NCBI GenBank assembly: GCA_964057225.1
Contig: OZ059898.1
Span: 3,906,001 to 3,970,000, forward strand
Direction of reading: 5' to 3'
Source of the DNA: Auanema rhodensis
Lineage: Eukaryota > Animalia > Nematoda
Length of the DNA stretch: 64,000 nt
This document shows positions 1 through 64,000 of this stretch, one piece after another. Numbering within the stretch: position 1 is the stretch's first letter; each line of letters opens with the position of its first letter. The notes beneath the pieces were generated by a model. The model made no database searches. It was not told the origin of the DNA and was given only the letters and a program-made list of their open reading frames with translations. The translations under genes were made by a program, and so were the position numbers.

Positions 1-1024
1 TAGAAAAAAATAATATAAAAAAAAACTTTTTTGGTGATTTTATGCAATTTATTCACTATAAAGAAAAAAATCATTGTTACAAATTCAATAAGTTAAATGA
101 GGTATTATTCTGAATATGTTTTACATTTAAGTTTATTTTTTCTATCCTTTTTTCCAAATGATTTGGATAAATGATTATATTTGTGAATCTTTAGTATATA
201 TTTTTATATATTTTTGTAATTCTTAATTGATTTTAAAACGAGAATTGATTAACTTAAAACAATATATAATCCAAAATTTAATTTCGTTTTCAGTTGAAAA
301 TATCTGAAAGTTCATCTGATATCCTACGTACCTATAAAGTAAAACTAGTGATGATAAAGAAATTTGATCTTTGTCACAAACTAAAATTGGTTCATATGAA
401 AAATTAAAATTTAGTTTTGTTCAAAGGCTAATCATAAATAAATTCAAATAAAAGTTTTATTTAATAGAATTGACTTAGTGGAAGAAAAAAAATTAATATA
501 TGAGAATACCGATTCTCATTTACATCAGGAACGTTCTTGATGACAAATATTGCAAATTAACACGATAGACTTTTTGAAAATGCATGAAATCTATCAGAAA
601 TGGTAAAACAAATGCTATAGATCTTCTATATTCAACTCTCTCTCGTATTCGACATACAATTTTTTCAATTTCTCGGTTCTTTATTTTCAATGATCGTGAG
701 CAACCGCCAAACTTCAATTTCGAAAGCTAAAAATCGTGAATAAATGAAATGAGAATTCTTTTTAGTTTCAATAAGGGGGATCACGTTAAGAAAATTGAAA
801 TAGAATAATTTAAGAACAAATATCTGTTAGAATAGAAAATTATAATTTTCCTCAAACAATGAATAAATGAAAATGAAAAAATTTTAGATAGGAATTAAGT
901 AATTGAAATTTGTATTGATATACTTGTATTAACATGAATGTATATATGTATATACATATTTTTGTTGAATATCACAATTAATTATTGTATATAAAGCATT
1001 ACAAACATAATTATAATGTTTGAG

Positions 1025-1868
1025 ATGAAACGATTAAAAGAACGCTTAATACGAGAACGACAGCTACGCGAAGGTGGTGGAGCTGATGATTTAGACTTAG
1101 AAGCTTTAATTGAAGCTTTACAAAGAGGAGAGGAAATTAATGAAGGTAATTTTGATATAAAACCTTTTATGTATGCATATCTAATTATATTTTAGAAGAT
1201 ATAGGAAATTATCCAGATAGTAAGTTATATAAAGTTTTATTTGATCAAACAATTTCAAAAACTTACAAACGTATATACATGGGTGTGTTTTTGGGCAAGC
1301 AACTTAACGATTAAATTTACGGAAAAAGTTGAGATAGAATACAAGGAAGTTAAATTCGCATATAATGAATATAAACATTTTTATGTGACCTCTACAAAGA
1401 TCTATAGTTAGTTTATAAAATTAACATTGTTAAAGACGTTTGTTGAGTATATACATCGGACTTTCCTTACTATTTAATAATATATTATAATTTTTTTCTG
1501 AAATAAATTTAATATTTTCAATATTAAATGATTTATTATACTTTTAAGCTGACATGACTTTGGATGAAATCAAAAGATTAGAAGACAACAATTGTCGGAT
1601 TCAACAGGCATTTGAAACCTTTGGTAAGTGTTTAGATCAGCTATGAGTCCAATCTATTTCCTAGATGATCACTCTTGGAAATATAACCGAAGACATGTCG
1701 AAGGTGCCGGTGAACCCAAGGAAAGGTTAGTTCAATTTTTAAAAAAGAAATGGGAGAAATATGAAAAATAGTTTTAGTGCTATGAAACAGTTAGAAGCTG
1801 GAAGTTCAAACAAATTTAAAAAATCATCCATAGACTTCAAATACAACAGACTTATCACTAAAACATGA
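1025..1868 (+). CDS. Unidentified protein, 5 exons, ~125 aa; may be the 3' end of a gene starting left of the window
   Basis: Five phase-compatible GT-AG exons join to MKRLKERLIRERQLREGGGADDLDLEALIEALQRGEEINEEDIGNYPDTDMTLDEIKRLEDNNCRIQQAFETFDDHSWKYNRRHVEGAGEPKESAMKQLEAGSS...LITKT*. AATAAA at ~2014 and ~2027. Family not recognised. Confidence 0.7.
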
Positions 1869-4070
1869 AATGTTTTAAGGAATACTCCTACATACACACA
1901 TACGAATATCCATGTATGTATACATATATGAATACATTTATATATTTATGTTTATACCTATATATACATTTTCATATACTTTTCTATATGATTTAAAGTT
2001 TTTTCTCTTTCTTAATAAACCTTTTGAATAAATATTCACATATAAATAACTAATTCAATGATATAAGTGCACATCCTTTTCTTTTTTTGCTCAACGAACA
2101 TACATACGCATGTACATGTGTGTGGAGAATATATATGTATTCATAAATTTGTTGTTACGTATACACTCAGAATAAAAGAATAGCTTGAGAAGAATTGGAA
2201 AAGAAGAACATATGAAACAATGGCGTTGACAATGAAAAATCTCAATTACAGCTTATCACAAGACATTAACATTCCCTCAGGGTCAAATAATTACACATCT
2301 GATCGTCAAACTTCCAATAATTTTTGTACAGTTGTCCTTTGTTTTACTTTCTTGAAAGAAATGCTTTAATAAAATCTAAAAATAAAATTTATATTAATAA
2401 TATAAATACTTTAAAATATCAGTTAGATATAATAAATTATAAAAAAATAATTATTCATAAATATGTTTTTATATATAACTATATGTTTAATATATAAACA
2501 TATATATATTTTAAAATTTTAATTTTCCAGAAACCTTATGGATTTGGGGTCTCAAACGTATCTTTCACGCAACTTCTTCTTTACTTCCTGAATACGAATG
2601 ATCTATAGGAGAAGAAACCGGCTTTTGTTTACTATGAGGTGAGGGGGGGGGGGAATCTCGAAAGAGAACAGAAACGTTATGAAGAGTACAGAGAATTAAG
2701 AGAGTTCATCATGAACAACACATTAAAAGATAGTTTGGAAAGATTCTCATAGTCTATTCAATACATTTCACACCTCATTTTTTTTCTTTTAAAACAAATG
2801 ATAAAAAAAAAGATTTTTAGAATATTTTTGAAAAATCTGTTAGAATTTTAGATTATTTATGATTGACATTTTAATCTTAACTTACATTTAAAAAAAAAAT
2901 ATATATATATATATAAAAGAAGAACAAATTAAATTTTTTACACAATATGTTTATACATGTATCTATAGAATATAGAAATTCATGTGTTTGCTATGAATAA
3001 TATCTTGAATATATTGTTATTCAGTAATGTGTGATCAGTAATATTTTTTCTTTCTTAAAAGAAAAATAAAGAGGAATGCATTAAGGTTGAAATATACAGA
3101 CAATAGGGTTTTATTGTTATTGATATTTATAGTTTTTATATATTACAAGTTGGTTTACAATATCATGTTGAATGATGCTTTCTTGTCTTCCTTCTTTTTA
3201 CTACAACTTAGCTTGTATATTAGCACAAACAACGGCATTCAGTCTATGTCCGATTTCAAACAAGTAGATGTACATACATACGTAATCATCATGAACAAAA
3301 AAGTACCAATTGCTTCACTTATTCAGCTTTTGCAAACTTCCCTGACTTATCGACCAATGACATTCAAAGTAGAAAGTAACATCGTTCAAGATGAACTAAA
3401 GCTATTCATACCATTGTTTATCGTTTTTAATAATTTTAAGTTGCTTGTATACTGTCATACAATTGCTGAAAGACAATACAATAAAGTTATTAAATAAATT
3501 TTAATTAAACTTATAACACTTAAAGATATTTTATAAAATTCTTATTCTTTATGTCAATATGTTTATACTTTTTTGTATAATTTGCATTTTACAATATGTC
3601 AGACATATCTTTAACCAATTACTATATAGTAACCGATTTATCATATTATTAAGTTGACATAATTAAATATTATGTTACTTATATATTTTTAATTAATGAT
3701 TTTTTTACTGAAATTGCTCAGTATATCATCGTCACGTATGTCTTTGTGTGTACATAAGCGTCTTCTGGATTTCACGTCAACTTTGATTATGAAGGGCAAT
3801 CTGTTTCCGGTTACTGAACGGCAATCAAACGCTCTCCTTCATTTCAAATGAATTACTCTTCTTATCGCTGTGTTCAACCTAGCTCATTTCATCTGCTAAC
3901 CTTTCTTACCTTCCCGTCTCTGTTTGTTCAATTCTTTCAGATGCTCATGCTAGTTACTTGCTCAACTCTTGATTCTGGATTCCAAGAACTTTTGTTTGAC
4001 TTTCTGTTGCGAGACGACCTCGGACCAGCTATTACCTGCCCTCTGACACTTTTCACGTATTCCTTCACCA

Positions 4071-4142
4071 CCCCGCCCCTTTCTATATATACCATTGCCT
4101 GAGGGTGATCGACCTCTGCCCGCCCAAACGAGGTATATAAAG
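4071..4142 (+). promoter_or_regulatory. Candidate Pol II core promoter: GC boxes plus TATA, with no adjacent ORF
   Basis: CCCCGCCCC 4071-4079, GCCCGCCC 4118-4125, GTATATAAAG 4133-4142, and a CRE TGACGTCA at 4267-4274, all in a GC-richer island. Confidence 0.4.
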
Positions 4143-7100
4143 CAAGCGTTGAAAACCATCCTTTTCTATACTTCACTCTGATACAAGATAAGAAGAGGAG
4201 GTTTCAAAAAATAATACTTTTTACCCTATACTTACGTATTTTTTGGAATCAACCTCGTTTCATATGTGACGTCAACAGTATGTTTGCTCATTTTACTTTT
4301 TCTTTCTTTGTCAAGTACAAGATCGTCTGACAGCTTAACAATAACAAAATACATAATATACTTTGTTAGTAGTTTTGTTTATTTACTTTAACTTATATAT
4401 TCACTAACGAAAACTATTACATGTGCTATCACTCACATTTTACTCTGCAGCTGCTCTTTCTATATCTGTTCAACATGAAATAGTTTCTATTAACTTCACT
4501 ATAGACATTTTTTAAAATTTTTTTCTTCATATATCTTATAATAACATATGCTAACGAATAAATAAGGATTTATCATAAACTCTCAAGTATTTAAACTCTT
4601 AATTAATACTTTTGAAGACTATAATATAAGAAAAAGTGTTATCTGAAATTATATTTCATATTCTTTTCCAAAATATCACCTTTCTCTGAAGTTCAATCCG
4701 GTTATTGTAAGCAATATAGGGGTATATTATCTATACTATTAAGAAAACATATGATCAGATAACGATTTGCGAATTTGAAACTCTTAAGTAATAATTTACT
4801 ATTTAGAATAGAAAAGAATCACAAATGTTTTTAAACCAAAAAGATATTCAAGTAAAGAAAAAACGAAGCTAAATTTTTGGCTCTTACCTTTTTACACATA
4901 TAATATATAGTACACATTAAATTTATGTTTAAAATTTTAAATGATCAATATTCAACATTATAATAATTTGATATGTTTGTTTAAATGTAATGTGATTTGT
5001 TGCAGTACTAATCCAATCTGCCAGACAATGATACCGTTGGAATATTAACGGTATGAAAGAAGTAAACATTGTTCTGATGATGAATGATGACTATCAGACA
5101 TTGACATTTCTAATTTGGTATCAAAAGAGAATTTAATGAAGATAATGTTCAAGATGAATCTTGTGAGATGTTCAACACTTTTCTTCTTTGTTTTAACAAC
5201 AGTTAACACCAACTATAGGTATACCAATTCATTTCTTCATTAGATATCCTTATATAGCATTCTATCACTTATATTATTTATTTATTTTATTTATTAATTG
5301 ATATTAATTAACAAATTTGAAGATTTTAACGAGAATTTTATAAAAATCTATACTTAATGCAGATGGCATAATGAAAACGAGAAGTAGTTATGAATAGAAA
5401 AGGAGATTCTAATGAAAGGAAAGACCAAAATCAGTTTTAATCTTATTGTACGTTGAACTGGCTATATTCAAGTTGTAAAACAAGAGCAACTTTATCAGCT
5501 AGTTAATTGACAAGTATGGTAGCTGTTATTGATTGTTTTTCTTTTATAAGAAAAGAATGAGAGAAGCAGTAGGGTTTAAGATAAAGACGGAGTGAAGGAT
5601 AGTAATAGGAAAGCGAGAGATTCCGATGTTGTATTGGTTGTTAGCTTCGATGCATACATATTCTTCTGGTTAGTTCTATTGGTTGTATATGAATGTAATA
5701 GGGGTGGCTGTAGATATGTCTATCGTCATTCCTTTTAACTATCATCCTGTCAATTTCTCTGTCCATCAGTTGTACTGGATAGACGTGGCCTGAAGATTTT
5801 AGATCATCTTAACAAGCTTAAAAAATTTTCAGCTTTCATATAATTTTGAAAGTATTATATTTTATAATTGTTGTTTTCATGAAAGTTACTTTTTCTCTTT
5901 TTGCACCGTTATTTCACTAAAGTTTGGCTATTTGTTTTTTATGACCATCTTCATTCATGCTGATCAAAAACCTTAATTCTTTCTTTTTTCTTTTTCTCCA
6001 TTTGTCTTTTCTTCTTTTGATACATTTCTAATGTATTTAAAATATTTAATCAATGTTAAGAATTGTTGATGTTCTGATTTTTTTTGTAATACAAAAACTC
6101 AAAGATCGTTACTCTGATTACTTTTATGTAGTTCATTGTTTAATCGATTTATAATACTATATTAAATTACCTTATATCATCTTTATACAAAAATGTTATA
6201 GTTTTATTCTTTATTCAGTTAAATATCTCAAATTTATTCTAAAATATTTAGTAAAGGTTTTACACACAAATAACTTTTAGCGCTTTTTTAATGCTACCAT
6301 ATTCTCTCACTTTTTCTTTCTCTTTTATTCTACTTTAAAGCTCTTTCTTCACATCTGTCTGTTTTATTCACTCTTCCTTTTTTCGTTTACTCTCTTTCTC
6401 ACTGTCTTTATTTCCTTCTTTACCTGTTTTTTCTCTTGTTCTCTCTAGTTGTGTGCTTTTCGTCATTGTTTTCGATGGTTTGGAATTTGACCTTGTCTCA
6501 GAGCTGCCCTCTACATCCTCGTAATTTCTCTCGTTCTCTTGATAACCTACAAATGAAAAAAATCAAATACAATCCAATTATAATCAAGATTTAATCCATG
6601 TTGTTGTTTTAAAATCTTATGTGTCCAGTTGTTATGAATACAAACAATCGTTGAGGTTTTACTTTCTTAAATTCATTTTATACTATTTCAAATTGCTGTT
6701 TAATAGAGATATATAGTATATAAGTTAAAATAACAAATATGGTTCATGGCCAGCTCGAATCATTATTTTGTGTCGTAGTTATATATAAAGTGGTATTCTT
6801 TTAAGAAATAAAATAGTTTTTAGAAAACAAAAGATATATTTGTACGTCTTCAGATAGTGAATACATTAAATATAATATATTGAAATGTGAAATACAATTA
6901 GAATAGTCCATATTACCCCATTAGTTTTCAAATTATTTGATTGGTCGTTACACCATTCTAATCAATATGTTTTTTTCTCATTTCTGTTAATTTTTTTCTT
7001 TAATTCCAACTTCTCTGTATATTTCCGTATTAGGCATGAAGTGCAGCCTTCAAGCAACAACAACAAACAAAGTTATTGAAGAGGTTCTTCAATTGAATAT

Positions 7101-9318
7101 GATGAACTGTCACTTTCTTTATTTTTTTATATTTATTTTCGTATTGAAATACTGAAAATATTTGTCTTAATATTCTACATTTGTGCTCTATCATTGTTGT
7201 AAAAATCAGTCATATACATACTCTTTTACTCTTTTATTTAATTTTATTGATAGAATTAATTTTGAAAATATTCTATGATGATTAGAGCATAGTAGCGTAA
7301 TCCCCAAGGCGTTATGGAAGGGATAGCTAAAAAATCTTAAACTTTCTTCGAAAAAATCATTTTAACTGTTTCAGAGTAAAACTTTATTTATTTGGTTTTA
7401 CTGTATATTTCGATGTTATAGCCATTATGCAATTTCGGTGAAGTATGTAATAAGTTGACAGTCATTGTCAAGAGTTATGAAAACATTTTTCATTTAGAAA
7501 CGTGAATGAACTTGACCAACTTTGTTTAAGCCTATTCGAAAAATAATTAATATGGCTTGTATAAATGGAACCAAATGGCTTTAAGATAAATCCTTAGAAT
7601 AGTTGTTAGTTTTGTCTTAAAAATGTTAATGATTCTAAAAGAATTGTTTGAAGTTTACAGAATGTTTAACAACCGACAGTAGTGAACTAAAAATAGTGGA
7701 ACTGACCACACTTTTCTTCAGTAAATTCTTATAATCGTTTTAATAGCTTTGGCTGATTTCGTTTCACATTTCAATATTATATTTCGTCATCTTAATATAT
7801 ATTTATTATATAAAATATAGATGTAAATTTAAAAATAATATAACTTAGTTTTTTAATTTACAAATCATTCTTAATAATTTATTCAAAATCTCATTTTATT
7901 TTTTCCTATATATATATATAGAAACATTTGATAGAATTAATCTTATGAAACCATCTCTAATCATCGATACGAATATAAGGTCGGAATTTACTGAATTAGT
8001 CCAACAATAAAAAAAGTGGCATCAGATACCTTGACTTAAATTTCTCTCTTATTCTTTGTGATATTACATGAATGTTGTACACTATCAAATCTAATTTTCA
8101 TTCAGATAAGCAACATTTTAATTATTATTATATTAATATTATTTTGAAAAATAAAAATATAATGAATAGGTCTTTCTTTCTTTCTCTATCTCTCTCTATA
8201 TATATATTTCTTTCAAATTTCTTCTTTAAAGCTATTCTCATTGTGTACCATCAGACGAGGTCACAAAAAGATTCTTTCTTATTACAAACTTGAACTCTTC
8301 GACATGACTTGAAGCTAAAAATGAAATTGTTCGTGTCGGACAACGACCTTCGCCGTCCAGTATCTTTTTTTTGTTAGTTGGAGTTAATAAAGATATTATC
8401 TTTTCTATTTCGATGAGAGTAAAAAAGAATCGGTCTAACACCATAATTCCATTATTAGTTTGACTTCTGAACATTTCGAAGATTAATTTTTTAAATAATT
8501 TTATAAATATGAAATATAGTTAGAAAGAATACTTTTGTAAGTATTCTAAAAATATAATTAAATTACTTATATTGTCCCTTTATTTCTAAGATATATAAGT
8601 TTTTGCTTTAATATTATGTATATGTATGCATTTATATAATATCGTGTACATATATCTTCGCTTGTAGTGCTTGTTTGATTCTTATCTAGTCTTGCTTATT
8701 TGTCACATATATAATGTAGAAAATGAGAGAATTTATTTCACCTTCGAGTCATCATATTATTCCTTTATCTATATACTTCCGTATTTTTGATGTGAAAGGC
8801 CGACAACTCATGTACATGAAAATTTGGAGGCAAAATCACCTTTCTCTTAATCGTAAGCATCACCAAAGGACATTATCATTGACTGCTAGTGTTGTAGCGG
8901 CTTTTTGGACGTTATGAATGAAATTCCTGTTTAGGAACATCAGATGTGTTATTTCCTCAGTCTTACTCTTATATACATATATATATATATATACATTATG
9001 TTTCATTTGTTTCATATCAGATTGAATCGTTCTCTATACCATTTGAAAAGAAGAGTTTCCCAATAGTAGTGTATAGTTTTATTTTTATTCCAATGCTTTA
9101 TGATATTTTCTCTTTCCTATTTGTTGTTTCTTGATTTAAAACAGTTTACCCATTTACTCAAACATAACAGCTGTTTCAAAACTTTTTAATAATGACGTCA
9201 CCATGGTGGCAACTCGTGCCAATGAACGCGCTTGAAACACTAGCTTATACAGTCTCAGAAACAGTTACTTACCACTTACCTGTTTTCATCATATAACTGC
9301 CATTAGCCGGCGTTCATT

Positions 9319-9326
9319 TCTCTCGC

Positions 9327-9358
<32 letters not shown>

Positions 9359-9389
9359 GCTCTCTCTCTCTCTTTCTCTCTCTCTCTCG

Positions 9390-9435
<46 letters not shown>

Positions 9436-9465
9436 ATTTCTCTCTCTCTCTTCATTTCTCTCTCT
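9319..9465. repeat. (CT)n/(GA)n microsatellite, with a further pyrimidine tract to ~9830
   Basis: Visible directly; accounts for the spurious LS-repeat ORFs. Confidence 0.95.
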
Positions 9466-11452
9466 TACATATATACTGCTCTACTCTGATTTCGTCTTTC
9501 TCTGTCTTCTTTTTGGCATTCCACTACCGCTTTCGCTCCAGTTCGAGTCATCTTTTTATCTTTTCCCCTCTACTATCTTTATCGTTATCAACTACCCTTT
9601 CGCTCTTTCTCTCTCTTTCCGTTCTCTCACTCTCTCTCTTTCTCTCTCTCTCTCTTTTACTCTGTCTTCTACTTCAACTCCCTCTTTTACACTTTGTCTT
9701 ATTTTCTTTATTCACTCACTTTTCTCGCTACTATCATTATTTCTTTCTTGCTTCTTCTTTCCTCCATTTTCTCTCTCTCCTTTCCCTCTCTTTTACTCTC
9801 TTCTACTTATTCTTTGCATTTTTCTTTTTAATTGACTAACTACGTGGTATTTCTAATTATGAAAGGAAAGCGAAAAGAAACAAACCCCGAGTAGCTCGTT
9901 TTGTAACTGATAACAAGCCAAATTACCAGTTGTTGTTATTTGTTTCTTAACGTTAATTACACGAATCGTGCACGTATGGCGACTTCATGATGATGCTAGC
10001 ATGACGACGACCATTGCCACATCATCGTTTTCGTCGCCGTGGCTGACAGATGGTCGTTGTCTTTTAAACTTTCAGATGCATTATATGATATGCCATCAGA
10101 AGGTGACCTGTGTATTACATGTTTCTCTTTCATATTTTCACTTTCTAATATCCGATTTAAAAAAGTAAAAAAAGATTCGTTTTAGCACGAAGAAATATTT
10201 AACAGTCGTTTTCCTTCTAAAACTTCTTTTTTTTTGAAAGATTAAGTTAAATGTATAATAAGATTTCAACTTTTTTTGAATTTACTAATTTCCTGGTTGA
10301 ATTTTTATAACTTATAATTATATGATTTTATTTATTTATTTATTTATATGAATAATCATATATTTTCTGTTCTATTAATTGAAATTTTAAACTAATGCAA
10401 CATATTATTAGTATCATTTTAAAGTTAAATCTATCTATCTATCTATCTATCTATATACATATATATATATCTAAACCGTGAGAAAAATAACGACCTTAGC
10501 TTCCGATTTTGAGATTTGATGAAACACACGATTTGTCAAAAGCGATATTACAAGCAAACGGGATTTTCCCGTCGGCAATATCTCGTTCAATTCTTTTTCC
10601 GTCTCATAAAATGCAGACTTTTATTTCTCACCTTATTACGTTATATTCTAAACTTTTTTTTCACATTTGTTTATTCTTGAAATATTCAACGTATTTTATA
10701 AAATAGTTATTTTATGATAAATTTTATCGCTTATAATTTTTTATTTGACTCTATGTGTACCAAATTTTCTTTCTAATTATATGTACATCAGTTAAACTAA
10801 AACTTTTTTGTATAATTTTTGAAAATTTAATTTTAATTTTTTATTGAAAATTCAAACTCCTTTAATCTTTTAAAGTTTTAATCTCATGACCTCATACAAG
10901 CATCAGCTTTCACTTTTTCACTGAACCCCGCCCCCGTCTTCTGCGTCATCACAACCAAAGCAACTAATCCAATTTCCATAAAACAGCTGGGAAATTGCAA
11001 TACAGCAATCGTAAAGGAAAACGCTTTTACCTGTATGTCCTTGCATCTGGGCAGTTTTCTAACATGTGGTTGTAAGCTTAATTAATTCATTGAAACTTTG
11101 TAGCCTATATTCATTGATGAAACAGTTTTAAGTTTTTGTTAATTCTTCAAGAGTTGAAGTTAGTTCTTCTATAGAGTGTTATATATTGTTTTACATTCTA
11201 TATATATTTGTATAATAATGTTTCACAAATATTAAATTTTAGTTATTTTCTTCTAATATTTATGATTATCATGTTTTTATTTCACTTTACTCATTTATTT
11301 TTATTTTTATTTGCTGTAATTCAATTATTTCAAAAGAAGAACAGATAAAATATTCAAAAAAAAAACATTAATACGGAGAGAAAGTTGTCGCAATATCTGC
11401 TTAGTGATAGATATGCTTCGTTCTCAGATATAAATGCAGAAGAAATCATCAC

Positions 11453-11539
11453 ACTCTCTCTGTCTCTTTCTCTCTCTCTCCTTCTCTCTCTCTCTCTATT
11501 TCTCTCTCTCTCTCTCTTTTTCTCCCCCTTTCTCTCTCT
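11453..11539. repeat. (CT)n microsatellite
   Basis: Visible directly; source of the RERERE and LSLSLS ORFs. Confidence 0.95.
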
Positions 11540-14479
11540 ATTTGTATCTCTTCCTTTCATAAACTCTTGGTAAATCTCAATCAATCTTTTTTTCATGTTA
11601 TTATCGCCTTTCCGTGAATCTATTTGTCTACATCTTTTATCATATCCTTTTCCTTTCATTTTCCCGTTACGTAATGTTGTTTGGGATTTACGCCGAGACC
11701 AGTCAAGCTGGCAAGCATTTCGAATATAGTAATCACTCGAATTATCTGCGTAATTCAAGCTTATTAACATTTAATTAAAGATTAAAGTTAATGTACTTTT
11801 CCTTAGGCTTTTGTTCATATCTGTCTTAAACACCTTTTTTTTCATATTTAAAAATATATTCAAAGCATAGTATTGCATAAAATATTATTTTATAAAATTC
11901 ATAGTTTATCATAATATTGTAATTTTTCTCGATAATGAATTTTTCTTGTCTAATAATTAAAATACTTTCAATCAATCAATTAATCATAATAATATTATTC
12001 AAATGTTGTTATAGATTATATTATAATAAATATTAATATCAACTAACTCATTTAACCTTGTTATATAAATATTTTTGTCCTTTGATGATACACTAGCTAG
12101 CTGTACATCACCAGATACCCAATAAACAAATAATTATGTTGATTTCGGTGCCATATCCATATCAATTGATCCGGTTACTAATTGCATTTATTTATTATCA
12201 TCGTTTTACGGACATATATTGACAATGGACATGACAATTTCATAAAGATGATATGCTTTCATGTATATCTATGTATATGATGCATCTACATAGATATCTA
12301 CATTAGATATACATATATACTATATATAGTAATATTATTATTATACATATGTGCTATATATAGTATTCACATTATAAAAATATATTATTAACTATTTATA
12401 TTATAAATTATCTCAAAGTTCATCATTATTATTGTTACTTTTCTAGTTTTCTATTCTTTTTGATACTTCCTGTGATCTTTCGACATCTTGATTTGCAAGC
12501 TTTTACGCCAAGGTCAGGATTTTTAATTCTCGCTTTATTAACACCAGAAAGATTCTTCTGGCTGGTTTTGGCAATCTTATCCAGTTCAAAGTAAATTTCA
12601 TTATTTTATATATCATTCGATTTCTAACTTTTTACTTTCATAAACATATGCATACATCGTTTATTTATATATTTTTGTACATTTCAGCTTTTCATATTCA
12701 TTTTCTTTTAGGCTTCTTAATTTTTTCTTCATTTCCTATTCTTTATATCATTAAATATAACTACTTTTTGATTTTTTTGACCTCATTCACGAGAATAAAT
12801 CTCCAATAATACTTCATGCCCTTTAATATACTGGTATACAGTTTTCTTATCGTATTCCTTTATCGAATTTTCTCAAATCGCAAAGTTCTGAATTGATTTC
12901 TTTTTTTATATTTTCAAGCCATTTATTCTATATTACTGATTATTCTTATTACTTCCTATTTTTATTTTTTTCAATTATAATTAAATTTAAGATTTTAAAA
13001 ATAAAAATATACATACATAAGTGGGAAATTTTACTCAAATATTTATTTTAAAATAGTTTTTTCCCAATTTATGGTTTCTATTATTATGATACATTATAAT
13101 CAATTTGATATTTCTCATTCTATAACAGTTGGGTTACGTTTTCATTACTCATATGTACCTACCAACATCATTGTTGTTCATATAGCTTAAACTGTTTCTT
13201 ACAACTTCCAATCATTAATTTCAATATTATATCTCTTGATATTTTATAAATTATAATCATTTCTTAACAGTTCTGATTGATGGCTTTCACATAGCTACAT
13301 ATTTCTCCGTTCTTCTTAATCTATTTAGTCTTTAAAATCTATTTATCAGGTTTGCCATCTTCTCAGTATGTTCTACTCTTCGTCAAACCATCTGATCTAA
13401 ATTGTTTGATTTTCACCAAATCTTTAGTGCTTTCTATGAGTTATTCCTATACAAATGTATCTTTCAATTTGTCTTAACATTTCCACTTCCTTCATACACT
13501 CTCTTTCAGTATTTATCTAATTCTATTTTTCAAACAGTGGTTATCGTAAGTTTCCATCATTTCTAAATGTTGACCTTTTAATGTTCAAAATCATGAATAA
13601 CAGACAAAAAACCTTTAATCTTTTCAAATATCAAAGTTATATATATATATATAATCAATCGGATTTTCACTAATATATACTATATATAATGTATATATAG
13701 TTTATATACATGAAACAGAAATCTTCAAGTCAAATCTTATCTTATTTCTCTTCTTTTTTGTTATTTAGCTTCACTTGTCGGCAGAATTGAAACGTCAGAC
13801 ATGATTTTCAAAAAAAACTGTCTTCTTCTCATTGTAAGTTCCGGCCTAAGTTAACAAAGAGAATGGCAAAATGTGAAGATCATTGATAGTATATGTTCGA
13901 TAATGTTAATAGTTATTCGGGAAATGAAAAGAATGTTTTTTAAAGGCACTTTATTTGATTTTATAGTTATCAAACTTACTCTATCTAATCTTTTAAACTT
14001 TGTAAGTAACACAATTTTAATTTTACTCTTCGTGTTACCATTTTTTATTTGTTCAAACCTTCTTCTTCTACATTCACCCTCCATTGTATTTGTCCAATCA
14101 TGATGACTACACTGCCACCCACATATTCCGAGAGGTAAATGTATTCATATTCTCTTGTGTAAAATCATTTGATCACATAGTAAACATTTATATTGTAAGT
14201 GATAAATAAATAAATACAAAAATGTTTTCAATCTGTCATAAACATATTTTATTTACCACACAGATTAAACCAACTTACAATTACTCCATAAACTAAACAT
14301 TAAAATGTATTTAAACTTCAAAAATTGTTTCCTGTATCATACGATCAAAACTTCTTTTCTTTTAACTTTTCTTTAAAATGTTATCGAAAAAATAATCTTT
14401 AATATTCCATTTTATTATATTTTCATCACATTTTATTAATTATCATTTAGTAATATTATAATATAGTTATATATTGTAA

Positions 14480-14517
<38 letters not shown>

Positions 14518-14901
14518 AAAAAATATAACCTCTGAAATCAACCAATACTTATTGTCCAATCGTTATTTCAAAAGTCATATACTTTCTATCTTTCTTGCTT
14601 CATTCTCTAATCTGTTATGACATTTGGTTACTTACTATGATGGCTTGAAATTATTTACTATAACTTCGCCCAATTTGTAACTTCAAGGTGTGACTTCTCT
14701 CAAAAAAATACCCAAATTTTCATATTCCTTTCATTTTCAAATCAAATAAATTATGATGTCATTTTATCTTCTTCATTTTCATTCCATCTTACTCATCATT
14801 GTGTTTCTTCTAATTCTGACTAATGTTCTATATCTCACATATTTCAGCGAATTTTTGAATTCCTAGCCTATTACTACAAGGAAAAGTTCGAATATTGCAA
14901 A

Positions 14902-16650
14902 ATGTGGTCTGCGTGGTTTGGCGGTTACGCTCAACCCTCGGACTTTGCAACAGCTGAATCCCCTTCTGTAAATTTCCGGGCTATTGTGGTTAGTATTTTT
15001 TGGTTCTGTTTTTGTATTTATCAGGGAACAATTGAAATTATAAATCAACAAAACCTTGCTTTTACGAAATCTTATCACTTTTAGGTATCATCGATTTTTG
15101 TAATACCTTATATATCATTTCTTATAATCTTACCTGGAGTTCGCCAAAAACGAATTATAACACTCATTGTTTTCACGATAACGACAATTGTTGGAGCTTC
15201 ACTTGCAGGTAAAATTTAAATTTCATTTTTCTTTCTGTATACATGCGTTGTTTGCTTTATAAACGTTTGAGCTATTTTTATATTTACAGCTTCATTATAC
15301 TGGCCTGGCTGGGCTGGTGGTTCTGCTCAGATAGTTGCACAATTTAGGTATAAGTTAATCTATAATAGCATATAAAATATTTTTTTAATGTAGAAGCCAT
15401 GCTAACGAAAGAATACTTGCGAAAATAGGAGTTCATGTAGGATTGCAAAGCATTAACGTGACTCTGAAACGTTAGTTCTGCATTGGAAATGAAAGTGAAT
15501 TTTCTTTCTTTTAGATGAAAGCCTGGTTTTCACTGACGACTTTAGTTCAACAATCGATTGGAATCATTTATCTTACAACGAAAAATTCGATATAAGTGGA
15601 GTTTCAAGCATGTCTGAAGCACTACATTCAGCATATGAGCATGGATTGCCATATCCGATGCTCAGTGTTTTAGAATACTTTTCCCTTAATCAAGATGCTT
15701 TTGATTGGGGACGACATTACCGCACTGCTGGTCATTATACACATGCTGCTATAGTGTATGATACAGATAATAAAATATTATAATATAAGTTAAAACCTTC
15801 AGATTTTCTTTAAGTTGCTGGTGTTTATCTGTTACCTTCTTACTTTTCTTACCTCATCATTTTGGAAAGGTAGATCATGTTCTTCTACGTCTAAATATTT
15901 CTTCAGATAAATTACTCTTATAAATATATTTTTAGGGCTTCTTGGTAACAGGCTTTTCTTCTTTATTCGCATGTTTGCTTTACTTAATAATGTCCCCCTG
16001 TCAACTTCGTATTGGATTTGTTGGTGTTGATGGGCAAAGAATACATCTGGATATGAGCTTCCAGTGGGCGTTTTATCTGATTTTTTCAATTGGTAGACGA
16101 TAATTAGTATATAAATATACTATTTCTTTTTTTTTAGGTCTTCTTGCACTGATTTCTGGATTGATATTGATTGTTTTGCAAAATTTCCGTGTATATACCT
16201 TATCGACATTCTTGGAAGCTCATTTAGACGATACCGTAGGCCCAAAAAAGCGAAATAACCGAGGGTTTGAGAACATTGATGTTGCGAATAATGTTGATGT
16301 ATTGATATATTCGTTAATATCTTTTTCTATTTTGGAGATTTTTCAGGTTATGAAACGATGTAAAACAGTGAGCTCTTCTCCTGGTTCAACGACTGACGAA
16401 AAGTTTAATGATGAAAAGCAAAGTGGAGGATCGAGCGGATTTCAATCGCGCAGCAGTTATTCTTCTAATAGTTTACGGTAGTTTGAGTTCATGAAGGCAT
16501 ACTTTATATAATTTTTTCAGAAGTCATTCGGGCTCGTTTGAATCGGTGCATGATGCAGCAGAATTGGAACGTTCAGTTTCACAGCTTACGATTTCAGACA
16601 GTCCACCTGTTCAAAGGCACATATCTTTATCTGTTAATAGTCTTAGCTAA
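14902..16650 (+). CDS. doxa-1: Dual oxidase maturation factor (DUOXA family), multi-exon
   Basis: Joined exons contain FLIILPGVR, KIGVHVGLQSINVTL and YNEKFDISGVSSMSEALHSAYEHGLPYPMLSVLEYFSLNQDAFDWGRHYRTAGHYTHAA, all DuoxA hallmarks. TAA at 16648-16650. Confidence 0.95.
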
Positions 16651-19600
16651 ACAACATTGTCTCATATTTTAACAAACTTTTTGATCTTTTCATTGTTTTG
16701 AAAAGTATCTACGAACAAATATACAAAGCTTAATCATGATATTCTTTATTTCTTTCATCTAGTCAAAATACAATATGATGTGGCATACATGCATAGGTTC
16801 AACTGTTCCCATTTTTATAAGATACATTGAATGACTTTTCCGTGTATAATTCATTTACTAACACATAACCAGTTTTTATTTAAAATTACTATAACTATGC
16901 TATTCATGATAATTACAATTTGTTTTTTCTCACCTGTTACTATGAAATCCTTTGGAGTATTTTTACAAAAATCGAATTGTATATTTCATTTCAAATTTAT
17001 AGTCATTTCATCGACAACTCTTCTTCGATCTCTCTTAGTTTTACATTTTTCTTTTCATTTTTTCACAGCAGCTTTTTTGTAATTAGAAATCAATTTATAA
17101 CTTATGATTGCTGTTTTGTTTTCCCTTTCTTTGAATGTATTACGAATCGCTTAGATCTCATACTGGAGCTTCAGCACATAAAGTTTGCTTCTTTCATTAT
17201 GTTTTACTTTTTTAACCAATCATATATAAAATTTTATTTTAATGATATAGCAACAAAAAAAACATTTATTTAGAAAGAACACAAGAGAACAAGAGATTTA
17301 TTAAAAAACGAATGAAAAATCAATATATAAAACTAATATTATACTAAAGATTAAGAATATAATCACAACTAAGATGAATGATATTCCAATTTTTATGACT
17401 ATACTATAAACATTTGTATGTACATATACATTTATATAAAATTATAAAACTATGAAACGAATAACAAAAATTGTATGTAAACATTTTTTTTTAATTTATT
17501 CATAACTTATATTTTTCAACATATATTTATTAAATTCTTATAAAATAATTTTATTTATTATACCTTCTTCGAGTTCGTCTTAAAGTATTATTACATATTG
17601 AAAGCATTGAGGGCAATATGAGTACTTCAGCATAAGTAAACTATTTATTGAAATATTGATTATTAAAGATGTTATCTTCTATTTTAATAATATGTTATGC
17701 AAATAATATCTATTTGAGATTTTAATGAATATCATTTATTATAAAAATTGTGAAGTCATTTTGAAAATATTCCAAAAAACAACTAAAAAATATATTTTTA
17801 TTTGTTATATATGGTATTAATTATTAAATTTAACCTCATAAGCTATGAAAATATATAAAAGATGATCAATTTGGTGAAGTTTGCATTTTGTTAAGTAAGA
17901 AAAAGTGTAGATTAAAAGATTTATTATTGAAGCTTTTCGTTTTAGTATTTTAGCTATGATTTCACAAATAATTCAATTTTTTGTTTTCATGCTGAAAAAT
18001 AATTTCAAATTCTTTGAATATTTTATTTCAACATAAGAAAAGGAAAAATTCTAGTTGTTTTCTTAATGAAATTATAGTTAAAAGTCAATACACTGAACCA
18101 TTTCAATATTGAGAATAACTGAAGTTTTTTTTCTTGCAGAAAAACGAGAAAGAAAATCAAAAATATTCTTAATAGCAAGCGTTAGATTCTTTCTTTTTTC
18201 CGCTTTTATTTCTGCATATGTACATATTTATGTTCTTATTCTAATCGTTTTCCAAATACTGCTCTCTCCCCAACGTGTAATAATGAAAAAAGCAAGAGCT
18301 ACGTATATACTCGATTTGCTGTATTGAACCACAAAATATACATATTTTCTAGTATTATGTACTCAATTTCAATTGTCTGCTCCAATTTTAAATAGTCTTA
18401 ATAAAGTTAAAGCTTTCTTTCTTTCTTGTTGTCATATGTACGTATGATATGTATAGTATATCAAGTTCACATTGCGATGTATATCAAATACTTTATACTG
18501 CATGCATTTGCAAATTAGTTGTTTTCGTCAGAATTTTAAAACACAAAATAGAGAATTCAAGATCTTTCGACTTAGATATTTAGTAACCAACGTTCAAAAA
18601 ATCTTTTCATAACATTCAACATTCATATCTTTGCATATATTTTCCGTGAGAATTTATTCATATTATAAAATGAATTCGTTTCTTTCTTAAACAATCATTA
18701 CGCTCTTCGTTTGTTTATTACTTATATAAAGTCAATATAATAAAGTTTTCTTAGATTTTGTTATGTCTTCATGCTGTTGCTGCGGATACCTCTACTGGAA
18801 GTAGTTGCATAAATGTGCTTGCCTGCTACCACCTTTCCTCTGAATCTCCTTCACGTCACACTCTCTTATTCTTCCTCTTCCTCTCTCACTATTTCATAGT
18901 GTTATACTCTCAGATGCTGAGATTTGTTATATATGGCTCTGACAGACTGACTCCATCATTCGAGCTCTTGCCTTCTAACCATCGTCGTTTCCGTCTCCTC
19001 TTGTCAACTCATGCAAACAAATTTGTATGGGCTAATCTTTTGCCTGAATAGAAGACTATGTATATAGTTCGTCTTCATATCTATATCTTTTCGAGAGCTG
19101 CGTAGTTTTATCAATTTTTCTTCAAACTATTGAGTGAAATGATTATTTACCATGAGCAACCCAAATATGAATGTATATCCCTCTAGGAACTTTTTTAGCC
19201 TTGTGATCAAACTAATTAAAATAATAGACCAAGGCAAATTATTTTCTGCGGATACTATGACATTCTCTCAGCTCTATCTCAACAACACTTTTCAATTCAA
19301 AGTCGATTTTAAGTCAACTGTCTCTCTTTTTCTCTCTCTCTCTCTCTCTCTTTCTTTTCTCTATCCCTCTCCCTATCTTCCAGTATCTTTCAGTATCTTA
19401 CTTGTTTCTCTTCAAGTAATTTACATTTCATGAGATGTAAGACTAATATATAAAGGATCTTCCTCTGCTATATCCATTTCTTGCTTTATGTTTTATAGGA
19501 GATTCTGAAAATATTTTGGAAATTTTTGATTTTTCCCAAGTCATAAAATTGGTTAGATTTTGACCATAAATATTACAAATGACTAAATTTTCTCTTCAAT

Positions 19601-19700
19601 AATACCAATGCTCTAATACATTTCTTTTCCTTTTCCAACATCCAAAAGGTAAGAGCAAGTTATTCAAACATATTGAATATATGTGTCATCTTCTTGTTAG

Positions 19701-19733
<33 letters not shown>

Positions 19734-20384
19734 TATATACTACTTTATAGTAATATTCTTTATTATATTATTATAGTTGGAATTCCTGATTTTAAAAAAA
19801 ACTTATCAAACTTGATCAGTTAATCTTTATCTCATCTTCCAAATTTTAATCACTCACAGTATTAGACTAATTGAAAATTTCAAATATATGTATATTTAAT
19901 ATTTTCTCTTTGTTATATTTTTTTCACTTATATTTGAAAATTCTTCTGTGTTTTATACTTTATTTACTATTCTCTTATCAAATCTTCTTTGTTCTTACCT
20001 CACAATACCAATTTATATAAAAAAATAGAAGTTCATCCATTTACAACAACGCAAGTTCCTGCTTGACTCAACTACCTTGATCTTGTTTACTACTATACAA
20101 CAAGGATAGAACCAATTCCGCTTCCTAAAGCAGCAAACATACATTTTTCATTCTTCTTTTCATTTTTCATTATCAGTTACTTACAACAATTAGGTTATTT
20201 AGCTACTGAAGCCATCAGCATTTTCAATAATTCTCCTTTTCCTTTTTTAAATTTCAATAGTCCGAAATAACATATTTTAATAATTATAGAACATCGATTT
20301 TACTTCCTATTTCATGCAGTTGGCATTTGATAACAACAGATCAAGTTTAATTATCTGACTGGCACATGCTTAAATGAGTTAAAT

Positions 20385-21999
20385 ATGTCCACATCTAACT
20401 TAGAACAAGAATACGTGCATGATGTATACAAACGTTTGGCTAATTATCAACAAAGATCCATCTCGGAGAATAGACCATCTTCACCTAGGCTATGGCCTAA
20501 TATAAAAAAATTCATGGATCAAATATCACCAGGGAGTCTGATTATAGATGTTGGTGAGTATTTTATTACAATTTAAGTACCTTAATTTTATAGTTTTTAT
20601 AAGTTTTTAAAAATACAACAATAATTCAAATCAGAAATTAAATTTTGAATATGATACAGAATTAAATAGAATGTGCAGTCAGGTCCATAAAAGCAGTTAG
20701 TTCTTCACTGACTAGATGTTTTCTGGTGGTTCTGAAATTGGAATTAAAACCGTGTGAAGAGATGATTGCCATTATCATTGAGTAGATAGTACTTTTGTTA
20801 TATCATTGAATTTAAAGAAGAAAAAATGATTTTCGTATTATCTAATTCTACACAAAACACAGAAATCAGATATATGATGTACTCGAGATATATATAATAT
20901 TTTTAGGATGTGGAGAAGCTAAGTATACTTCTCCGTCATGCACAGTATTTGGAATTGACACATGTAGTGATGTTCTAGTCAGTGCAAAACAAAAAGCTAA
21001 CGTTCAACTAATATTGGGAGATGCATTATTTCTACCTTTCCGGTAATTCAGAATTAAAAACATAGAATCTCTATAGTAATATGTCAGAGATGAATCAGTA
21101 GATACAGTTTTGTTGGTATCTGTTTTACATCACATATCTACCGTTCAAAGACGTCGAACTGTTTTAACAGGTGTGCTTTAACATACCGTTAACAATCTCA
21201 AATTCATTCCTCAATCAAAAACCTGAACAAATATATTCTTCATTCTTAATTGATGCTAGCGTTCAAATGGAAAGTTATTAACAAGAAATACATTATTAAG
21301 ATGCCATAAGATGCTTACGACAAGGTGGCCAAATGATTATTTGTGTTTGGGCATATGAGCAGCCTAATGCTCAATTTCCTTCACAAGATGTTCTAGTTCC
21401 TTGGAAGATGAACGAACATTCTAACGGTAATTATCTTTAAAACTTGTGAAACTATGAACTGTGATTATAGGCAAACTACCAGTTGTTAGATTCCATATGG
21501 ATTCAACTAAAGAACAAAGAATTATAGAAGTAAGTTCAGTGAAAAGCATGATACAGTGTCAATATATTCATTTCAAGGCGTCGATTCCTATTAATATTAA
21601 TAGAGAATCATTCTGCTCTTCAAATTGGTTCAGTTCAATGTTAAATAAGGTTTTTATTAGAAGCAACTTAAATTATTTGTTTTTTTCAAATTTAGTTTCA
21701 GATAGGAAATACTGGAATACCATTTTTATCTAATCACAATACAACTGGAGTATCACCACCTTCATCAACTACACTATTTTTCCCCAGTTCCCGACGTTCC
21801 TCTCTACTTTCAGGAATAAAGAAATGGACTCCAATGTTTGGTGGGTTTTTTCCATATTGTTGTGACCTTGTTGACCATATGTAGGCCGGCGACTAGCTTC
21901 TCTACTTCTTCCGATTGAAGAACAATTTGCTGATGAAATGTCTGAAAAGATTATGCAAGAAGCCATAGTTGAAACCATGGCTCGAACAAGAGATGTACG

Positions 22000-22039
<40 letters not shown>

Positions 22040-22204
22040 TATATTTTACAGGTCGCATTATATCGCTATTATCATGTATTTCGGAAAGGTGAATTAGAAT
22101 CTCTATTATCTACAATACCAGGTGTTCGAATCATACAGTCTAACTATGAACATGCCAATTGGTGTCTTATTATTGAGAAGGTTCATGATTCAATTAGGCC
22201 ATGA
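20385..22204 (+). CDS. TRMT9B: Class I SAM methyltransferase, TRM9/TRMT9B (KIAA1456)-like
   Basis: LEQEYVHDVY, WPNIKKF, motif I IIDVG|CGEAKY, GDALFLPFR, VSVLHHIST, VWAYEQ, QDVLVPW, YRYYHVFRKGEL and YEHANW. No RRM or AlkB domain, so not ALKBH8. Confidence 0.88.
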
Positions 22205-22561
22205 ATTTGTAAATTTGACATATTAACATCTATTTATCACAGAATCTTTTTTGAACAAATAAATTTGAAACAACAATCGGACCTCGCAGTATTGCAATCA
22301 TGCGATTTATCACACATGAAGAGAGAAACAACACGAGTGATGAAGTAATGAGAAAAGAATTAAAAAAAGGAAAACTTGTGAGATAGTCCACCGGTTAATA
22401 AATTCAAAAAACCTACTATTCTGAACATACGCATATGGAAAAGGACAAGTTAGACATCTATGCAGTTTTTCATTATAAACTGAGGATTTAAACAAAAACA
22501 ATAAAACAATAACATAAACTAGAAAAAACACAACAAATAGTGATAACTAAACAATCTTGTC

Positions 22562-25500
22562 TTATATCCAAGCTCTTTCTTTTAATCTTAAGGAGAATAC
22601 TCTCTGAAAAATATGAAATAGTATATTACTGATTCTTACAAAATTACCAAGTCTTCTAATGCTGCTTCGTACGATTTGAAACAGCGATCTCGAACCATTG
22701 ACTCATGCATTTTCAGATATTTCGCAGCATTCTGAATATAGTTGAATCATATATTTAATATTGTTCTTGAACCTACCGGGCTCCAATCATTTGAAATTTC
22801 GGGGAAAAAAACATCTTTGCAGGATTCCAGGAGCTTTTTGAACTCGCAAACTCGAGCAGCCAAAACCTTGCAGAAAACTTTGATGCTGCGTAAAATTGCT
22901 TGGCACCGTTCAGTGAACGCTGGTTTATTTCCTGCGCTTTGTTGTCTCTCCGCTATTGTGACAATTATTTGAATCATAGCAAGCGATTGTACAAAGAACG
23001 AGAGCTGATATATATTGTCTTGGAAGGTAAATGGAGTAGTGGGAACTATAGTAGGAATAAGGATAGCTAAAAAAGGAAATTACCATTATTATTTCTGACA
23101 AAAACCTTACAATGCATTCTTTCTACAAACTCCTCATCGGTAAATGTGAATGCTCCAAGAGAATCTCCTCCATTATATTTAAGAGTAATGATTTCTTTAG
23201 CTAGATTAAGAAAATCCACCAACAGCTCAGTAGATGAGCAATGAAGCCAGAGTTCTAAACGACATGGTGTAGCGGACTGCATAACTCGAGACTGAAATAA
23301 TAAGTGTTCAGAATATAACAGTAACAGCTTCTAAACTATTTCACGATTTTTCGGATATCGTTCTTTACACTCAGACCACAAATCTGTAAATGCATTCACT
23401 GCTTTCTGAACATCTCCAGCTGTTAGATTATCCTTCCCAAGAGCAGCAACAGCTTGACAAAGAACATGCCTTAATTTTACCATAGCTACCTGAAAACCAA
23501 TATTAATGATAATGAAAATAAAAAATCCATACAAATTCAGTATGGCTTAAATCTCTATGTTTAAATATCTCTTCCTTCAAATCGTCTGATTCGTAGGATG
23601 GGATAATAGTAATATCTCTATTATCGGCAATAGAACCCCAGCCTCAAATAAGAAACAATTAAAAAATAGGAAGCATAAACAAACAAATAGGATCGTCATC
23701 TCCATGAAAAGTGTTCACGATTTCATTCAAATCATGCATCACTAGTAAACCGGACAAATATCGGTTAGTGACATCACCACCAAAAGCCTATATGGTTCAA
23801 TAAATATTAATTTATAATATTAAAATTACTAAAGAAGAATTTCGCATACGGTCATCCAATTCTACTAAGCCTTTTATCTGGGCAAATGTTCCATTTTTAT
23901 ATGCACCGATAAGACTTTCATTGATCTATGAAAAATATTATAGTAAATTAATGAAAAGACACAAATACATCGCGCTCAGCCTGGGTGTACATGTTGGTCA
24001 ATTCAGTATAATGAACTATACCGTGGTTAAACCTTAAGTAAATAATAACAAAAATAACATAATTCTTAATTACCGTCCAGATAAAATGTATAGTGGGAAT
24101 AGCTGATGTCCTAAGGTATCCTTTTGCATAGATTTTATATCAAGAGCTGTTGTTAATGCGATAAGCCTATGCATATTGCCTTTAAAATATTAAGAATTCC
24201 AAGCATTTGTATTACTAAAACTAACCAATATGGCCATAAGCTCTACACAATACAAGTTTAGAGAATGGATCCGGCGAATTATCACTTGCTATATTTTCTA
24301 GTAAAAGAATTACTTCATAAAACGATTGCCAGTCATCTAAAAACAAAAAGCACAGTTGTTTAATAAACATCAGATGCTTCCCATTCTCCTTCCACTCCTT
24401 CCAAAGAATAGAAGCAGCCAATTGAGCTATATCTGCAGATGCAAAACCAGAATTACCTCGCTAAAGGTTATTAGTGATAAAAAGAGGAAATATTTTGACG
24501 GTTACCTGTTGTAGCATTTTCATGAAAATTTCACACAAATTTCTCTTCTCAGACATACTCATTTTAGCTACAAGACCTAATTTTATACGCAAACGTTGTA
24601 CGAAAATATATGGTCTAATCCCGTTTTCCTGTCAAAAAAAATAGTATTAACAACAATATGGTAACTTACTGTGTCCTTATCCTCTATATCATTTGCAATT
24701 TTATCTACCTCATTGTAAAACTTCAACAACTGTGTTTCACTTAACAAGCATAAATACTGGAACAGAATAGAAAGTCAATATGCTATGAATTCAAACCTTT
24801 TCCATGTCGGCGAAACAACATGGTTTTGTTGAGAAACGGCGGAAATAGGCCATCATAAGATCATATGGTTCTCCTGGGATGTTTTATTTAAGTTTTCATT
24901 CTAAATACATACCTAATCTTGAACCTAAGTTAACCCGAATTGATTCCTCTTTATTGAGTAATCTTGTCAATAGTTCCAATCTAGCCATATAAGGACCTCT
25001 ATTTTTGCCTCCTAATGAGCAATGAGAAGTTACGGCATGCACAACTTCATCAAGAGTTCTGAACTGATAATAGAACAAACTTTAAGAATAATAATCATAC
25101 AGCTTCTTTTTTCCTTCAGATGAATCCGAAGATAATACAGCAAAAGCTGTATCGAATAAGAGAGTCCATAAAATCCAATCATCATTACTGAATAAAATAC
25201 TTTTAAAAGTGTAATGCATGATAGCTACTTCTCTTTCAGCGCCTCAACAGTTCTTTCCATTGTCATGGTGAAATTTTTATCCGAAAAGAGTAAGTGAAGC
25301 CGACGACTCATAACATGCTGTTAAAAAAAACAATGGGAAAACCAAATAGCGGAATAACTTACGTTTGGTGGACTTGAAGCAAATTGCTTATAAGTATCAG
25401 AACAAAGAAGTTGTTCCGCTTCTCCATATCTCTCTAAACCTTCCAAAATCAAAAGATACAATTCCATATCTTAATAATAAATTTAAGTACTTCTTAAAAA

Positions 25501-26329
25501 AATTGAAAACGCACTAGCACTTGACTGATATCCATTTTTAGCGATATAGGTAGACATCATTTTTTCTGCCAAGGGGAAGAACATCTTTTTACCTAGATTT
25601 GGATCCGAAATATAGGCCTAAATATCATTAATCAATGTAAACTGCCTTGAAATTCTTCTGTAAAAAACCTGCATAACAATACTCATGACAGCCCAACATA
25701 AATAAGGGCCATTACTAAAATCTTTGTAGAGTTTCATAGCTATTTGCTGTTGATTTTTGTAATCTCTAAAATTATATTAAATTCATGATTACTGTTTTCT
25801 AGAAACTGATAGGTTAGCTCACTTCACTCGAACATATGACATAAACAATTGGGTCAAATTATGTTCCGTGGGATTGAAATCAACAGCTCTCTCATACAGT
25901 CTACATATTCTACCAGGTAATGCTGCTTCCTGAAAAAAAAAAGCTAAGCACTTAGTGTTTTAAGTAAACCTTGTAACAATGAACAAATGCTTGCAATGTA
26001 AGGTCATCATGTGATGGACCTTTTACATCATATGTATCTAGAATAGCAAAGCCTTCAGTTAGACGTTCACTTCGTATAAGAGCAAGAGCTTTTAGAACCT
26101 GTTGAAAGTTGTTTCATTAACATGAAATAAAGATTTAAATAACATACTTTGGCGCAAACAAGGTTAGGATGCTTCTTAAGGATTTTTTCGGCTTCTTGAA
26201 TAGCCTTCTTGTTGTTATCCAAATCCAAAGCATCTATTTAATAAAGCTATGATGCAAAACCTATCTTTAAAAAATACCATAAATAGGCTTCAGGCGTCGT
26301 TCCAATACACCTTGCTCAGCCTTCGACAT
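22562..26329 (-). CDS. NAA25: NatB N-terminal acetyltransferase auxiliary subunit (NAA25/MDM20; C. elegans cra-1)
   Basis: [77 protein letters not shown] and KDTLGH. Many short introns; TAA at 22564-22562. Confidence 0.93.
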
Positions 26330-26761
26330 TTTAAATATTTACCCGAGTAGCATAAAACCTAAAAAGTAAGAAGAGGGGAAGACAAGATAGCCTTATCGTT
26401 TTCTGAAAGGAAACAAAATATTTAGAAACCTAGCATAACAAATCAAAAATTATAACGTAGAAAAATAATTTATTATATTAAGAACAATTTTTTTAAAGCT
26501 AGAATGAGAAGGAAGCTTAGATAAACTATGAAATCTCATTCAAAAACAACAATAATACGCAATAGTTTTGTGTAAAATTAAAGAAATAACGGATAAACGA
26601 GCATTTACACAGGGACGAACAATCAACGTTTTTACAATATATTTTTAAATTTCATCATCGGTTTTAATATAGTCAAGGTAGTTTTGACAAATTTCAAAGG
26701 AATATACAATTTAATATCTACTAAGTAAAGTACATTGTATTTTTCAGTCATTAAAATTGCA

Positions 26762-28371
26762 ATGAAAGGAGATACCGTACAGCCAAAGTATACTTTGATT
26801 GATCTTGGATACCATTTTAACAAAGCTGGTGAGCTAAGATCTATTGAGGTAATTTCGGAAATATTAGTTGACTCTTATTTAATGTAAAATCCCTAAGAAC
26901 GACGCACCATTTCAATTTGTAACCCAAGAAGGCTATGAACTTCTGGGTGATGCTATGACTCATGAAGTATATGATCTCTTGGAAAAATTAGGGCTTCAAC
27001 GAGTGCCTGTAAGTTGTTTTTTCTAATTATTATTTTCATTCAATTTTAATTAGTTAAAAAAGCCTGGTGATGCTGGTAATGACAATGAATTCAGTTTTGT
27101 CTTTTGCTCTCCACATTTTGATTCAAAATCAACCTTGCTTGTGTTATTACATGGGTCTGGAGCAGTCAGGGCTGGACAATGGGGTCGAAGGTTTAAAGAA
27201 TATATATTATATTAGCTAATAATACAGAATACATTTTTAGATTAATAATTAATGAGAATTTGGATCGAGGTTCACAAATACCGTATATAGAAAGAGCTAT
27301 GGCCAATGATTGGGGAGTACTAGTTATGAACACAAATAATAATATGAATGTAATAGAAGATCACGAAGTTCCTTTGAGGGTTAATAATATAAATATATTT
27401 TGAATAATGTGAAATATTTTAGTACAGTAAGGATAGCACTATGCATGCGATTAATTGCTGGTATCGATTTGTGAAATATGCTAGAGCTAGTCGTATATTT
27501 GTAGTTGCCCACAGTAGAGGAGGGCAAGATATATCTCGCATTGTTCGTTTATTCCAGAAGGCTTTATTATTATTTTCTGATTTTTAGGTGGATGAATTTC
27601 CTAATGATAATAGAATCGAAGTGGTTTGCTTAACAGATGCTACTTTTCATTTTAGTAATAATAGAGCTTCTCATCCCATCACTATTAATTGGGCAGCTCA
27701 ACCGTTATGCTCAATGGCAAGACCAATTTTGGGGGATCCTAAAAATCTTTCCGATAGAGTTCATCAAATATGGGCAGGTAATAAATTGTAACTATTGTTG
27801 TGTTCTATAAGTTTGGCATAATTTCAGGAACAGATGAGCATGATCGTTCCTCTTATATGGCACATGAAAGCATTTTTCATGTTTTGGAACATTTTAACCA
27901 TAGAAATGATATAGATTGTTTGCTTATAGAAGTCAGTTTATAATGATATCTTTTAAGTAATATAATTTTAAGGCTTGGGATATTGTTGTTACTGCATTCA
28001 ATGAACAAGATGGAAAGAATGGTGAAGAATCTTGTAGCGCTGCTGATCAGTCAACTTCTTTTGTCGCAGGTATTCATCTTTTTTTGTGAACGGTTAAGTT
28101 ATTCTGTCTATGCTCAGAGTATTCTAGTAAATGTTCTGGTGACTACGTTGTTCAAGAGGGTATTGTAACTGATTTCAACGTGTCCGGAGACATAATTTAT
28201 GATGAAACGTCTTGTCTTGATCCGAAAACTGTCGTAGAAACTGTTAACGATTCCAGCAGTTTGAAGAGAAAATCAGAAATCGAAAAAGTCGAAGAAGATT
28301 GCTCTCAAGTTACGCATCCAGAAGATAGCCCAGTTGCTAAAAAGTTAATGGTTAACGAGAACAGTGAGTAA
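26762..28371 (+). CDS. FAM172A: Arb2-domain alpha/beta-hydrolase-like cotranscriptional regulator
   Basis: [75 protein letters not shown], VCLTD and WAGTDEH. TTTCAG acceptor 14 nt before the ATG; divergent from NAA25 across ~430 bp. Confidence 0.92.
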
Positions 28372-28929
28372 GGCTAGCTTGAAAGAATATTTTCTTATTA
28401 TGTAAAAATTGTTCTGATTTACCTCTTGCACGCTTTGAAATTCTTATTCTTGAATGAAAAACACAACTTTTTACTACTATCATGCTTTGACGATCTCCTG
28501 TAACTATTTTTTGTTCGAATTCTTGAAAAATTCTTTGTTATTCTCAAAGTAGAATAAAATTAACGGAAATAAAGATTTATTCTATTACATAAATTTGAGT
28601 AGGAAATAAGATTGAACTAAAAATATATCTCCATATGATAATTACTAGAATTGCATTATAACAAGTTTAGAGATTTCATGTGAAATGTATAAACTTTTCG
28701 ATGATTCCAGCTATATCTGAACCCGTTATCATGAAGCTCAGTTTTCATATAAAGCTTATGTTTATACTAGATTAAGTAAATACATATTCATCAAGAAAAT
28801 AACAAATACATGAACGATACATTAATAGTTTGAAATTTCACGAGATCATTTAAATAAACGTCTGGATTTATGGAAAGTGGCAGCTTAAGTAAAACTGGGC
28901 TTCCAAAACACCCGCATGTGGTGGGGAGG

Positions 28930-28932
<3 letters not shown>

Positions 28933-28986
<54 letters not shown>
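28933..28986. repeat. (TA)n microsatellite; others at ~14486-14514, 19702-19730, 22001-22032, 31166-31192 and 35356-35382
   Basis: Visible directly. Confidence 0.95.
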
Positions 28987-28989
<3 letters not shown>

Positions 28990-29278
28990 GCATCATATAT
29001 CACAAACATTCCTATGAAAATGCATGTATGTTGATGTAAAAAATTAAAATTATTTTTGAAAAATCATTGTTAACCATTCAAATTTAAAGTCTAGTCTGAT
29101 ATCGTACCCGTTTAATGACAATGTTTTCAAAAATGATGTTCGTATGTTTTTGTTTCTCATAGAAATGACAAAGATAGGAATTTCAACCCGTTTGATTTTA
29201 TTATTACTGTGGTATTGCTTGCTTGACCTGAGGTGAGAAATTGAGAATTATATGTTATGAGAATGCTGTGCAATTTGT

Positions 29279-31161
29279 TTAAGCTGTTTCCGTGTTAGAT
29301 ATTGACACACTACTATCAACAGGTGCTAACTGAGTAGGGCGTTCAGGCTTTCGAACGGTCACAACACGAGGACAACTTGGTGTGCGAGCTCGAACCTAAA
29401 AATATAAATACGCCGTTAATTAAAAATGGCATTTAAAATATTAAGATATTCGTTTTGCACTGTTAATAGTTTTCTGAATATGCTCACCTGAACGATATTT
29501 ACAATTTGCCCTTGACTAGATGTTCGTGCAGTCTGAGGACGAACAACGGTTGTGGCTGAACTATTCTTGTTGTTAAGCCCTAATGAAGCTACTTCAACGT
29601 AACTAGCAGAGGCTGCTCTTTCACCTATAAAGGTTAGTTTGTCACAATATAGCCTCTTATGAAACATACACTTTGAAGAAGAGCTAGATGAGTTATAAGT
29701 AGATTGAGAAACTACAGAAGAGTTTACCGAAGTACTTGGTAAAACAACCAGGGAAGTTATCTCTTCTTCTGGAGAATGAGATGATGCTTTTGAGTGTACC
29801 GTAATAGGCACAATAGCAAATGATTTAGCACTGGTAGAGCTCATAACTAGTTGTGGTGATGGTGCGGGGCTATAGTGATAACTGTCATGTTCTCGAGCTG
29901 GCTGAAACGGTGGAAAGCCGTTCTCTGAGATGGAAGAACTTGGAGGTTCCGGAGATTCAGCATCATGAACTTCTCGTTCAATTTCTACACGAGTTGAGTC
30001 ATTATTTGAATTAACCTAAAAATATTCATTGTTAATATACGAAGTGTAAAGTACGTATATATGAAATTCAAATCTATATTTACCTGATACCCAAAATATT
30101 TTAAAATGTCTGCTTTACACATAGGACACGTACGATGTTCTAGTAGCCAAGGATCTATGCAAGATTTATGATATACATGCCTGAAATTTTTACATCAAAA
30201 TGTTTTATACAAACCATACATAACAATCGAAACAATATTTACCTGCATGGTAAGGTACGTACTACATCAGATGTTTGATATGGATCAATGCAAACTGCAC
30301 AATCCGTGTCAAGTTCAATGTCTCCATTTTTTAATGCTCTTGTTGGAATACGCGCCAAAGCTTTACGGGCTGCGTTGAAAAGCCTGCATACGAATATAGA
30401 TAGCTTTATGTGAAGTGGGTGACACGTACCGGCGCTGAAGCCTATCTTTAGCATGAGCATAACGAAACCTTTGAACATAATAGAACACAAGCCAAGCCAA
30501 AGATATGACCATTAAGATGATAAAGCTTATAGAGACAAAAAGAACAGAGGTTTTGGAAAAACTTTTAAGTGCATCAGTTGATGATTGCTCCACATCTCCT
30601 GCCACCTTAAATATAGAAAAATACATTACGATATAATTACTTTCAAATTTACTTCTATTAAGCTGCAATTATCTTTCAAATCAATCGGTTCGTTATCATA
30701 TTTAAACCAAAATGTTTTGATCTCATTAATTGGACTTGGGGATAAAATCAAATGGATATCAGCTATGCGACTTAAACGTTCTTTGGAACATTTTTTCTCG
30801 CAATCAATACATAGGAAGTAACTAGCAACTTCCGGCTCATCTGAAAAAGTATAAGGCAAATAAACATATTGTTAAACGAATGCTATTTGAATATAATCTC
30901 TAATATAGTTTATTGGTTCAAAGTATTATTTTATGAGAAGAAATCAAAAAATAAATTGCTCGGAAAATGAAGAAAAAAAACAGGTTATAATATAAATATT
31001 TAAACTTGATATAATTTACCATAGTATATTATAAAATGTATGCATATCTATTCATTTAAAATTATTTTGATTTCCATGAAATGATAAGTACAATTGATCA
31101 AAACATTCTATTTTGTAATTTGTATATCAGTGTTTAAAGTTCTTGCATACAGTCAAAAAAT

Positions 31162-31199
<38 letters not shown>

Positions 31200-32935
31200 C
31201 ATAAGTATATATTATAATAAATTATCATATTATTTTGATTCTAAAGACTTGTACTCTCTTCTATGTTATTAATATAAAAACCTTTAAAGAAGTTTAGTTA
31301 AAAATAATTGAATAAGATTGCTTTAATTTTCATTATTCAGAGAAGTTTCTGCAATTTTTTATGTTGCAACATGATATTGAAAAAACAGGAAACATTTTTT
31401 TTGATGAATAAATTTCAAATTTACAAATTTAATTTAGTTAATGAAATATCTTTTATCAAACAAAAATATAATACTTTAAATCAAATTATTTTTTAGTATA
31501 TATCATTTATATTGATTTGAGTTTTGTGATCTAATTTTTACTTTCTTACTTAATAACTTACAACTATGATAGGAAAATAAATTTTATTTTGCCTTAACAA
31601 TTTAATTTTTGAGTTTCGAAAGTTGGCAATTCGATATATACAGCGTCATTCATCAAATTAAATTCAGAAAATTTAATTGAACCAAAGTTTAAACGTATAG
31701 TACTCATTGCTGTGATACCGTTCACTTTTTTTCACAAAAAAAATTAGGAGTGATTATTTTACTAAGTTCAGTAATGAAAGCGAAAAAATGAAATTTATCC
31801 AAAAAGATTGAATGGAATTTTTAGAGTTGTAGTTGTTCGGTTGAGGTCGTGCTAAGTTACGAAATGCTAAGAAAAGGAGAAGGAAGTCTCAAAAAGGATA
31901 GTGTATGACCCAAAAATCAAGATATTTTAAGTTTTAATAGCATATAAACTATTAAAAACAACTTTTTATACATTTCTGTGCAAATAAATTAAAATATTTA
32001 CCTGGATCACAGATATCTCCTGGCCATGGTTGATAATGCTTAGCTGCTGCTTTACCTGTATCAACTACACGTACTCCTTCACCATTAAGTACAACAGGAC
32101 CACATTTCATTTTGAGTAACTGAAAATGCGAATTTGCTTTGTTTTGATAATCGATATAATATTTTATGATATTTCAGCAAACGAGTTAATAAAATACTAA
32201 ATTGATCTCAATACTCTTTGAATTTTATTTTATTTAATCAGGTCGTTCCAAAACATGCAATGAACCAACTCGAGTAAAAATTTACTATGAATTTATGATG
32301 ATCATTTCGTTTATTTCCAAATTACATACAGAAATATTTTGCTTTGAAACGTGATTTTCATGAATCATGTAACAATCTTTCTAGATTTATGTGTTTATAT
32401 TTCATTTTTTTCTATTATAAGGATGCCACATAACCAGATCTTCTTTGGTATTTTTAGTTCACGGACTTCTATATTAAGCAACCAATATAATATAAATAAA
32501 AATATATGTTATTGATGTCGGAACAAAAAATTTCGGAAAAAAAAGAGATTTTTTTGGCCAAGAAACGTATGTATATTGGGTTTATCCGATTTTACAGGCT
32601 GAGATTTAGCTATGGTTTCTTAGCTAAATCGTCTTAAGTTATAATGGATTTTTGTTCCTAAAAGTAGATCCATATCAGTGATAAGCTACTTTCAATAAAA
32701 TTGGAAAAAAATATAAGTCTAATTCGGTTTTGAGATATAACGTTTGAGACACAATACATTTAGGCTGAAATCTGTATTATATGATTTTCAGAAATTAGTT
32801 TAAATGAATTAATAAAATTAGAATAAATATGACTGTTAAGACATGGGAAACTTATAAATACAACATATGCTTTAAACATACCGCAGTAGATGCTTGAATA
32901 TAAACGAATATAAAATAAATAAATAAGCATAGCAT
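29279..32935 (-). CDS. Goliath/RNF130/RNF150-family transmembrane RING-H2 E3 ubiquitin ligase
   Basis: Signal-peptide exon [18 protein letters not shown]; TM region [49 protein letters not shown]; RING-H2 CAVCIDPY...[31 protein letters not shown]; Ser-rich tail; TAA at 29281-29279. Confidence 0.92.
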
Positions 32936-35345
32936 GCTTAATAGAAGAATCTGAACTTATGGTCCTGATTAGGCTGAAATGATGAACTGTTTAAAACGTG
33001 TAAGTATACATAAGCAGAATAAACGAACTCAAACGAAAAATATATAAAATAAAAGTAAGTGACTAGGGAAAAATGAATTACATGATAGGATGAGCAGGAA
33101 AGAAGAAAATGTCTACTTCTCGTTTAACTGCTGCTCGTCGAAGGCCACACACAGCTGACGAGCTGTTGGAGATCGTCTCGCTTCGGGAAAAGGCTTTAGC
33201 ACAGACACAGAGGAAAGGGGTGTAGCATTCAGAGGGAGGGAACGCGTCCCTGTGTTTTCCTCTCTATTCTCTATTCATCTCATTCTCTCTAGTCTGCATT
33301 GAGCTCACACGAAACGCGACTTGACGGCAGGGCTTAAAGATCGATTGGCTGCCGGCTTCCACGACAACGACAACGGTTGGATGTGCCTTGAGGCAGTATA
33401 TCTATGTATGTCATGCTCCCTCCTCAATAGGCAATCTCTCTCTTCAACATATGCAATAGAAGCCTAATCTCATTTTCTTTAGCTCTGCTTCTCTGTTATC
33501 CTCAGAATGCATCTATATATTAAGCAAAATATTTTTTTGTTTTTTTTTTTTTCAAAATTTAAATTTCAAAATATAAAAAGAAATTCATTACAGAGCAAGT
33601 TATACCAGTGTTAAGTTTTTATTCCTGAACAAATATATATTTCAGTTTCATGTAAAACTGAAAACCAATGGCAGAAATTGGTAAGATAGCCATATAAATT
33701 AAAAATCCTAATAGATATTGATTTAACATAGCAGAAAAGTTTCAGTTGGAACCTTTTTCAATTTATATTCAATCTCAGACCAACAATTTCTTCAGAAGAA
33801 AATAATGGAATAAGAACATTTTTTAATTTATTCATAGTTAGAATGATGATTTATTACAATTATTAGATTTTAACAGAAAATTTAATTTCAAAATAACCAA
33901 AAAATATTATATACATATTAAAACAAAAATAATTCTTCGTATCTTTAATATAATATCAATATGATAATATGCAATAAAATTCACCGGAATGTAGGATAAT
34001 TATCCTCAAAATATGTATGTGAGGAGACTTAGTTTCAAAAAGAAAAAAAATTTACTCGACAAATATGGCAAAAAGTAATTTCAGGTTTTTTCAAATATTA
34101 AACTTTTGAATTAAATAAATACACATTATTATGTTGATTATATTAAACCCTCCTTTATACAAATCTTCATGAATGTATATGATAAAAAAATAAGGATAGA
34201 ATCAATGCAAAATAAATTAAAAGAACAATGCTTCAAGAAACAATATTAAAATATTTTAAATGCAATCTAATAAGTTGAAATAGAAAGTGTAACATAAAAA
34301 GCTTAGATTGCACGTTTTGAAAATTCATTTTTTTAAATTTTTAAATGAAGAAGACAACAGATATTTTAAAAAATAGAATAAAAAAAGAAAGAGAGTACAA
34401 GAAATTTTTTCCAAGGAAAAAATATTCATATGTTGAAAACTTTTAAAGTAGAAAACTCGAAAGAGTAACCAAAAAAGCAAGATAGAAATTGAAAGAGAGG
34501 GAAAAGAAAAAGGTTATAATATGGAATTAAAGAACCAAAATATATAAATATTATACATTCAAATTGTTTAAAGCTTCCTGCTATAGCGAGAAAAACGAAA
34601 TAATAAGTAAGCTTGAAGCAAAAGAAAAACGTGAAAGATGTTATTACGTCAAACATAATCATCTATAAAATGAAGCATTAATTATGTATAAAGAAAAAGT
34701 TGAAATATACATATAATACATATAAATGTATTTGAAAAGATAGGAAGTCTAAATATTGTATATGTTAATTACTGTTATCTGTAGTTATGTTATATATTAA
34801 TTAGTTAAGAAGGTCCAGGAAAAAGTATGAAAGTGTTCGTATTAGATTACACAGACAGTTTTCAATTTTAGAAATGATATTATTATATATTGATTATAGG
34901 AATTAATAATTATAATATGAGATGTTACAACAATTTACAAAAACAAACGGATTTAAAAAGAAGAAAATCTACAATTCATCTTAATTCATTCAATTATAAG
35001 ATTTACATAGTATGAATTGAATGATAATTTCGCTAAAAAATAAAATATTCATCTCCATAATTTGTGGTTGCTGTACTTAATTTGATATTTGAAGAAATAA
35101 GTCCAAATCCTTTCACTATACACCATCCATTACTGACGATCATATTAACAAAACGTTCGAACTTCACACATTAGGAAAAAAGCAATTCGGCAATCAGAAC
35201 AGATTATATTAACAAGAAACCCAATTCGATCGAGCGTGCAATATATGGCTAAACAGCAGATTAAAAATGTAAGCATTTGCGTGATTTCATTGATATTATA
35301 CTGTGGCTGAACTTCAAATAGTTGAAACATGAATCGAACATCATT

Positions 35346-35386
<41 letters not shown>

Positions 35387-36020
35387 CTATAGCAAAAGTC
35401 TAAAACACTGTTAAACAATGAAATATTTATATTTAATACAAACCCAGTCATGTTAAATAGGGAATAGATAATACTACATTAGAATCGTTTTGTCTATATT
35501 TAGTACTTTTCATAGGCAATATTATTACCAGGATTGTGGAATTCAACGTAGCATTGTAAAAACATTCAGAGAAGTAGAAGTGATAGTTTCATAGAAAATA
35601 AGAATAAGGTGAAACCTTAAGCAAAGAATGGTGGATGGCTGCCATTTGGTTGTGTTAAGAAATGGTAAACATCCGACTAAGAGTGCTAGTTGTATTACGA
35701 TGACGACGTCGTTAGTCCCGCGATGTGTACACCCATACACAGAATTACCTTCAATTACATAGTGTAAACAGAGCTAGAAAGTTATAGGAAAGAGATTGTT
35801 GTCGAATTAGAAGGCGAAAACTGGGTACATGAACCGATGTTTAGCTGGCTGACTAGTTATCCAGACTGCTACCAACGATTGTGTTGGTTGTTTCCGAATA
35901 TACCAATGTTGTTTTATTTTTTTTCAAAATCATGTGTTGCAGGAAAAAACTAAGGCATTACACTGCCGATTAGCTTATAAGAACATCATATGATCCTAGT
36001 TAGTTACAACATTATATCAA

Positions 36021-36034
36021 ATTGCTATGGCAAC
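36021..36034. promoter_or_regulatory. X-box (RFX/DAF-19 binding site)
   Basis: ATTGCTATGGCAAC matches the RTHNYY-AT-RRNAAC consensus at every position. Confidence 0.5.
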
Positions 36035-36229
36035 GTATTTAGTTCCTTAATTGCGATATATTATTTGTTTTATGAAAGCATGATAATATAAAAGAACACC
36101 TTTAGAACATTAGAAAAAAGTACTTGGATTATACCCAGTTTAGATATTGTTTTAACATAAAATAAAAGAAAATTTCAAACACAGATACAAACTAAATTTA
36201 TAAAACAGAACAAGGCAATTTTTGAATCT

Positions 36230-36520
36230 GACGATATTTTTAACATTTCGAAAACCGATGAAGAAAACACAATATCCAGAGCCTCCTTTAGAACTGAACA
36301 TGACTGATGTAAATGACGATGATTGGTTCAAAATGGACATCAGATGACCTACTCCTAAAGTAGGATTCGGAGGGCTAGTCCGATGAATTAAATAGCACGG
36401 ACTCTATCTCACGCATATCCTCAATTTACGTTTCATCCAATAGACAACAATAATTGACATGTGCCAATTATGCACCTCATCCATTCCATCATCCAGGAAT
36501 GGTAGAAAGTAAAGAAGACT
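36230..36520 (+). mobile_element. Decayed 3' fragment of an RTE-like non-LTR retrotransposon
   Basis: Broken reading ASFRTEH / NDDDWFKMDIR*PTPKVGFGGLVR*IK resembles the RTE C-terminal pattern RWAGH..R.NDDRW.K....W.P..KR..GRP..RW, with TGA at both Trp positions. Confidence 0.4.
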
Positions 36521-36923
36521 GCAAAGCACTACATAATTATATATTATTTTCTAATGTATAATATATCTCAATGATATAAAATAAAAAATGCATATTCTTT
36601 TTTGAATTCAAGTCTTGTAAGGAGTAACTATAACATGATTGTAGAATAAAAATTCGATATAATAAAAAGTAAAAATAACAATAATGCACCAATGCGAACA
36701 ATCATACAAGAGAGGGAAGTTCAGAAGTATCCAACTGAGATGGAAACCGCATACAACTACAAGAGGCAAGAATAGGAGTCAAATTATAGAAAGATTTAGC
36801 GATACTCAAGGACAGTGTTCGCGATTTTATAGCTACAAGTGTACACTACTATTCAACATACAAAAAATGAATTTAATTAAAAATATTTTATTTTTCTCTT
36901 TCATAACAAAATCGTATAGCATT

Positions 36924-37850
36924 TTACTGATCATACTTTTTAAACTCCATGCAATCAGGTGGTCTAACATCAACTTTTTTCTGCTTAATTTCATCCCAGT
37001 TGGTGGATAAAACAGTTCCGTTCGACTCTCTATAAAAAATCTCGAATATAAATCAGAGAAGTTATAATAAAACTGTACGAGAAGCTCTTGATCATAGCTT
37101 TTTTGACATCATCAGAAGCATCTTCATAGATTTTGCGGAACATGCGATTAACAGCAGCATCACCTTCAAGATCCTCATTATCTTCTTCGTCTTGAGCTTC
37201 CTGCAATTTGTTGTTGTTCAACTAACGAGAACATCCATACCTTTTCAACAGCATCCCAGTTTTTAGTAGCAAACACTACCGTAGACGAAGGGGTTGGATC
37301 AGCTTGAAGCAACGTTGGCCAACGGCCAGCAGAAGATTTCTTCATTTGTATTTCAATCTAAAGAAAACATTGTAACACTGGTCAGAAAACGGAGAATATC
37401 CACAGCAGTCAGAGATATCGCAGACTTTCTAGTCATCGTGCACAGTCACGTTATATTATAACAATGAAATGTACACTAACACTCGGCCTTTTGAGATCAT
37501 CACCCTGCTGCGGAATCGAACTCGGGCAGCTAATCTCTCACTTGAGATTATACCACTTAACCACAACCTTCGATGAAACATCCGTAATTATAAAACCTAC
37601 CTTTGATGGAGAACAAGATACAGAAAAACCATCTTTCACAACTGGCCCATGAAGTCGGCCCGAGAAAACAACTGAATCATCCACTTTAACAACTAAGACT
37701 TCATTATTGTAAGAAACGACACATGAATCAGCACTAGCTCCTTTTTTCAAAATGGTTATAGTTACACTATCATCAGTTTGGAAAAAATCGAACCTAAAAT
37801 ACAACATAACGATGAATTCGGTGTTGTTATCACCTTGGACGACCACTCAT
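36924..37850 (-). CDS. SUGT1: SGT1 HSP90 co-chaperone (CS and SGS domains, no TPR)
   Basis: [24 protein letters not shown] (CS domain); [33 protein letters not shown] and [14 protein letters not shown]...[11 protein letters not shown] (SGS domain). Confidence 0.95.
37399..37514 (-). ncRNA. Candidate intronic box C/D snoRNA/scaRNA
   Basis: In the ~240 nt SGT1 intron 2: C box GTGATGA (37503-37497), internal hairpin, C'-like ACGATGA, D box CTGA (37412-37409), 10-bp flanking stem TCCGCAGCAG/CTGCTGTGGA, then TTTT and a second CTGA. Confidence 0.65.
37504..37570 (-). pseudogene. Degenerate tRNA-Gly-like element (Pol III A and B boxes) directly upstream of the C box
   Basis: TGGTTAAGTGGTATAAT-19 nt-GCCCGAGTTCGATTCCG versus recalled tRNA-Gly(GCC) TGGTTCAGTGGTAGAAT-20 nt-GCCCGGGTTCGATTCCCG. 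Anticodon arm and acceptor stem are decayed. Confidence 0.6.
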
Positions 37851-38074
37851 TTTTCAATTGCCGATAGAAGCAACTCTAGGAAACCAAGATTATTCTGCTA
37901 TACAAAACTTTCGAAAGTATTACATAACGAAAGACATAATAAAAAGCAACAAGATTTTCGAATAAATTATTCATTAAATACATAACATTACGTATTGTTT
38001 CGCACAACAAAAAATTATTGTACCAAACACCATAAAATAAATCAAACCGGTAATAAGAATTCAATAACTCAAGT

Positions 38075-39071
38075 TTAAAGAGCTCCCAGATGATCCTTTA
38101 CTTGCTGCTTAGTTAACCGATGAAATCCAGTTGCATCACATATAGCGACCTATTAAGGTTTCCACATAAAGTATTTGAAAAAATAACTTACTTCAACATT
38201 ATCTTCAGTCATTCCAACATCAAATGATTCTCTCAAAGTGAGCAAAGCTGTATGAATTCCATCATCAAGCTCTAAAGTTTCAGAAAATCTGAAAAGAAAT
38301 TGTCAAATTATAAATATTCATATACGCACCTTTTCTCTAAGAAACTTTTAGCATTGGCATCGTTTTTACCCAAAGCAGTAGCTTTCCATGCAAAATAAGC
38401 ACCCTGAATATAAACGATTCATAATAATTATTAACGGATAAGCAAACAGAAGGGTCGCTTTGGAAAAGAAGAGGTCTTCCTGGATTCTTATCCCATCCAG
38501 CTATAAGCAGAGATGCACCAAATGGTCGAACTCCACTACAAATAAAAATTAAAAATAGAATGATCAAAAAAGTTTACCCAGATTGAGTATATTCTTGCAT
38601 TACTGTAGCGAGACTAGTAACCAATTGAGTAGTTGGAATTTCTTCTCCATACATCAACTCATACTCCATGGCAATTTTACGACCACGGTTAACCAATATA
38701 CGAAAATCTGGACCCATACCACTGAAAATTACGTAACGTTACGTCACCGCATATAAAACATTATTCATTACCTATAAACACAGCCAATATGCTTACTGAT
38801 TTTTTCAATTTTTGGTTGATCATCACATAAAACAGAAGTCACGTTTTCAGTAGCCAATACTACACCATCCTTAGCTAAACAATGATCATTATTAAAAATA
38901 ATAATAGAATAGTACCTCTCAAACCAACAGAGGGTTGCCCATTCTTAACAGCATTTAAAGCATATTCAATTTGCATGAGTTTTCCAGATGGACTAAATGT
39001 AGTAAATTATAAAAAAAATTTATAACGAGTAACCTGAAGGTAGTCAATGAAAATCCATAATGATCTCCCAT
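38075..39071 (-). CDS. pas-2: 20S proteasome subunit alpha type-2
   Basis: [38 protein letters not shown]...[12 protein letters not shown]...[14 protein letters not shown]...[14 protein letters not shown]...KDHLGAL*; 8 exons. Confidence 0.98.
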
Positions 39072-39677
39072 TTCTAAAATTTCATATAAATATATATTAA
39101 AAAGATTATAATAAAATGAATAAAGAGAGATTTGGAATGACCAGAAGTTTTTGAATTAAACGATGATATTGAAGGTCCTTGGGAAATAATAAATACCGTA
39201 ATAAACGTAATATCTATGGGGCGCGCTTTCTCAAAAACTCAGAATGGTTAAAAAATTATTTGTTATGGATAGTAAAACATAAGGCTATTTTATTCGGCAA
39301 ACAACTTGGTAAAGTTACTCAGATTTGATAAATCGTTATTATAGTTATTTTACGCGTGTTGGATAACGAAAAGAGCGATTGAAATTGAGCATTCAACATA
39401 GTTTTATCGTTTAGATATTAATATTTTCTTGATCCCAATATTTTTTGATTAAGTTCTCCAACAACAATACCTACAGTGTGAAATAAATTATGATAAAAAA
39501 TCTTTCAATGCAATGATTGGACTATGCCATAATATATAACGAGAATGAAAATTAGTATTGTTTATTTTATCCAATTAGAGAAACTTTCGAGTTGAAGTAG
39601 TAGTTAGTTTTTTTCCAAATTTGTATTAAACTGAATTCTTTTTTTTTGATAAAAACTAAAGTTTCAACTATTTTTGA

Positions 39678-42600
39678 TTAGAGTGCAAATGATAATTTTC
39701 CGGTACTTGTCCAATAATGTGCCCCATTTTTGAATAGTTCTTCCTGGGAGTAGCATCCTAGCTCTCTTGGATAAGGATGTCCTATCGGTTGACCAATGGC
39801 TGGTCTAAAATGAAAATATAATGGAAGATTTTCATTAATAAATAAAAAATAACTTACATTTTCGGTAGTAATGGCGCTTTAATGGGACATCTAACTTGAT
39901 CTTTATTTCTGTTATACACAGGGTTTCCTACTTCACACTTAACTTCCTCTATTTTATCTGAAAATGTAAATTAGAGACTAATATTATGCTCTATGTCTTA
40001 CCAGTGCAAGGACCCCAGTAATTGAATAAATGAATGTTAGAGAAATCCTCAGAAGATGGGGGGAACATACAAGGAATGGCAAATCTATTGGCTTCTGGGA
40101 TAGTATCAACAAAGCGATATAATTCTCTGAAATATTGACTCATATTTGATTAAATGAATAAAAACTCACTCTACACTCTGGAAAGTCATGAATCCTGGTG
40201 AATCAGCATTTTTGATTCTAGAGCAGAGAACTTTATTGTATTGAGGTTCAGCTATTTGAGGTATCAAATGACCGGAATATCCCCCGCATGAGTAAAACCA
40301 AGATGTCTCAAAAGTGCATGTTGGACCTAAATATATTATTTTATGTATTATTATAATGTAAAACAAACCTAAACATATGCACGTATCCTTATTCACATTT
40401 CCGCACACCAATTTTGAGTTGCCAATCTGACAAATATATGATCCATACGAATTCATACACGAGACGCAATCATTAGATGTACAGTTAGTTGCAAGACAGC
40501 AAGGGTTTTCAATACTCTCAGTACATTCATCAATATCTTGAAATTCAATGCATTATAACATGTTACCCGCTCGCTAACCTTCAACATTGAGTAAAACCCT
40601 GGTTTCGTTATCACGAATTAATTTGAAACCAGAAACTGCATGAAAAACATGGTCCTGGCACAATATAAGATGTTTTAAATGAGCAAGAGTACTTGGATAC
40701 AGATAATTTTCGTCGCATTCGTTTTCTATGAAAAGGAAAATGAGTTCAGCTATATATATTAAGTTTTATAATTTTAAGAACGCACCAACGCATGCTACTA
40801 TGCCGTTTTCGATTCTCATGTGGTACTCATCAATAATACAAACACATTTGTTGTTTTCACAAATGAGACCGTAATCTTCGGAACAAGCACAGTTATCAGC
40901 TTAAATAAAAACAATTATTTCTTACAGTTTTTTTTCAGAACTCACAATTGCAAACAACGGAGTCTGTTTCTGTATCATAGGCATAGTGTCCGCTGAAACA
41001 TTCACATCCAAATCCTACCGGAGGCGGGAAATCATCAGAGTATACAGAAGTCAATTCAAAAGTTTGTTCAGGTTCAAGATCAATGCATATTGGTAGGAAC
41101 ATACCACCACTGTAATAACTTCCAGCCAAGAACTAAAATGTTTGTATTGACACATCTTACACATAAATTAAGACAATACTTGGTAATAGCAGTATGCATA
41201 GCCTGAGTTATTGACCCGTGGAGGAATCATCAGTGCCAATCCTTCCTCACGTGTTTCTGGTAATTTACCGTTTGAAAGCTGAATTAGATTATTATTTTAC
41301 AAATTTTTTTGCAACCAAACTCTATTTTTCGTTTCAAAGTATGAAGGATCCATAGTGCATTCGTTAAGGTTTGTGCATGTGCAATTATGATCACTGGGAT
41401 AAGGATGAGTATTCTCATAACCACTCTTAACAATAAATAGAAAATAGCTAGACAAATATTTTTTACCTTGCATTTCAGCCGATAACTTCCCGGAAGTTCT
41501 TCACAAATCGTAGTAGCAGGATTGTATAACGATACGTCCAAGCATTCTTGTATGTCTGAGAATAGAATTTCATCTTCTATGACACATGTAATCAGCTGTT
41601 TACCTTCACATTTGTGGGGATCAGATTGGCCAACCGGGTATTCATAACCGGGTAAGCAAACGCATCTTTAATATATAATTAACATAGGAGATAATATTTA
41701 AATAATCAACTTGTATGCTGGCCTATCTGGAGTCATCTCACAAACAGTAGTTAGATTATCACATTTATGCTTGCCAGTAATGCAATCATCAATTATGCTG
41801 CAATTATCAACTCCATCTCCTGAAATGTATGATGCAAGTAAAGTATACAGTATTGCACGATTCACCTTCATATCCATCCTTACAACTACAATCATATGAC
41901 CCGGGGGTGTTATAACAATCAGCATAACGATGACATATATTGCTACCAGTAGTGCATTCATCAATATCTGTATTTTTCGTGTTGATATCAACAGATCAAA
42001 AAAAACCTTCACAAATGTTTGATTCTCCTCTAGGCTGATATCCTTCTCTACACTCGCATTTATACCCAGGTACTGTATTAACACAAATATGAATACCACA
42101 TATAGTTTGATTCAAATTACATTCATTAATATCTAAAAAAAGCAATTAACGAAAGAATATGCATTTGTTTCATACCAATGCAATTGTTGAATGGATATGT
42201 AATGTTTTCAAAACCTTCTTTACAACTACAATAGAAAGATCCAATAGTGTTTGTACAATATGTAGTAGTGACCTCACAGTTATGTGTCGCAGTCGCACAT
42301 TCATCAATATCTGATATCATTAATGTTTAAAATTTGAAAAGATATATATGTTTCAAAACCTGCGCAAGCGCCACTGATTCCAATTTGTTTAAATCCTGGC
42401 TTACAGTCACAAACATAGCTTCCTTGAGTGTTTACACAATTAGAATTTTCATTACAGTTATGAGATCCGGTACTACACTCGTCAATATCTGAAAGGGTGG
42501 TAAAACAGAAGATTAACTTATAGCTCTTACCATAACAATAGGTTCCGTTACCAGTGTAACCAGCATTACATTGGCATTTGAACAAACCAGGCTCTGGAAG

Positions 42601-45600
42601 ATCAATGCATGTAGCCATATTACTACAAGTTATTGCATATCGTTCACAAGCATTATCCTAAAAAAAGAGTTAGAACGAGTACAAAACAAATTATATTGAC
42701 TTTAACACATGTATCAGGAACTCCTAGTCCCTTAAATCCAGTCTTACAACGACACTGAATGGCTGTACTATTCGCTACAACCAAACAGTCAGCATTTTTA
42801 TCACAAGAATCCTCAGTGCAAGTCATATTTTGACAACTGAAAAAATGTTTTCAGATTTAGGTTCACAGCTCCACCAATATGATACTGAAAACCTACTTCA
42901 CTGTTGGACATGAACAACCATAGAACGGTACATCATCTTGTCGAATGCATTGACCATTCTGGAATTAACAATGTTCAAAATTCTTCAATTCAAAATTTTT
43001 GATTTTTGAAAGAAAGTTAAATATTTTCAAGAGACACTTACTCCACAATTGACATTTTTACATGGATCAACAGGTGGTAGACATAACTGAGTCGTTTTAT
43101 CCAGAACGTAGTGTGCATCACAGACACATTGGTATCGAAGGTTTCCTATAGCATGAAACAGATTATAATAATTTGGTTTTCTGCTAATTGAAAACAAGAA
43201 AATGATAAGAATATCAACTACCTTGGTTGACAATCGTGTTGTTGGCAGCTTGCAGTTCTACACAAGTTGAATGAGCAGGACAATTTGTTGAATCGCAACC
43301 TTTAATGCTGCAAGCTTTTTCGTTTTCAACCCACTAAAATTAAAAGTAGATTTTATGAATATGCAGATATGATAAACCTCGTAATTATTAAGACAAACAC
43401 AGGATTGTGAACCATTTCTATGCGTAATGCATTGGGAAAATTCAGGACATTGAAGCTCGCATTTAATAGATGATACGCATTCCTTGAATATATATTGATA
43501 TCATTGAAATAAAATATATTGATATGATTATTTACGTTATTCACAAGCTCATATCCAGTTGAACAATTGCATGAATATCCTGGCACGCTGTTTATGCAGT
43601 CTTGAGTAAGACTGTTGCAATTGTGAACTCCCATACTGCATTCGTTCTTATCTATAAACATAGAAATTTCATTTCATTAAAACCAAGAAATATCATACCA
43701 ACACAACGGCTTGAATTGTATGGATCTTTTTGATATCCATCTTTGCACTCGCATGTGTAGAAAGGCATTTGATATATGATCTATATTAAAATTAATAAAC
43801 GACTATTGTTTTTAATACTAACTTTACAAATAGTTGTTACTTCATCACATACATTTTTCTCATTAGCACAGAAGTCGACCACTAAATAAAAATATTACAT
43901 CAGTGTATTAGACAACAAACTACTTACAAATGCACTCTTGTGGACTTTTGTTCGTATAACCAGCATTGCAGATACATTCCCATGATCCGTTTATATTTTT
44001 ACAAGTTCCAGCTGATACCGAGCAAGTCGTTAAATGCAATCCAAGCTCGCACTCGTTAATATCTTCACAAAAAATAGAGATATTATAAGAAAAACAGAAG
44101 AGCAGTTTCGTACCGATACATGTGTTTGTGTGTGGATCGTATTCATATCCAGCAGCGCATTGACATCTGAAACTTCCTTGAGTGTTAATACATTGAATAG
44201 CGTCATCTGGACAGGGACAAACGGTATTTTGGGTGCATTCAGCACACTCATCAATATCTGAAGCATATTACTGTCTTCATTATTCAGATAAACTCTAATA
44301 TACCAATACAAGTGAATGACGTTTGGTTGAAACGGAAACCAGAAGAGTCGCATCGGCACGTAACCCATCTACCTTCCAGCATTTCTTCCAGTTGTTTACA
44401 AGTAGATCCTACTGGGCATGGGTTGGGATTACATTTGTTTTCCACTAATAATCAAATTAATGAAGTAAAAATTCAAATTTAAACATACTGACACATTCAT
44501 CGAATTGATTCACATACGGTTCTTGGCATTCACATCTATAGCTACCCATTGTATCCACACAAATAGCATTTTCTTGACATATATTTGGGTTATCACACTC
44601 ATTTATATCTATAAAGATAGAATTATAATATTTGGATAAACGATTTGATTTCATACTTGTGCAATCATTAGATGAATTCACACGCTCAAATCCAACATTG
44701 CAAGTACAGTTATATACATTTCTTTCGTTTATAAGTTTAATGCAATGAGCATTTAGTCCACAATCATCCACACATCCACCTATAAAAGTAAATCTTTGTG
44801 CGATTGGCAGAAATTAACTACTTGTTGTATTTTCAGCACAATCTTTGAGGCCATGTTGAATCAGAGGTGGTTTACAATCACAACGATAGTTTCCTGGCAA
44901 ATTTACACATATTGAGCCAATTGGGCAAATTTTAAAGTCTAAAACAATTAGATAAACTTTAATAAAGTTGTGAATATCACCGGGATTTAATGTGCATTGA
45001 TTTGGACTTCCTGGGCATTGCACATAATTTGCTAGAAAATATGATGTTCAATCATCAATATTGCATGTACTTACCTTCAGCGGGGTCACATTCATCAATA
45101 TCAATACAGATATATCCTAGCTTAGAATCAGTGCTATTAACTTGTTTATATCCTTAAAGGCTTATCATGATTACAATTTGATAACTAGACTACCTTTCTG
45201 GCATTTGCACTCGTAACCAGGTGTTTTATCAATACATTCACTGTTTTCGGGACAACTATAGAGGTGGGGAGTTAAACATTCATTGATATTTTCACAGTTT
45301 TCATTGTTCTGTAAATTACAAGTTTGTTTCTAAGACACTGAAAAAGCTCAAGAAGTACCGTATCAAAGCTGAATCCTTCTATACAAACACATTTACCTGT
45401 TTGGGAAGAGCATTGGGCATTTGGTCCACACACAACCTATAATTCATTTTCAATTCTTTGACAATCATCTTCAGATTTTAACCTGATTCTTAATACAAGG
45501 GTCAGGTATTTGACACTTTCCTTGGAAAATTTCAAATCTTGGATCATCAAAGCCGCATTCGCAACGATACGAGCCTGGAGTGTTGACACATTCGGGATGA

Positions 45601-48600
45601 GTTTCATTTCTGATGCAAGGATTTGCTCCATCACATTCATTTACGTCTATAACATATATTATTAATTTTGAAAACGTTCTTTGCTGTTACCAATACAATC
45701 ATTATCTAATTTAGTATATCCTGGTCTACAATTACATTCACAAGCCCGAGGATCTTGGATATTTTGCTCAATTGCATTTGGACCACAAGGAGCACTTCCC
45801 TTGATTCTTCGTAATTCATCACATGGCTCTTCCACTGAATTAAAAAAATTAAAAACTGGTATTTAGAATGAAATTTACTTTTACAAAGATCTGTTTCTTT
45901 CGCTTTATAGAAACCAGGACGACAAATACAAGTTCCATTTGAACAATACGTGTTAGGATCCGTTCGACAATAATTCAGTAATGAGCAATCAGTATCAACT
46001 TAATTAATAAAGCATTTCATAGATATTTGTATTTATAAGCTCACCAACACATTTTCCGTCCACATGCTTCTCATTAGAAGGGCAAACACATATAGCATGA
46101 GTGTTGTAACCATTTTCTTTTATATTTCTACAAGTAGCTCTTGGATCACAATTCATTGTAGAGCAATAATCAATTTCTAAAATTAATCATTTAAAATGTT
46201 TTTTTCATGAAACATTACCATCACAACGTTTTGTTAATTCATTATACACAAACTGTTTCAGGCAGGTACATAAAGCTCGAGCACCGGATCGAGAACAAAG
46301 CATTCTGTCCGGATCTGAGCACACTGTTGAATTAATACACGGGTACGGATTCTGAAAAAGAAATATTTTACTTGTATCAAGCTTTATTTGTTGTTGACTG
46401 TGAATTATGATTTAGAAATAAAGTTCTGAAAAATTTCACTTAACTCACCGTTTGACAGTTACAAATATCCTGAGAAATGCATGTATCGGTACTTTCATCA
46501 TATATCTTATCGTCAGGACATTCACAGACATGAACTATTTTGTTTAAATCAAAGCTTTCATAATAACTACATGGACCTCCTCCAATACATTTAACTAAAG
46601 CATAAATGTTAATTCCATTTGAAATATAATTTAAAATATAATATTACCTGATGTACAAGGATTTTCAACACATTTATTGAATATTTCGCTATGGAAAAAG
46701 CCATCATTACAAACACATCGATATCCATTTGACAATGTATCATCTTCAACACAATGTGAATTTTCAGAACAGGAGTTTTCATTACAGGCAGACGAAGCTG
46801 AAAATGCCTTTTATGAATGATTATTTTTCAATATGCAAACGCTGGCATCCCTCCGGTTGATATGGAAGTCCTTCGTGCTTAGGAAGACATGTACAAATAG
46901 CAGAGCCTTCGGTGTCTTTACAAACCGTATTTTTTCCACAATATGGCGATCCATCGGGTCGACCCTGAATATAAATTAAAATAAAGTTTCATAGAGTTAG
47001 GAAAGTTGACTTCTTCACACTCATTAATATTTGTACACTGGCAAGCTAATGGTTTAGCTGAACATGCAGAAGGTTTTTTATAACCAGAAATACAGTTGCA
47101 TTGATATGATCCAATGGTATTATTACATATATCTCCTGGCCCATTAGGACAAGCATCTCTTTGTGCACATTCGTTAATATCTGAATCTTTTTTTTAATTT
47201 CTGAGTATTTTTTCCGTACCGTCACAAGTGTTATTTCGACGATAATATCCAATAGGACAATCGCATCTGAATCCCGGAGTAAGATCTCTACATATTTCAA
47301 ATGGTTGACAGTTGTGCTTATTTTCAGCACATTCATTTATATCTGAATGTATCAAATATATATTTAATAAATTTATGAATCAAATTTTACTTTGGCATTT
47401 TCCAGCAACTAAACGGAAACCACTCGTGCAGTTACATAGCCAACTTCCAGGAATATTTTCACAAACACTATAGGTTAAAGAACTACAGTTATGGCTTCCT
47501 TCATCGCATTCATTGATATCTATATAGTTATTAATATCTTTCATACGTATAGGTTTAATATCTACCAATACAAGGGAGCTCAATAGTACCCCTTCCTCTA
47601 TATCCGTTTTTGCATATACATTCGTAGGAACCCAAATAATTTTTACATATAGCAGTCTAAAATTGCATTAAACTATCAGTATAGTAAAGAAAGAAAAAGG
47701 TTATGTACAGTGGTATTGCATGGTGGATTTTCTCGTAAACATTCATTCTCATCGATACATGCTGCTAATGCATTATTTGGACTGAATTAATTGTTAAATA
47801 GGAATAGAAATTTGAACTATATACCGATTCATATCATATACATATCCAGGAAGACATTCACATGTATATGATCCAATAGTATTTACACAATGAGTATTCT
47901 AAAAAGTTATAAGATTAACCAAGTTATTTTATAAAGCAAAATTTTACCAAATAATATGTACAGTTATGCATTTCTAAGTGGCATTCATTGATATCTTTAC
48001 AAATTGGATTCTTAATATTCGATAACGAATTACTTGCATCCTGAAGAATAATTATATATTATTATAAATTTATTAAAACAAACAATTGCATATCCTCTAT
48101 CACAATTGCATTGATAACTTCCAAGTTTGTTTTCACAAGTGGAATGCTCGGGACAAATGTTTGGATTCAAACACTCATTGATATCTTAGAGTTGAAAAAA
48201 TATTTTCTAAATTAATCTTATTGGTCTTACCTTCACAATGACCATCAATCATATTAAACCCAGAATCACAGTAACATTCTCCAGTACCTGGTCCAATATG
48301 AGCTGTAGACCTGCATTTCGTGTGCTTGCACTGTGCTGCTCCTACTTCAGAACACCAATCAATTTCTGAAAAAATGTCTATAAAAATATATCATTAATTT
48401 TTCCACCTTTGCACCGCCTGGTTTTTATAATTTGAATGGTTAAAGGTGTTTTCAGGTCTATCCACCGATAGCCTTGCTCACATTCACACTTGCCAATTCC
48501 GGAGCAGTGAGCATAAGAAGGACATTTGAATTCTTGATTATCACAATATTTTGGATCTACATAGTATAATCTTGAAAGTTGATTAGTTAAGAACATGCTA

Positions 48601-51600
48601 ACCAATGCAAGTGGTTTGATTATATTTGACAGTCGCAACAGAACATTCACAGCGATAGTATGGAGCTTCAATTGTATCGATACAATATCCAGAAGAGCAT
48701 AGCCGTCTCTGTTTTTCACAAATTTTATCCCCTTAATATGTTTAAAAATTATGAGAATTATTATATTTTTTGATATTTTACTTTCACAATAAGGTCTTGC
48801 GGCATTACTTCCAGGTAATGGGTGGAAACCATCTTCACATTGACAGATATAAGAGCCTACTCTATCTCGACAAAGAGAATTTGGATGACAGTGGTGTGTT
48901 CCTCGGGCACATTCATCCACGTCTAAATTTTTGTAAAATCGTTTTTCTCTTTAAAGTTGATACCATCACAAAACGTTGCTTTTTCATTATTGGGCGGTTT
49001 TTCAAACCCATCCTGGCAAATACATTCATATGTTCCATTCAAGTTGTTACATCTAGTAGTAGTTAAATCGCAATTATTCTCATATGGACTACGGCATTCA
49101 TCAATATCTGAATATCAAAATTGAACAATAATTTAGTAATTTTTTCATACCTATGCATCTTCTTCCATTTAATCGTTCAAAACCTTTCTTGCATAAACAT
49201 TCATAATCTCCTAGTAGATTCAAGCAATCTTCAGAGAAATAATCACAAACAGGCTCTTGAGTGACCTGCGATAATTCATATTAAATTTGAATTAAAGCAC
49301 CTCACTAACCCAATGGCCTTCCTTACATTGATCTATAGGCTCACATACTGGATGTCCTAATGAATTAACGCTTATTTGTCTGAATCCGTTATTACAAACG
49401 CAGTGATAAGAGCCAACCTTCAAAAAGCAAAAAAAATCATATAATACTTTGAAAAATTACATCATTAATACATGCAGAATACTGTTTACATTCATGTAGG
49501 TATGATGAACATTCATCAATATCCTCACAAACATCATTGGCAGTGTTTAAGTGATAACCATCATCACAATAGCACTAAACAATAATATTTCAGATCTTTA
49601 GTTTTATTATAGTTAACAAACTATGTAGCTTCCAATTGTATCAGCACATTTTGTTCTTCCTGTTCTAATACAAACAGGATGGGTTATATTAAGGCATTCA
49701 TTGATATCTAAATATTAATTAGAAAATAAGAATTAAATAAGTTATAGTTTTACTTTTACAACTATCTTTTTTACCAGAGCCTTCGTAGCCAACTAAACAA
49801 GTACATTGATGTGTCATTCCATGGGTATGTGGATCTTTATCTTCACAACGAGCACGAATAGGATCACAATCATGTGATCCTTCCATACATTCATCAATAT
49901 CTGTAATAAGTAAGCATATACATTGAATATTGTTAATGAATAATTTCTCTATAATTTAAAACACGTACTTCTACATTTTCCGTCAACAGTTCGACGATAT
50001 CCACTTTTGCAATAACACGCCTTCAGACTACCAAGTTCAATTTGTTCATGTCGAACATCTTGACATTCTTCTGTGCGCTTATCACAAATTGTACAATTAT
50101 TAGCCATATAACCTCCAGATTCTAAATTTTATCAAATAATTGTATATTTGAAGAAAAGGTATTACCAAAGCAAGGAGCTGAGTTGTTTCCCAATCCTTCT
50201 ATTTGCCTTACATAGCCGGGCTTACATTCACAAGTATAAAGATTCTCATCAATAGGATCAGGAACACATATTGTTCGTGCAACTAATTGGCATGGCCGTT
50301 CTCGATCACATATATTTTTTTCTAATATATCAAGATCAAATATATAAACTTCTTGTTTTCTTTAACATACCAACACAGTACGTTCCGTTTCCAATATAAC
50401 CTTCGGCACATGTGCAAGAAAACCCACTTCCATCAGGATAATCAACACATATAGCCTGTAGGGAAAAATAATTTTTGTGTAAAACAACTCTATTTCAATT
50501 AATTTGATATCATCAAAGGTTTTGGAAGAAACTTGATTTAGGCAAAGTCTTGTTTAAATTTACCTTAGGCTTTGGTGCACAGTTAACTTTTTCTGGATTG
50601 TCGCAATAAGAATTGGGAGTACATTTGATATCAGACACTCTATGATGATACTAGAACAAATTTCATCTAAATCTTTCAAAATTAGAAGATTACCTGGCGA
50701 CACTGACACTCATATTCATCTTTGACTGTATTTAACACACACGTTGTAGTATTCTTATCACATTTTTCACAGTAAGCAGGATCAGCTTAAGAAATGAAAA
50801 AATTTCATATATCAGATATTAAAGTGTTAAAGTTGAACATTTTACTCACGGTCACAACTGTGAACACCATCTCCTTTATAGCCAGCTTTACAAGAGCAGG
50901 TATAGCTTCCTATCGTATTTGTACATTCAGCTTTTGTATGGCAGTCATTTTGCGCACTTGAGCATTCATCAATATCAATACATATACTAAATTCAAACTA
51001 TAGCTTGTTATGGAAATAATCTTTTCTACTTCATTTTAAATGTGAAACCAGGTTTACAAATACAGGAATAGGATCCTGGAGTATTTTGACAAATAGCATG
51101 ATCGCCACAAATTCCGGGATTTTTTTCACATTCATTTTCATCTAAAGATATTAATATTCAATTAATTAAAATTAACAATTATAATAAGATACCTTGGCAA
51201 GGTGAGCAAGTTGTTCCAGTAGTCGAATCATTCCTATATCCTTCTCTGCATTCACATCTATATCTTAGAAAGTTGTCATCTAATGGGACTCTATAAAGTG
51301 GGATAATTTTGATTATTAATATTTGAAACCTACAAGTTAATACAATTTGCATTCTTATCACATGAGTGTACTCCAGTAGCACATTCATCAATATCTGTTA
51401 TAAAGTTTAGCAAAATAACCAGTTTCAACTTTTTACCTTTGCAAATGTATCCGTCTCCAATATATCCTAGATCTGAACTACAAGGAGCACATTTGAACCG
51501 TGAAGCATCATTTGTGGAAATACAGCGTGAAGCAGCGTGACAATTATGACGACAAGAATCACAGGAATCATCAATCACTAATAACAGAGTTCAAACAAAT

Positions 51601-52200
51601 ATATGAACATAAGATACATACAAGTACAATAAATTGCATTGCTCACAATAGAACCTTCCGTACACCCACAGAAATTTGAACCATTAGAAGCAACTTGGCA
51701 TGTTAAATCATTTTTGCATGCCATTAATCTTTCATCGCTTCTGCTGCATGGTCGATCTTCAAATATATTATTTGAAAAGTTTTATCTTCATATATCTCAC
51801 AGCAATAAAATCCATTTCCTTGCGATTTCTCGTCACATCCACAATCAGCGTAAGTGTAGCGATCATAACGAACATTTTCGTTTTTTACTAATCCTGTTTT
51901 CGAACAAATAGTAGCTGGGCTCTCAGAAATAAACTTTTGGAAGCATTTATCAGAAAATGGATATAACGCCTATATAGACAATTTGACTGTAGCCTCTCTT
52001 GCTGTGAGCATACCTTTACATTTCGTCCGCAATCATCTGATCCAGGAGATACTGAAATATCGTTCTTGATAAAATAACGTTCAAGTATATATGATTGAAC
52101 ACTATGCACGGACTTTGAAATTGAACAAAACAGGGACTTCAGAAAACAGTACAAAACAATACATGACACATGGACGAGTACACGAGATGTATACGGAAAC
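39678..52200 (-). CDS. Giant fibrillin-like calcium-binding EGF-repeat protein (~75 exons, roughly 2,900 aa); 5' end unresolved
   Basis: Dozens of exons begin with D(I/V)(D/N)EC and contain C.N..GSY.C.C..G(Y/F). Non-EGF Cys-containing C-terminus ends [14 protein letters not shown]. No TM helix seen. Exon count and length are manual estimates. Confidence 0.9.
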
Positions 52201-52717
52201 TGCACGATACTTAAGTAGCAAATTCTTAGTAATAGCTAATCAGTTATGTCTCATTCACAACTGAATTGTGAAAAATTGATCTGAAATTGTTTAGTAAAAT
52301 TATTGCAAATGCAATAACGACTTATAGATTTGTATATTAAATTTGTATTGTTTGAGGACTGGGTATTTATAGTCTTGTGAAGTTCTCACGAACCATAAAA
52401 TATTATTCGGAACCACAATTAAAAAGCAACAGCCTTTTTTTTGTAATAGAATAAAACGTTTTTATATATTCGTTTTATTTTACGAAAACTGGCAGAAGTT
52501 GACGGAAACGTTTCCAAAATAGTTATAATTTCCGAATCGGTATAAAATAATATTCTGCTTATATTAAAATCCTAATAGAAATAAATCTTATCAACGGAAG
52601 GGAATTCCTTATCAAAAATGCAATGTGATTGAGACACGCCCGGTTTATACCTCTTAGTTACTTTCAGAAATTTTTTTTTCCTTTTGTGTATTTATACATT
52701 TTATAAATTATTTCAGT

Positions 52718-55700
52718 ATGTTACTCTTCAATTTACTCATACTTCTATTGTTTTATTGGAGAGGTTTGCATAACAACTTTTTAAACAAAATAAAGCCTTT
52801 ATCAAAGATGTATGTGCCGCTCCCGTAGACTGCAAAAATGGTGGGCAGAACGATCTAAAAAATGAAACAATATGCAATTGCCCTGACTATTGGAAAGGTT
52901 TCCACTTCTGAATATTTGTTTTTAATTTATCAAAAATTAAAGGAAACGATTGTAGTGAAATTATTTGTTTAAATGGAGGATATCTCCAAGAAAACGTTTG
53001 CGTATGTCCTACTGGATATCTAGGTGTTCATTGTGATGCAAGTAACAATATTCTGTTTATAATTTTAAATCATATCTTTACTTAAGCTACTCAAATCAGA
53101 CCACCTATCAGCACTTTTGCTCCATCTCAACAAAATATTAATATAATTGTATATAATTTATTTTCTGACTACTTTGGATTCTTGCATTATCAGTTATTCA
53201 GAGAAGTTTAAAATTGTATCAAATCATATATTATCATTTTGAGTTTATGATAGGCTCTTAAAAATCACATATCTGAGTATCCCGACTATTACAAAGATGG
53301 AAAACATAACATTTATACAAATGATAATGTAGCAAATTCAACCTTCCACTGTACCGACGAATCTTGTGGTAAATTGAATTACATTTTTTATTCCTATTGA
53401 TTCCTATAATCAGATATCACAATTGAGCCACATGATGATTTACCAGAAAAAGCTAACTATCCTCAGTTGTATTCGTGTTATTCTATTCCTATTTACAAAG
53501 ATATCATCAATATGATTACACTTTCTCAATTGAGAGAAACAAGTATTACTATACTAACTCAACATCCACCTACCAATTGTTCTGAAAACAGCGAACAATT
53601 GATCAATCTAGCGCTCGCATTTAGAATAAGGGTATGTTAGTTTCTTTTTATCAATCTTATATAGAATGAATCTAGATCAACATTTTATTCTCTGAAGATA
53701 AAACGTTTATTCGATGCTCAGAAGACCAGGTAAGCCTAAGCATCATCTTCCGTCCTTCTTACATTGAAAATTTCAGTATGAGCCTTTACGAAAACTTTCT
53801 CAATTAACAAATGGTATTTTCACACGAATCCCTGAAGATAAAGATAATCAAACTATATCTACTGTTGGTTTTTTTCTTTTTATAAATATTAAATACATAT
53901 ATCAATTTTAGCTCATGAATATGATTCTAAAGAGTAATGTTGCTTATGAACCAATAGATTTCATTACCAATCAGTCTTCCTTAAATTTCACTGCTGATCC
54001 TTTACTCAATACTTATTTTATCATAGTGAATAACAGTATGTTTTTTCTCTTTAAATGAATAATGACATTGAATTTTAGATGTGCGTGTTGAAAAGAGTCA
54101 GTGTCCTAATTACACTCATGTGGAAACTTTAGATTTTAATATATATAGCTTTTCCGCATTAATCATACGTTGTTATATGGAATTCACAAATTCAACAAAT
54201 ATTCAGGTTTAAATATTAAGGTTTATTTTTTTAATCTGTACAACCGTATTTTAAAGATTTACGCCGCTGGAAAAAAAAATTTCGCTCAGATATATTACTC
54301 ATTTGTTGAAGATCCAATAGTTGATACATCAAATGTGGTGTTAGTGAATGGTATACTATAATTACAATTTAAAATTATTCATACTTAATTTTTTAGGTGT
54401 GCAATATTATTTCGCAATGAGGGTGCAAAACTTAGCGAATGAAATAATTAAATATGAGGTGAATATGCTAGAACTATTATAGTGAAAAAGAAGTTATTTA
54501 GCTAAGCGAAACTCACTTTATAAACGGTGCACAAGAAACTCAAATCAATCGGAATAAGACAAGATCAGACTATGTATTGCCTCTTATTTCTGAGGTAATC
54601 AAGTTTTACTATAATCTAAATTTAATTAATTCTGAGAACTTTAAAGACCATATCATGTACTTCCAACAATGTGAACACTTGGGGTATCAGAGTAAGCTTT
54701 TCTCTTATTGCACATGTATTAAACGTTTACAGATTACCTTTAATGCAATTCAAGCAGATCAGTCTTCAACACCAATGCGGAGATATATTCCGTTGCAATG
54801 CCTATCTAGTAAGCTAGGAAAGGTGTAACATCAAAATAACATTATGTTTAGGTTCTATTAATTCCAAATTAATTGATTCAGAAAAAGCAGATTCGATTCT
54901 TGATAATGAATCACAACGAAATGTTATCTATACTCTTGATTCCTTCAACACTATTAAACAAGATCACATACTTCCTATTACTGCAACCCAAGAATCTCCA
55001 ATTGCTAACAACATGCGTTCTTTTATTCTGGGATACTCAAATACCATTTCTAATAAAATTTATTCTCAGTTCATAGTAACTTCAACTAATTGGAGTAATT
55101 GCGGAGCCTATTCTAACTTTGGAGAAATACTTTTCCAGACGACCGATAACTTAAATTATACTTTTCCAAATGATTATACGTAAAAAAAATTTATTTCTTA
55201 AAACTATTACATATTTGTTTAGAACGTTTACAAGTACAGTATATAACGAGTTTGGCCAAAATAAAGATAAGGAAAAAATTAAATCACAAATTTTGGACGC
55301 TGTCGAAGTAAATTAATGAATTATAGTAATATATTAATTATTTTTAGATAATTAAAAATTCAACTAAAATACCAGAACAGAACTCGTTAATAACATTTAT
55401 CACGGATGTTCTTCCCGAGTCATCAACAACAATAAACACAGAGGAATTCAAAACTTTTGTTAATAGAAATAATAAGGTTTAGTTTGAAATTTGAAAATTT
55501 TCTTACATGATATTATAGCTTCTCTTCTTATTTGATTCTAACTGGTTCAACAGGGAAGTAGAATATTTCCAACGCTCTACAGACATTCTAAACACCTTAG
55601 CTGCAATTACAAATGGTCATTTAATCATATCAGATCACTCTGATATTGAGAGTTTGAAAAAAGTAGTTTTATCTTTTCTATGCATATATCATTGTTTCAC

Positions 55701-58700
55701 TTAGACACTAGAAAATCTCTATCAAAAGGGACCAGGAAAGAATTTATTATTTTCAAAAAATTTCATTTCAAGTAGAGATTTTTATACAACATTAGGTAAC
55801 AAAGAGCGGCTCCATATAGAAACTCATAAAAAACCGTTTAGGACAGATTGATTTAAAAAATAAAATTAACTCCACATCCTTATTTCTAACATCTACAATA
55901 GCTGTGAAGAGTAGATACTATTTATTATTTTTAATGATCACAAATTTATTTTAAGATATTACTGGTTTAATTAAGTCAACTGTAAACGTAAAATTCATAG
56001 GGGAGAATAAGACTTACACTTCTGAACTGGAATATCTGGTACTATACTTAATGTATATAAACTGAAATTATTTTTCAGAATAATTCGAACTATTACTATT
56101 CATTACAAAACTTATTACCAGATATCTACACGATTCAAGTTTCTGTATTAACTAGAGGACAGCTCCCAGTTCACCTTCGGTTCTGGACTTCGTACTATAA
56201 ATTAATAATATAGCAACTTAATATTTCGTTTTTTAGGGAAACATCTGTTGAAATCCAAACACAATATGTTGATTATAGTGATGAAAAAACTGACCCTGAT
56301 AACTGTACATTGAAATTATGTACAAACTATATATTACATTTCATTTTTTAGTTCTTGGAGCTGCACTACGGGCTTCCTTACCTGGTGATAGTGATGATAG
56401 TCTTCATGTTACCTTCCAAGATTGTCGACCTAATACATTGCAAACATCATATTTCAATGCGAAACAGGTCCATTTTATTTCTATAGAGTTTCAAAAATAA
56501 ATAGGAACTCTTTAGGTTGTAAATAAAGTCGACGAGTTGTATAGGTTTGTCCCTTTATTCTGCCAGGAAAGAGCCTCCACGGAAGGTTGTGTGACAGGAA
56601 CGGAAAATATATACCACATGCAGGTACGCTTTATATAGAAATTATTACATTATTTATTTCTGTATGTTTTTTTATTTATTTATGTAATCTAGATCCATAC
56701 AAAAAGTGGCAATTTCCACGGGTCTAGATCTTTTTACTGTAGTAAAAGCAAAGAAGTTAAACAGTGTCAGTATGTTGACAACAATGGCAACTATTTCTGT
56801 AACCAACAACAATCTCCTTATTTACGGGGTTAGCATATATTTTTGTGTACTTTTATTTATTATTATCATAGGTCCTGGTGGAAAAGTTATTGATTGCATA
56901 AATAATGGAAATCTTGTGTACTCTATTAACCAAGACCCTAATTTAGCACCGTATAAATGTAATTGTACAACGGACGAGGGACTATCCTGTGAAAAATGTT
57001 GAGGATTTTATTTCTTATGATATATATATATTTTTTAGACAATATAGAAATTCAAAAATGCTGAATTATTGATGTGTATTTATGCCCTTACTTTCAGCAA
57101 CTTGCGAACTAAATGCTAATCAAGAACCTATTGATATGTACCCACGAACATATACGGTTGTTGCGGGAAGATTAGACAGTGTAATAATATTAATAATAAT
57201 CTCTAATTTCATATATTACATTCTTTCAGAGCCTACCAAACTTTATTAACGGTATTAAAACCTTAATAAAGTATGAAAATATAACTAATATATGGCAGTA
57301 TCAGTTTATATATTATTGCTCAAGTGACACATGTAAATTTGAAATGTTTCCATCATTATTAGTTTTTATTGAAATTTGTTTCAGATTTAATCATATATTT
57401 GGGTGGTGATAAAAAAAAATTTATTAATGCTCTAAGCCAAGACGCAACCAGTTACTGCGATGAAGGAGCAAACAATTTTAATTTAAACAACATCTATGCA
57501 GCTGGATTAAAAGCTTTAGGAAAGAAAAATCAAGGTGTATTTGTTTTCTACTATGAACCCTCATACATTTTACAAAACTTAATTGTTAACTTAACGGAAT
57601 TTTATCAAGTTGCTCAACAGTATAATCAAAAGGTGGGGAACAAAGTTGCACTTTAATTTAATATTATCATTGTAGCTCTTTATATATGGTGGGTCGGCCA
57701 GAACAAAAGGTGTGATAGATGACATTGGAAGTTCAATATTATCTGCCGCTATGTCAACTGGAGGCACAGTAATCGGAGAGACCAATGACAACGAGGTTGT
57801 ATAACTTTAAATCAATATTGAATTTGAACTTTTCATTTTTACAGTTCTTTACAAACCTGCTGTCAAACCCCACATCTCTAAATTACCATAAACAAGCTGA
57901 TATAAATAGTCCGTTAACACAAGTTTCTGTTTATGTTGAGGATAAGGCTTATCTTGTTATTGATAATACTGAAAACATCCCACTCGATAAACTTAACTGG
58001 ACATGTTCATCAGGCGCAACTTTGATATGTGAAATATCAGAGAAGACATATATCAATCTACCTACGAAAGCAATGTGGGCTTCTGTTTTCATTATAAACA
58101 CAAAAAGTTCATCTATCCCATATGCTGTTCTTCGAAATATGAAAGACTCTGATAGAAATGATGCGGTTTCCCTTGATGATAAAGGTAGCTGAACTATACT
58201 TTAAATGTTTTTTTTTTAAATATAATTTACAAACTTCTTTTGATAACGAATTACAGATTCTCGTACGATAATTGGACTCCAATTACCAGAAACATATAAA
58301 CTTATCGGAAACTCAGCTAACTACTCAAGAATTATCCAGCGAAGAAATTGTACGTTTAATTACATAACGTACCTGCCACTAAATCCATTAGCTTATGGCA
58401 CTAACATTATCGAGGTTCTAATTATAAATTAAATATGATACTAATCTTTTTACCTTAGATATCATTGAAAATTAATGACGGAGATATCGTCAATAAAGTA
58501 CTCCCAATAATCACTACAACTAAAATTCGTGAGAGAAAATTAATCTACAATATGTAAAACCGAATTGTTCAGATTGTCAAAATGGTGGAACTCCTTCTTT
58601 TAGTGGTGCTTGTGATTGTACAACAACTGAATACCCAAACCATTTTACAGGTACAATATAATGCTTTATGTTTGACTATTATATGTTACTTAGGTTTTGA

Positions 58701-58880
58701 CTGTAGTGAAGTGATTTGCGAGAAACCGTACAGTAAGAAGTCAACATGGGGCCAAGCATGCAACTGCGGGTCTACCGCCGGTGGCAGGTTCTGTTCACGT
58801 AAGATTGTCGTTAACAAAAAATGTTTGTACTTTTTTTTACAGCGAGCAAAATGGAATCTTTCTCTTACTACCAAGGTTAA
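52718..58880 (+). CDS. Secreted EGF / vWA-like / MD-domain glycoprotein, irg-7 (F40F4.6)-like family
   Basis: Signal peptide MLLFNLLILLLFYW; tandem short EGFs (DCKNGG..CNCPDYWKGNDCSEIICLNGG..CVCPTGYLGVHC); three vWA-like units ending LSQLTNG, LAAITNGH and AAMSTGG; C-terminal EGF pair; many NxS/T sites; TAA at 58878-58880. Confidence 0.8.
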
Positions 58881-59707
58881 TGTTCATTACTCATATATAT
58901 ACAAAATAATATTGAATAAATGATACTTATGTACGAAACGACTATAGAAATATATTAGTATACGACTTAGAACAAGCGCAAGTACAAATATAGAATTTTT
59001 TAATGACACATACTTTGTACATGCATATAAACTACAGATGAAGATAAACTAACTATTTTATAATATAAGAACAATGAACAGGGATTACTGCCAATTTCAA
59101 AAGTCCGCAACTATCTGATTTCATTGTTATGTTCTATTATAACACAACTAACTTTTGAAATGTTCATTTGATCTTGAGCTGAGTATATTTCTAGTCGGAG
59201 TTGAAGTGGGTTCCAGTTAACAAAACTGCTATGGATTTTAACTTCATGTTCTGTACACTGCACACCGGCTTTCAATCTGTACTATTTGCTCATTCTGTAT
59301 GCCTCTTTTGACACAGGGAGTCAAACATAAAGTTACAACAGCCTTTCATTTACATTTGAAACTGTGAGAAAAAGCTTTTTAACATTCAATTTTTCTATTT
59401 CTTACTTATGATTCAATAATCTGAAACATTTTCTATTTTTATTAGAATAAATCGATTTTAACTTTTATAAATCATATTATTCAGCTGTTTAAATAAGTAG
59501 CTCAGTGCTTTGATTTTTCCTACTTCAATATTACGACCAACAAAAATATATCGAATTTGTTCTCATATCAAGCCATCGGTACTTTTATCGCTCCAATTTT
59601 TTCGTTATTAAATTTCTCGTAACATTGCTGAATACTCTGAAAAATGTTTCATTTCATATATCCTCCTCGAACCGATTATATCATGCTTTTTTATATCTTT
59701 TCAGTTC

Positions 59708-60404
59708 ATGATCCGACAGTTGGTTTATATCACTGTCATTCTGTTACCTCTTTGCGCAGGTCAACTAGAAAACATTTTCGTAAGCTCTACAGCGAACTGT
59801 AGCATATTACCACATGAAGAATACAGCTGCGAAACATGTGTACGAAAAGGACATGTATACTTCCATTCAAACTATGAAATTTCTTTGAGTTTGATTACAG
59901 GAATGCTTTTGGTGCGGAGGAAAAATTAAACGATGTATGAATTATGAGTGGTACTTTCCAAATTGCCCATTAGACGACGTAAGGCATAAGAACTGCTGGG
60001 GTAAGTCGCACGCCAGATTAAAATAGATATCGGAAATTTCAGTCAATTTATCAGCAGTGGTTATTGTGGTATCCATTCTAGGAGGAATCGTTCTAGTAAT
60101 TTTGCTTGCTTGCCTTTGTTACTGTTGTTGTAGATGTAGACAGTATAGGCAGAAACAAGCTAGTAAAACGGAAGCGAAGCGGCAGAAAGTTAGTATCAAG
60201 GAGTCTGTCCACCCTAATATATGAATTAAGAAACATGACAAAACCATGACAGATCTCGAAGCCCGTCGAGCCGATAGAGCAGAAAAGAGAGACAAGGAAC
60301 TTGAAGCGTTCCGGTTAAAATACGGTGAAAATAAAGATAGATTTTTGTTAAATCTTTGATATTTAGGCATACATTCTGATACAACAACATCTGTTAAAAA
60401 ATAA
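59708..60404 (+). CDS. PTTG1IP: PTTG1-interacting-protein-like type I membrane protein (PSI domain)
   Basis: Signal peptide, SCETCV..ECFWC..C...NC...NCWVN, a TM helix ending CLCYCCCRC, and a basic coiled tail ending FRLKYG; 5 exons. Confidence 0.85.
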
Positions 60405-60564
60405 TATTTTAATGTCTTCCAAGTTTCCTTCCGGGTACTAAGATTGTCCATATTTGTAGAATAAATTTTTTTTACTGTGAATTACTTATTAAAAACAAGC
60501 ACATCAGCGTATTAAACATATTATTACAAGTGGTCCCTCATAATTAATGAAAATCCCTCTCAAG

Positions 60565-60785
60565 TCCCCAGAATCATAGCAACACCCGGGCACACCCGCC
60601 CTCCGATTTTTCGTCTGGCAGGCAGAGAGCGTTCTCTCGATTTACCGAGTGGCCCACATTGACACAGAGCCAACGTTTTAGGGGCAGCCTAGCAGTTTTA
60701 CACAGTACGAGAGTGAAGAGAGAGCAGACAATGCATCTTTGGCTAGATGCCAAAGATCGATAATGCTATTTTCTATAGCGCGCTG
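60565..60785 (+). promoter_or_regulatory. GC-rich promoter island upstream of set-16
   Basis: Sharp rise in GC, CCCGCCC box, and a TCTATAGCGCGC motif (similar to TCTATGGGGCGCGC upstream of pas-2 at ~39213). Confidence 0.45.
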
Positions 60786-61279
60786 TGTTTATTTTTTTAA
60801 ATCTATGAATTTCTTTTGAACATCCTTTTCTGAATTTCAGCTAGCTTTAGGTTCATTTTATAATGAAAATTAAATTGATCAAGTTAACTGATTTCAAATT
60901 ATATGAAAACAGTTTATTTATTTATGCTTATATGTATATGTTCATATTTTCTATTTTGCTAAAACTCTTTAAGTATGTTTCGATAAAGCTGTTATAGACT
61001 GGAAATTATTTTAGTACGTTATTTCCTTTCATTAATACATATTTACTGTTTAGCTATTATTATCCACTTTACATCTTGTTAAAATTTGTCCATTTAGTTC
61101 ATACACTATTAAAAATTGAAGAAACCAAGTTGGAACATTAGTTTTGTTTGTTTTATTTTAATCTTGTTCGAATGCTTAATGTACTTTTTATTGTATATCA
61201 TTCTTAATGTATTATTTTAGCTACTATATTGGAGACATTGGAATTAATTAAAATGATTTTTTAAATAATCTGATGTGTG

Positions 61280-64000
<2,721 letters not shown>

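Follow-up and report, generated by a model that had tools for sequence, protein, structure and literature searches.

A probable UM2-type gene for a box C/D RNA, nested in an intron of an SGT1-like gene of Auanema rhodensis and predicted to guide 2'-O-methylation of U2 snRNA

We analysed a 64-kb stretch of Auanema rhodensis DNA (hereafter referred to as the window) and found, in the second intron of an SGT1-like gene, a box C/D RNA that is preceded by a tRNA-like leader and followed by a run of four T (T4). This element is probably a self-contained small-RNA gene of the UM2 type described in C. elegans, nested in sense orientation in its host intron and made by RNA polymerase III (Pol III), with a product that would guide the modification of G12 in U2 snRNA (Table 1). 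The original prediction, which had placed a box C/D RNA behind an A/B-box leader in an SGT1 intron, held in this respect: the A, B, C and D boxes and the T4 run were all present on the minus strand, at or adjoining their predicted places, together with the 10-bp stem that closes the RNA.

Table 1. Positions in the window of the host gene, the leader and the box C/D RNA
Feature	Position	Strand	Basis or remark
Host gene, SGT1-like (CS + SGS, without TPR)	36924..37850	-	Pfam matches exon by exon
Host gene exons	37850-37834, 37793-37601, 37357-37241, 37200-37079, 37029-36924	-	
Host intron 2, 243 nt, GT...AG	37358..37600	-	splice sites read from sequence
tRNA-like leader, UM2-type internal promoter region (predicted)	37512..37576	-	A/B boxes; no tRNA called
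A box TGGTTAAGTGG	37553..37563	-	motif located by script
Hairpin, 7 bp with 6-nt loop, where a tRNA has its anticodon arm	37531..37550	-	predicted fold
B box GAGTTCGATTCC	37512..37523	-	motif located by script
Box C/D RNA including closing stem, ~110 nt (predicted)	37399..37514	-	fold and model R1
Closing stem, 10 bp, UCCGCAGCAG/CUGCUGUGGA	37514-37505 with 37408-37399	-	fold
C box GUGAUGA	37497..37503	-	UGAUGA core at 37502-37497
D' antisense element UCAAAAGGCCGAG	37482..37494	-	pairs with U2 snRNA nt 20-8
Degenerate D' box UGUU	37478..37481	-	register from Rfam and U2 alignments
C' box CGAUGA, internal GU-rich hairpin before it	37433..37438	-	
GCGAUA element, spaced 3 nt from the D box	37416..37421	-	conserved in four nematodes
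D box CUGA	37409..37412	-	
T4 run, candidate Pol III terminator, 10 nt past the closing stem	37386..37389	-	

The exons that flank the intron, each searched singly, matched the Pfam domains CS and SGS, and all homologues of the largest host exon were nematode SGT1-like proteins. The intron interrupts the host protein between ...SCSPSK and IEIQMKK..., with splice sites that read AAAG/GTAGGT (5', at 37600) and TTTAG/A (3', at 37358). It had been singled out as unusually long, and its 243 nt indeed stand against 40, 40 and 49 nt for introns 1, 3 and 4. Directly upstream of the SGT1-like gene and on the same strand lies a proteasome alpha-subunit gene (38075-39072, minus strand), and this gene pair was kept in all loci that reach far enough upstream (L061, L062, L064, L069 and L072), the Mesorhabditis locus (L063) being too short on that side to show the proteasome gene. 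Since the proteasome-alpha gene directly precedes the SGT1-like gene across species, we regard the neighbourhood as orthologous; from its arrangement, the pair may constitute an operon. The Cooperia annotation fuses both genes into a single model.

The RNA carries the features of the C/D class, namely an RUGAUGA-type C box, a CUGA D box and a terminal stem that joins them, and the snoRNA region folds at -40.9 kcal/mol (z -3.25). No Rfam family matched it at the gathering thresholds. With permissive settings, the best-covering families were SNORD89 (RF00578, 18.3 bits against a gathering threshold of 41) and ceN69 (RF01651, 15.3 against 45 bits), both over the guide region AAAAGGCCGAG. Model R1, a sequence model built solely from Nippostrongylus, Cooperia and a Logan nematode, with the window sequence excluded, matched the window once, at 37405-37505 on the minus strand (47.1 bits, E 1e-13). 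Global MAFFT alignments of whole introns or of snoRNA pairs misaligned the boxes, and five-way and three-way alignments plus models were used for the comparisons below.

The antisense element next to the D' box points to U2 as the target. The U2 snRNA of this genome begins AUCGCUUCUCGGCCUUUUGG, and the D' guide pairs with its nucleotides 8-20 over 13 bp (12 Watson-Crick pairs and one G-U pair), with C37486 opposite G12 at position 5 counted from UGUU, as expected of an antisense element (at least 10 nt next to a D or D' box, target at the fifth position). When the RNA was shuffled with its dinucleotides preserved, 3 of 5000 shuffles reached a Watson-Crick run of at least 12 bp anywhere in U2. 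Because G12 lies five nucleotides from the degenerate D' box, its methylation is expected: fibrillarin should 2'-O-methylate U2 G12 and possibly G11. On the D side, a search that covered the rDNA unit and U2 gave no convincing target for the antisense sequence in either (best, 10 bp with 6 Watson-Crick pairs). The GCGAUA element in this part of the RNA is complementary to U2 nucleotides 1-5, and from this complementarity it may act as an accessory pairing with the U2 5' end. In four nematodes (the window, L072, L069 and L064), the distance from this element to the D box is 3 nt, and a similar element lies farther from the D box in C. brenneri ceN69 (AAAAGCGAU) and in the SNORD89 consensus (GAAGCGA). 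The U2 genes themselves form long tandem arrays with a period of ~2.46 kb (C1 10.95-11.28 Mb and C8; L006-L011), with at least 47 copies above the Rfam cut-off. A second candidate U2 guide on C1 was rejected as a truncated antisense fragment of a U2 gene (C1 10,941,168).

Methylation of U2 G12 is needed for splicing in human cells and was assigned to SNORD89 only recently. SNORD89 was shown to guide U2 Gm12 in a yeast system (PMC6984369), and its knock-down supports both Gm11 and Gm12 as products of a D' element that is followed by a non-canonical D' box, UUGC (PMC11863803). Judging from guide and target, the RNA described here is the functional counterpart of vertebrate SNORD89 (RF00578). The D' element of SNORD89, AAAAGGCCGA, addresses the same U2 nucleotides and is likewise followed by a degenerate D' box (UGUU here versus UUGC in mammals; PMC11863803), and SNORD89 also has an internal hairpin and a (G)AAGCGA-type element in its 3' half. 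Beyond the guide region, homology to SNORD89 is not demonstrable by sequence. Unlike the unit proposed here, SNORD89 lacks a leader and is processed from a Pol II-transcribed intron of another host gene, RNF149.

As judged by position and sequence together, the RNA is the orthologue of Caenorhabditis ceN69 (RF01651). Both have the same host gene, intron and box order, the guide core GCCGAG followed by UGUUAG, and GCGAU in the 3' half, whereas in ceN69 a further hairpin separates the C box from the guide, and the spacing from GCGAU to the D box is different. The guide reads AAUAAGCCGAG in ceN69 and AAAAGGCCGAG here, and these two differences may compensate for two differences in U2, provided that the Caenorhabditis sequence is ...GGCUUAUUAGC...; our literature search returned nothing on CeN69 or on the C. 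elegans U2 5' sequence. In C. brenneri, ceN69 was detected with 131.5 bits (L062 2405-2509) in the same SGT1 intron, which there follows ...TPSK and precedes IE..., with A- and B-like boxes (CAGTGAAGTGG and GGTTCGTTCC) upstream of the RNA and TTTT directly after it.

Comparison of the orthologous intron across nematodes, a check proposed with the original prediction, showed the layout to be kept in the SGT1 intron of Caenorhabditis, Nippostrongylus and Cooperia. The intron position is common to C. brenneri, Nippostrongylus and Cooperia, and in the latter two the intron holds a leader with A and B boxes, an identical guide (CUCAAAAGGCCGAG plus UGUU or UGAU), GCGAUA at a distance of 3 nt from the D box and, 40-50 nt downstream, a T4 run. 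In four species, A and B boxes can be recognised at corresponding places, and the remainder of the leader can no longer be aligned. Statistically, this conservation of the boxes is weak: model R2, built from the three orthologous leaders, had no match in the window under default filters, and with the filters off its best local match fell exactly on this leader but reached only 4.5 bits (E 0.12 in 2 kb). A further orthologue was found in a nematode from Logan (SRR23622334, L064 3462-3556, plus strand), where the RNA, with the guide CAUAAGGCCGAG (24.6 bits to SNORD89 and 22.1 bits to ceN69), resides in an intron of the proteasome gene and not in that of SGT1; both a leader and a nearby T-run are missing, and the SGT1 intron of this locus is only about 48 nt long. 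Besides this Logan nematode, the snoRNA was absent from the homologous SGT1 intron of Mesorhabditis (443 nt), of Dracunculus (123 nt) and of a second Logan nematode (about 65 nt).

The element is of no new kind, its layout having been known since 2006-2008 and its type of guide published in 2019-2025. Our literature search found no assignment of ceN69 or its nematode relatives to U2 G12 or to SNORD89, and neither the shared SGT1-intron position nor the leaderless relocated copy was found there. These results give the RNA, and by orthology ceN69, a concrete predicted function, the guiding of U2 G12 2'-O-methylation, and they show that distant nematodes have the tRNA-like UM2 layout in common at one specific locus. 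Since some lineages have the leader and others lack it, they offer a natural comparison between Pol III-driven and splicing-dependent production of one snoRNA.

Within the leader, the start-to-start distance of the A and B boxes is 41 nt, with a gap of 29-30 nt between them. A second copy of the A box, GTGGTTAAG at 37564-37556, overlaps the first and aligns with AGTGGTTAA of the orthologues, and, judging from the five-way alignment, a short stretch of this region may be locally duplicated (GTGGTTAA GTGGTATAA). The B box and the closing stem overlap by 3 nt, the end of the one being the start of the other, and the C box begins 9 nt after the B box, where the 3' end of a tRNA would fall, as had been noted at the outset. 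The anticodon arm had been described as decayed, but an intact 7-bp hairpin with a 6-nt loop occupies its place (37550-37531). As in UM2 units, A/B-like sub-motifs with tRNA-like spacing stand directly upstream of the RNA, and a run of at least four T follows within about 40 nt, with none inside the predicted transcript. The stretch 37592-37389 is free of any TTTT, although a T4-free stretch of such length occurs in 11-18% of windows here and is therefore not significant alone. A chance origin of the motif combination is unlikely. A loose pattern of A box, spacer and B box matched the two strands of the 64-kb window once, at the leader itself; across the whole genome, the succession of B box and C box was matched four times and the full A-, B- and C-box patterns eight times, versus none for the reversed control in either case. 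With motif rates taken from the window itself, the probability that such boxes jointly precede a given C box by chance is ~2e-5.

The likeness to the UM2 promoter of C. elegans snoRNAs, already suggested by the original prediction, is borne out by the layout. UM2 loci likewise have A and B boxes about 30 nt apart directly upstream of the snoRNA, a leader that is not a functional tRNA, and an oligo-T run of at least four soon after the RNA, and they are often intronic. UM2 loci were reportedly also described by Deng et al. 2006. The same layout is seen in the C. brenneri orthologue of the SGT1-intron locus, with a gap from leader to C box of 20 nt versus 9 nt here; other points in which the locus departs from UM2 units are the 3-nt overlap of its B box with the closing stem and its apparently duplicated A-box region. 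The leader is also more tRNA-like than the orthologous leaders, and all evidence of transcription comes from the C. elegans loci. There, promoter tests by Li et al. 2008 (PMC2527325) demonstrated that the A and B box-like sub-motifs, about 33 bp apart, are both needed for expression, that the start site, mapped by 5' RACE, lies 9-13 bp before the A box, that transcripts terminate at T4, and that GFP is not expressed, pointing to Pol III. Such a start site places the leader within the primary transcript, which is short-lived (PMC2527325).

We infer the use of Pol III at the SGT1-intron locus by analogy, since the UM2 layout is shared with C. elegans and with other loci of this genome, among them two tandem copies that each come with a leader and a T-run of their own. 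Under this model, TFIIIC would bind the tRNA-like leader (roughly 60 nt) at its A and B boxes, and Pol III would start ~10 nt upstream of the A box, near 37572-37576 as projected from the C. elegans 5' RACE data (PMC2527325). The polymerase would then read through the leader and the ~110-nt box C/D RNA and stop at the T4 run (37389-37386). The C/D kink-turn, together with the 10-bp closing stem, would be the assembly site of the C/D core proteins, and once the snoRNP has formed, exonucleases would trim the short trailer and the leader, which is unable to fold as a tRNA.

The same RNA could be an ordinary intronic snoRNA, released solely by splicing of the Pol II pre-mRNA, debranching and exonuclease trimming, with the A and B boxes as an inert relic. 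Its sense orientation and its distance of 41-44 nt from the 3' splice site fit such a route, as do the intronic orthologue of the Logan nematode that lacks leader and nearby T-run, the low score of the leader model and the lack of significance of the T4-free stretch by itself. However, an inert relic would not readily account for boxes kept at one place in four species despite a diverged leader, for a T4 run after the RNA in each of these four species, or for tandem copies elsewhere in the genome that each keep their own leader and T-run. Moreover, such boxes drive transcription in C. elegans (PMC2527325), and the intronic UM2 RNAs of that species are ~55-fold above their host mRNAs and uncorrelated with them (He et al. 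2006, PMC1474057). We thus consider an exclusively intronic route unlikely, though it deserves to be taken seriously, and a mixed case, with both routes operating, would fall between it and the Pol III unit that we favour.

A more far-reaching reading joins two proposals, that the mode of expression switched within nematodes and that GCGAUA has a function of its own. The RNA would be driven by a Pol III leader in the SGT1 intron here, in Caenorhabditis and in strongylids, and would be leaderless in the proteasome gene of another nematode. With GCGAUA at 3 nt from the D box, position 5 would face U2 A1, and the element would either hold the 5' end of U2 through a second contact or guide cap-proximal Am1 methylation. 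Taken as a whole, this combined reading is doubtful.

We further compared the leader with true tRNAs, and found it to be clearly tRNA-like yet not a tRNA. ARAGORN called no tRNA in the 64-kb window, and the Rfam tRNA model gave no match even at E 10. Read from the sequence, the would-be acceptor stem has two of seven pairs and the T stem one of five, and the fold of the leader alone is not a cloverleaf (z -1.4). Among the seven tRNA types of this genome that were compared, tRNA-Gly-GCC was closest (46/70 identical, z 7.5-9) and tRNA-Pro-AGG was second and nearly as close; the orthologous leaders were closest to Gly (Nippostrongylus), to His (Cooperia) and to none (C. brenneri). Of the proposal that the leader derives from tRNA-Gly, the closeness to Gly-GCC thus stands, but with Pro-AGG almost equal, orthologous leaders that disagree on the source and seven types compared, a Gly origin is plausible and not established.

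The original prediction also likened the locus to the tRNA-Gly-snoRNA dicistrons of plants, which RNase Z processes, and suggested two mutually exclusive folds, of the acceptor strand and of the snoRNA closing stem, or two routes of biogenesis. In a dicistron of this type, a tRNA or tRNA-like part would fold as a cloverleaf, and RNase Z would cut at its 3' end to free the snoRNA. Plant dicistronic tRNA-Gly-snoRNA genes were reportedly described by Kruszka et al. 2003. These genes, like yeast snR52, have a tRNA-type internal Pol III promoter before a box C/D RNA, as proposed here; unlike the present locus, where no cloverleaf is possible, they contain a functional upstream tRNA that RNase Z releases. 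A C box that starts at the would-be tRNA 3' end and a leader that is significantly tRNA-like, with Gly-GCC as its closest relative, would suit a dicistron, and according to a passage in PMC2527325 plant dicistrons use tRNA-Gly. Against it stand the poor stems, the leader fold and the absence of any tRNA call given above. In addition, the whole predicted precursor folds into separate leader and snoRNA domains and keeps the 10-bp stem, which leaves no basis for mutually exclusive folds or for recognition by RNase Z, and no stable UM2 fragment was recovered in C. elegans (PMC2527325). Neither of these claims is supported, and we regard a plant-type dicistron as very improbable at this locus.

That the unit is a tRNA-derived SINE or a tRNA pseudogene beside a snoRNA-like sequence by chance, as a genome rich in tRNA genes (~620 matches to the Gly-GCC D-arm word) might suggest and as the original prediction had named among its possible refutations in the form of a high-copy SINE, is refuted by copy number and orthology and merits almost no credence, given that the 219-nt unit is present as a single copy in the 181-Mb genome, is kept in the orthologous intron of three other nematodes and contains a guide that matches U2.

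Other loci of this genome with a leader, a box C/D RNA and a T-run were seen at C1 15.49 Mb (L022), C1 15.84 Mb (L023), C6 8.87 Mb (L019) and C7 15.84 Mb (L029). The locus L023 comprises two near-identical tandem copies, and L029 begins right after a junction that resembles a GT splice site. None of these other leader-snoRNA units was called as a tRNA.

The first-look count of tRNA candidates across the genome was 28,079. The ~620 occurrences of the Gly-GCC D-arm word fall mostly in dense tandem arrays (C6 9.61-9.73 Mb and 10.57 Mb, C4 17.55-17.59 Mb; L037-L060), and the sampled loci contain intact tRNA-Gly-GCC genes as called by ARAGORN. Tandem arrays were also found for tRNA-Pro-AGG (247-bp period, C1 17.25 Mb; L032), tRNA-His-GTG (157-bp period, C5 9.08 Mb; L026) and tRNA-Arg-TCG (period ~377 bp, C4 18.56-18.62 Mb; L076-L102). 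Some copies in the Arg-TCG array read as tRNA-Gln-TTG, with one C-to-T change in the anticodon and one change in the D arm on an Arg body.
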